From the NCBI RefSeq assembly GCF_037042905.1, contig NC_087255.1, positions 18,166,001-18,230,000 of the forward strand: a stretch of DNA of 64,000 nucleotides. Reading direction: 5' to 3'. This document shows positions 1 through 64,000 of the stretch, piece after piece. Positions within the stretch are counted from its first letter, which is position 1. Each line of letters opens with the position of its first letter. The notes below the pieces were generated by a model. That model had not been told where the DNA came from and made no database searches. It was given only the letters and a program-made list of their open reading frames with translations. Origin of the DNA: Lytechinus pictus. Lineage: Eukaryota. Made by a program: the position numbers and the translations under genes.

Positions 1-289
1 ATACAATTGCTGGGAAATAAATTTATCATTACATTTTTATCTTTAGTGAACTTGGTATTTCATTTCCATGCAACAATCGAACGCACAACATAAAATGAAT
101 TAACAATAATACTTCATGGTGAAATAATAACTGTCATTGCAAGGGAGGGGACAGTCATCATGGCCTAAAAATGACGCCCCTAAAAGTGGATTTTGCAATT
201 TAAAAATTGCGAAAATATTAACATTTGTTTTTATTTGCGCTAACTGACCAATGAACAAAATGTATATCATAAAAATAATATATCATTAC

Positions 290-354
290 CACATGTGGTG
301 CCCATATCTTCCTTTTGGGATTTCTCCTTTCTGCTTAACCTTCTCCCATTGCAT
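290..354 (-). CDS. First coding exon of a Kelch-repeat protein (RABEPK/KLHDC-like); gene continues off the left edge
   Basis: ATG at 354 gives MQWEKVKQKGEIPKGRYGHHM, matching the Kelch blade motif W..V...G..P..R.GH. The exon (290-365) has a T-rich acceptor (...ttattcattag|) and a TG|GTAATG donor. Candidate upstream 5'UTR exons: 1039-1058 (donor GTGAGT) and one ending at 3931 (donor GTAAGC). Confidence 0.6.
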
Positions 355-395
355 TCGCTTGTATACTAATGAATAAAAAAAAAGATAGTCGTCAA

Positions 396-710
396 TAGCG
401 TTGTGGCCCAGAGGATAAGTCTTCTGATTTTTAAACAGAGGGCCGTGGGTTCGAATCCCAGCCATGGCGTAATTTCCTTTAGCAAGAAATTTATCCACAT
501 TGTGCTGCACTCAACCCAGGTGAGGTGAATGGGTACCCGGTATATAGGAAGAAATTCGTTGGAATGCTTGAGCGCCTATATCATGTATATGCAGCCCAGC
601 TACAGCCGGGGTAATAATGATATAGCAGGGCCCGCTGGGAGAACAGTTTTCAGAACTGAAGTGGCTTCCTTAGGTAAATATACCTATATTATTATCATTA
701 TTATTAATTC
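396..710 (+). mobile_element. tRNA-derived SINE with CORE-like central domain and (ATT)n tail
   Basis: Box A-like TGGCCCAGAGG and box B GTTCGAATCC, then CCTTTAGCAAG...CACTCAACCCAGGTG...AATGGGTACC and an ATT-repeat tail. A related copy lies at 22796-23040. Confidence 0.8.
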
Positions 711-2321
711 ATGAACAAATCAAATCAATATATACAAAATAAACTAATATAGACTGCATTTCATTCTTTTAATACAATTTGATGATGAAAACAATATATG
801 GTTATAACGATATTACATGATTTGGAATGCTCTTTAGAAATGGAATGGATATTTATACCTTTACTATATACATTTTTGTATAATCCTTGAACATATCATA
901 TAGGGACATAAGTTTTACAGCATAAAACAGACACGTAAAGACCGCGAGAAGTCACTGATATATGTAATATACAACAAAGTCTTTAAGATAATATTGACTT
1001 TGTTTTTTAATCTAAATGAATGATAAAAAAATACTCACAGTGGAGCTGAAATAGATCTCTGAAAAAATATGTTCCCTGGTGATGGAAGAGGTAGAAAGAG
1101 ACAGAGAGAGAGAGGAGGGGGGGGGGAGAGATGGCAAGAGTGGGTGTCAAAGTATACCAGATATTGGGTTGATTTTATCCACTTCTACATGCAGATGCTG
1201 GAGACATTATAATACTCCAATGCAAATGCCATTTTGAAAAAAAAAATATATTAAAAATGAAGGTTTCTTCAGAGGATACTTAACCAACATATAGAAACGA
1301 ATTAGGACAATATTCCTATTCGACCGGTTGCTTATCATATATATCTCGGCAATATACACAAATTGGAAACCTACATACTAAATAAAGAACTTAACTGTAT
1401 ATGCACTGTAAACAAAATATTGTGTAATTTTTTTACCACCACGAGGGTAATTATGTGTCCAACCAATTTGGAGCAGTATTTTACCAAATGCGGGAAGTGT
1501 ATTGTCCAGTAAGGTTGAAAAATAAGCAGCAATTACTTTCAAAACGGCAAAATTTGACACTGGATAAATAAAAAATGCCAAATGTTGGTTGGACACATAA
1601 TTACCCTCATGGAGCACTTTTTTGCAATATTTTTAGAGAGTATTATTGTAAAAAGAATATGCAAAAATAGGCCTTCTTTGTTTTATTTTTTTTTATCCTG
1701 TGCATGAGACATATTTCATTTTCATATCCGGTTCAATACTAATCAATCATATACAATGTCTCTGTTCTTATTATACTGCTTTGATCTGAAAAGAAGTCAT
1801 TTCTCTCTGAATCCAACATTTCTTTAGTTAAATTAAATAACAGAGTTGCAAAATATTAGAAACCTATTTGCTCTCTGTCTGTAACATATAGTCAACATTC
1901 TTACATGGTAAGTCATTAATGTATGTTTAAAAAAAATAAAATACAATTTTTATTTCTAGTATTCACAGTTCTCTAAATCTGTCTATACGATATCATAATA
2001 CATGTACATGTATGCGTGTTTGCCTGATATACATATTTTAATTTAAAAAAAACTTACTTTTTTAGGCCAGTCGACTGATCTGATACCTCCGAAAATATAA
2101 GCCACACTACCGACGACACAGGCGCTGTGCCCTTGTCTAAGATAATGACATAAATAAAAATGTTTTTGCAATGATTTAAAGATTTCAGACGTAAATTATT
2201 ACTGCTACACATTTCTGTAACCATTATAGCCTATTTCTATTAATGACTAAAAAATCTTCGTCTGAGAAAAAATAATCTGCTTTCAATATATTCACCATGT
2301 TTACAGGCTAATCGTTGCCCT

Positions 2322-2555
2322 CATCATTATCATCATCATCGTCGTCATCATCATCACCATCATAATCATATCATCATTGTCGTCGTCGTGATCATCATCC
2401 TCATCATCATCATCATTCCTGTCATCAACATCATCATCATTATTATAATTATCACAATCGTCATCATCAACATGAACAACATCGTCACAATCATCATCAC
2501 CATTATCACCATGATGATGATGATCATCATCATCATCATTACCACCATAACATCA
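2322..2555. repeat. Degenerate (CAT)n microsatellite
   Basis: Direct reading of CAT/CGT/CAC triplet runs. Confidence 0.95.
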
Positions 2556-3930
2556 ACATTGAAATATTTGATGTTGTTACCTTGGTGAAGGGGGTTTTCC
2601 ATGAATCTCACGATGTACCCATTTCAAGCTAATCACAGCTAGGGCCATGATGATACAATTTCATGCAGCTGACTGTGTATAGAGAAATGATAATAAATAA
2701 TAATAATTTTACTGATTGATTGATTGATTGATTGGATGATTGATTTATCGATTGATTGATTATTTGGCTGACTTTGTTCTTTTTCATTTCAAAGCCAAAC
2801 GGGTTGCAAAGCAGAATATAGATATCAGATATTTAAAAAAGGAACTCGCTAGAAAGCATCGCTTGTTTTTTAGATTACCCTGCAATAAATAACTAATTAT
2901 AATAATATGATATGAAATTCAAATTGTAATTAACCAGGTTCAAGAGAATGATAAAATTTACTATTAGGGTCAAGCTTTCAATTTTTGTTTATACATTATG
3001 CGAAAAGTAAATACAATCATGGCAATATATCATACCCCTTGTATAAAAAAATGAATAAACAGAAAGTGCATATAGAAACCAATTAGTCAAGACAGGTCTG
3101 CAACATTCTATTGTCATGATATTGTGCTCTCAATTATCTCAATTAATTATTGATTTACTTTGAATTTACTTGTATTTTGTTACTTCCAAAGATTGATGTA
3201 TTAAGCCAAGTACGAGTTCAATTCGAACCCTGCTAGGGAATATCAGTCTCAGAAATGTGATTGAAATGCTCACTTCTCGATTTTCGTTATATTTCATGTG
3301 CGTAGGGATTCTTTATACCAATATGGTTTAAAACATATATACCTCCAGCCGCAATATGTTAATACAAAGAAATTAAAAAGGTATAAGAATAACACTAGTA
3401 TACGTTATCTTTATAGGGCTTGTATAAATTAATCTCTAAGCGATTTAAAGAAAAGTGTAGAAATAGATAAAATAACATATATATGTAATACCATGCAAAC
3501 TACACATTTAAAGTTCATTTTACCATGGAGCTAGATATATAGCTCCATGATTTTACGGAGAAGATGATGGTATGGATACAAACTTACATCAACAAAACAA
3601 AATAACCCAAAATTAGTATATAAAAAAAAGACATTGGCGATAATAACACAAGTTATCAACAAAGATATTTGGGGGGTAATTATGATGTATTTGAAAGGAT
3701 TGATACAGCTAGAGCTAAACAGGCATTTGCGAAAAGTATGTGCATATAAATTATAGGCTCGCACCGCTGAGCGAATATAAAATTTGTATTTACTATTTGC
3801 ACAAAACATTGAACTTCACGGGTTGATAATGTTTATAAACTCACTCAAAACTTCAACTCAGGCAAATATATCTATTCTGGAACATTCTCAAACATTTCTC
3901 ACTTCAAATTATCAAAAATAAACGGCTTAC

Positions 3931-4200
3931 CCCCTGTAGGTCTTATAATCTCTTGTTGAATAACAAAGCGGGTCCTATATACACTCTATCACACTCGTAA
4001 GTTGTAGTCTGAAATCCTTATGTGAAGTTTACAAGCCGATTTGGGGTGCTCGACGATCTCAGACAACAGCGAATCCACCTGCCAGATTTACAAGCGTTGC
4101 CAAGGCGACGTGAAAATGGGACAAGCTCTCGTGGGGCCAGGCGCGCTTTTGTGATAACTCGCTCATCCCATAATCCATTGGCGTCGACTATTGTTGTAGC
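3931..4200 (-). promoter_or_regulatory. Putative non-coding first exon/promoter of the Kelch gene, head-to-head with GPX4
   Basis: CpG-rich island in an AT-rich background, ending in a minus-strand GG|GTAAGC donor at 3930. The upstream boundary is a guess. Confidence 0.35.
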
Positions 4201-5179
4201 TATAATATCGGATAATAAAATGAATTTGCAATATATCATGCGTGGATAATTATAGTTATGTAGGAGCCGAAGGTAAATAACATTTCGAGAAGCGTGGAAC
4301 ATAGCGAGAGATAAGGGGGGGGGGTTGAGGGTTGAACACAGTGTGGAAATGGTCAAGGTCGAGATCATGATGTTGAAGAGGTAGCCCCCCTCTCTCCCTC
4401 TCCTTCTCCCCCCCTCTCTCTGCCTGTCTCTCTATCTCTCTCTCTATCATAATATATACATATAAATCTCTCTTTGGTTGTCACTTCCCACTCTATGATT
4501 TTGGTGTTAATTGTTTCTGATGTTAGATATTTTGTATTTTGTATTTTTGATGTTGTTTGTTGTTGTTGTTGTTGTTGTTGTTCATAGTTATCTTGACATG
4601 TATTTTAAACTGCAGGGCGCCTTTGTAAAGCAGTTTTAAGAACTGAACAGGCCTACCCTGCAGTATAAAATAAATAAAACAAAATAAATAAATAAATAAA
4701 TAAATTTGTATTTTTTGTCTATGCATGAATGTATGCGGTTATAATCCCCCATTCTTCTTTGACTACTGTTTTGGACAGAAATTGTTTTTTATTTTGGGAT
4801 GGTTTGCAAATGATGTTTCTAACTGAAAATTCCCGCGTACCACCAGACAAAGGTTTTAAAATTACAAAACAAAAACATGCATGGACCTCTAATTCCACAT
4901 GGACACACTATCTGGATCTACTACATGTTCCAGTAGATGATGGAAACAGCAACCTATAGTCAGTGTGTATACTTTTGAAAAAGAAAAAACAAAATTAAAA
5001 TAAATTTGGTAACATTGTTCTCTTCACCCCATGGGCCGGACCACCGTCATTTCAAGTTTGAACTCATGCGCTCTTCCAATATGAAACACTCATTATTATT
5101 TTTTTAACCATCGGGCGATCGATGTGCACGCTTACAGTACAATATATGCGAACAAATTGTCAAAATCAGGGGGGGGGCA

Positions 5180-5936
5180 TAGCCTCTTGTCGAGGCCCTG
5201 GCGGCTGCTTCCCGAGCGAAGCGAGGGATTTCCTAATTCGCGAAGCGAATTAGGCCTGGCGCGAGCTCTGCTTCGCTCTCTCCCTTGCTTCGCAATGTTC
5301 GCTCGGAAAGCTTAAAGGAGAATGAAACCCTTGAAACCAGCTGAATCCATATCAAAGAGAAAAATCAAAGAAACATATTGTTGAAAGTTTGAGGAAGAGT
5401 GAATGAATAATAAGAAAGTTATGAGCATTTGAATATTGAGATCACTAATGCCACGTAGTTCCTCCATTGGCAATGCGACCAAGATCTGTGATGTCATGCA
5501 CACACATACAACTCCCTCATTACATTAGTACTTATTACACTTATATTCTCACTTTTAAAGAGTCTATCACAAGGTGAGGTGTTCTCTTTATGAGAGGACA
5601 AGTACAGAGGTTTCACAACATTATATCATTGATGAATCGTTTGTCTTATGATAAGAATGAGCAAAAATATATATTTTGGGGTATATTTTCAGATTCCAAA
5701 AGGGGAGAGTTGTTCATCTGTGACATCATAGATCTTGGTCGCATTGCCAATGGGAGGATCTCCATAGCATTAGTGATCTCGACATTCAAATGCTCATAAC
5801 TCTTCTATTGCTAGTCCTATTTTACTCAAACTTTTGTTAATCTTATTCTTTGATTTTTCTGCTTTCACAAAAGCTAACTTGCTCCAAGAGTTTCATTATC
5901 CTTTAAAGCAGCCGACAGGGCCTCGACAAGAGGCTA
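5180..5936. mobile_element. Non-autonomous TIR element with TAG...CTA ends (AcademH-like), interrupted by a TTAA element
   Basis: TIR TAGCCTCTTGTCGAGGCCCTGGCGGCTGCTT / AAGCAGCCGACAGGGCCTCGACAAGAGGCTA (one mismatch). Both flanks read ggggggca (long TSD). Superfamily inferred from termini and TSD only. Confidence 0.6.
5312..5906. mobile_element. TTAA-target MITE (Kolobok/T2-like)
   Basis: TTAA-AGGAGAATGAAAC ... GTTTCATTATCCT-TTAA with long internal inverted symmetry. Confidence 0.8.
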
Positions 5937-6556
5937 GGGGGGCAGGGCCCTGTCCACGGGGGATTATTCTATTGTTACTGGGGGTGCTGAGCATTGTCAC
6001 AGCACCCGGCCCCAGTAACGACTTTTTAGATAATCCTCCGTGGCCAGCTTAGGCGGGGGGGGGGGGGGGGGCAGTTGCTTTTACTCAGTAGCCTTGATCG
6101 TTTAGTGCGTGTAAAGAGTTTGAGACTCCGTTGGGAAAACTTGACAGGGTAACATTTTTGTTTAGGGTCCTGGACGAGCATGCTGTCTACCCTGTAATGA
6201 CATATGCCCCCGTATGTCAATTCAATTAAACATTTATTTTCTTCCTATCGATATTTCATCCCTTTTTCATGGAGAACATACAAATCAATCATGAATATCA
6301 ATACAAAAACAATGAATATAAAACACAGACACAGTATGTAGGCCTTCATGGAAGAAGGCGTAAAAGAGGTAGGAAGATTAAAATAGCAGCGCATTATAAG
6401 TGATTAAGGACAATTCTCAGATAAAAAGGTACGTTGGCGTGAGTTTGCTTGAAAAAAGGCCTACGTAACATTGGTATGAAGAAAAAAAAATGAGGCCGGG
6501 GCACAAAATTCGGGACAAAATGACTTAGATTATATATAGGCCTATATGAGTGAAAT

Positions 6557-7167
6557 TTAAAGGTCAAGTCCACCTCAGAAAAATGTTGATTTGAATCAAT
6601 AGAGAAAAATCAGACGAGCACAATGCTGAAAATTTCATCAAAATCGGATGTAAAATAAGAAAGTTATGACATTTCAAAGTTTCGCTTATTTTTAACAAAA
6701 TAGTTATATGAACGAGCCAGTTACATCCAAATGAGAGAGTCGATGACATCACTCACTCACTATTTCTTTTGTTTTTTATTGTTTGAATTATACAATATTT
6801 CAATTTTTACGGATTTGACGATTAGGACCTCCTTGCCTGAAGCACAAAATGTTAAAATAATGGAATTCCACGTGTTCAGGGAGGAATGAAACTTCATTTC
6901 ACATGACAATGATGAGAAAATCAAAATATTTCATATTTCATATAATAAAAAACAAAAGAAATAGTGAGTGAGTGACATAATCGACTCTCTCATTTGGATG
7001 TAACTGGCTCGTTCACATAACTATTTTGTTAGAAATAAGCTAAACTTTAAAATGTCATAACTTTCTTATTTTACATCCGATTTTGATGAAATTTTCAGTG
7101 TTATGCTGGTTGAATTTTTCTCTTTTTATTCAAATCACGTTTTTGTTGGGGTGGACTTGTCCTTTAA
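6557..7167. mobile_element. TTAA-target MITE (Kolobok/T2-like)
   Basis: TTAA-AGGTCAAGTCCACC ... GGTGGACTTGTCCT-TTAA with inverted arms of roughly 240 bp. Confidence 0.85.
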
Positions 7168-7742
7168 GTAGCGAGCGAGGTATAATCCACTCTAAAGAGA
7201 TTCGTCGATTTTTTGTATAGTGTACAAGAATATTTAAGAATCAGAAGCAGTTGGGGAAGGGGCTGAATGTGACACAATTTTTTTTTTCCTACTAGATTTG
7301 GATTTGAATTACAAGACCAAGAGCTTTTTTTTAATACAAAAACTTTCTACTTTATACCTTATCGCTTCCACAAAGGGGATGGTCACCCTATAGAACTCTG
7401 ACTGGCCTTTATTAGCGCCAATCGTGATTCGAATTTCCCACACTTCCGATAAACCCACCTTGTTCATTGAATGAGTGGATAAACCCAGCTCTTTCATTAT
7501 CAGAAGAAAGATGAAAATATATGGCGTGGTGATTACATGACGGATACCGTAGTCATTATGATGCACACAAATCGACTGTTAACTATTTCTGTGCGTACAC
7601 GTAATAGCAACTGCGTGCACATTGAAGTAAGTTTCTATTTTTTTTTCAAAGCAGACAGCGCGGTACCGCAAACTTGTTTACTCATCGTGAACCTTCGCCT
7701 ACATATCGTTGATGTTGAAAAGTGCAGCTATCTATCGATTCG

Positions 7743-7877
7743 ATGATTACTCGCGTCCTTCATAGAATTTCGAGAGCAGTGCCACAATTCAGGAGCACTG
7801 CATTCGGAGTTGGAGCTATTCTGAGCGTTGGTGTTTATTTATATGCGTCCAGAAAATCGCCATTTGTAACGACGATG
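7743..7877 (+). CDS. GPX4: GPX4 exon 1: N-terminal targeting peptide plus second in-frame ATG
   Basis: [45 protein letters not shown]|GTGAGT; Arg/Ser-rich with no acidic residues; ATG 7875-7877 abuts the donor. Confidence 0.8.
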
Positions 7878-10800
7878 GTGAGTTACTTTTGAACTTTTGT
7901 GACTCCGGACTGGTGATGGGGAAAGTGACCAAGCAAGACGCGGCCAAGTCCCCCGAGGAGCTCCGTCGCCGAAGGTGGGGGGGGGGGGGGGGGGGGGGGG
8001 GGCTGTTTAGAAACTTTAGCGACAGGACTCGTACTCGTAGACTAACGTTAGCTGGAAAAACGAGTGGGTATTAATTTCAATATCAGTTGACATGATGGAG
8101 TATAATAAAAAGTTAATTAACTTTATTATTAGATGAAAGTTTGTAGGCCTTGCTCCTTTTGAACATTTAATAAAATAATAACAAGTCAAAGACTTTGTCT
8201 TTAGTTTAGTCTAGACTAAGTTTTAGGGTGACTGCACACAGACCAGTCTAACTAAGATTTTAGTAAGAATCAAATCAAAGAATCAAAGAAAGATCAAAAG
8301 AACGAAAGACAGAAATAAAGAAAATCAGAAAGAAAGGGAAGAAAGAAGGAAGGAAAGGAAAAAAAATAGAGAAATAAAAACTGAGGGGAAGAGAAAGAAA
8401 GGAAAGAAAGAAAGGAACGAATAAAAAAAAGAAAAAGAAAGAAAAAAGGTAAAAGGAAAGAAAGGAAGAAAAAAAGAAAAGGTAAAGGATGGATGGAAGG
8501 AAGGAAAAGGCAAAGAAAAAAACGAGAGAAAGGAACTTGAGAAAGAAAAGGTAAAAGGATAGATGGAAGGAAGGAAAAAAAGAAAAGAAAGATATAACGA
8601 AAGACAGAAAGAAATGAAGGAAGGAATCAAGGAAAGAGATGAAGCAAGGCAGAAATATAAAAAAATAAGGAAGAAAAGAAAGGATGGATGGAAAAAAAAA
8701 GGGAGATCAAAAGACAGAAATAAAGAAAATCAGAAAGAAACTGAAAGAAAGAAAGGAAGGACAAAGAAAGACAAAAAGAAAGGAAGAAATGAAGGAAAGA
8801 AATAAAGAAAGGAAAGAAAGAATGAAAGGGATGAAGAAAGTAAGGAAGAAAAAAAAGAAAGAATGAAAGGGATGAAGAAAGTAAGGAAGAAAAAAAAGAA
8901 AGGAAGAAAAGGTAAAGAATGGATGGACGGAAGAACGACAGTAAGAAAGAATGAAAGGAAGGGGAAAAAGAAGGAAGGATTAAAGAAAGAGGTAAACAAA
9001 GGTTGGATGGAAGGAAGAAAGAAAAAAGATAGAAAGAAAAGAATGACAAAATGAAAGACAGCTATAGTAACAGAAAAAAATGAACGAAAGACGGAAAGAA
9101 ATAAAGAGAGATTCAAAAGAAGGAAAGATTGAAAAAAAAAGGAAAGATAGGCAGAAAGAAAGAAAACAGTAAGGAAGAAAGCTCAGACTATCCAGTCATA
9201 AATAAAGAAGAAAATTTATAAATTTCCTTGGCTAAAAAAAATAGTTACAACATACACACACATGCATATATGTGGGACTGTCAAACAATGTATTTCAGTG
9301 TGTGCGATACTAGACGATCATTCGAAACCCGATCTTTTTGAAGCATAACGGAAGTGAAAATTTTTCCTTTTACTGCTTACAAATGATAGAGCTACCCCAA
9401 TTTTTAGGAAATGTGGACATTACAAGAGTTTTCATTGGTAAAAAATGTGAAGTTTGACAGTTCTGTGTGAGATTTCTTCCAGAGCAAACTTCGTTCGTGC
9501 AGCACCGTAGAAACCATGGGCTGCGTGGACTAGGCGCTAGCTAGCTAGGTATGCTAGACTGCCATTAATTCTGAGTGTGTGTGTACGGTACGTGTCTGAG
9601 CTGTGTGTTTATTGCAGAAAATGGCGCAAATTTTGCAATTCGAATCATGACTTATAAACTTTTTGAAAGAAATTAATGATAAATGGCTTTTTTTCTCTCT
9701 TTTTCTTTTCATATTTTTGATGGTAAAATATGGGGAATCTTTCTCAATATAATTTCTATATGAGAATTTTGCTTGCCCGATTCGGGCAATTAGTTTTTGT
9801 CTTTGCTTCAAAACACTTGCCCGACTCTAACTTTTACTTGCCCCGGGCAATCGGGCAAGCGCTTATGTCGCACCTTGATTTTACTATATGTATTGGTGAG
9901 TGAGCCAACGCAGTTCAGAGGAACAACCAAAATACAGAGACTGAAGCTTTTGGTCAAAGAGACGGCTTGCTATCGACAACCCAGGGAGCTCCGTTCCGCT
10001 TCGCAGGCCGGAGCCCAGGTCCAGGAGTCATCGGTGTAATACAAGGCAGACATATACTCTCCAAAATGGGGTAGATTGGGGTTGCAATAGCACTCTAAAT
10101 AAAAAGGGGAAAAATAAATTATGCATTTTACCTTGATTATATGGATGAAGGTCTATAGTGACACAGAATACACAGAAATCCTGACATCAAGGCTCAAACC
10201 TAACCCCCCCCCCAAAAAAGGAAAAGTTTTACCTCTGTCGCGTTCATTCTCGGTATCGATCGGTCATTTTGTTTTCAATTTTGACAGAAGGAGAACGAAC
10301 GAGACAGAACTTCTCCTTTTTTTGAGGGTCCAGTTTGTGCCTCGATGTCAGGACTGAACTTGAGATTATTTTGGTCATCATCAGGCCTTAAGTTTATTGA
10401 CAGACTAGAGAAAAGAAACATTGATCCAGTGCCCAGTAGCCAAAAATCTTTATAAAGGGGATTAAATGGCATTATTGCTTCTAAGGCCCTTAATAAAGCT
10501 TCTTTATGGTTATTGAATAGAATAGGTACATGTAAATGGCTTTTCTATCAGTTTGTCTTCTTAAAAGGAAACAGCAAACAGACATTCATACATGGATTAT
10601 ACAAATATACACACGATTTTCTGATTACATAACATATACGGGTAGGCCTATTCATTACAAAAGCAGGTATTAAATCAACACAATTCATTTATAAACCTCA
10701 CACTGTCACAGCTTTTTCCACATGAACTCTTTTTTAGGTAAATTGGTATATTACAGTACATCCTCTAAATAAAATGATTTGATTCCCCGTGATTCCTTAA

Positions 10801-13800
10801 ACCATCCTATCTAAAATAGAATTTTGGTGCAATATCATTTTTCCCCTATCCATGGATTCTTTAGTCATTCTTTCCATTCATCTCAGTGAAAAACAGTAAA
10901 TTAAAGCAATATCTTTTGATTCATAGTACTGTACTTTAATAGTCAGTGGTTGGTGAACCAGCTAGTGCATGGTACCCTCCACACTTGTTAATACAGTGCT
11001 GGCCATGTATAGTGAATGGCCAAATGACTATCTTATCTTTAATTAGATAACACATATTGGTACAGAGTAGAGTGTGCAAATTACAATGACTTGTACATTG
11101 TATAATTGTAATATATTGTAGTCTTTTTGCAGAGCTCAGAAACACCAAAATGAACTTGCTGTATAAGACAGCTTTCACATAGGGTTTAAGACTTTAAAAA
11201 CAATTCTAATGCAATTTTGAATAACAGCAGTTCAGATTATAAATGGTGAGAAAGCAATCACCAATGTTCTTCTCTTGAAGATGAAATTGTGACCTAGCAT
11301 TGATAGAACCAAGCTTTTTCAGAATCAGGCTGTGCAAATAAAGATAAAATGATATTAATGAAACTAATATGAATAATTTTAGAATGAATGTAGGAAAATG
11401 TCACTTATTAGTTGTTTATTTGATCTTGGACCTATAGGTCCATGATTTGATTATTAAAAAATGTGTTTTTTTCTTCAAATTTTTATCCTGTGAATGTACC
11501 ATGTGTACAAACTATATTGATGTTGAAACAAAAGATGTTGTTCACATGAACTCTATCTCAGAAAAATGTACAGGTTGTAATGGGGTGTTGCATTCTCATA
11601 TCAAGGAACATACATGATGTAATTATTCATAATCATATTTCCGATGCTAGTTTGTGGCTACATTTCTGTGGATATTCAGGGTTACCTTTAAAAAAAATGC
11701 GCAGCCTTATTTGCTATGTATTACAGTTTACACATTAGACCCTTTGAAAAGATCTGTGGCCTTTTTTCAGTTTTCCAGGTTTTTTTTTTTTTTTTGGGGG
11801 GGGGGGACACTTAGGGGCATATAAGCCCTGCTTTTCCCTTAATTCTAATGAAGATTTTACATTTCATTCTTGTCGAATATACTTTCACATTACAAGCAAA
11901 ATACCATTACTGAAAAAAAATCTAGAAACATTGTTTAATTGATAGCATACATTTGATAGCAATCATTTGAATACATTCAATGATTCAAATGTAAGTATGC
12001 TCATTTAAATTCACTTTACAATGGTTTAAGATTTTTTTTTCTTCAAGATTTCTATTGAGGGCTAAAATTAAAGTGTCTTGTCTGAAAAGCTTTGAACACT
12101 CGCTAGTCATTGAATTACTGTAGGTCAGATACCAGGGCAAATATTTGCCTTTAGCTGGTTCAAGCATCACTTATATTTGCATAGTGCATTTACCATTCTA
12201 CTCCGTTTTTTAAGAACATTTCAGCATTTGAAACTTATACATTTATGATACTGGTGATCTTGGTGGTTTGGAGGAAACAACTTGGCACTCTATATTTTAC
12301 AAATTGAGGAAATAGTAAAGTCTGTGTAATAATGGTATGTTTGATTGTCTGTACTCTGTAATATACTTTGTGTTCATTGAGTGATTTGAAAATAGCAATT
12401 GGTGCAAACTGCATACTCACCTATTTGCTCTACATTTCCCTGATTTTATTGAATTATTTTTTTAACAGAATTGTAGAACTCGTCATTGTGAGGGTAATTT
12501 CATACTTGTTACATTGCTCTGTGGTTTGGTTTGAAAATGAAACTTATGATTAAGAGAAGGTGTGATAATATACCTGATACAAGTTAGTTCCGAAGTGATT
12601 ACAATACATAAGTACATACCCTATGTGTGCCAATAAAAACTCAGAATACTAGCATATAATATGTTGTCCTGACCTTGTACATGTAGATTTAGGGTCAAAG
12701 GTCATTTATATAGTGTACATAATAGATCAGAAGCTGTTACTTGGTATAGTGCAATAGGCATACTGTACATTTTATATAGAATGCCACGAAGGGCTCTTCT
12801 TAATTTTTCATAAATTTACTTATAAAATCAAGGGTGTTTTGTGCAGGATTCTACAGGATATGAGGTCCTAATAAAGAAGTGGTTGAGTATTAGTACTAGT
12901 GTGCACCCTGAAACAAAACTAAGAAAATGATTTAGATTTACTGTCTGCTTTAGAAAGTAGATTTAAAAAAGTGAATATGATAAGGTCCAATTAGATATTC
13001 ATAGAGAATTAGGAGGTTGTTAGTTACAATTATTACATGATTTTTCCACAAAAAAGTATATTTTACAAATGAAATGCAAATTATCTCTTAAATTAGCTTT
13101 GACTTATAAATATTTATGTACTGGGTAAGTTTAATTGTCTTCGATTTCCCTTATACTTTCTCATTTTATGTTTTATGTGTCAGAAACATTGTCAATATGC
13201 CATGAAATAACCCTTGACTTTTTAGCTTTGGTTACTCAATACTGAATCATGCCTCTTTTTTAAAGCTTTAGTATTAATATTTTTGTTTGTATTCTTTCTT
13301 TATTTTTATTTTGTAGGCAGCGGGAGCGGGTAACAATGACCCGAATTGGTGGAAAACGGCTGAAAACATCTATGCCTTTACTGTAACTGATATAGATGGC
13401 AATGAAGTATCATTAGAGAAGTACAAGTAAGTATTGTATCAGCAAATGCAAGGATGGAATTCAAGGAATTTTTTAAAAACATTAGGTAGAATAATAATTG
13501 TAGAATTATTAATCCAGATCAGAATTTACACGTAAGTGGTTTAGATGGGAGGCCGATTTTTTTTTTTTCAATGTGAATCTCTACATGTAATACTTGCGCT
13601 TGTAAATGTAACATCTGGCTAAATTTATGTAAACCATGTAGTATACGTGCTATGATTTTAGGTTACTGAAAACTCTCAAATGTCAAAAACTAGTCAATTG
13701 CATGTTTCATATGTTTAACTGTTCTAATTTCTCATACTGAAATGGTGGAGAAAAATATTGTATTTATCATTTCCAGACAGTTTGTAATAGTTAGCATGCA

Positions 13801-16800
13801 TTACAAATGTGCCGATGAATTGAATATCTATTGGTATGAATTTGCACTGTATTTGGCTTACAACAGAAAGATTGAAAAAAAATATATGACCATGGATTAG
13901 TTCAATACAAGAGATCAGAAAACAGACTGTATGGGGAGCTGCTCGCGTATGAAATCACAAAATTAGAACTTGGATTTTTCACCAAACCTTGAAGTGATTG
14001 TTGGGCTTTGATCAAGATCTAAACATATATATTTTTGCTACTGCAGCTTATGCTGTAATTGTGATTGCTAAATTTTTTCAATAGGTCGGACAAGAATAAC
14101 CCAAGAATTTCAAACATATCGGTCACTAATACATTACTTAGATATTGATGACTACATTCATAAAAGTCCACATGGATGCTTAAGTTTCTACTGAACGTTG
14201 TTGAGGGAAAATTACAACCCTTTTTACCTACATGTATTGTGAATTACAGTATGTAATGATGCTTTAAATGAAAAAACATCTTCTGGGCTTCCTCTTTAAA
14301 AATTATCGGATGGACAGCAGGTAGGTCCCCACAGGTCAGATTTTACAAACCTTGAAGTTACTCAATCCCTTTGACTGATATGTTTCTTTCCTAACTTTGT
14401 TTTTATGTAAAAGAGCAAACAAAAAATGTCAGGGACTAACCATTTACTTCCATATCAGCTTATAATGATATCGCTCTTCATGTATGTTTCTGTTTTGTTT
14501 TGTAGGGGTCATGTATGTCTTATTGTGAACGTGGCATCCAGCTGAGGGTTAACCGACAAGAACTACAAACAGCTGGTCGAGTTAGATCAGCAGTTTGGTA
14601 GTTCTAGAGGTCTCAAGATTCTTGGTTTCCCCTGCAACCAGTTTGGTGGACAGGTTTGTACTTTTCATTTGCTTTTCATTCATTTTGCCGGCCTCGGCCT
14701 TGGACCAAGTAACGGGTACAATGTTTATGGGAGAAGGTTTTCTCCTGCGGCCTTGTGACTTCGAAGTACAGGCCTCAACTACATGTACATCCCTGGGCCT
14801 GGTTGGATGAAAGTTACTAATGGTAACTACCATGGTAACAGTGCTCATCAACCAATCAAAATCAAGGATTCCATGAAAGTTACCATTGAATGGAAAAGTT
14901 ATTATAATAGTAACTTTTATGCAGCAGGGCCCTGATCATATGGACAAAATTACTTGGGATCATTTCTGCCCCCAAAATGCTCAAAAGAACCCTGGAAAAT
15001 AATGATAAAAAAGGGGCCCTGGAAAATCCCCATTCACTACAATGTTAAAGCTTCTCCAATGTTGTAGATTTAGAGAGTTGGTTGGAAAAAGAAGCCTCCC
15101 CCCCTAAAAAAAAAAAAAAATGGGTGATATACAGGTGATGGTGGTGGTGGTGGAGGAGAAAAAAAAAGAAACTATATCGATCATTGGCATATATAGTAAA
15201 TACAGTGCCAAAGGTGGTATGCTGTTTGCGATTCTTTCAACTTAAGCCCTTGATGAAATAGCAATCCGTTGCAACTTCCCTACAAAGGGTTTTATTAATT
15301 CTATATTTTGTCATTCAATCAATTTTTATTTCTCATTATTATTACAGTCCTTGAATTTGAATATATATTTTAGGACATGGTCACTTTTTTAAAAGGGCAC
15401 ATTTTCATTTTACAGCACAAATGGGGAAAATTGAAAAGGGTTCAAATGCCAGTCAAAGGGGCATTGAGACCAATTGATAGGTCATCCCTTGCCTGGGAGT
15501 TGTCTTTGCCTTGGAATAATTTAAGCCTGGCTATCCTTGATTATCATTATGTAATTGTAAATTATTGTTTCTTCAACCCAGGAGCCAAAGCCGAATGCAG
15601 AGATCAAGAAGTTTGCCCAAGATAAGTACGGTGCTCAGTTTGATCTGTTCTCCAAGATTGACGTGAACGGAGACAACGCCATCCCCCTTTACAAATACCT
15701 CAAGATCAAACAGAAAGGCACCCTGGGAAAGTAAGTCAGAAAAAATGAGATTTAAAAAATGATACATCGTTGCCAAGGCGTTAAAATTATTGATAACCAT
15801 AAGCTAGATGGAGCTCATTGTGCGCTACTGCATGTACGACCTTGAGGCAAAGGAAAAGTACTCCAAGTAAACAATTAATAGTATACGCGACCATACCAAA
15901 GCGTAAAGTACTCCACGCGCCATGCATGCACATGCACACACAATAGAAAATAAAAGTGTGTAAACATTGTGCACACATGACCTTTTGGAGTACTTCTTTT
16001 TACCCAAAAGAATGCTTTGTTGCTCTATCCACCTATTGATATCTGTGGTTATAACTTTATATCTCAAAATTTGTAGGCTGGCTTAGCAAAAAATCTATAA
16101 TAGAAGTATAGCAATGGTGGCAACCTCTTATTGTTTGTGTACAGTCTCCTGAATCCTATAAAGAACTCTTTCTAGGGAAGAGAATGTTGCCACTTGACTT
16201 ATGGCACAAGTCCAAAATCGAAGTTTTTTCCTAGCTGCCCTTAAAATGTTAACAATTTAAGACACATTTTTAATACCCTTGCAACAACATGTAGGGAGAG
16301 ATAGTGAGGAGATTGATTTTAATATCAGCAGATCACAACTTATTGTTGATAAATAAAGGCGGACGTTCACAAGTTGTCTAATCCCGTTGTGCCGATTAGG
16401 TGCTTAGTATGGGAGTACAGTAAAGTCAACATAAATCAACCTTCTCTTAGTTGTGTAATCTATTATTAAGTCAAAAGGCAAATTTTTAGACCAGGGTTCC
16501 GTAACACAAAGGTTTGTGATTAATCGTACGCTGGATTCTTACGTTTAATTGTACATTGTAGTCAATGGAATCATTATAGAAAAATGTTCTATGATCATTG
16601 TTCAGCTTTGTGTTCCGGGGCACAGAAATCACCAGATTGTGCAAAACAATACCACTTCTTAGTCTGATTTTGCCTTTCAAAGTCAAATATACTTCTGTGG
16701 TAGCAAACTAACCTTTATGCTAAAATTCAAGTTTGTATCCAACAGGAAATTGGAAAAAAAAATTTGGAATTGCTATTGTTATTTATGTAGCACTGGTTAT

Positions 16801-19800
16801 TTTGTACATTTCTTAAGTCCGTCCTAATCCGTCCTTATCCCATTTCACAAAGAATTGTAGTTGATCCAATCTGGGTCTCAATAAGCATGCATACATTGTA
16901 CATGTGTCTGTTTAAAACATACATGTATGGTATAAAATGTGACAAACACTTGTACACACATCCTTGATCTGACTAACCACTGTGCTCTATTTAACTTGTT
17001 TACAAAAATAAATGAATAGGTCTCTCATATGAATTGTGATTCAATTTCTCACCATAGTTATGGTTAGTGGGACTAATTGCAAATTTTTTTTTCTTCAAAG
17101 AAGGTCCCTTTATAGTCTTTAATCTATTCCTTGATGATAAAATGCATGATGTAATAACCAATTGTATCCATATTTCTATTTCACATTTGCAGTCGTATCA
17201 AGTGGAACTTCACAAAGGTGAGAACACTTTATGTTGCCCTCATGTTATGGGTTTAGTTTGTGGGTTGTTGGAAGAAACAATGTAGTCATTAGTACAAATT
17301 TTTCCTTGCTTTATCAGGGTTTGTTATGCTAGGAGTGGGGGGTGGGGGTGGCACAGGCCGGATGTGCCCCTTCCTGATCCGCCACTGAAGCTTATATTTT
17401 TAAGACAAATATTTAATCCTCCAATCAAATTTCATATCAGTACATCATAAAGACAACCTTGTACATGTAACTTGCAATTGAAATTGTAGTGAATTGACAC
17501 GAGTGCAATTGTAGGAGATTTTTCACGAGTTTAAAGGAGGCTGTTCTATTCAATGAGGTGTACATTGTAGCTGAGTTGAATGGAGTGTCTCTCTTTCACC
17601 TAATGCGGAATATTGAACCATTGCACAAATAACAATATTCGCTATTCACCTTGAAAAATGCCTCAGAAGTTTAGCAAAAATACAATGAACAAACAGTTTT
17701 TCCCAATGTAAAATCCATACAAATGAAAGAATTATTGAAATCCCTGAACAGCATGTGTACAATGCTGCTAGCAGTGATTCAAGCATGCATCATACATGTT
17801 TCTGAATTTAGCTTGTAGGCCTAAGCGCATTTCACCTGAATATCGCTGCAGGGTACATTTTGGATGGTACATGTGCAATGGTACAAATGCTGCACAGTAA
17901 GTCTCCAATTGGCTTACGTAAATACCTCAACTCAGCAGTCATTGTACAATCAATCCGTGGGAAGTGAGACGGCTGATATAGGAAGGAGAGATGATAAACG
18001 AAAGAAACACTTCCTTACTGCAACTGAATGGTCAACAATGCAAACAAAATGTCATTCATGGATCTACTTTTTTCATTCTTATCTTCCCAGTTTTTGGTGA
18101 ACAAAGAAGGCATTCCTGTGAAGAGGTTTGGGCCACCAACAGAACCCAAGGTGAGTTTCAAAGGAAACATATCTATCCACTTTTTCATTCATTAATAATG
18201 ATTTATATAACATCTTAAACAATCACGCGGTTTGCTAGGCCTTGCACGCTCTGATTTTTATTATGTTCTTGTTTTTGTTTTTCTAGTAGGTCAATCCTTT
18301 TCCCCCCTTTTCCTTCGTTTTGCTCTTATTTTTTTGTGGGGGGGGGGGGCTGTCTACTCTGTAAGCCTTGCTCTTGAACAATTCACTTTGCTACTTAAAA
18401 TATTCTGCCTTTTTATTCTTTGTTCCCAGATTTTGTGTTGTAATCACCTATTAATCATTTGTGAATGAGGGAAAGGTACATGTAAGGGCAGTTCCCAGGA
18501 GGGGGAGGTAAATCCAGCCTCCCATTCAACATAGACAGAAATAGATTTCAATTTTGGATGTCTGACTGATTGACTGAAAAAAAAAAAACTTCACTCCTAT
18601 GCTCTCAATCTTTGTCTGTTATTTAAATCCAAGGGATCCACCAAGCAATGCATAAGATAGCAAGTTTTACTTTTCAAAAGTTACGAAATTCATTAGGGAA
18701 ATTGTATGGAAGGGAAATTGTATGGAAGGAAAATTAAATAACTTCTAATTCTGGTGACTCCCTTCCTCAAAGATTTTTCCTTTTATTATTTTATTTGGCA
18801 TTTCAACCAAAAACAATTAAAAAAGCAAGTTACATGAAAACACACAAAGAGAAGAGGAATAAAGGATGGTTTACAGTACTGGACCAGGTTGCCTTGGGAA
18901 AGGAAAAAGTGATGATTTTCACTGTCATCCGAATATAGAGCAGTCCATATTTGTTTTATATACCCCATCGATAATCACATAATTCTATCCCAAATCTGCT
19001 GCTGGCCAGGACAACCGATAAATTCAGTTGTCCAGCCAGGCCAGCGCGCCGTTGGCTGCGCGTACATGATCGAGCAGCAGTAGCGCAGCAAAGCACAGCG
19101 AATGAGCTCGAGCCAGCTAGATGCACTCCTAGAAACACAACTTGTGGCCCCTCCCTCAGGGGTTACGAGTGCTATCAGGGGGTTTGATAGAAGAAATGTA
19201 CAGTAAGTCAAACCTCTGAGACGATGATAGACGGAATAGCACTGTGTCACATGATGCATTTTTGACCAATCAGAGATAACAATCTTAGTATGAGTTATAT
19301 AAAATAGTAACTATAATGCAACAGGGCTCAGGACTTGTATGGCAACATCCACAAGAATAAAAACATAAGCTTTATATTAAATATTAAAAATTCAGATAGA
19401 AATAGTATTTAAAAATGGAAATATATAAGAACAGTAGAATGTGGTGATATTAGGAACAAAACATGGGTCAAGTTGAAAGATTCACATTTCAGGGGAGCGT
19501 TTCATCAACATTTTTATCCGACAAGTTGTCAGATCTGACAACTTTCCCTGGTTCCGATTGGCTGAGAGGTACTGTACCTCTGGTAATTGTCGGATAAAAC
19601 AGGACTTGTCGGATAAAATCGTTCCATGAAACGCTCCCCAGGATAAACCTAAAATTTTATGGCAACATCCACAAAAATAAAAACATATAAATGAGAACAA
19701 GAAAATATGATGACATTAGGGACAAAATGTGGGTCAATTTGAAAAATTGATAATTTAGGGTATACGTTTGTAATAATTTTTTTTTCTTCTTCTTCTTTCT

Positions 19801-19850
19801 TCTTCTTCATAATGCAGGACACCGTAAAAGACATTGAGAAGTACCTATAA
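7743..19850 (+). CDS. GPX4: Phospholipid hydroperoxide glutathione peroxidase (selenoprotein), 7 exons: join(7743..7877,13317..13426,14506..14653,15582..15730,17193..17217,18091..18150,19818..19850), 219 aa
   Basis: All introns are GT-AG with consistent phases (0,2,0,2,0,0). Motifs: [41 protein letters not shown]. Catalytic Sec/Gln/Trp/Asn are intact. Exon layout, including the 25-nt exon 5 and exon 1 ending in ATG, mirrors vertebrate GPX4. Confidence 0.96.
8270..9210. repeat. Purine-rich (GAAA/GGAA) low-complexity tract in GPX4 intron 1
   Basis: Almost pure A/G on the + strand with short local duplications. Confidence 0.95.
13317..13426 (+). CDS. GPX4: GPX4 exon 2
   Basis: ttttgtag|[36 protein letters not shown](K)|gtaagt. 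Confidence 0.95.
14506..14653 (+). CDS. GPX4: GPX4 exon 3 with in-frame UGA (selenocysteine) at 14543-14545
   Basis: [51 protein letters not shown]; the UGA is at the catalytic position of the GPx family. Confidence 0.97.
15582..15730 (+). CDS. GPX4: GPX4 exon 4
   Basis: cccag|[49 protein letters not shown]|gtaagt. Confidence 0.96.
17193..17217 (+). CDS. GPX4: GPX4 exon 5 (25-nt micro-exon)
   Basis: ttgcag|(N)RIKWNFTK|gtgaga; carries the catalytic Trp and Asn. Confidence 0.95.
18091..18150 (+). CDS. GPX4: GPX4 exon 6
   Basis: cttcccag|[20 protein letters not shown]|gtgagt. Confidence 0.95.
19492..19639. mobile_element. Short palindromic MITE (Harbinger-like); related copies near 14800-14932, 30248-30533, 31671-31818, 37280-37390, 48577-48698
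   Basis: TIR GGGGAGCGTTTCAT / ATGAAACGCTCCCC with an internal GATTGGCTGA motif; the family recurs across the window. Confidence 0.75.
19818..19850 (+). CDS. GPX4: GPX4 exon 7 (coding part, stop TAA)
   Basis: Long (TTC)n pyrimidine tract, then gcag|[10 protein letters not shown]; matches the typical GPX4 C-terminus. Confidence 0.92.
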   Translation, partial: DTVKDIEKYL

Positions 19851-21001
19851 AGGAAAGGGGAAAAAAACATGAAGCATTGATGTGAAGGTATGAAGGTGAT
19901 CTACAAACTTCCTGTAACTCGGAGCTGCCAAGCTAGTCTAGGTAATGGCCCTAATTGACTGCTGCATATACATGTAACGCCCAGTTTGGATGGAGCCTAC
20001 AAAGTAACAATTTTTTTAGCCGACTCCAAGAAAATTTAGCAGTAAATGCAATGTAGCATTCCAATTCATAATTATTTGATTACAGGAATGTGTAATATAA
20101 AGCTTTAGCGATCAGTCGTGAGGTCGATTTCTATGATTGAAAAAATCAGCCCCATTCCAGGACTGCCGACACTCATTTTCATCTCTGTTAAGGAAAATTT
20201 ACCAGGAAATTAGGGAGATGTTTTAATTTGCTTATCTGCAATTATGGCCTTTGGATTGTTGACTTTCAGGGAATATTCCTTACACTCCAGGGTTGGCAGT
20301 TTCTTGGGAAATTTAGGTCTTTCCTCTCCAGGTGGGAAATACGGGGAAAAACTCGTAAATGCTGGGAAGTACTCAAGATGTACAGAGAGGTACAGGGAAA
20401 CGCTAGAATATTCTTGAGAAACTGGGCAATACCTGGAAATATTCAAAAACTATTTTTCGTAGTATTTTCCTGCCAGGGAAAATATTACACGGGGGCTCGG
20501 GGCGAATTTGCCCCCGAAAATGCCCCACAGAGCCCTGGAAAACTAAAAACGAGCCCCTAAAATTCACATTGGGTCCAATGTAAACTTTAATACAATGTGG
20601 CAAATTTAGTCTGGTGAGCTCAAAAGTAGCCCCGGATAAAAAATAATTAATTTTTACCCTGTTTCCTGCATTTATAACTATTTCCCATTTTCCTTTAAAA
20701 AAAATGACTGAGGCATTATTTACCAGTATTTACCCCACTCGTATTTTCCACCCCAGCCAAGACTGTTACACTCAAGAAGACCTGGTTCCTGTAACGCAAA
20801 GGTTAGCAATTGATTTTTACGATTGATTGTACATGGAAGTCAATGGAATCAATTGTAGAAAAATGTTCTACGATCATTGCTAAGCTTTGTGTTACCGGCC
20901 ACTGATGACTCTGTAATATGAAGATATCCTTTTTGCCTTCACATTGATGAACACATATATTAAATACCAGGATTGGGTCATTTTCATCTTGTCCTTCATG
21001 T

Positions 21002-21074
21002 ACCTCAGACAATCATGATGGCTTGTTGGTAAAACCGCATTCCATGTGGCAGAACAAGCTTGAGAATAAAAGGT
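21002..21074 (+). promoter_or_regulatory. SECIS element 1 (type 2) in the presumed GPX4 3'UTR
   Basis: AUGA at 21015-21018, 12 nt to AAAA (21031-21034), helix II GGCUUGUU/AACAAGCU, ministem CCGCA/UGUGG, UGAG at 21061-21064, short helix I ACCU/AGGU. Folded by eye. Confidence 0.75.
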
Positions 21075-21568
21075 CAAAGTTCATGGAAGTAAGATGAGAA
21101 AGACTGGATCCTTGAATTTGATATATGTCCTTTTAGTGCCTGGTGACTATGTCTTGGACATTGTATGTAAAAGCAGGCAGTTTTGCAAAGAAGCGACTGC
21201 TTGCACAAATGTACGTGCCATAATTGGGTATTTTTATCTGCAATATCTCTCTCATGTCCTTGTCGTGACTTTTTGGATGTATTACTTGTTTTGCAGGTTT
21301 TGAAAAACAGGTGTTTTTAAAATTTTCTCTTGGTGCAATAGAGGGGTTTAATGCAGATTTGAGATTTTTTTTCAGTTGATCCTATGCTAGCTGTACCAAA
21401 GTGAGACGGATGATACACAGTTATGTTGTGTATATTATCAATATACATGTACATGTATGTTGCCAATCCTACATGCATTGTACACATTATGGAATTTTTA
21501 TTGTGTTAAAAAAAGTCAATGTAAAGATTACCAACATAGTGAAATGTACACCACTCCCTTCCTTTGAC

Positions 21569-21642
21569 GATGGTTTATGATGATTTGCTCTTCAACCGCT
21601 TCTAACGGCAGGGTCAAATCTGAAAAACTTTTTGTTACCATC
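21569..21642 (+). promoter_or_regulatory. SECIS element 2 (type 2) in the presumed GPX4 3'UTR
   Basis: Helix I GAUGGU/ACCAUC, AUGA at 21577-21580, helix II GAUUUGCUCU/AGGG(U)CAAAUC, apical AA at 21594-21595, ministem CCG/CGG, UGAA at 21621-21624. Folded by eye. Confidence 0.8.
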
Positions 21643-21981
21643 AGCAACTGAAAAATGGTGTGCAGTCCACAATGTTTGTAATCGGAGCAGAAACCTGTGT
21701 CATGAATGTGGTTTTTGTGTAGTTGTTATGAATAGGGTTTATTCAATGTACATGTAATTCAATCAGTCAAGGTCACTTAACCTATATACAACTATTTGTA
21801 TAAATAATGTGTTGTTTTTATGATTCTGTTTTTTTTGTGTGTGTAAACATGTATTTGACAATCTTAGGATGTTTAGTTCAATCTTATTCCACCAGTGAAG
21901 GTCACTTTACCTATATTCAACTATTTCTATAAAAAGTGATATTTTTGTGATTCTGTTTTAAATAAGGTAGAAAATCTTATT

Positions 21982-21987
21982 AATAAA
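21982..21987 (+). terminator. Candidate GPX4 polyadenylation signal downstream of both SECIS (others at 21065-21070 and 22296-22301)
   Basis: AATAAA followed by U/GU-rich sequence; no transcript evidence. Confidence 0.35.
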
Positions 21988-22795
21988 AATGTGATATTTT
22001 GTTCAATCTAATTCAAGTAATCAAGCTTAGGTAATTTTACCTAAAGGGTTATATTTCTTAAATTCTGTTTAATCAAAGAAAAACTTCAGTGAAACTTTAT
22101 GTAATTGATTGTCATAGGTAGTGTGGTGTTTGAGAAATAAGGTCACTATTTACCCGATGCCAATTCATACCCTTCAAAACCTTAACTCTTTGTTCCACTA
22201 GAGTATTACATACATGTACCACAGACTGCCAACTGTGTATATGTATTGTTTTGATAATATTTGGAAAAGTTGGATATTTTACATCAAACTATAAGAATAA
22301 ATTGTTACATTATTTGACATGGTTTAAATCAGTTTGATGTTAAATCTGGTCTTTGATTCATGCCATCATGTTGATAGGGAAACCTACATAGTACAAACCA
22401 ATGTATCAACATTATCAATAACATGGATTCAAATTAAATCCACATCAGCAGTAAATGGTGACCAGCTGGACACTGGTTGTAGCTTAAATCAGTAAAGATT
22501 TGAAATGAAAGCTCTATCAAGATTTGAATTTTAATCTTTTGAGATGCAAAATTAAATTAAATGCAAAGTCACAGCAGATCTGGATTTTATTTTAAAACCA
22601 TAGAGTGTCAGTCTGGCAGGCCAGTTATAATTCATTTCATATGTAGATAAGACAAACTTAATACTGCAAGAAAGGCATATGTGTCTTAAGCTCAATTTTG
22701 TATTTTTTGAAATGTAATATGTCTGTCTGGTATGGATGAGTACTTGAACTCCAATGTCTTGAGCCAACTTGATTCTATCCAGCATAAGAGTAGAC

Positions 22796-23040
22796 ATATG
22801 TGGCTCAGTGGATAAGTCTTGACTCGAACAAGAAGGTCGGGGGTTCAAATCCCACCGCAGCACCCACCTCCTTTGGCAATTTGTATATCTACATTTGCCA
22901 CTCTAAACCCAGGTGCAAATAATTAATACCTGGTAGGAGGAAATTCCTCAAATGCTCGAGCATCTGATCAGGGTTGCCGTTCTAAAGCTGTGGTAATATG
23001 CAGTGCTTAAAAACATTGTGTTATGCGTTGTATAAATTTA
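22796..23040 (+). mobile_element. Degenerate tRNA-derived SINE (same family as 396-710)
   Basis: TGGCTCAGTGG box A, GGTTCAAATCCC box B, CACTCTAAACCCAGGTG core. Confidence 0.75.
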
Positions 23041-23081
23041 GGCTCATGGTAGCTGCATTATAATTCCTTGCCACCGATGAT

Positions 23082-23275
23082 TAGTCTGCAGGCACAGACC
23101 CTTTGGTTTTCACAATTCACATAGTGCATAATGCAGAGTCTGAAGTAGTGAGACTAGATTCACTATGTACTGTGGCTGACTCTGCCACAGAGAGAGTGAG
23201 TTTGCAGTCTAGTCTTCCCTCTAGACATGACATAATTGGTTAAAGTATCAAATTTGAATCTGCGCTTGCAGACTA
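23082..23275. mobile_element. Short TAG...CTA TIR element (AcademH-like)
   Basis: TAGTCTGCAGGCACAGA / TCTGCGCTTGCAGACTA; flanks accgatgat / accaatggc could be a decayed 9-bp TSD. Confidence 0.55.
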
Positions 23276-24857
23276 ACCAATGGCCTGCATGCTTGTTTTT
23301 AGGTACATTCATCAATTATGAATTATTATGACCTGTGATTTGAGTTTGCTATTTGATTACCAACGCAGTTGATGAAGTGATAATTAAATTTTTCTGTGTT
23401 TGTGTGGACTGCAGTTGATAAGTAGATAATGTATGATTATAATGTGTAATAGATAAGTACCCATAGAAGCAATTTCGTGAAATAGATAATGACTAGTACA
23501 GAATGCCTATTTTTCTGAAATCTGATTCTTAAACATTTTTAAAGTTAAGATATTTTTAATGAAAATATACAAAGTCCTATTTGATGTTCTCTTTTATGGT
23601 AAAACATTGCCATTATAATTAGTATTTTAGATAAGCACTCAACAAAATGTATTTTCATGAAAAAAAACAAAGTCTGGTACAGATTTCAGATTTTAATTGT
23701 TTTAATGCTAGGATTAATTTTACACTGCGTTGTGGAAATACATGTCCTACTTTTTTATGGGGAAAAGACTGCCATTTGTTGCCTTATTAATTTTTTTTTC
23801 GAATGTTTCTTATATCTTTCTAACAGTAACACATGCCATTTGCTATATTTTTGTGCAGAGGGTATCTGCAAGACAAGTTAAAATCTACTGAAAGTGGCTG
23901 TTCTGTTTTAATAGTAAATGGGTTGGTCACTGATTGGTGGTGAATATGAATGCATACATATGGTTTCAATGCGTTAGAAGATGATTATTTGGCATTATTG
24001 TTTCAGCCTTAAAAGGTGTATTTTATTGTCTTAAAGGTCGATTGATGAATGTAGTATGGATGTCCACCAATGGTTTTACTCATGAGTTTATTGTGATTAA
24101 ATTGAGCGTGAGATCATGTTAATCCAATATCAGGAATCGATTTATTATTTTGTGTTTCTTTCTTAAAATCTAAATCTAGTATATTGTTCTTTTCAAGAGT
24201 CAGTGATTGCTGTGGCGACAATAGTGTCAATATAGCCTAAAAATACACATTAATCTATTAGTTATAAACATACTCTGAAATTAAGTAGAGGAAAACTTTT
24301 GAGCTCAGCCTTATTAGGGTTAAGTTCAGCCTGAGGACCCATGTCTTCAGGGAAATTTAGACAAGAAAAAGTCTTGTATACTGAATAGGCATAGGAAAAA
24401 AATCAGTGCAAGGGGTCTGAGCTAAATTCATGTCGCTTCTAGCATCTGACACTGGATGTAGGCCTACTATAGATGCAGAAATAAAACGTAACCCTTTCAC
24501 ACTGGCGGATCCAGGGGGGGCACAGCCAGCCCGTGCCCCCCCTGATTAAAAATTAAAATTTGTAATGTAAAAATGCCTTTGAAACAGAAGTGTGCCCCCT
24601 CCCCCTTTGAAAGTGAAGACTTTTTTTTGCTTGTCAAATTATTCCTCGGAAAAATGTGCCCCCCTTTTGGAAAATCCTGGCCTGCCCTTTCAAACCTTTG
24701 GTGACAAAGGATTGTTTAGTGTTTTGATAGATTAAAATTTCAAGAATTTATTTTCTTATATCGCCCTTTTATATTATTGGAAGTTGTACCTGCATGCCCC
24801 CCCCCCTTTCCCTTAGGTCTGCCATTGGTAGGAGCAAATGTTGACTCCCACGGTTTT

Positions 24858-25215
24858 GCCACTTCCATTGACGAGTGGATACCATGCGCGACCATGGGGT
24901 CTCGAAAAGCACCCTAAACATTTTCTGAAAATGCACCCCTTAACAAGTATTGGCGTGTGAAACCCTAAACACGTAGTGTTGACATCCTTTATAAAAACAT
25001 TTTAGTCTTAATTTTTTACACCCTCGCAAATTTAACCCTAAACACGTAGCTCACCTAGCAAAAATAGATACCCTTTTTCATTATTTTAGTGTTTTTGAAC
25101 CCCTTATTACGTTACGTACGTAACGTGCCCTATCTTGAAAAAGACATCCTTTTTACGTGGTTTTTTGGTCGCGCATGGTATCCACTCGTCAATGTAAGTG
25201 CCCCCCCCCCCGGGG
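24858..25215. mobile_element. Non-autonomous TIR element of the CCCGGGGG...CACTTnCATTGACGAG family (short copy)
   Basis: Inverted CATTGACGAGTGGATACCATGCGCGACC at both ends; same family as 32030-37271. Confidence 0.8.
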
Positions 25216-25644
25216 TGATAGATCAGATAGCAATTTCTGTATGAGAGAAAGGAGAATTGGTATCATTAAAAAAAAAATCGAGACGGTATTAAAAACTAGC
25301 AAAAAAAAAGCATGAATGATTTTGGTTTAAAAAGATAATTATTCCGCGGTAAAAACTAACAAAAGATGCTATATGCTTTTCAGTGTTAGAATGTTACATA
25401 CATATATTAATTTTAATGAACAGGCCGCCTCAAAAATTGATTTGGTTATGATATTAAAGGATATGTAGAATCATCAAAACTTAAGATATCTGTCCATCAA
25501 TGAGCTGGGAATAAAAATGTCATGAATTCGGTCGTAATTTCATTTATTCGAGTATAATCAGACAGTATCTTGCGAGATAATCTTCTTGATGACGAATGTC
25601 AAAGATTCTTTTAATTGTTCTTTTCACGAGCAATCATGAACCTA

Positions 25645-26464
25645 CACTGTAAAAAAAAATCTTTGAATCAGTAGTTAACACTTAATGTATTTAAGTAGAA
25701 TTTACAATTTGTAATTATTTTTCGTTGTTTTTAAGTAGTTTCAACTTGTCTTTTAATTTACTTGATTAACTTGATTTATTTGGGTTCAATATACATTTAA
25801 GAAAATTCACGTATTGATAGCTTGCTTTGATTGAGTAAATCTAACTCAATTAGGCAAAGATGATTGTTACTTATAAAATCATGTTGAATGTACTTATATT
25901 TTTCAATTAACGCCATATTTAAATAATGCATGAATATTCATTAGAGCAAGTAAATGTTTTTTTTTTTTAAATAACTGTCATATCTATTTGTGTTTGAAAT
26001 TGTTTTGGATAAGGGTGTGCTAACTATTGTATTCTTTTGTTGAATCAATGAAAAGGCAATATTAAATAGTCATTTAGCAGAAAATTATTCTCACTGTTTT
26101 ATTTGTAAGAATGAAACGATCGCGTATAAATATAAATGTCAGTACCTATACATGTACAGGTAAGTGACAATTCACAAAGTCTAATATTTGGATAAAACAT
26201 GTCTAAAATGAAAATGATGCCACCAAAAGTGGGACTTTCGAATCACGAAAGTCCACTCCCCCATTTGATATTTTCAAATATTTTGTTGATTGTTTTACTT
26301 AATTGAATTAAGTTATTGTAACTTAATTTTCTTGAGTAAAATGGAAGCAAAGAAAATAAGTAAATTTTACTTAAAACTGCCAAAGTCATAAATACTTGAA
26401 AAAATTAAGGCAATTTTTTGCCACAATTTTATTAAGTAATTTCTACTAATTGTTTTTTACAGTG
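25645..26464. mobile_element. Non-autonomous CACTG...CAGTG element (EnSpm/CACTA-like)
   Basis: TIR CACTGTAAAAAA / TTTTTTACAGTG flanked by TA on both sides, about 130 bp beyond the ELOVL stop. Confidence 0.7.
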
Positions 26465-26591
26465 TACTAGCAGGTCATGAAGTATGCGTTACTTTGGTTA
26501 TGAGTGATCACTACAAAGTATTGGGTAAATGTGCAAATCTTTCCTATATATGGTCAAATCGCTTTGTTTGGTATTATTAATACGTAGAGTT

Positions 26592-27410
26592 TTATGTCTT
26601 TGAGGCTCTGAAGAAGTAACTGTGAATGAAGAAGTTGACGAATAGTATGAACAAGGTCCCGAAACCAAACAGACCCAGTCCTAGTCCGATATGGTCGACT
26701 TCACATGGCACTCCTCGAAACACCGCCTGCGCGGCGTACAGGTTAATGAGAAAACCCGCCAAAAGCTGGATGATTTGGATGCTGGTGATCGTCATGGCAA
26801 CGCGTTTTGGGACGGCCACGCCCAAGATGCGGAGAGCGTAGTACGGGTACATGAGAGAATGGATATACGTGTTGACCATGGCCATGACGAAGACCGTCGG
26901 TGAGGCGTAGGCGAAAAGATAACAGGTACTGAAGTAGGTGAGCACGTGGTGGTACCAATGCAATACAATGAGTTTTGCCTTGCGGAGAACCACGAACAGG
27001 GTGTCACCGTATTCTACGAGCTTGCTCATTGCGAAGAGGAACAGCCAGAGCCCGCCGGGTTGTCCCCTATCGAAGCAGTGGCATTCGCAGACAAGGCTGT
27101 GCAGTGTGGCGCCTCGCTGGGATAGGATGTAATGCGTGGCGACGTTTAGCCGCCACGCGCAGACGATACTGAAGATGGACAAGCCAATGTTCCAGAGAGC
27201 GAGGGGTAGGCGAAAGACGAAACGAGGACGATTCTTCATTACTCGTTGGACGGTGAAGATGGTGATGAGGTAGACAATGGTGGAAATGGTGTAGATGAGC
27301 ATTCCTTCCTCCCGCATCCATCGTTGCCATGGGATCGGGTCAAAGCTCACTTCGGATGCAAACGGCCGAAGGACAACCCCCAATATAGATGACATCTTTA
27401 CCTGATTCAT
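26592..27410 (-). CDS. ELOVL6: Fatty-acid elongase, ELOVL6/ELOVL3-like; intronless CDS, 272 aa
   Basis: GNS1/SUR4 motifs SKLVEYGDT, LHWYHH, HSLMYPYY, TSIQIIQ and several TM segments. First ATG at 27410 (the ORF track starts at a TTG; a second ATG lies at 27395). A 5'UTR splice acceptor lies at 27452-27453. The symbol marks the subfamily, not proven 1:1 orthology. Confidence 0.92.
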   Translation of the reverse strand: MNQVKMSSILGVVLRPFASEVSFDPIPWQRWMREEGMLIYTISTIVYLITIFTVQRVMKNRPRFVFRLPLALWNIGLSIFSIVCAWRLNVATHYILSQRGATLHSLVCECHCFDRGQPGGLWLFLFAMSKLVEYGDTLFVVLRKAKLIVLHWYHHVLTYFSTCYLFAYASPTVFVMAMVNTYIHSLMYPYYALRILGVAVPKRVAMTITSIQIIQLLAGFLINLYAAQAVFRGVPCEVDHIGLGLGLFGFGTLFILFVNFFIHSYFFRASKT

Positions 27411-27932
27411 AAACTTCAGCAACTTGGTTTATAGTATTCCTTATCCAACTTCTGAAATTGAATTTGTATATAAACGCAAGAAAGTAGGATTTATGTTTCA
27501 TTGATTTGTACAATTGAGGTTGAGAGAGAGAGAGAAGGGGGGGGGGGCAAAATGAAGGAAGGCAAGGGATATAAAAAGATTAAGAAGCTGAATTATCAGT
27601 GAATATACGTTTTTATTTACGGTACCCGGTTCAGTTATACTTCATAGTAAAAATACTTCCAAAAACAACTCATTTTCTATTTCGAATTTATTGAATTGAA
27701 TTGAATTGAATTTATTAACAAACTTCATTCACTTGACATGAACATTTTGTTGTACAATTATATACAATGATAACATAAAAAAATATTTATAGCAGTATAT
27801 CGTATAAATCAGTAATACATCAATACATTTCCTTTTAGATTTCCAATTAATTGAATTATGTATAAACATCTATATACAAAGAGAAATAACGTATTGAAAT
27901 TTAACATGAAGAAAGTATAGCATAATGCAATA

Positions 27933-28880
27933 CAGTGCGTATCAAAAAAAAGTTTACACTTAGAAAAAATCCTGTAAAATTATACATTTGTAATATCCTG
28001 GAGATTTTTCCACATTTCAACATTATTTAAGCAAATGACGATATAACTGTCGAAAAATATTTCCGCTTGAGTGAGCACCACTTACTTTTGAAAAGTTAGT
28101 GAAAAATGATTTGCGCAGAACTTTGAAATAGACCTTAATCATGCAGAACACGTTGAATTTAGCTAGTAAAATTGATTTGAAGATATCTTTTACCCTTTTA
28201 ACTTGTTTCCTTGCCCAAAACACTTCGAAGAGTGTCCCACTCCCCCAAACACCGAGGCCATCGTGACGATATTTGCTTTACACTGAGCTGTAATTTACAT
28301 GAAATGGCTTAGGCTTGATTTTCATTTTGTTAATCATTGTCAAGCTTGGAAAAGGTGTGGAGAAACAAGTATTAAATAAAATATGAAATGTAAACCCACT
28401 TTAAATGATAAAAACTTAGTGAAAAAATGCTGGAGATATCTGATATAAACTTTTGTTCAGATTGACTTCTGTCCTCAGATCCAGCTGGCACAAAAAGGGT
28501 AAAGGTTGTGCTTACTAAGTGTTGAAATTTCAATTTGGGTGGCAAAATTGTTACAAAATGCTTGAATGTATCTGTTTTTATTTCAATATTGACTAAAAGT
28601 GCGAGGGAAATGTATGAGAAATGTTTCGCAGGGTGAATTTGATTTCGCCCTTTCCCCTTGACACAGCGTGAAAACGAGCATTTCTGCGCAAACAGATTTC
28701 TGCGAGCTTTACCAAAATGGACAGTGCTCACTCAAGTGTAACATTTTGTCAAAACTTTTACTTTCATTGGATAGATGAGACCCAAACCCAAGATTATATG
28801 TGAACAAATTACCCACATGTTGTATATTTTTTAATTCCCAGGGCTTTTTCAAAGTGTAAACTTTTTTTTGATACGCACTG
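27933..28880. mobile_element. Non-autonomous Tc1/mariner-type element
   Basis: TIR CAGTGCGTATCAAAAAAAAGTTTACACTT at both ends, TA TSD, no transposase ORF. Confidence 0.88.
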
Positions 28881-29936
28881 TATAATGGAACTTTATGATT
28901 ATCCATTTATCGAACAGAGCTCAGAAATGAACTTCAATGTATATATATGAATTATGATAGATATCTTTGGTATACCTTGGATTTTTTTATAGCCTGAATG
29001 AAGGAAAAAAGAAAAAATGTTGATGTTAGAACTTCCTATTCATATTTATAATGGCTTTAATGAACTCACAGAAATTATAAATTATCAAGTTTCATTATGT
29101 ATATATTTTGTCTTCATCGCTAAGATGATACATTTCATATGTATCATAGCTGATACATTTCAGCTATTTTTTTTCAAAAATACCCCCAAGTTTTTTTTTT
29201 TTTTGGGGGGGGGGGGATTTAAAACCTCCATTTCTCAACGCACGTAAAGATTCGCAATTTCAAACTGTCTAGATAATTGTCAATTACCAGAAGTAAAAAC
29301 CGGAAAATCTATAAAAGTCCTTCATTTCCGTACCTGATGACTTGTGATGTTATGATAATGACAATATCAGGAATGTATATGCTTACATTGGCAAAATACC
29401 TAAATCTATAGATTAATGAGATTCAATATAATCAGTAACAGGAATTGATTTTCTATACTCTGTAATAGTACGTTGTGCAGTGGGGGGCGGGGTAGGACAA
29501 CGGGGTGGGGATCATTATGGATGCGGTATTTGAACTATGGGTTATTCACTTGCACATTCACATTCTTTATTTGGGGTTTTTCCGTCCTTTTAGTGTCGTT
29601 GCCATCAAAACATTCATCTTTTCTGACGAGTAATGATTTAAAATCCTACACTGATGAAAAAGAAGTAGATCTATTCTTTTACAATACGGCGTGACTAATA
29701 CATTGTGTTGAACTGGATTACGTTACATTTTAACTTGTCCGAGAGGGAGTCTTATGTTTAACCATTAGATCTATTTTATGTTTCCACCAATTTTTTCAAA
29801 TTTAATCGGATTTCGATACAGATTTCACCCTTTTTTCGGGGGGGGGGGTGGGTATTTTTTCTATTTGCATCAGGACGGCAATATCATATTTAACAATTTG
29901 ATACCGCGATATAACACAATATTTTAAAGTTCTTAC

Positions 29937-30190
29937 CAATTTTGTTATTTGCCACGAGCCTCATTCCCCCATCCTTTTTTTTCTCGTCAGTTCAAGGATG
30001 CTTATGTCTGATGCTACTTTTTGTTCAGCATATGAAAGTTTCAGCATATGTGTTTTGATCTTTTACTCCATTTGCACTGCCTGCCGTCTTATTAATATTT
30101 GGAATTGGCAGAGCTAGCTATGTGTATATAGTTGCCAAGAAAGCACGCACTACTGTATCACGCAGTAAACGCGCTTACGTCACAATGAGC
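29937..30190 (-). promoter_or_regulatory. Possible 5'UTR exon and core promoter of the ELOVL gene
   Basis: Minus-strand TG|GTAAGA donor at 29936, TATATA near 30125-30130, ATF/CRE-like TTACGTCA at about 30175-30182, local CpG enrichment. Confidence 0.3.
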
Positions 30191-32469
30191 GCGTTGTGTC
30201 ACATAGTGCGTCACAATGCGTAACATTCCATCACAATTATAAATCCTGGGGAGCGTTTCATCAACATTTTTGTCTGACAAGTTGTCAGGGGCCCGTTGCA
30301 GAAAGAGTTGCGTTTAAACGCAAGCCAAAAATCAATCGCAAGTCCCAAATGCGCGCTGTTGATTGGTTGAAAATCAAGTTGCGCATGATTTTTAGAGTTG
30401 CGATTGATTGCAACTCTTTCTGCAACGGGCCCCAGATCTGACAACTTTCCTTGATTCTGATTGGCTGACAAGCACTGCAACTATGGTAACTGTCGGATAA
30501 AACGTCCGACATGTCCTTTCATGAAACACTTTCCTGATACTTGTATAAAAAGCTGACACTCTATTAATGATCAACAGCAGTCTGAATTCAAATTTACATA
30601 ATGCATTTGCACGGAGAGAAAAGAACCAATGCGAGGAGTCGCTCTTGTCAAAGCCACTTAGCTTACACAGATATTCCCTTACTAATTTTTTTCATTTTGA
30701 TAACCTTGAAAATAGAGAAATAAACATAAATGCATATTTTGATAGTACATAATTATAATTTAATGAGAAAGAGATTTAGTTTAGCCATATTGTAGAAAGG
30801 GACAAGATTTTTTATCAACATCATTGGTTTTTATTGAATAGTGTCATTCTTATTGTATTAGATATATCGTATATTATTGCAATCAAACCACTTGTCTCTT
30901 TTACATTAATATTCTCGCAAATTTCGCCAGAAATTTCATGCATAATTGAAGGCCGTTATTCTCGATACTGATAGGTTATATCCTTTATTATTTTTGTTTT
31001 CATTATTGTTATAATTATTAATATCATTATTATTACTATTGTTATCATTAACTATACATGCTTAGTGTTTTCCATTAAAATGTATTTTTATTGTTATTGT
31101 CGTGGCATGTCTTCAATACAATGTTTTCTTTTTTATGTTTCTCACAATACCTTGTATAGGCCTAATCAAAACGAATATCTATTAATTCAAATAAAATAAT
31201 TATGATATTTTAACCAACCATCTTAAAACCGGGTTTTTTTTTTAAATCCTGTTGTTAGTTTAATGTTGACGACTCTTCGATTTCATTCATCGGATACTCA
31301 TATTAACTGCTACTCCTGCAGACTGAATCTATTCTCGAGTAATGTTATTTCATTTACAAGTCTTGGGGTCGGTTGCACAAAGAGGTGTGATCAAACACAT
31401 TTCAACAAATCAAACGCAACTTTCCTTTCAAGAAAATAATAAAACGCGCGTAATATGCGCTGGATTTTTTTTTTGTTGCGTTTTAACATAATTTATAGCT
31501 CTTTCTGCAAAACAAACAAACAAAAATGGGTCCTTGGTCGAGACGGACAAAGTACATGGGAAACAATTCTAAACTGTTGACCCCTTCTCGATGCCTACAA
31601 AATGATAAATCCACCCCACGTAAAAAAGGTCGGTAATTTCCATTTCTCCTGCGGTTATCCACACAGATCCGGGGCCCGTTTCATAAAGACATGTTATCAT
31701 AACAAATGTACAATTTCTAAAACAAGTTTGCTATCAGCCAATCAGATTGTATGATTTCGGTAGCATTAAACGGGTATTTCATATTTGTTATTATAACAAG
31801 TTTCATGAAACGGGCCCCTGTTGTAACATGGCCCTTGGAAGCGGGGGGTGCTGGAAGGTGTGAAAAAAGGAAAAATGTAACCAAAATGACCTTTTAGTGA
31901 ATCCCCCCTTTTTTTTTTTTTTTTTTTGCTTTTCAATATTTTCGGGACCAAAATGACCTCCATTTTGTAGTGATAATTTTTTTTTCGCTTCAGCTCCCCA
32001 GTAAAAAAAATCGTGCCCAGGGCCCTGTGCCCGGGGGGGGGGGGCACTTACATTGACGAGTCGATACCATGCGCGACCAAAAAACACGTAAAAAGGATGT
32101 CTTTTTCAAGATAGGGCACGTTACGTACGTAACGTGATAAGGGTGTCAAAAACACAAAAATAATGAAAAAAGGGTATCTATTTCTCTAGGAAAGCTACGT
32201 GTTTAGGGTCAAATTTGCGGGGATGATAAAACAAAATTGAAATGTTTTATAAAGGATGTCCTTTTTGCCCCAACACGACAACACGACGTGTTTAGAGTCT
32301 GATTTGCGCGAGGTGTGGAAGGTGGGGCCGTACTAAACCAAATGGTGTGTAAAGGTAAAACCGACGACCGACGGACCCGTGACATAACAATAAAATATCG
32401 CTGTACTTGTTTAAGGGTTCATTTCAATTGCCAAGAGTATCGTTTTGTTTCCAATACTTGTTAAGGGTA

Positions 32470-34290
32470 TAGTCCGGTCTGTTAGCGTCAAAAACACCCT
32501 ACTTGTGGACACAGTGGACAAAAGCATGATTTTTTCTCCAGACCTTTGTTTATGTATAAGAATTAAAAATGGGGTATGCTCCAAAAAATCTGGCTGCAGG
32601 AACAGTGAAAAAATGGGTGAAAATGTCAGAATTTATGAGTTTAGATTGGTCTGATATATAGACTAGCGCTAGTGCAAAACTCAATAGCAGTGCATTATTT
32701 TGCATTGGTTTAGTTCTTGAATTCAGACCCTTTTTGAACAGATATTCTGTTTGTCCTCACATCTCAATGCACTAAATATCTGAATGCAGATGCTAAACAA
32801 GCCGAAGGGTGGCAGTGGAGGGGGTTGAATGTTGGTGTGTATGTACATATTTTGGTCTTGGGGTAAAGATGTGCAAGACACATTTTTTGCATGTGTTGCC
32901 ATGGTAACAGTGTATTATGGCAAAATAAGGTTACAAATCTTGCAGTTAGAACTACTTCCTCTGTTTTCATCCGATTCTCATGAAATTTGGCACACACATT
33001 GGTCTTGAGGTGAAGATGTCTAAGACACATTTTGTGTGTCTTTCGGAAATTTTGTTGCCATGGTAACAACATAACATTTGGTGAAAATTGGGGAAAAATC
33101 TTACAATTCAAACTGCTTCATCAGTTTTAAATCAATTCTCATGAAATTTGGCACACACATTGGTATTAAAGTAAAGATGTACAAGGCACTTTTTGTGATT
33201 GTTTCAGAAATTGTGTTGCCATGGTAACAACATATTATATGGCAAAATTTAGGTAAAAACCTTGCAATTTGAACTACTTCATCAGTTTCAAACCAATTTT
33301 CATGCATGATATGGCTCACACATTGGCCTTGAGATAAAGATGTGCAGGAACCTTTTTTTTTTCATTTGTCAGAGAGTGCATTGCCTTGATAACCACATAT
33401 AGCCAGAAATGCAGGGAAAACTCATCAATTGTGGATCAATCTACTTCTCAGTTTTCAGCCTGTGCTCAGAAAAGTTTACACAAATATTCATTTTGGGTAA
33501 AGATTCACATTCAGTGTTAAAGGGGAATCCAGCCTTGGTCATAAAATGTTGTGTGGAAAAGGAGAAAAATAAGAATGGTGAAAGTTTGAAAGCAATCGGA
33601 CAAGCAAAATAAAGTTATGGCTGCTTTAAAATTAAGATCCCTAAGGCTACTAGTATGTAGATTTCAAATTGATAATGGGTAAGCAAATTATGACAAGGGG
33701 TGAGGCCGCAAGGACAACTTTCCCATTGGCCTTGTACTTTGATTTTTGGTTTTCTCCTAAATTTCATTGGGGCCGTAATATAAACCTGTTAGTATAATGC
33801 TTTATGTCCTCATGGAAGAAAGATACAATTTGAAGTAAAACTTTTGAAAAAGACATTTTAGTCAATTAATTATTTCTGTACATGGAAGAGTGGTCCTTCC
33901 CTTACATCATTATGACATCACATGTGCGGCCAATTTGAAGTCTTCATGGGTATATACCAATGTTTACAACTCTTATATATTCACAACTTTCTTATGGTTT
34001 GTCCGATATTGTTCAAACTTTGACCTGTCTGATTTTTTCTTTTCCTCATAAAAACAAGTGTTTATTTGGTTTGGATTCCCCTTTAACATCATAAAATAGC
34101 GCAGGGTATTCATGGTATTAATCACCTTCAATAACATTTATAGGTTCTTTTTTTTGGGGGGGGGCGGAGGAGGTCCTTAAAAACTGAGCACCCCTTCCAT
34201 TTTTTTTTTTGGGGGGGGGGGCCTTTAGAAAATTGCCACATAAAGAATAAAAAAGGAAATAATTACAACTAGGAACTGACCCCCCCCCCC

Positions 34291-34325
<35 letters not shown>

Positions 34326-37141
34326 AAGAAAAATCCTTAACACTTCAGCGTATTAATTTAAAGCCTAAAACATTCTGGTTTGATGAAAGATCATTTCCGG
34401 TGCCCAATTAATCAACGTTTTATTTATCTCCTTCTACTCAGTCTTTGTTCATTTCAGTGTTTACTCTGACTTTCTTACATCACTTTTTGCACTTTAGAGC
34501 TTTACCATACCTTCTTGTTTTGTTTCCTCCCCCCCCCCCCTCTTTTTCTCCCTCTCTAAGTACATTTTTTTTTTCTATTTTAATTCATTATTATCTAGCA
34601 ACAATTATTCAATTTTGAATGCTTACACCTACACTGAAATATAATACCATGACATTTATTCTTTTCTTCATAATCTTCTAAACTCTATTTTGGCTACACT
34701 CTGTCCTAAATAATACTATTAGCTATATTTAATGTCTAGTTTAAAGAATTGAAGAAATGGCTGTCATGATATTATATTTCGGTAAAGGTGCATCAAATTC
34801 ATAGTTGCAGCATTCAGAATGGAATAACTGTTGCTTGAAAAAATGGATTTAGTTGTTTTCCGAAAATCCTCTGTGAAAATTTTAGTTATATCACTGAGTT
34901 TTCCCATTCCTGCAGTTACCACCATCTGAAAGGGATATGACTAGAATATATGTAGAGAAATAAAAGTCATCATTTGCTCAATGAACAGTGAATACGTTCG
35001 TCCTTACTCCAATGGAAAATTATTTGCATTTTTTGTGACAGTCAGATCTTGCATCCAACAATTTTGCTACTGAAACATAATATTCATTTTTTGACAATTA
35101 TACTGAAAAAATTAAATGAAATAAAATTGAAGGCAAAAAATTATTGTGCACATATGCATATTTTTGATATGGTATGCTATTGAGTCATGGATTTGCAAGT
35201 GAATTTCTAAAACAAGTGCAGAGATTTTTGTATATATATATATATTTCTATAATTAGTTGCATGATTAAAGGTTCACTTTATAATATGTCAGAAAAAATA
35301 TACTTGGAGAGAAGAGAGGGTAAAAAAAGGAGAGAGGAAACATAAGATGGTATGGTGAAGCTCAAAATCAAGAGTGATGTGATATAGTTAAAAAGAAAGA
35401 GTAGGAATGGAATATGAATAAAAGACTGAATATGAGAATATAAATAAACAATGATTAATTTGCTACTGTAAAAATTTTTTTACCAAAGCAGAATGCATTA
35501 AACATCAAATGAATGGTCTGAACTCTGAAGTGCAAATGAATCTTCTTACCTTTTAATGGGGGGGGGGGGGCATTTTTCTGCTAAAAAAATATATCAGCCC
35601 CATTTGTTTGCGGGGGGGGGGTTAAGTTCTTAGTCATAATCCTTTAACTTTTACTTTTATGAGGTCATTTTCTAAAGACCCCCCCCCCAAAAAAAGGGAG
35701 TAATGTCTCGCTTTAAAATACAAAGACCCATGAGGGGCAAAGGCGTAGACTGGTTGAGCATAGGGAGATAGAAGTGGTATGGGGAGGGGTGCACATCTTG
35801 GGAAGGTGGAACTAAGGTTTGGAAAATCAGCCGTTGAAAGTAGAAGGGGTACACATTTTGTTTTGCTTGCCAGTGTTGGAACTCCTTTGCCAGAGCGGAA
35901 GGTTTCACATTCACCCAGTGTACCCCCAGCCTATGCCCTTGAGGGGATGCTTATTTCAAGAGTGTTAATAGACACCGCCTTTAACCTTTATTTTGAGGTC
36001 AGATTTTAAGGACCAATCCCGCTCCTCCCCCAAAACCTAGAAATATTACTGAAGGTGATTAATACCCCCACACTCATATATTTTAATGCAGTTTAGAATT
36101 TAATATGAATCTTTACCCAAAGATGAATATTTCTTCCAACTTTTATGAGCACTGACTAAAAAAAGGGGAAGTTGTTTGATCCACAATGAGTTTTCCTGCA
36201 TTTCTGGCTATCATATGTGGTTACCATGGCAATATACTCTGACAAATGCACACATAAAATGGTTCTTGCACATCTTTACCTCAAAGCAAATGTATGAGCC
36301 AAATTTCATGAGAAATTGTTCAAAACTGATGAAGTTGTTCAAATTGCAAGGTTTTTACCTAAATTTTGCCATATAATATGTTGTTACCATGGCAACACAA
36401 TTTATGAAACACATACAAAAAGTGCCTTGTACATCTTTACTCTAATACCAATGTGTGTGTCAAATTTCATGAGAATTGATTTAAAACTGATGAAGCAGTT
36501 TGAATTGTAATTTTTTCCCCAATTTTCACCAAATAATATGTTGTTACCATGGTAACAAGATTTTTGAAAGACACACAAAATGTGTCTTAGACATCTTCAC
36601 CTCAAGACCAATGTGTGTGCCAAATTTCATGAGAATCGGGTGACAACAGAGGAAGTAGTTCTAACTGCAAGATTTGTACCTTATTTTTGCCATAATACAC
36701 TGTTACCATGGCAACACAATTTCCAACACATGCAAAAATTTGTCTTGCACATCTTTACCCCAAGACCAAAATATGTACATACACACCAACATTCAACCCC
36801 CTCCATCACCACCCTTCGGCTTGTTTAGCATCTGCATTCAGATATTTAGTGCATTGAGATGTGAGGACAAACAGAATATCTGTTCAAAAAGGGTCTGAAT
36901 TCAAGAACTAAACCAAAGCAAAATAATGCACTGCTATTGAGTTTTGCACTAGCGCTAGTGTATATATCAGACCAATCTAAACTCATAAATTCTGACATTT
37001 TCACCCATTTTTTCACTGTTCCTGCAGCCAGATTTTTTGGAGCATACCCCATTTTTAATTCTCATACATAAACAAAGGTCTGGAGAAAAAATCATGCTTT
37101 TGTCCACCGTGTCCACATAATTCCGCTAACAGACCAGACTA
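32470..37141. mobile_element. 4.7-kb non-autonomous element with ~1.1-kb TIRs (Academ-like)
   Basis: Termini TAGTCCGGTCTGTTAGCG / CGCTAACAGACCAGACTA with a 3-bp TSD GTA. Arms about 32470-33516 (plus 34087-34135) and 36040-37141 are inverted copies with ~160-bp subrepeats. No transposase seen. Confidence 0.8.
33517..34086. mobile_element. TTAA-target MITE (Kolobok/T2-like); inverted relative of 52037-52633
   Basis: TTAA-AGGGGAATCCA ... TGGATTCCCCT-TTAA; the interior matches the reverse complement of the 52-kb copy. Confidence 0.85.
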
Positions 37142-37412
37142 GTAGGGTTTCAGACGTCAGTACTTGTCAAGGGGTGCATTTTCAGAATATGGAAAATACG
37201 TGTTTATGGTGCTTTTCGAGACCCCATGGTCGCGCATGGTATCCACTCGTCAATGGAAGTGCCCCCCCGGGGCCCTGTGCTGTAACTTTGCCATTGTGTC
37301 AATTACCATGGCAACGTGGTACATCAGCCAATCACATTCAAAGTTTCCATGGTAGTTGCCATAGTTGTCAATCTTTATGAAACAGGGCCATGATATTTTG
37401 AGCATTTCATTG

Positions 37413-37948
37413 CTAGGAGATGTGTGCTACAATCCCCTCGTCCTCGTCCCCTTCAGAATGGTGTCCTTGGTTTTCCGTATTCTTTTCGACGTCATACTTC
37501 GCTCGACTACCGCATCGACAGTCGTTCGTCTTCCTGGCCACCCACTGCCGCAGGATCGTGACAACCCACACCACTGTGTAGATTACAAAGATGGCTGCGG
37601 CAAGAGAGAGCAAAGCAACGATGGACGTGACGGGGTTCTCACCATAGTCGAGAAAGAAGTAAACCACTCCCCCACTCACAGCCCAGTAGATCAACGTGAA
37701 GGTTAGATACATCATTCCATACGTTAATGGGTAGACCACGTGACCAAATAAACAGGGCGTGGCCGTGACTGTGACTTCCAATAGGCTGAAAGCGGCAGGG
37801 AGGAGGTGGATGGTGATGTCCTCGACCCAGCTGACGGCGTCTGTATTTTGTTCGAATAAGAACGCCCAGTAAACGACGGCGACGATGAGCGACCACGTCA
37901 GAAGTACGTCATAAAGAACCCATTGTATCGTGTATCGAAGAGACAGTG
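37413..37948 (-). CDS. Rost-like last coding exon
   Basis: ttttcgcgacag| acceptor, about four TM segments, TAG stop at 37413-37415. Confidence 0.9.
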
Positions 37949-40900
37949 CTGTCGCGAAAATCAAAGAAAATGGAACAAATATATAACTTTGTTATCGACA
38001 TTGACACACTGCCCTAAATTTCATGTATATTCAATAAAGTCACTATTCATTTTCCTGCCGCCCTATATACAAGCGGGCTGATCGAACGAGCGCAATCAAG
38101 AGAACACTTTTGTTTCATTGTACGATTCGTTATCAAAAACACGTAAGGAGGGGTGCCTATAATTATTTTGGTCCCTTCTAATCACCTTACTCCTGAATAA
38201 GTCATGCTTTGCCTACTTGCCTTCCAAAATATGGTAGGAAAGAAAAGTAAGCAATACATTTACAAAATAATATTAATAAATGTAATTTTAGAATGCGCCC
38301 TATTGCATGATCCCGGGTGTTGCTCCGGCCCCGCACCTTGTGGGACATATCCGTACTGTATTATCATCTTTAGATCGACGTACATGGCATGACATGGACA
38401 TGACGAAATGAACACATATTTCTTAAAACGTATAATTGGAAGCGTAATCAAACCCATTGTTTACATCTTTAACCTATCATTATTTATTTGGCAAAATGAA
38501 AATTAAATAAAGATACATACAATTCAAATATCAAAGAATGAACAATAGGAATAGAAATTTAGCACTGGAATGCCAGGGGCAGAAATAGTTAACTGAATAA
38601 TTGTGGCAATACGCCTTTCTTCCCCACCTTTTCCGGTAGTTATTCCTCAATGATGAAAATTTCCAAAGTTATTCCTATATTTATAAGAGAGACGATGCTA
38701 GTTTATTTACCAATTATCATGATTATTCAATACTCTAATTTTTTTCAAAGATATTAGAACGACTGGTTTATGGTAGGTTACACAAATTTATGACTAGCAA
38801 CTATTTATTCAATAATGATCAATACGGAGTCAGGAAATTTCACTCTGCTGAATATGCTATTGTAAAGTTATATGATAGGGTATCACCTGCCTTAGCCAAG
38901 CATGAACATGTCATGGGAGTTTTTATGGACTTAAGTATAGATAGGCTTTTGATACCCTTGATTATAATATACTTTTAAACAAGCTTTACCATTACGGGAT
39001 TTGTGGTACTCCTTTGGACTGGTTCCATATTATCTTTCTTGTTGAAGTCAATATACAATTTTTAATGATACCAAATCAAATATATTACCAGTTACCTGCG
39101 ATGTGCCAAAGGGCTCCATTTTGGGCACGCTTCTTTTTTTTTTATTTATGTCAATGATATTTCTAATGTTTCAACTTTATTACAATATAGAAAAAAAAAA
39201 TTGTTTGCAGATGACAGTAATATGTTTTGCTCCCACTCAAACTTAAATAATCTAGTTTATATATTTTAATGCAGAATTGCGCAAATTGGTTTAAATGCAA
39301 CAAATTGTCGTTGAATTTGGGTAAGACCAACTTCATTCACTTTAAAACTCGTGCTCACACTGAAGAAAAAAGCATTTCATTAAATATACAAAGCAGTGGC
39401 GTACCGTGGGTCACGGCATGGGGGGGGGGGGTGTTGCACCCACAAATGTAATAACGCCCACAAATGTAATAACGCCCACAAATGTAATAACAATTTACCC
39501 ACAAATGTAATAATTTTTGATCGCCCACAAATGTAATAATGACTTTACCCACAAATGTAATAAATTTGAAGGGATTTTTGGCGAATCCGTTCTAAACTGA
39601 AATCCTATAGTAATGCGTTCATATAGCATAAAAGTGTAAAGTCTTTTTTCCAGACCCGATTAATTCAAAAATTATAATATGATTTAAAGTCTTTTTTCCA
39701 GACCTGGTTGTTTCAAAAATTATAATATAAGTCCAAAGTCTTTTTTTTCCAGACACGGTTATTTAAAAAAAATATAAAATAAATCCAAACTAGGATACGA
39801 TAATGATATTCCAGTGGAATGAAAATGAGAATCGAGCTTAGTCTTTTCTCCAGACCCAGTTAATTAAAACTGATGGAATTGATGTCTTTGTTGTTGTTTG
39901 AACTTACACGGTGCGTTTTGTGAATATATAAGAGTAAATTGAGAATCAAGCGTAGTCTTTCTCCACACCCGGTTACTTAAAACTAAAAACTACATCCTTA
40001 TAGTAATGCAATCATATAGCACAAAAGTGCAAAGTCTTTTTTCCAGACCTGGTTAATTAAATATTTATGACATAAGTCTAAATTAAGTCTTTTTTCAAGA
40101 CCCGGTTGTTTCAAAAATTATAATATAATATAAGTCCAAAGTCTTTTTCCAGACCCGGTTGTTTCAAACATTACAACATAAGTCCAAAGTCTTTTTTCCA
40201 GACCCAGTTATTTCAAAAATTGTAATATAAGTCCAAACTAAGATACCATAATGATATTCAAGTGGAATAAAACTAAAAATCGAGCTTAGTCTTTTCTCCA
40301 AACCCTGTTATTCGAAAATTATAAATAACAATACAACAACAACAAAAACAGTATAAAGACCCCATAATCCTATTAATGCTGGATAACATGGACATATAGC
40401 ATAGTCTTTCAGCCAGACCCATTTTTTTTTCAAAATAACGCTAACAGTAATAATAAGAAAATTCCAAATCTAAGACCAAACAATCCTTCAACCTAAGAAC
40501 CTGTTTTAAAAAGAGGTTTAGAGCATTGTCTTTATTCCAGACCTAATCATTAACAAAATTACCAAAAAAAATCTTCTAACGTAAGACTATATCATATTCT
40601 TATTCTTCTGGAATAACACGAGTTTTATAACGTACTCTTTTCTCCAGACCCGGTTATTTAAAAAAAAATGAATTAAAAAAACTTCAACAGTTCAAATCTA
40701 AGACCAATCTTCAAAAGTTACACCCTTACTGGGTGTAACTGAGTGTAAAAATATGTATTTACCCCGCACCCAGTTTTTTTTTAATAATACTAAGACCCTT
40801 ACAAAACATTGTAATAATGCATGGGTAAAGCAAACATCCTTTATCCAGACTTGGTTGTTATTTGAAGAAAAAAAAATAGTTTTTACAAATATTCTAAAAC

Positions 40901-43900
40901 GAATACCCAATAATCTAATTACTGTGGAATAACATGAAGATCGATTGTAGACTTTCCTCCAGACACAGTTATTTCAAGAATAAAAAAGCAATAAAACCCA
41001 ACCCCAACAACGAATCTAAGAACCAACAATCCTCCAAATTAAGACCATGTAGAAAAGCACATGTTTAGAGCGTTGTCTTTATTCCAGACCCAGTCATTTA
41101 AAAAATGATTCAAACAGTCTTAAAAACACAAGACTTTGTCATATTCTTATTCCTGTGGATTGCCACGAGTATTATGCATAGTCTTTCGTCTAGACCCGGT
41201 TATTTAAAAAATAAAGAAATATTGAGAAAAAAAAAACTAAGACCAAATTTCAAAATTAAGCCCAGTTAAAATGCTTGGGTTTAGCGAAATTAAGCGAAAC
41301 TTTAATCTTAAAACTTAACCCCAGCATCTTCTAAACTATTAAAACCCTGTGATAACGCATACCACAAAAACGACAAATTAATCATAGGCGTAAATGTTCA
41401 TATCTGAATGATACGCACCTTAAAACCCAAGATAACAATAACAACGTTATTCTACATCAATGATATTGTGGGGTCTTTGTTGATATATATTTTTTAATTG
41501 TTTCTTATAATTTCCTATTTTGAAATAACTGAGTCTGGAGCAAAGACTACACCATAGGTCTTTGTTTTGTTGTTTTAGTTTGGACTTATATTATAATTTT
41601 TGAAACAACCGGGTCTGGAAAAAAGACTTTGAACTTACAGTATAATTTTTTAAACAACCGGGTCTGGAAAAAAGACATTGGACTTATAATAATTTTTGAA
41701 TTAACCGGGTCTGGAAAAAAGACTTTGCACATTTGTGCTATACGAACACATTACTATAGGGTTTTAGTTTTAGTTACCGGGTCTGGAGAAAAGACTATGC
41801 TTGATTCTCAATTAACCCTTAGCGCATATATTCACAATATGCGCTGTATAAGTGAAAACAACAACAAAGACACTAATTCCACCAGTTTTACTTAACTGGG
41901 TCTGGAAAGAGACTAAGCTCGATTCTCATTTTTATTCCACTGGAGTATCATTATCATATCTTAGTTTGGACTTATATTATAATTTTTGAAATAACCGGGT
42001 CTGGAAAAAAGACTTTGGACTTATATTATATTATAATTTTTTTTTTACAACCGGGTCTGGAAAAAAGACTTTAAACTTATATCATAATTTTTTTAACAAC
42101 CGGGTCTGGAAAAAGACTTTGGACTTATATTATAATTTTTGAAACAACCGGGTCTGGAAAAAAAGACCTTGAACTTATATTATAATTTTTTAAACAACCG
42201 GGTCTGGAAAAAAAGACTTTGGACTTATATTGTAATTTTTTAAACGACTTGGTCTGGAAAAAAGACTTTGAACTTATATTATAATTATTGAAACAACCGG
42301 GTCTGGAAGAAAAGACTTTGGATTATATTATACTTTCTTTATTAACCGGGTCTGGAAAAAAAGACTTTGCACTTTTGTGCTATATGAGCGTATTACTATA
42401 GGATTTCAGTTTAGAACGGATTCGCCAAAAATCCCTTCAAATTTATTACATTTGTGGGTAAAGTCATTATTACATTTGTGGGCGATCAAAATTATTACAT
42501 TTGTGGGTAAAGTGTTATTACATTTGTGGGTAAAGTGTTATTACATTTGTGGGCGTTATTACATTTGTGGGCGATTATTACATTTGTGGGTGTAACAGGG
42601 GGGCACCAGCAAAAAAATTTAGTCACTTATATAGTGATCGCGCGAAGCGCGCTAAGTTGTCAGGTATACTGACCTAATAGAGACATTTTAAGGAAGCACT
42701 TGCAGTCATTGTAATCATGAATAACATACGCATCTCAGCAATCGAATAATGCGAGCGCGAAGCGCGAGCTGAAAATTTTTGATATTCAGACCTAAAAAAG
42801 GACTTTATAATCGAATTTTTGTAATCATGATACGTACCTGTCTTGCTAAACAATGCGAGCACAAAGCGCGAGCCGAAATTTTTGTATATATTGATCCCAA
42901 ACAGGGAGATCTTAAGGACTATATTTTAGGAATCTCTTAATAGTATACATATCTCACCATAGTCATGTAATGCGAGTGCCAAGCGCTTACTGATTTTGTT
43001 AGAATTACATCTGAACACATGAAGCACTTTTTGTAGTCAATGTTATCATGATTATCATACGCATCTCACTAATCAAATATTGCGAGCGCGAAGCGCGAGC
43101 TGAAAATTTAGATAATTCAGACCTGAAGCGGGGCAGTCTAAGGCTTGTTTGTAGGAATTCACTAAGACCATACGTATTTCACTAACCAAATGATGCGAGC
43201 GCGAAGCGCGAGCTGAAAATTTTGGATATTCAGATCAGAAAAGGGGACATTTCAAGGACTGATTTTAGGAATTCATGGAGAGCAGACATATCTCACCAAT
43301 CCACTGAAGCGATCGTAATCACGAGCAGGAAATGTTTTATATTAAGACCTTAACATGGGGCAATCACTTTAAGTAGTCATGAAAAAGAAGCATATGTCAC
43401 TACATAAAACAATAATATATTTGGTGTATATATATTGACTTGAAAACGGGAGGTTTTCGAACAACAGGTTTATATCTCTTTAAACAGACAATGCGAGCAC
43501 CAGGAACAATGAAGACATGGACCCTGAGCAAATTATGTTTCATAAAGTTATGATAAAAATGTTTCCTATGTAATATAACATAACATGATTATAATACAAT
43601 ATACAATTATAATGAATAATAATTTCTTCTTTGCCACTACGTTCCTCTTCCTTTCTCCCTCTTTTTCTCCTTTTCCCCGTTTTTTTTTTGGTCAGCCGAT
43701 TGGGGGGGGGGGGGCACGTGCCCCCCCATGCCCCCCCCCCCCCCCGTAGTTACGCCACTGATACAAAGTATTATGATCCAACAAAAGAAAAATACCAAAA
43801 TTCCTATAGGAATTCAAATTGACGAGTGCCTTTCTTGGCACGAGCACGTACGTGACTTTCGTCAAGTCTCAGTGTCTCGATACGTTGGTGCTATATACAA

Positions 43901-46369
43901 ATTGAGGTCATTAAATTTTGTGCCACTTCGTATCTACAATTCATTCATTCACTCATTCATTCATTTTATATTGCATTTCACATTGCAATAGAGCATGAGC
44001 CAACAAGAAAGTTAATACAGATCGCATTTTAAGATTACACAAGAGAGCCGTGCAGCTTTGTACGGGGTCTGGATATTTTGCCCAAACTGATCCTTTATTT
44101 TGTAGACTGAAAACACTGAAAGTTATATTAAAATGCAAATTGTCATTTTTATGTATCACTTAAACAAAAATGAGTTACCTTTATAATTTCTTGATAATTT
44201 TACTTTGAATAGAGACATTCATGATTATAGAACTAGACATTTATTTTGTTTTAATTTTTTCACTCCCAGAAGTGCCTTAGCCCATTAATCAATACAATAT
44301 GTAGGACCTAACATTTGATATTCACTACCCTTAAATATACGAATTCGTAACAATATTTTATCATTCAGGAAGAATATGAAAGATTTATATCTCTCCAAAT
44401 ACTGTAAATGATATTTCTCTAAATTACTCTCATATTTTGTCAATTTATTTCTTGTTATGCATGGTGAAAAATAAAACCAGCAAACAAATACAAAGGACTT
44501 GGAGGTTGATAGAAGAAACAACAACAAATATAACAAAAACAGAGCTACTGTCGTCCCCTTTCTATATCTCTCACACCTTTAGGGTAGAATTTTACGAAAT
44601 CAACAGTGTTGCCATGCAGGTCCAAGCTGAAGAATATCCCCAAAAGGCATTTGGAAAATCCCAAAATTTGACCCCAAATATCCAAATTTTTAAAACCTTA
44701 TTAATGACTAAAAGTGAGGACTGCTATCATGGATATTGCCAAAAACTAGTTATTGTGTGCTCGTTTGTTCACACCACGTCAGATCTTTTTTTTTTTTTTT
44801 TTTTTTGGGGGGGGGGGTAGGTTTCGATGCAGTGTAGATTGGCAACACCATCAGTACTAAGTTCAGTAAACTGAATTCACCCGGTTGAATTGGGTAGGAA
44901 ATGCGCTAATGTACATGCAATGCATTTATCTATCTACAGTAGATCGTATACTATTGGTTTTTCACCAAAATCTTCAAAAATCCTCTATAATGGACGAAAA
45001 ATCCCTTAATTCATTTTAATCCCCAAATATTTTTTTTAAACCCCACTGAGGCTTCTAAATATCCCAAAATGCCAAATTTGGGGGATGGAAATCCCCATGG
45101 CAACGCTGAATCAACATGCTTAATAAACTAATTTAATTTAAGTAGTTCTTACTTGTGGATTCTTTTGGCGGGGTGTCCTTTGCGTCTAATACCAAATCGA
45201 TGATTAGGTTTCCGGTGGCCGCTATTTCGTATAGTGCGACGAGCGAGAAGGTCAAATGTGTGACGAAGGCGTAATATCTCGGGTCGAAATACATCACCCA
45301 GGAAAATATCTGATAACCCAAGGTGTAGATGAGTGTAATAAGTCGATATAGAATGAATAACCACCTTGGAATAGGCCACTAAATTGGAAAAGAATAAAAG
45401 AGAAGATTGTCAGCATGCAGTTAAAGGAAAAGTTCACCCTGAAAAAAAATTCATTTAAAAATAGCTGAAGAAATAATTTTAAAAATGGTGAAGGTTCGAT
45501 AAAATTCCATCAAGATTTAAAAAGTTATTCTAATTTTATTACTTTTATTTTGTGACGTCACATACGAGCAGCTTCTGTTTTCATCGAATGGATAAAAACC
45601 GAATGTCACTTTCTAAAAAAAAAAGTTTTATACCATCAGTGCATCAAAATGCAAATCATTCCACGCCCGCGCCAAACGAAAGAAAATAAAATTTAGTCAA
45701 TGTGATTCACATTGAAATTCATGTATTTTATATATCGCATTACTTATGGGACAGCTTCGCGTATACATATAAAAAAGATTCTGATAACTTTTTTATTTTC
45801 CTCCAACTTTCATCAATGTCTTTTTAAGTTTATGTTGTTTTTACAACAAACTTTTTTTAAGGGTAAACGCGTTCTCTCTGGTACAACCGTAACTTGTGTA
45901 AAGATGGTGGGTATATACAGATTTCTACAATATTACGAGTCGTTTTGATCAATCATTCGGCAAAGTGTATTTATTCCATGATTAAATTGGTTTTATTAGA
46001 GAAAAAACCGGAGTCAACAAAACATTACAATTGAGTCATACCCAGTAAAATATCGGATTACCGTTTATCATTAAAATGATGAAATTCCACTCATGCAAAC
46101 TCGAGTAGTGCGAAGTTGCCAGTATTTACTGACAAGTTATCAGCCATTGTAAAAGTAACAATACGTCGAAGCCATATGGAGGTATACCAGTTTGAATGGC
46201 CAAAGCCAGATAAGATAGATTAACAGTTTAACACAATAATTTCACTGTCAAATGAATTAAATGTCACGATAATGAATCAACGCCAATGCAGATATAAGCC
46301 TACCTGTGTTCGAGTAAAATCCCTGCAGGATTTCCATCTTAATCCGCAATCAAAACAGCACTGTGCCAT
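37413..46369 (-). CDS. Rolling stone (Rost)-like / FAR-17a-AIG1-related multi-pass membrane protein: complement(join(37413..37948,45153..45378,46304..46369)), 275 aa
   Basis: Exons MAQCCFDCGLRWKSCRDFTRTQ | WPIPRWLFILYRLI...YYAFVTHLTF...KEST | TLSLRYTIQWVLYD...VVYWAFL...IHLLP...VYFFLDY... joined by GT-AG introns in consistent phases (0,1). The motifs resemble Rost (YR, YLTNW-like, QW.L, VYW, H, IY..LD). Confidence 0.85.
39394..43760. mobile_element. hAT-like non-autonomous element (CAG...CTG) hosting a foldback insertion
   Basis: TIR CAGTGGCGTA / TACGCCACTG; exact 8-bp TSD ATACAAAG (39386-39393, 43761-43768); internal ~115-bp repeats with GCGAGCGCGAAGCGCGAGC. Confidence 0.88.
39432..42597. 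mobile_element. Foldback element with TGT...ACA ends (Ginger-like) and modular TIRs
   Basis: TGTTGCACCC / GGGTGTAACA termini inserted in a poly-G run. Outer CCCACAAATGTAATAA repeats and inner ~56-bp AAAGTCTTTTTTCCAGACCCGGTT repeats run forward on the left and reversed on the right. Confidence 0.85.
45153..45378 (-). CDS. Rost-like second coding exon
   Basis: tttag|WPIPRW...KEST|gtaag; open frame with two TM segments. Confidence 0.88.
45421..45875. mobile_element. Decayed TTAA-AGG MITE
   Basis: TTAAAGGAAAAGTTCACCCT left end; degenerate right end AAGGGTAAAC. Confidence 0.5.
46304..46369 (-). CDS. Rost-like first coding exon
   Basis: ATG at 46369, 22 codons, CAG|GTAGGC donor. Acceptor at 46387-46388; candidate upstream 5'UTR exon ends at 47922 (donor GTAAGC). 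Confidence 0.75.
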
Positions 46370-46728
46370 CTCCTCGAGATATTATTCTGTTTATATATCT
46401 TTTGATGCAGAAAAAAAATGCAATAAATATATTAGCTAAATATAACATTCTTAGGCCCCCAAAAGGGCACAGTGTGAAGAGGATCGAGTCTATTTTTTTC
46501 CCGAGATAGGTTGATGGTGGGGGGGGGGGGGGGTGGTGGAGCGGTCTTGTCTATTATGTATACGGGGAGTGCTCAGTGCATACCCAACTTTTTGTGAACA
46601 TCCTTAATCACATTTATAATGATTTTATATCAGAATATAAAAAAATATCATGATAAAAGAAACAAATATACTATTCTTTCTTAAAACAAACCGTGAGGGG
46701 GGGGGGGGGGGGTACAGTGCTGGTAGTA

Positions 46729-47273
46729 ACGATGATGATGATTATTATAATGATGGTAATCACGATGATGATGATTATAATGATGGTAATCACGATGATG
46801 ATGATTATAATGATGGTAATCACGATGATGATGATTATAATGATGGTAATCACGATGATGATGATTATTATAATGATGGTAATCACGATGATGATGATTA
46901 TAATGATGGTAATCACGATGATGATGATTATAATGATGGTAATCACGATGATGATGATTATAATGATGGTAATCACGATGATGATGATTATAATGATGGT
47001 AATCACGATGATGATGATTATAATGATGGTAATCACGATGATGATGATTATAATGATGGTAATCACGATGATGATGATTATTATAATGATGGTAATCACG
47101 ATGATGATGATTATTATAATGATGGTAATCACGATGATGATGATTATAATGATGGTAATCACGATGATGATGATTATAATGATGGTAATCACGATGATGA
47201 TGATTATAATGACGACGATGATGATTATAATGACGACGATGATGATGATTATAATGATGGTAATGACGACGAC

Positions 47274-47306
<33 letters not shown>

Positions 47307-47460
47307 AATGACGATGATGATTATTATAATGATGAATGGGATGATGATAGTAATGACGATGATAAAGAATTTGATGATGATGATGATAGATAATGTTGAC
47401 GATTATAATTATGGTAATGACACTGATGATGATGATGAGGATGATGATGATAATAGTGAA

Positions 47461-47502
<42 letters not shown>

Positions 47503-47720
47503 AATGATAATGATAATGGTGACGATTATAATGATAGTAATGACGCTGATGATGATGATGATGATAATGGTGACGACTATAATGATGGTAATGAAGACGA
47601 TGATGGTGATGATGATTATGAAGATTATTATAGTGATGGTAATGACGATTATGATGATACAGATAATGATCGGACGACAATGGTGATGATGACGTTTGTA
47701 ATGATAGTGATGATGCTTAT
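46729..47720. repeat. (GAT)n microsatellite with a 30-bp higher-order unit CACGATGATGATGATTATAATGATGGTAAT (about 15 copies)
   Basis: Direct reading; lies just upstream of the Rost-like first coding exon, probably in a 5'UTR intron. Confidence 0.97.
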
Positions 47721-50510
47721 CAACCCCAATCGTCGCTAATAGACAAAGATTCGAATAAGTGTCAGGTACTTTAAAATGGGAAAATAGCATGAAACAGAGA
47801 CACATTAAGCCAAATTTATTTGACATGCACTCATCAGAGTAACAAATCGCATAAATAATTAGAAAATGGTATATAGATACAAATTTTGATATAAATGTTG
47901 TATGCAAAAATCACAGCTTACCCCGAATCTGTTAACGGCACGACTTCATAAACGTTCAATTATTGGTAATATTCCCGTTCGTCCAGTTGTTCGCTGTCGT
48001 CATGATAGTACGAGCAAGTGTGCATGATATGAAAACAAAATTTTGAAAAAGTTGCAGGAAATGAAAATGTCACAATTCGACATATTTATTTAGCAATCAA
48101 ATTATTTGTACTGTGTAATTCCCGCATTCTTCACTAAGTGTAACCAACTTATCCCACGCCATACAGTTGGGATTTGCATTATTATGGTTGAGCGAACTTA
48201 TTGTAGAAAGAAACATGGTACATGTACTTATATTTGGACTTGAATTCTTTCGCTGTTTGATAAGAGAATACACGCCAAAACAACAATAGAGGCAACCGGT
48301 TACTGGTGAACAAATTTTGACAAATAATGTGAGGGTGTGTCCGCAGTAATAAATAGTGCTTGTCATTTTCTAAATGATCATCAGAGCTCTTAATATGGTC
48401 ATTCCCATCCGAAAATATATGTATGATAAGGCTACGTCAAAAATTAATGAAATAATTATATCTCTTGTTTACCAAGGCTTAGGTAGCTACTTCAGCTTTA
48501 ACATAATATAATTCCCCCCCCCCCCCCGATCTCCATTTCTAACATGCCGAGCGCCAGTCGAGATGGCAGAATATCAGGGCCCCGTTTCATAAAGACTGGT
48601 TATAATAACAAATGCACAATTGCTATAACAAATTTACTATCAGCCAATCAGATTAAAGGATTTCAGTAACATGTAACATGTTTTATGAAACGGATCCCAG
48701 ATCTCTGTTATTGTAACCAGTGGCAGGACCTTATGTTTATCTATTTTTTGTTGTTGCTTGTCAATGTATTCCTGCAACAAGATGACCTCCTCTTCTTAGT
48801 GAAAACCTTTTTTTTGCTTGTCATTATTTTGGTAAAAAATTGTCCCCCCCCCCCTTGAAAAATCCTGGATAACCGACGACCTCCGGTTATTAAGGCGATG
48901 TTCTACCACTGAGCCACCACCACATATGAGGATCCAGGTGAGGGCCCCAGTGGCCCGGGCCCCCTTATTGGCGGAGCAAAAAAAAAGGAAAAAGGAGGAA
49001 AGAAAAAAAAGGGAAAAGAGAGGAGAGAAAAAAAACGAAAAATATAGGAGGAGGAATTATTATGTCAATATATATAATTTTCGATTTGCGCTAGCATAGC
49101 CAGTTCGATGAGATTTATAATTATTTTGCTAAATAGGCTGATATGGAGCTTAAAATATCAAGTTTTGAAGTCAATATACAAAACATATTTTAGCTCGGAC
49201 ATCGAGATTTTATTATTTGGTATGATTTACAATTTGATTTAAAAACAATTGCTTTGTATAATGTCAGTTTTGTGGTCTAAATATCAACATTTTTAGCTCG
49301 CTGAGCGCTCGCATTATTTGATTTGTCAGGTACCTATTGTCTTCGTGTATTCCATAAAGTTATCAAAATATCCCTTGTCAGGTGTGATTGTTAAAAACTT
49401 ATCAGCGCGCTCATTTTGATATTTGAGTTATGTTAAATCCCTTGTCGTGAAAGTTTATCAAAATTTTCGGCTCGAGATTTACGCTCGTATCAGTTGTTAA
49501 AAATATATTAACCCATGCATAATTACATAATTACAAATGTGTTTTCATATAACTATTTTGCACGTCTATACCTATATAATGACTGGTCTTATTGTATACC
49601 ACTAATTTTTCTCAAATCATTATGATACTGTGTACTTATCTTCTTGTTAATGTTCTATTAACTATCATTATCATTACAGACCGGTCCTGGGTTCATGTAG
49701 CTTGGTCGGGGAGGGAGACCCAAGGGTTACAGTTATCAAGTTAGCTTTTCCCAAACCCAGGCAGCTATGTACACATGCACCCACGCACGTTTTTATTTTG
49801 TTGAATCATTATTGTATAATGTAATTGCCATTAAATAAACATAAAATACCTGTAATTGTGAAACAGGTGTGAAATAATGTCTGAAAACACGGTTTTTTAC
49901 AAAATATTTACTTTCTTGTTTTCAAAACCGTGTACAAAAAATGTAAATTTTTTTTACCATGATTGTGATTTTTTTGCATGGTCAGCCTCCCCCCCCCCCC
50001 CCCACTTTCAAATCCGTTCCGCGGCGCCTGAAATGGCCGCCATAGACCCATGTATAATATTATGAACAATATAAATGGGAAAATAAATGTCACCAGAGTG
50101 AGCACTATTGAAAATGCATTGTGATATATGAGTGAAGTAGTGAAGTACTGTCTGAAAACATGATTGCTAACGAAATCCATACTTATGTCGCGTACGGTAT
50201 GTAATAAATATTGTATTTTTATATTCCAAATGGCTACCATACGTCCCTTACTATAATATGAACAACTTGAGTGGGACAAATAATTTTGACAAATTTTGAT
50301 TTGCTTGACTATACAATGCATATACTTGTGTTGTATGAGTGAAATATTGTCTGAAAACACGATTCCTAATGGAATAAAGCATTCCTTCTGCCATGTAGAG
50401 TAGGAATTTCATAATATAAAATAAGTATGCATCTTCCGAATATACAAGTAGCTTTCGAACCAGGGTATTAAAGGCCTCCATCGATACGCAAATCTCGAGA
50501 GTTTCCTTAT

Positions 50511-51258
50511 ACCTTGGTCACATTTGTTCTCCGGCGCCGTACGGCGAGTCGAAAACAGTCGTTTTATTCATTTTTATTCAAACCACCTTTATGTAGTTGA
50601 TACAAAAAATTGTTAAAACGGCTGTTTTCGACTCGCCGTACGGCCGCCGTAGAACAAATGTGACCAAGGTATTACGAGTATTGAATTCCACGGTGTCAAA
50701 AGCCTTTTTCAAGCCTTTTTGGAAGTCGATGGGGTCTGTGTGTCTGTGTCTGTTTCTGGATGGAGCGATAGAGAGAGAGAGAGGAAATGAAGAGAGAGAG
50801 AGGGGGCGGAGAAATAAGGAGAGGGTCAAGAGCGAGAAGGGGAGAGGAGTCCATTTATGCTGCAGTCACATTTCCCTACGGCGGCCGTACGGCGAGTCGA
50901 AAATGGTTTCATGACATTTGCTCCGGCGACGATTGCTCCGCTCTTAAAATTCCACACACGAATTGAAAGACCATCTTCAACCTGGGGTTTAGCACTATAC
51001 CATACCCTAAGCCCAACCCTAAACATATAACGTAAAACCCTAAATTGCAACCCTAACTCTACATCTTAGACGAAATTAAGCCCGGAGCAATTGTCGCAGG
51101 AGCAAATGTCGTGTCACCGCCGAGGTTTGGGTCAGCTGTTTTATTCATACATTCTTCATTCAAACCACCTATAATGTATAGCTGGCCCGACAAAATGTTA
51201 AAAGGGCCGTTTTCAACTCGCCGTACGGCCGCCGTAGGAGAAATGTGACTGCACCATT
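50511..51258. mobile_element. Two related hairpin MITEs (50511-50670; 50857-51258), the second containing a nested TIR element at about 50903-51119
   Basis: Inverted GTCACATTT..CGGCCGTACGGCGAGTCGAAA arms; nested GACATTTGCTCC / GGAGCAAATGTC TIRs with CCCTAA-like repeats. Confidence 0.75.
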
Positions 51259-52036
51259 AGGAACTGCACCTATATGCGAAACCTGAAAAAAACTTCATTT
51301 TCTGGAAGTGCCCTCCCCCTGAAAATATCGCAATGAAAGTCTTGCAATTATATCAAAATAAAGAATAAACACCTGCACCAATTCCGCTGAGAATCCACAC
51401 AATAAAACAACATTAATAACTTGTATGAGCAACCTTGTTTTATAAACAGTAATGTTCAACCTGGATAATTATGAAAAAATGAAAACTGTGTTATTCTTTT
51501 AATTCAGACAATCCCTGTTTAAATATAAACCGAGTTATATTAAGCGTTGCGTTGTTAATGTACAAACAGTAATTTTGTTTGTTTACTTATTTTTATTTTG
51601 TGGGAGTTTTTCACCATGAAAACATATTTACATTGACAAAAATAGTATATCAGCCATAGCATACATAACATGAATAAAGCAACAACAAAAAGTTTTGATA
51701 TTAGGCGCATGCACATCGTTGGAGTGAATATGTCAAGAAAAAAAAAGGAAATTCTATAAGTTTGTTTCGACTGATAGTTATTTTGATAATAAAGTTACAA
51801 TAATCGTTTAGTTATTCACGAAGTTACCCCTGCTGACAAAATGAAACGTGGAAGAAGAAAAAATTATAGTAAAAATTTCCCACCATCGATTCAATGGTTT
51901 CCGATCAATTGATTTTTTTTAAAAATCTTCAAAGAAATTTTCCCAGGGAATTGAGATCCTTTGTTGTTTTTCATCCTAGCATCCGGTAATCTCTTGTCAG
52001 CCATAAATTCAAGACTCAAACGTTTTTACAACTTAA

Positions 52037-52633
52037 TTAAAGGGGAATCCTACCCATATAAAAACTTGTTTTTGTAAGGAAAAGAAAAATCAGACAAGTT
52101 GATAGGTGAAAGTTTGAACAATATTGGACAAACAACAAGAAAGTTATGAATTTTTAAAAGTTGTAAATATTGGTAATCACTATACCCATGGAGACTTCAA
52201 ATTGGCCGCATACGGGATGTCATAGTGATGTAAGGCAAGGACTACTCTTCCATACTCCAATACATATATTATGGCTAAAATTTCATTTTTCCAAAAGTTT
52301 TATTTCAAATTATATTTTTGTGAGGACATAAAACAATATACTACCTGGGTTATATTTAGATTACTGCCCCAGGGGAATGGGTACTTAGGAGAAAACGACA
52401 AATCCCTGATAATAAAGTACATGGCCTATGGGAAAGTTGTCCTTGCCCCTTGTCATAATTTACTTACCCAGTTGCCAATTTGAAATCTACATAGTATTAG
52501 TGATCTCAATTTTAAAGCAGCTATAACTTTCTTATTGCTTGTCCGATTTCTTTCAGACTTTCACCATTCTGTTTAATTTATTTTTCTCCTCTCCAACACA
52601 ACATTTTATGGCCAAGGCTGGGTTCCCCTTTAA
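52037..52633. mobile_element. TTAA-target MITE (Kolobok/T2-like)
   Basis: TTAA-AGGGGAATCC ... GGTTCCCCT-TTAA; same family as 33517-34086. Confidence 0.85.
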
Positions 52634-53199
52634 AATATTTTAAAGCAAACAGTGGGTTGACAAAAGAATTGGACGCAATTAATGTACATTATACCAACAA
52701 ACAATCTCAATCATAACAGGATTGCGTGTATAACAAATTACACATTTTTTACTGAATAGTGCGAAATTGACTGAGAAAACTAAACAGACGGGACACAAGA
52801 AATGACAATTGTAAAGTGCGCAGAAATTTCACATTTCTTGTATGGTAATTATTTTTTTTACAGTGCAGATTGATCGGTAGTAAAAATCGAGTCGGACAGG
52901 TCATTGTATTAACTAGTAAGATATTGTAGTTGGCACTCCACAGAGCCCTGTGAACGATTTTTAAATAGGGGGCGCTGTGAGTTTTGTTCAGGGCGGAAAA
53001 AGATTCGACAAACAAACAAATATACATTACACATTGCTCCCAAATCGCCGTCATTTGGGACATATAACCTTTTTTTTTAGGGGGGGCGGTTTTGGTTTTT
53101 ATTTTTGCTTTTCAACCCGATTTCCAGGTGTGTACTCTGCCCCCCTGCCCCCCCCCCCCCTTAGGTACGCTAATGGGCTGTTTCTTCTGTTTATGGTAA

Positions 53200-53445
53200 C
53201 TCCCGTATAGGAACTCGGCAGGACAGCATTTTTGCTGGTAAACGCCAAGCTATATAACCAATTACCTACTATAGGAACATTTTACATCTAGGTTAATCAG
53301 GCATAGCGGCTGACCTTATAGACGGCAGATATTACTCTCGGGCCTTTTTTTTATCAATGTGGAGACAATGGCAGAGTGGGGATTTGAAGTCACAACCTTC
53401 CGATTATGAGTTCAATGCTCTAACCACTGGACCACACGATCCTCC
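53200..53445 (-). mobile_element. tRNA-derived SINE
   Basis: Minus strand reads TGGTCCAGTGGTTAGAGC (box A) and GACTTCAAATCCC (box B-like), followed by a non-tRNA body. Confidence 0.6.
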
Positions 53446-53967
53446 ATGGCACTTAAACACACTCATCCTTGAAAGTTTAAAGAGACAGCTGTGATTATTT
53501 ATTGATTTAAATCAAGATGATGAAAGAGAATAAAATGCCTATTTAATATGAATTATTTTCAGTTTAAAATGTTCGTTCTTTTTGTGACCAATACCCCCCC
53601 CCCCCCCCCGCGCAGGGGAGAAGTCACATGGGGGCAGGGGCGACTGCCCCCCATGATGCTTCAACGGTAGTGAAAATGTGGAAATATATTTTTTAAGTTA
53701 AAAAGAGGAAGAAAATGAAGAGAAAAGAAAGAAAAACTATACAAAAAAGTGTTATGGGCGCGGGGTATGGGTAACTCTGTATCACCCCTGTTATTTCAAT
53801 TGAGAAGAATTAGATCGTCTTCCTCACCCTCTCTCCTTATCACTTACCATGGGGCCGCCCCTGCATGCACTAGCTATGTTAATCTCATGTAGACTGTTCT
53901 GTAATTTATTTACAGGTCTAATTCCAATAGTATATAAATGCATGATGATCGATCTTTGCACCGATGA

Positions 53968-55598
53968 GGAGGAAATTTTATATTTTCATGCGATTATTTG
54001 CTTGGAGTGTTGGAGATAGCATTGCCGCAATTTTATATAGATTTGCTAGAAGTATGGATAGAGACGAAGGATTTTCGATTAAAATCTGAAACATATAAAG
54101 GAAATGAGATATTTTTTAACAATAAATTCGTACGAATTGAAGGGAAATGCATATTTAACCAAAAATTATATGAAAAAAATATTTACAGACTGAAACATAT
54201 TATGGATTGTGATGGAAACTTAAGGTCATTTTCGTACTTCCAAAGACAGGGTTTAAACATAAATGATTTTCATTTGATAGAGTCAATTTATAAAACTTTT
54301 CCAGTCAGCTGGAAACGAAATATGAAAATAGATAGCAAAGAGGCTTCTCTTAGGGAAGAAATATCATTTATATCTGGAAAAAGAATTTTGTCAATAGAGG
54401 AGTTAGTATCTAAAAACGTTTATGCAAATTTTATGAAATGTAACTTCACAATACCTGATGTTTTCGAAAGGTTAAAAAACAAATATAGTTTTTCTTATGA
54501 AAAGATTGAACACATTTTTATGAGACCAAGACAATGTACTCTGAACAGTAGATTAAGAGAGTTTCAGTTTAAAATGTTACACGGCATTGCTTATACAAAT
54601 CATCACTTGTTCCGTTTTAAAATCTCACAGAATAATCTTTGTTGTTATTGTAAAAAAGAGGAAGAAACATATCGCCATCTATTTTTGGAATGTGAATATG
54701 CTTGTCTGGTTTGGGATAATTGTAAGAAGATGTTTGGTTTTATTTGGACGGGCAATTTAAGCTGGGAGGAAATTCTTGTAGGTTTAGAATTAAAGGACGA
54801 AGGAAAGGAACGTTTAGTCAATCATTTTCTAATCTTTGTTAAATTTTTAATCTTCAAAGGGAGGGAAAAGGGTGCACTTATAACCATGGATGAAATTAAA
54901 AGGAAATTTAATGAAGAAGAATGGGAAGAAAGAAGGCTGGCGCTAGGTAGAGGTAAGATGTCTCTACATTTAAGGAAATGGGAAAATCTGAATTAAAAGA
55001 ATATATAGGGAGAGTGAGGTAAAGGTATATATACAACGAGAGACAAAACCACACAAAAAATACAAAAATAAATAAATACGGAGAATTGTAGTCCCTTCCA
55101 TGTAGAGTATATGCATAAAAAGGGGAGGGTGCTCCTAACATAGGGACGGGGGGGGGGGGGGGTTGGGAGGTAGAACAACACTTTTTATCTTTATTTTCTC
55201 TCTCTTATCATTCATACATCTTGTTAATATTTCATTTTGTAATTGCTAAAACGCATTAGTATTAATTTCTAGTATCTTTGAAGTTTGATGTATAGTTTGT
55301 ATAATTATATTTGTTATTGTATAATTTTTTTTCAATTCAATTCAATTCTTTTATTTCATTTCCATTCAAAAAACATAATACAAAGTAATATAAAGTAATA
55401 CAAATCAAGTACAATTTTACAGAAGGGCATTCTTACTTCGTAAAAAAAAAAAACTGAAAAAACAGTATAATATAGAGCATAAATGGAAATGGAAATGAAT
55501 TTATAATCATGTTTCAAATAGTTTGTACAACTTGCTTATGGAATGTGAATGTTTATTTTGATTTGAGAGAATACAATAAAACATCCTTTAAAAAAAAA
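53968..55598 (+). mobile_element. 5'-truncated L1/Tx1-clade LINE: ORF2 C-terminus (zf-RVT), 3'UTR and poly(A)
   Basis: Open frame 53968-54996 with no initiating ATG; GGNFIFSCDY, REFQFKMLHGIAYTN and C-x2-C...H...C zinc finger (CCYCKKEEETYRHLFLEC); ends HLRKW; AATAAA near 55576 then an A-run. Confidence 0.9.
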
Positions 55599-55803
55599 TG
55601 AATCGTCATCTCTGGGAGCATTTCAGCGGTCATTAAAGACATTTCTTTTTAATAGTTAATTTACTTGGTATGTATGTATGTATGTAAGGGAGGGTGTGTG
55701 TGTGTGTGAGGGTGGGACGTAGAAATATTTTCAAAGGAAAATTAGGACACTATACGGGGTGGTCTGTCATATCAAGACTACAGGTGTTTAGATCTACTTT
55801 ATT

Positions 55804-56300
55804 CACTTCAACTGTTTTACTCAGTTCCATATGCGTCTTTTGCTAAGGGGTTTTTGGAGACGAAAATCTTTATTGCCCCGCCGCGCTCCCAGACCTTTTT
55901 TTTTTTTCTTCTTTCTTTCTAGGGGCCGCTGTATAGCTGCATGCATGCATGAGTCACCCCACGTAGGCGCCCTTTATCTGTCATTTTTTTTTACCTTCGC
56001 TATTCGCTTTCTTCTGTTATTCTATATCAATGTGAATGAGGACCTATGAGAGGGTTCCTTGCACACACCAAAAATGTTGTCCCCAGAGCCCCCCCCCCCC
56101 CACTTCAACTGTTTTACTCAGTTCCATATGCGTCTTTAGCCAAGGGGTTTTTGGAGACGAAAATCTTTATTGCCGCGCCGCGCTCCCAGACCTTTTTTTT
56201 TCTTCTTCTTCTTTCTTTCTAGTGGCCGCTGGACCAATGAGAGGGTTCCTCGCACACACCAAAAATGTTGCCCCCAGAGCCCCCCCCCCCCTCCCCCACC
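55804..56300. repeat. Local tandem duplication (about 300 bp plus a shorter copy)
   Basis: CACTTCAACTGTTTTACTCAGTTCCATATGCGTCTTT...CCCCAGAGCCCCCC occurs at 55804 and 56101. Confidence 0.9.
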
Positions 56301-56464
56301 CATTGCAATACGCTGCTCGTGCTTTGCGCGTGCGAGCGCGGCGCGCGATTGAAAACCAATCAATCAACACGTTTTGCTTGTGAATGTGATATGAGCTGAG
56401 AAGACGTTCGTAGGCAGCTAACCCGGGACTACTGAAATAATTTCACTGTATCCTCACGGTAAGT
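56300..56464 (+). promoter_or_regulatory. Putative promoter and non-coding first exon of a gene extending to the right
   Basis: CpG-dense GCGCGTGCGAGCGCGGCGCGCG, a CCAAT box, then a strong CG|GTAAGT donor at 56459. No downstream coding exon recognised in the window. Confidence 0.35.
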
Positions 56465-56847
56465 AGTTTCAACCCACGGAATGTAGAGAGTTTATATAGA
56501 ATGAAGTGATTGACGTAAATGTATGGAAGTATCTTAAGCTGTTTTGCAATTAGTGGTTGAAAACCAGTAGAAAAGTGACGTACTTGCAATGCATCATTCA
56601 GTCATAGTCCCACACGTTAATAATTTAGATGGAGTCGGCCGGGCCGATTTCTTCACGCAGACAGTAGATTCTGCCGAGTAGATTCTTTCTAGATCTATTA
56701 TCTAACTGTAATTAGGCCCTACTAATTTGCTACTATAGTCTGCCAGGGGGGTGAAGGTGCGAAAAAAAAAGAAAGAAAGACACAAGCGTTAGATTGACTA
56801 CGCTATAAGTATAACTACAACTCAGTAGTTCAACTACAGTACAAGTA

Positions 56848-57496
56848 TGGCAGTGAGTCCAAACTTCGCGCGTGTCCATACTTCGCGGACGGTCATTATC
56901 TCAAAAACTAGCCAATATCCTTAAAATCTGACATCATCAACGTTAAAAGCGACCTAAAATTACCCTTTGGTGTAAGTTTCTTTAGGATGAGTTCAGTATT
57001 CATGAAAATATTGGCAAAAGATCGGCAAATTTGTCACGTTTAGCGCCCGTTTTGAAGAAATCTGATATTCTCAACAAGCATCACGATATCACCATTTTGC
57101 AAGCAGAAATCATCAAAAATGTGAGTTAAATATGGTACTCACCGATTCTATAGCATTTTGCCATCAATCTGATATAAATATTTCACTTTTTGAGCTTGAG
57201 TTTTTGTTTAAATGTCCACAAAAACATTGGTCCGCGAAGTTAGGTCACACTTTTTTTGAACGGTTTTCCAGCACAGCGCGCATTCGCCGATCGGAATAGA
57301 ATTTTGAGATCGCGATACCGGCGAATCCCCTTGACCTACTTTACATTTTCGTCCATGATTTTATAATTTACGATCTTGCCGTCAATGTGGTAACTATTTT
57401 TTGAATTGGTTTTGTATAAATTATGAATATTTTGTGAAAAAATTTAAGCCTGATGAACATTTTTGAAAAGTGCGCGAAGTTTGGACACCCCATCAT
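56848..57496. mobile_element. Non-autonomous TIR element
   Basis: Inverted GTCCAAACTTCGCGC / GCGCGAAGTTTGGAC near both ends. Confidence 0.65.
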
Positions 57497-57507
57497 ACAA
57501 CTACAAG

Positions 57508-60131
57508 CACTCCTAGTACCAATTAGACCAAAAGCTTCAGTCTCTGTATTTTGGTTGTTCCGCTGAACTACGTTGGCTCCACTCACCATACATAGACTGA
57601 AGGGGATGGGGCCCCGTACCTACAGCCAACGTATAGTGAACTAGCGTTTTATAGATCGCGATTTAAAACTGTTTTTTAAGCAAAATTGAAAGTTTCATGG
57701 TTTCCATTATCAGGGAAATATAAATAACTTAAGTAATTGCATACCTTGGGCCGGAGTTATTGAAAAAAATCCTCTGGATGATTGAGAAATCTGTCATCTA
57801 AGACATTTTCACCTGACCTGACGGTTTTTCTTGCAAGTTGCCATCTTGAATGACGTCATTATCGTTATTACTTTAATGTCTCGAATCGATATATCGCGAT
57901 TATAACTAGTACTAGTACTAGTATAACTAGTATCGTTTATCTTCGGTTTCGTTCGCATATGGAGCAGATCGTATAATATCGAAAGCAATATCGATATCAC
58001 ATTCGTGATTGTTGACGTTCGTTTGTAAATATTTTATAGTTTGGCTGCCATTTTGACCAATTTTATCGTGTTCAACCCAATTAAACATCGGTAAAGTATA
58101 TTTTTCATGCCTTTTTCATCTATATCGTTTAAAGTATTTAAACACAGAAATATCAAGTTTTAAAATTTTGTTTTTTATACATCCTTAGATTGTAAATGCG
58201 ATGTGTAAAATTACATCAAACTTTGGACTGTGAATTGACAAAAGGGAGGGAATGAGAACACATGCGAGCCCACACGTACACCCTACCGTCGGTAAATGGG
58301 GATTACAGTAAAATGTCAGAAATTGTTGAATAAATCCCCAGAAACGACGGTTATTCCTGTCTAAGTACCAATGAGGTCCAAACATTAACATGTATGGACC
58401 TCATAGGCGACAATGCGTTAAAAACAGGTTAGAACTTCTAAACGTACTGTTTCCTGCACCCAAGTATGATATTACTCCCAAAATATGAGTTTTGTCCTCA
58501 TTTGTTTATCATTTATTAAAAGATTGCCCATTAAATATATTCCTATTCCTAATTTGAATTTAATAAAATAAAGGGAAACTTACATTTGAGTCATTTTTCG
58601 ATCTTTTTTTGGCAGTCAGTCCGGTCACCGTCGAGTGCGATCAAAGCGGTATGAAGCTAATTTTCAGATCACGTGATACGTGTGGTCATCACCTGATCAA
58701 TCGACTATCCTTTTTTAAAGACCGCAACAATTATAAATTTTATTATAAAATATATATAGAATGAATAATTGCATGATATTATATATATTTCTACAATTAA
58801 AAATATTTTGTGATATGAATTTAATATTTGACGTAAAAATCGCTATTTAACAAAATATTTATTAAAAATAAAAAATCAAACAAAATAAAAACGCCTTGGA
58901 CACAGTGCAAAAAACCTAACAATTTGGCCGCGTTCTTAACAACTATCGTAAGGGGCGCTCTATTTATAAATAAAGTTGCATATGTAGTTGTCTACCGCGA
59001 CAGGAACAGCCGCAGAATTGAAGCCAGAAGCGTGGGAAATTGCCAGAAAATTCAAGAAAAGAACCGGTGAGTACCGATTTAACAGTACTAATTTATTAAG
59101 TAACATTTATTGAATCATTACAAGATTTATTTTTTAGTAAAACAAAGCTTAGTTCTAAGCTAGGGCGGCCCAAATGCGCGTGAGTGGAGTCCCAGTTTAT
59201 TAGCACGGGTAAGTATTGGGGTGTCGCCTAGAGTGAGTACAAGTACAATACAGTCAGTAGCACTCCTACTGTCCTAGTAGTAGTACCAATGAGGTCCAAA
59301 CATTACATGTACTATGGACCTCATAGGCGACATAAGTGATAAAACCGGTTAGACATTGCCGTTTCTATTTGCACCCAAAGACTTTGGCAAATGTACGCCT
59401 TAAAGGCTTAATACAAATTGGATGGTAAAAATTTTGGTATGAATTAGTTCTTAACATCATAAATAATCTTTTACAATGTTTAAAAGTAAATGGATTGAGG
59501 TTAAACTTACATTTTCAGTCTTTTTTCTTGAATTCTTGGTGAGCGTTCCAAACGCTGTGAGGACTGATCAACTCCGATGTGATTCACGTACTGGTCAGCT
59601 GATCGGTCAGGTGATCGGTTGGTTATCTTTTTGTCAGACGTTCATAATTTATATTACAATATATCACAGAACAAAGAATTGATAAATGTCCATATAGACC
59701 CCCGAGATAAGATTTATAAACCACTTCAATGAATATAACATCTCTGTTATGCCCCTGCACAGACTCGTCTACATTGATTTCGATATTTAAGCGTCATTAT
59801 AAAATTATAACAAAATGAACGCCTTGATTAAAGGCCATAAAGCCTAGAGACTCGCGAGCGTCATGTAACAACTCGCCCTGGATTTGCATGTACATGATCC
59901 TATGGCGACAACAGCCGCCGCAAGAGTTGGCCAGAAGAGGCGATGAAAACACAAAATTTGGAAAGAAAAGAACCGGTGAGTACCCATTTTACATTATAAT
60001 TAGTCAATTAGTATAGAATAAATAAGTTAGACCTAAATTTAGAGGAATGGGCTGGAAATTCAAGGCCAAAACGTACCCGTCTGGCGTCGCCTTTTCCAAC
60101 ACGCGTTGGAATAGCGGTGTCGCCTAGAGTG
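57508..60131. mobile_element. Two tandem related CACT...AGTG elements (57508-59235, 59261-60131; EnSpm-like); a third left end at 63975
   Basis: Left ends begin CACTCCTA (CACTCCTAGTACCAAT at 57508 and 63975); both right ends read GTGTCGCCTAGAGTG. Shared ATGAGGTCC..GGACCTCAT hairpin and AAGAAAAGAACCGGTGAGTACC modules. Confidence 0.6.
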
Positions 60132-60133
60132 GT

Positions 60134-61362
60134 CAGTAGAGGCGCACGGCCAATATGGGAGACTCTCCAATAGGGGAGACAATCTCCCAATCCCATATTG
60201 GAGACTTGCTATGCAAAAGAACAAAAGAAACAACACCACTGAGGTCGGAAGCCCATTTGTTTTGTGTGTTGATGACAACAAAAATCCTTATCAAAACAAA
60301 AGTAGGCCTAGACGGTGAATTTTTAAAGTAGACGGTGAAAAGGGGTAATTTTTCATGGCTGCGTTTATGCGACCTCAAGCCAGAATCATGATTTGAATCA
60401 TGATTCAAAACACAAACAAGAATCACAATATCACAGAATCAGCGTTTAGACGACCTTCATTCCAATGCTGTTTCTCCTCAGATTCGGGCCAATCCAGTGC
60501 GCATCACTAGTGCGCAGTTTGACAGAGGAAGTTTTTCGCACGTGTTTCGGCTCTCGAAAATTCTTTTGCTTCCATCAAAATTCAGTCTATACCTCATTTT
60601 GTTTACTTCTATCATAAAGGGTCAATATGGTTCTATTCATCTTGTTAGTTTATCCAAAATGGTGTTCGGAAGTTAATTTCAGCGTAGATCCAATTTGATA
60701 TTGATACTGTATACTCAACAACAACTGAGATCATTGTCTGTCCAGTTAATTCATTTACTAGAACTTGAAGTTGAAGACATGACCAAAAAATGAAAAGTAG
60801 TGGACGATGCGATGACCAACACAGAACTTGAACATGACAAGAAATGAATTCATAGTACATAGTCATGTACATACAATGAGCATATAGAGCGCCTTGAGCT
60901 TGGCAAGAGTCAAACCGAAAGTAGCCCGACACAACAGTGAGGTCATATAATCATGATTGTAATCACGATATCGTTTATTCGAACATTTTCGTACGTGATT
61001 CTGCAGAAACGTCTTTCCAAACGCCCCTTTTTTCGTGTTTCATGTTTGTGATTCTAATCATGATTATATTCAATTTCGACTAAACGCAATCGTGATTCTG
61101 CAGAATCATGATTTGAATCATGATTCTAGGGTAAAAAAGTGGCGGATAAACGCACCCCATGAGGAATCTGCTTATCACATTTTTATTTGCCGCCAAGGTA
61201 ATCCTTTGGCAGCAAATGTAAACAAAGGAAATTGGTCTCCCAAACTGGAGACTGTCTCTAAAATTGGATACCCGAATTCTTTACAAAAGTCTCTCTCTCT
61301 GATATTGGAGATAATCTTTCTCATGGGAGACAGTCTCCCATATTGGCCGTGCGCCTCTACTG
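60134..61362. mobile_element. CAG...CTG TIR element with a nested Harbinger-like MITE (60357-61157, TSD CAT)
   Basis: TIR CAGTAGAGGCGCACGGCCAATATGGGAGAC at both ends; inner GGCTGCGTTTAT / ATAAACGCACCC flanked by CAT. Confidence 0.8.
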
Positions 61363-63454
61363 CAATACAATCCATGGCTTAAAATATTCTGGGTGAAAAC
61401 TTTTTTTTTTGGCTCGTTAACTTATTTGGACACACTATTGACCTTAAATTTAGGTGACAACCTTTTTTTTCTTTTTCAAGTTTCCACCGGGTAAAATGTG
61501 CTACCCCTTTTTAAAAATCCTGTAGCCTAAGACTAAGTGTAGCACCCCATCAAATTTCAACTCTGGATCCTGTCTGCAATACTTTCATCTCTCAAGGGTT
61601 CATTACATGCCGAAGCGCACGGAAAAATCAAGCCATAGAAGTCGTGTGTTGTGGACACCAGGCAGAACTACACTAGTTAGAAATCCACTGCCAAACGCGA
61701 TTCATGGTGCAAGGTTAGTATACTAATAATAACCCCGCAATACGTGTGAGTGATACTTTATAGACTCTAGCCTTTAGTTTAGCCCCTAGATTTTAGACCA
61801 AAAGGCAATATAGGCTTAAAGAGTTACTCAATGTCTCATGAGTCCTGAAACTTCAATACCTGATGATTTTAAATGAGAAATTTAGGGGCTAATTTTTCTT
61901 TTCCACACATTTTTCATTGGTTTGGGCGATGATAGACCAAAACATTGGTTGTTCCGCTGAATTCCGTTGGCTCCACTCACCAATTACAGAGACCGAAGTT
62001 CTAACTCGATCTGTACAGGGAGTCAATGGCCATATGTTTATGTATTAAAATCGGATAGACCAGAGAGTGGGAGTTGCAAGACAGCCGAAGTAAGTCACTG
62101 TTTTTTTTTCCTTTTAAGTTTATTTTTCCCCGTTTTTGTGCATTTCAGGCAAAAACGGAATAATAATCTTTATTTTGGTCCAGTTCATCTTCTATATTTT
62201 CATGAAATAAAAACAAAAATCGATGAGCCCCATTGGGGGATTTTTCATTGTTGACCCCCTAATGGCGGCTGCACGATCGCGAGCTGTCTGTGTACGAGGA
62301 GAAATTATTAAACAAAAGAAAATGTTAGAAAACTCTTCGAAACAGACAGCTGTCTAGGGCGATGGCAGAATATTGGGGGCTAGACTCCCTATTTCTTTTG
62401 AAGTGCTGCTTTTAAGGGGTAAAACATAATTTGTGCAGTAAAAGAAAATATTATTCTTTTGCCACAGGGGAATAAAATATTGATATTCTAAATCTTGAAT
62501 ATTGTTTGGAACAGATCTTGGGGCCTGGGGTGACTCTACTCTTGAGTCACTGGTCGCCCAAAGAATGCATTTTGGGGGGAATTTTACATTTAGGGGTGAT
62601 TTGGGCTGTCATGAGGGCAGTCCCCCTCATGTATTTCCTATGCTGCTGGTCTATTTCTGTTGTCAGTTCAGAGAGGCGCCGGTCAGCAAATTGGGATCGT
62701 CCCAGTTTACAGGGACTGTCTCGGTTTTCAAAGAAAATCTAGTAAAGTTCATTCACCTGTCAAGTGCCGACACCAATCGAGTGCGCCAGTCAATGTACAC
62801 ATATCAGGTTTCATAACAAGATTATTGGAAGACGGCAAGCCGTGAAAAATAGACAGTGAACTAGGGGGAATTGAGGTCACTGAATCTGTTTTTAGCACTC
62901 TCAATCCCCGAAATTGCTGTCTATGTCCCGCAGGGGTAACTGAAAAAAAAACTGTTCCCATAAACAAGGAAAATCTCAATTCATCAAGGCATGATTTGTC
63001 TTGGTTTATGAGGTATCCTTGTTTTCCGGGACAATCCCAATTTTTGGACCAGCACCTCTACTGGTCGTGGTCAGTCGACACTTGATGTTCCACTTCCAGG
63101 ACTGGAGCACAAAGTCTAGGGGGCAGTGGGGCATCAATGAGGTGGAAAAAATACTGCCAGGGTAGTCAGACTTCCAAGCACCATAGTGCAAAATTCACAG
63201 ATAGTTAATCACATTTAAGAAAAATCAAATTTGTGATTTCTAAACTGCTATAAATGAATAAACATACACTAGATTTAATTTCACTCAAAAAAGTTCATAA
63301 CTAACCAAAAAAATATCAAAGTCACTAGACAATTCAGCCCGCAGCAAGCCTTGTCACCGTATTTGTGTGTGCAATTGTGTGTTATCATGGGTTCCGACTT
63401 ACTACAAATGCAGCACCCTGTACTTGTAAAGATTGAAAGTTTGAAAGTGGGGAT

Positions 63455-63648
63455 TTTTTTACCTGATTGCTAAGAAAGCATGAATGCTTGTAAGCAAGCA
63501 ACCAGAGGACCGACGGCTTAAGGTCCTCTCCGAAGGACCTGGTAATGAGGATTAATGCCTTACCAAAGGGCACTAGCGCACCAAGTGGGAATCGAACCCG
63601 GATCACCGGAATACGAATCCCCCGCTCTACCGACTGAGCTATCGCGCC
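63455..63648 (-). mobile_element. tRNA-derived SINE
   Basis: GGCGCGATAGCTCAGTCGGTAGAGC...GGTTCGATTCCC head continuing into CCCTTTGGTAAGGCATT...GGACCTTAAGCCGTCGGTCC body. Confidence 0.8.
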
Positions 63649-64000
63649 TCCTTGTACTCATGGTATATGCGCTATTGCCTCCTATGACTATTCAATACTG
63701 TTATGTTTTGTCCCCATTTGTACTAGGAGTGGACTGGTTCACTCTAACGGTAGGGGGCATTGCCATTGGGACCTCAATAATTATTCAGACTTTCGAGCAC
63801 TATTGTACAAAATCCATAGATGTATGATTAATATTTTTACCATAGGGTCTAGAATATAATTTGTGATATCTACACTGCAATAGATCTAAACAATAACTAA
63901 TTTCACTCAAAGAAGTTCATCTAGATTTAATAGGAAAAACAACATTAAATCACGAGACAATTCACCCCGCGGACCACTCCTAGTACCAATAAGGTAAAAA

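What the first reader, a model, noticed from the sequence alone, without database searches (positions are those of the whole stretch)
21002..21642. GPX4 with two paralogous SECIS elements showing compensatory base-pair changes
Seen: two type-2 SECIS folds about 560 nt apart, 1.2 and 1.7 kb after the stop. They align: S1 ATGATGGCTTGTTGGTAAAACCGCATTCCATGTGGCAGAA-CAAGCTTGAG; S2 ATGATGATTTGCTCTT-CAACCGC-TTCTAA-CGGCAGGGTCAAATCTGAA. Helix-II differences preserve pairing (G-C to A-U, C-G to U-A, U-A to C-G, G.U to G-C, U-A to U.G), and so does the ministem (G.U to G-C). I saw no similarity in the flanks. Established: eukaryotic selenoprotein mRNAs normally carry one SECIS, and twin SECIS is the hallmark of multi-Sec SELENOP. 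This protein has one UGA. Inference: an old SECIS duplication with both copies kept by selection, perhaps to boost or differentially tune Sec recoding of the main lipid-peroxide (ferroptosis) defence enzyme. Whether this is already described for echinoderm GPX4 could not be checked here.
Basis: partly seen in the sequence, partly recalled or inferred. Interest (0 to 1): 0.85.

Follow-up and report, generated by a model that had tools for sequence, protein, structure and literature searches.

The report
Two SECIS hairpins in GPX4 3'UTR
A GPX4-type selenoprotein gene with a single selenocysteine codon carries two complete selenocysteine-insertion (SECIS) hairpins in one long 3'UTR, which is rare but has been reported for a few other single-selenocysteine genes, and nothing here shows that both work.

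Summary
A seven-exon GPX4-type gene (Sec TGA 14543-14545, stop 19848-19850) has a 3'UTR of about 2.5 kb. It contains two form-2 SECIS-like hairpins on the coding strand: S1 (core 21015-21063) and S2 (core 21577-21623).

- **Rfam:** SECIS_1 scores only S2 (27.5 bits, below the 35-bit threshold). It also misses one of six reference GPX4 SECIS elements from other invertebrates.
- **Independent model:** a covariance model built from those six elements ranks S2 (33.4 bits, E 3e-5) and S1 (18.8 bits, E 0.05) as the top two hits in the 128 kb searched. Noise starts at 13 bits.
- **Structure:** S2 forms 12/12 and S1 11/12 consensus pairs. Each sits on its own long extended stem (53 and 35 bp), a trait all six references share.
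- **Transcription:** RNA contigs cover the whole UTR with introns empty. A second species keeps part of S1.

S1 and S2 are 59% identical. GPX4 SECIS elements of different animals are 41-65% identical, so a duplication origin is not shown. Twin SECIS on single-Sec genes has precedents (Ciona SelW1, Nematostella Gpx_a, amphioxus DI_b, human Sep15). Function of both elements is untested, and no echinoid orthologue could be fetched.

The parts
7740..7878 (+). Putative first exon of the GPX4-type gene (5'UTR and start codon region)
   Evidence: 74% nucleotide match to L001 126-264, the region up to the ATG of the closest homologue's transcript. The exon boundaries were not confirmed.
13317..13427 (+). 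Coding exon ([37 protein letters not shown])
   Evidence: Translation and splice context; tblastn.
14507..14653 (+). Coding exon with the single Sec codon TGA at 14543-14545 (NVASS-U-GLTDKNY...FPCNQFGGQ)
   Evidence: Pfam GSHPx 39.6 bits on the part after the Sec codon.
15582..15730 (+). Coding exon ([13 protein letters not shown]...KGTLG)
   Evidence: Pfam GSHPx 46.3 bits.
17193..17217 (+). 25-nt coding exon (RIKWNFTK)
   Evidence: GT..AG joint 17215/17217 to 18089/18091 in an RNA contig and in raw reads; sequence.
18091..18150 (+). Coding exon ([20 protein letters not shown])
19818..19850 (+). Last coding segment ([10 protein letters not shown]) and stop codon 19848-19850
19851..22320 (+). 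3'UTR of about 2.5 kb that holds both SECIS modules. The 3' end is approximate.
   Evidence: RNA contigs of run X1 cover every bin from 19817 to about 22418. They show no splice joint there, and the introns (17297-18084, 18282-18872) are empty. The few stranded raw reads lie in the same orientation as on the coding exons. AATAAA at 22296.
20942..21138 (+). S1 module: form-2 SECIS core (21015-21063) on a 53-bp extended stem (20942-21010 pairs with 21073-21138)
   Evidence: R1 model 18.8 bits, E 0.05 window-wide. 11/12 consensus pairs. CAGAC motif 5' of AUGA, as in the reference GPX4 SECIS elements. MFE -65.6 kcal/mol, z about -5 to -6, 0/100 flank shuffles reach 53 enclosing pairs. 2 of 8 sampled 31-mers are held by a second species.
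21065..21070 (+). AATAAA in the 3' internal loop of S1; possible proximal poly(A) signal
   Evidence: Sequence. No evidence that it is used. RNA contig 20967-21408 reads through it.
21526..21683 (+). S2 module: form-2 SECIS core (21577-21623) on a 35-bp extended stem (21526-21574 pairs with 21637-21683)
   Evidence: Rfam SECIS_1 27.5 bits, E 0.015. R1 model 33.4 bits, E 2.6e-5. 12/12 consensus pairs. Stem pair probabilities 0.82-1.0 in a 400-nt context. 1/100 flank shuffles reach 35 enclosing pairs.
22296..22301 (+). AATAAA, likely distal poly(A) signal
   Evidence: RNA contig depth falls to 0 after the 22222-22418 bin.

Best explanation
The window holds one GPX4-type (phospholipid-hydroperoxide glutathione peroxidase) selenoprotein gene with a single Sec UGA. 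Its 3'UTR of about 2.5 kb carries two complete form-2 SECIS modules of the GPX4 SECIS family. Each has an AUGA/GA quartet, a helix II of 8-10 bp, an unpaired AA 12-13 nt after the quartet, an apical ministem, and its own long extended lower stem.

Both are transcribed in the same UTR. I take both to be competent to recruit the SECIS-binding protein and eEFSec/Sec-tRNA, so that recoding of the one UGA is served redundantly or additively. S2 is the closer match to consensus. S1 carries the family's CAGAC 5'-loop motif.

- **Shown:** the presence, structure, family resemblance and transcription of both elements.
- **Inferred:** that both bind the machinery and contribute to Sec insertion.
For: - **Gene identity:** searches give the gene model. 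Pfam GSHPx matches the exons. The 78%-identical homologue P0195 matches solved GPX4 structures at E about 1e-61, against about 1e-22 to 1e-24 for GPX1-3.
- **Single gene:** there is only one GPX gene and no coding remnant of a second copy in the window.
- **Independent model:** R1 was built from six other invertebrate GPX4 SECIS elements. S2 at 33.4 bits and S1 at 18.8 bits are the top two hits in 128 kb; noise is at or below 13.2 bits.
- **Consensus pairs:** S2 forms 12/12 and S1 11/12. The references form 9-12/12. Family covariation beats all 500 shuffles.
- **Rfam sensitivity:** S2's 27.5 bits lies within the 25-41 bit range of the references. Rfam also fails on the only SECIS found in L002, so S1's miss is not decisive.
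- **Extended stems:** S1 and S2 each sit on an extended stem far beyond flank-shuffle controls (0/100 and 1/100). All six references have 35-54 enclosing pairs, more than their flank-shuffle means (10-26), but for L014 and L018 12/100 and 6/100 shuffles do as well.
- **Transcription:** RNA contigs cover the UTR continuously with introns empty, and one contig reads through the AATAAA after S1.
- **Second species:** it holds 25% of S1's sampled 31-mers, against 5-7% for the whole UTR.
Against: - Neither element reaches Rfam's gathering score, and S1 gets no Rfam hit at all.
- S1's model score is modest. Its E-value of 0.05 is rough because the model's calibration was shortened.
- S1's short helix I (ACCU/AGGU) is replaced by other pairings in a longer sequence context. 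The long stem takes its place.
- None of the six reference GPX4 mRNAs has a second SECIS, so one element is clearly sufficient in this family.
- In the one functionally tested precedent cited (human Sep15), the upstream element was reported non-functional (PMC2874816).
- No orthologue comparison was possible.
- The enrichment in the second species rests on 2 of 8 words (roughly p 0.08).
- The raw stranded reads were too few to show that single molecules carry both elements.
Confidence: 0.5

Rival explanations
1. Only S2 is the working SECIS. S1 is an older element that has become dispensable, a structurally preserved relic like the upstream SECIS-like element of human Sep15.
For: - S2 scores much higher with both models: 27.5 bits in Rfam and 33.4 against 18.8 bits with R1.
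- S2 has a clean 6-bp helix I that persists in longer context, while S1's short helix I does not.
- Sep15 is the precedent (PMC2874816).
Against: - S1 shows no decay. It has 11/12 consensus pairs, correct AA spacing, the CAGAC motif, and the strongest extended stem of all eight elements.
- S1 is partly conserved and expressed in a second species.
- Rfam equally misses the reference SECIS element of L002.
Confidence: 0.2
2. Only S1, the proximal element that carries the family's CAGAC 5'-loop motif, is needed. S2 is a later-acquired extra copy with little or no effect. It could come from a lost tandem GPX paralogue or from a small duplication.
For: - S1 carries the CAGAC 5'-loop motif seen in other GPX4 SECIS elements, and S2 lacks it.
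- One SECIS is sufficient in the six reference mRNAs.
Against: - S2 is the best SECIS match in the window, with 12/12 pairs and its own 35-bp extended stem. A neutral passenger would not be expected to keep these.
- There is no coding remnant of a second GPX gene.
Confidence: 0.12
3. The elements act in different 3'UTR isoforms. Cleavage after the AATAAA at 21065-21070 would give a short mRNA ending just after S1, and the long mRNA would carry both. The second element would then matter only in the long form, for example if S1 is masked there.
For: - AATAAA lies in the 3' internal loop of S1.
- Human SELENOP has a poly(A) site between its two SECIS elements that is used in 10-25% of its mRNA (PMC5133445).
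Against: - An RNA contig reads through the site.
- Individual contig depths are similar upstream (50-100) and downstream (61-69).
- No poly(A) loose ends were reported there.
Confidence: 0.1
4. S1 is a chance SECIS look-alike in a long AU-rich UTR.
For: - No Rfam hit.
- The pattern scan gives about 1.2 chance hits per 128 kb.
Against: - The expected number of chance pattern hits in a 2.5-kb UTR on one strand is about 0.02.
- The window-wide R1 E-value of 0.05 scales to about 0.001 for the UTR alone.
- S1 also has the family-specific CAGAC motif, 11/12 pairs and a 53-bp extended stem with z about -6.
Confidence: 0.04

Closest known systems
SELENOP (selenoprotein P) mRNA with two SECIS elements
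   Same: Two SECIS hairpins a few hundred nt apart in one 3'UTR. In human SELENOP there is a poly(A) site between the two elements; here there is only an unconfirmed AATAAA signal after S1 (PMC5133445).
   Different: SELENOP has many UGA codons, and its two elements divide the work between the first and the downstream UGAs. This gene has one UGA. Both elements here are form 2 and of the GPX4 SECIS type.
Ciona intestinalis SelW1: one Sec codon, two predicted form-2 SECIS elements (Jiang et al. 2010, PMC2874816)
   Same: A single-Sec selenoprotein with two form-2 SECIS candidates in its 3'UTR. The distal one scores better, and function is untested.
   Different: A different protein family and lineage. 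No extended-stem or family-model analysis was reported there.
Nematostella Nv.Gpx_a and amphioxus Bf.DI_b, reported as rare two-SECIS genes (Jiang et al. 2012, PMC3473315)
   Same: Nv.Gpx_a is a glutathione peroxidase with two predicted SECIS elements, which makes it the closest precedent. The authors regarded the extra element as unnecessary for a one-UGA gene.
   Different: A cnidarian gene. Its relationship to this gene's elements is unknown. I did not see its sequences, which are in a supplement.
Human Sep15 (SELENOF) with two potential SECIS elements
   Same: A single-Sec mRNA with two SECIS-like hairpins.
   Different: The upstream element was reported non-functional (as cited in PMC2874816). 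Here both elements are structurally intact, and neither has been tested.
Single GPX4 SECIS of other invertebrates (transcripts L002, L011, L014, L015, L016, L018)
   Same: A shared consensus: (CAGAC)..AUGA(C/U)G, a helix II of 9-10 bp, AAACC, a ministem, and CUGAG. All sit on a long extended stem.
   Different: Those mRNAs have one SECIS, 40-140 nt after the stop codon. Here there are two, at 1.17 and 1.73 kb.

Membership tests
Eukaryotic SECIS element, form 2 (Rfam RF00031 SECIS_1) | AUGA on the 5' strand and GA on the 3' strand, placed to form the non-Watson-Crick quartet at the base of helix II | tested here: met
   S1: AUGA 21015-21018 with GA 21062-21063. S2: AUGA 21577-21580 with GA 21622-21623.
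Eukaryotic SECIS element, form 2 (Rfam RF00031 SECIS_1) | Helix II of about 9-12 bp with unpaired AA(R) about 12 nt after the quartet | tested here: met
   S1: 8 bp plus a U.U apposition, with AAAA starting 12 nt after AUGA. S2: 10 bp with one bulge, with CAA at 12-13 nt.
Eukaryotic SECIS element, form 2 (Rfam RF00031 SECIS_1) | Apical ministem (form 2) | tested here: met
   S1: CCGC/GUGG. S2: CCG/CGG. Pair probabilities are 0.84-1.0.
Eukaryotic SECIS element, form 2 (Rfam RF00031 SECIS_1) | Score at or above the Rfam gathering threshold (35 bits) | tested here: not met
   S2 scores 27.5 bits. S1 is not reported. Of six reference GPX4 SECIS elements, only one reaches 35 bits and one is not found at all. 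The threshold is therefore insensitive for this group.
Eukaryotic SECIS element, form 2 (Rfam RF00031 SECIS_1) | Located in the 3'UTR, on the sense strand, of an mRNA with an in-frame UGA | tested here: met
   Both elements are on the + strand, 1.17 and 1.73 kb after the stop codon, inside the RNA-covered UTR.
Eukaryotic SECIS element, form 2 (Rfam RF00031 SECIS_1) | Binds SBP2/SBP2L and supports UGA-to-Sec recoding | not testable with these tools
   Needs a reporter assay or a binding assay.
GPX4-family SECIS (model R1, built here from six invertebrate GPX4 mRNAs) | Significant match to the family covariance model and formation of its 12 consensus pairs | tested here: met
   S2: 33.4 bits, E 2.6e-5, 12/12 pairs. 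S1: 18.8 bits, E 0.05 window-wide, 11/12 pairs. The E-values are rough.
GPX4-family SECIS (model R1, built here from six invertebrate GPX4 mRNAs) | SECIS sits at the tip of a long extended lower stem | tested here: met
   S1 has 53 enclosing pairs (0/100 flank shuffles reach that). S2 has 35 (1/100). The references have 35-54.
GPX4 (phospholipid hydroperoxide glutathione peroxidase) | GSHPx domain with Sec in the NVAxxUG active-site motif, plus the FPCNQF and WNFxKF motifs | tested here: met
   [20 protein letters not shown] and IKWNFTKFL are present. Pfam PF00255 matches the exons.
GPX4 (phospholipid hydroperoxide glutathione peroxidase) | Closer to GPX4 than to the tetrameric GPX1/2/3/6 | tested here: met
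   Tested through the 78%-identical homologue P0195: GPX4 structures match at E about 1e-61, GPX1-3 at about 1e-22 to 1e-24. No phylogeny was made.
SELENOP-type twin-SECIS mRNA | Multiple in-frame UGA (Sec) codons served by the two elements | tested here: not met
   There is a single in-frame TGA in the spliced coding sequence.

The most novel reading that the evidence does not exclude
Both SECIS modules are functional and non-redundant in a one-UGA enzyme mRNA. They might be used in different 3'UTR isoforms, bind the SECIS-binding protein with different affinity, or be masked differently by their long stems. GPX4 synthesis would then be tuned to selenium supply by two elements, which would be a function for twin SECIS outside SELENOP.
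Probability: 0.15. Interest if true: 0.6.

Novelty: new member of a known kind. Interest (0 to 1): 0.4.

Why it matters
GPX4 is the main enzyme that removes lipid hydroperoxides, and its synthesis depends on recoding one UGA codon. Twin SECIS is well studied only in multi-Sec SELENOP. Among the published single-Sec cases I found, only the Sep15 upstream element is reported as tested, and it was non-functional.

If both elements prove functional, this gene would be a simple natural system, with one UGA and two elements of the same family. It could be used to ask whether SECIS dosage raises recoding efficiency or protects the mRNA from decay when selenium is scarce.

The finding that GPX4-family SECIS elements, including both elements here, sit on stems of 35-54 bp may help when modelling invertebrate SECIS elements that Rfam misses.

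Tried and rejected
**Orthologue 3'UTRs (the key test) could not be obtained.**
- The representative search with exon 3 found no echinoid GPX4 close to this one. Nor did the three homologue searches: the profile of exon pieces, P0195, and the C-terminal part of P0195.
- The best hit is P0195 at 78% identity. Its contig L001 ends 470 nt into the 3'UTR and holds no SECIS.
- Exact look-ups of three ORFs that overlap the S1-S2 region, meant to fish out longer contigs of the same species, found nothing.

**Other tests with limited yield.**
- Rfam at gathering threshold returned nothing in the window.
- The raw stranded RNA-seq runs were too thin at this locus to show 3' ends or single-molecule linkage.
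- Whole-hairpin MFE z-scores of the short elements were uninformative, at -0.8 and -1.1.

**Readings considered and rejected.**
- *S1 or S2 lies inside the high-copy repeat.* The repeat ends near 20900, and the contigs carrying S1 and S2 have single-copy depth.
- *A second GPX gene or pseudogene owns S2.* tblastn finds no further GPX-like segment.
- *The S1-S2 similarity proves a local duplication.* Their identity is no higher than between GPX4 SECIS elements of different species.

Full report
**The gene**

Motif searches and translations give one glutathione-peroxidase gene on the + strand.

- The coding exons are 13317-13427, 14507-14653, 15582-15730, 17193-17217, 18091-18150 and 19818-19850.
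- The only in-frame TGA is at 14543-14545, in the motif NVASS-U-GLT. The stop codon is at 19848-19850.
- A probable first exon lies at 7740-7878, judged from 74% nucleotide similarity to the 5' part of the closest homologue's transcript.
- The exons match Pfam GSHPx.
- The closest database protein, P0195, is 78% identical. It matches solved GPX4 structures at E about 1e-61, against about 1e-22 to 1e-24 for GPX1-3. 'GPX4-type' is therefore justified.
- tblastn finds no second GPX gene and no coding remnant in the window.
Organism names were coded. A sea-star GPX (P0296, Patiria miniata) is 72% identical.

**The two elements**

- S1 has AUGA at 21015-21018 and an 8-bp helix II (21020-21027 with 21053-21060). 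AAAA starts 12 nt after AUGA. The ministem is CCGC/GUGG and the 3' GA is at 21062-21063.
- S2 has AUGA at 21577-21580 and a 10-bp helix II with one bulged U. It has CAA at the same distance and a CCG/CGG ministem. The 3' GA is at 21622-21623, and helix I is 6 bp (21569-21574 with 21637-21642).
- ViennaRNA reproduces both folds, although the z-scores for the short hairpins alone are unremarkable.

**Are they more than chance?**

Rfam finds nothing in the window at gathering threshold. In E-value mode it reports S2 as SECIS_1 at 27.5 bits, E 0.015. It does not report S1, even on a 121-nt slice.

To judge how much that miss means, I collected six other invertebrate GPX4-like mRNAs that carry a Sec codon. 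In the protein collection these appear as ORFs with W at the Sec position.

- Each has one SECIS, 40-140 nt after its stop codon.
- Rfam scores five of them at 25.1-41.3 bits and misses the sixth, L002.
- S2's score is therefore typical of reference elements, and S1's miss is not decisive.

A covariance model (R1) built only from these six elements was run over the whole window with filters off.

- S2 ranked first at 33.4 bits, E 2.6e-5.
- S1 ranked second at 18.8 bits, E 0.05.
- Everything else scored 13.2 bits or less, E about 1 or more.
- Scaled to a 2.5-kb UTR on one strand, S1's E-value is about 0.001. The model's E-values are rough.

My own pattern scan, designed after seeing the elements, finds only S1 and S2 in both strands. 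Markov shuffles give about 1.2 hits per 128 kb.

On the model-guided alignment, S2 forms 12 of 12 consensus pairs and S1 forms 11 of 12. The reference elements form 9-12. The family as a whole shows covariation above all 500 shuffles.

S1 also carries the CAGAC motif 5' of AUGA that four of the six references have exactly; the other two have CAGCAAC. S2 lacks it.

In longer sequence context, S1 sits at the tip of a 53-bp imperfect stem (20942-21010 paired with 21073-21138).

- The MFE is -65.6 kcal/mol, with z about -5 against dinucleotide shuffles.
- None of 100 flank shuffles reaches 53 enclosing pairs.

S2 sits on a 35-bp stem (21526-21574 with 21637-21683).

- Pair probabilities are 0.82-1.0.
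- One of 100 flank shuffles reaches 35 pairs.

All six reference elements have 35-54 enclosing pairs, more than their flank-shuffle means, though for L014 and L018 6-12% of shuffles do as well. Long lower stems are thus a trait of this SECIS family. Both elements here have one, although their flanks share no sequence. This argues that each is a complete module and not a decaying fragment.

**Transcription**

RNA contigs of run X1 cover every bin from the last exon to about 22418 at depths similar to the coding exons.

- The introns (17297-18084, 18282-18872) are empty.
- The 17217/18091 splice joint is present.
- No joint is seen inside the UTR.
- One contig (20967-21408) reads through the AATAAA that lies just 3' of S1, at 21065-21070.

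The few stranded raw reads on the UTR have the same orientation as those on the coding exons. The likely distal poly(A) signal is at 22296. Contigs cannot prove that single molecules carry both elements.

One allele in X1 has an extra A just 5' of the S2 AUGA, which leaves the core intact. The only variant inside the S1 stem (21083 A>G) keeps its pair as G.U.

**Conservation**

A second species (organism B) holds 5-7% of the sampled 31-mers of the whole UTR. It holds 2 of the 8 sampled words of S1, in RNA and DNA runs from several studies. This suggests that S1 is better conserved than its surroundings, but the evidence is weak (about p 0.08). No echinoid orthologue UTR could be retrieved.

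**Paralogy**

The S1 and S2 cores align better than mononucleotide shuffles (z 4.2). But their identity of 0.59 is no higher than between GPX4 SECIS elements of unrelated animals (0.41-0.65). S1 is as close to L014 (0.64), and S2 to L002 (0.62), as they are to each other. The resemblance is the family consensus. A local duplication is possible but is not shown by these data, and the 'compensatory changes' follow from both being intact hairpins.

**Precedent**

Single-Sec genes with two predicted SECIS elements are already in the literature.

- Ciona SelW1 has two predicted elements, and the same paper cites human Sep15, whose upstream element was reported non-functional (PMC2874816).
- Nematostella Gpx_a and amphioxus DI_b are described as rare two-SECIS genes (PMC3473315).
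- I found no paper describing this for echinoderm GPX4.
- None of the six reference GPX4 mRNAs has a second element in the UTR sequence available.

**Verdict**

These are two intact GPX4-family SECIS modules in one 3'UTR of a one-UGA gene. My estimates are:

| Reading | Probability |
|---|---|
| Both contribute to Sec insertion | about 0.5 |
| Only S2 works | about 0.2 |
| Only S1 works | about 0.12 |
| Isoform-specific use | about 0.1 |
| S1 is a chance look-alike | about 0.04 |

This is a new member of a rare but known kind. It is worth a reporter test but is not a new principle.

Noticed in passing
window 19873-19902 and 20919-20949; L001 800-829: A 30-nt block just after the stop codon is the only part of the 3'UTR that aligns with the closest homologue's transcript (83%). 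It is also 74% complementary to 20919-20949, which lies just upstream of the S1 stem. This could be a long-range pairing or a regulatory site, or it could be chance.
   Followed up: partly
window 19464-19660 and about 20790-20900: Two short high-copy repeats. One is in the last intron and one is in the 3'UTR about 100 nt upstream of the S1 stem. RNA contig depth reaches thousands, and reads diverge at 19490-19547 and at 20859-20900. They look like MITEs.
   Followed up: partly
window 21752-22077: Two to four diverged direct copies of a unit of about 128 nt (58-nt and 35-nt families, 69-83% identity) in the distal 3'UTR downstream of S2.
   Followed up: no
window 7740-7878: A stretch 74% identical to the region upstream of and including the ATG of the homologue transcript L001. 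It is probably exon 1. The conservation upstream of the ATG may reflect an alternative N-terminal (mitochondrial-type) extension, as in GPX4 of other animals.
   Followed up: no
L002, L011, L014, L015, L016, L018 (SECIS at 930-975, 840-886, 676-721, 732-774, 861-904, 814-858): Six invertebrate GPX4-like Sec mRNAs each have one SECIS 40-140 nt after the stop codon. Their 5' loops are related (CAGAC exactly in four of the six), and each sits on a stem of 35-54 bp. Rfam SECIS_1 reaches its threshold for only one of them and misses one entirely.
   Followed up: yes
proteins P0195, P0267, P0246, P0043, P0028 and others: Many selenoprotein GPX ORFs in the protein collection carry W at the Sec position. 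This suggests they were called with a genetic code that reads TGA as Trp, and it is a convenient way to find full-length selenoprotein transcripts there.
   Followed up: partly
window 21576/21577: RNA contigs of run X1 carry an extra A immediately 5' of the S2 AUGA. This is an allele difference that leaves the core motif intact.
   Followed up: no
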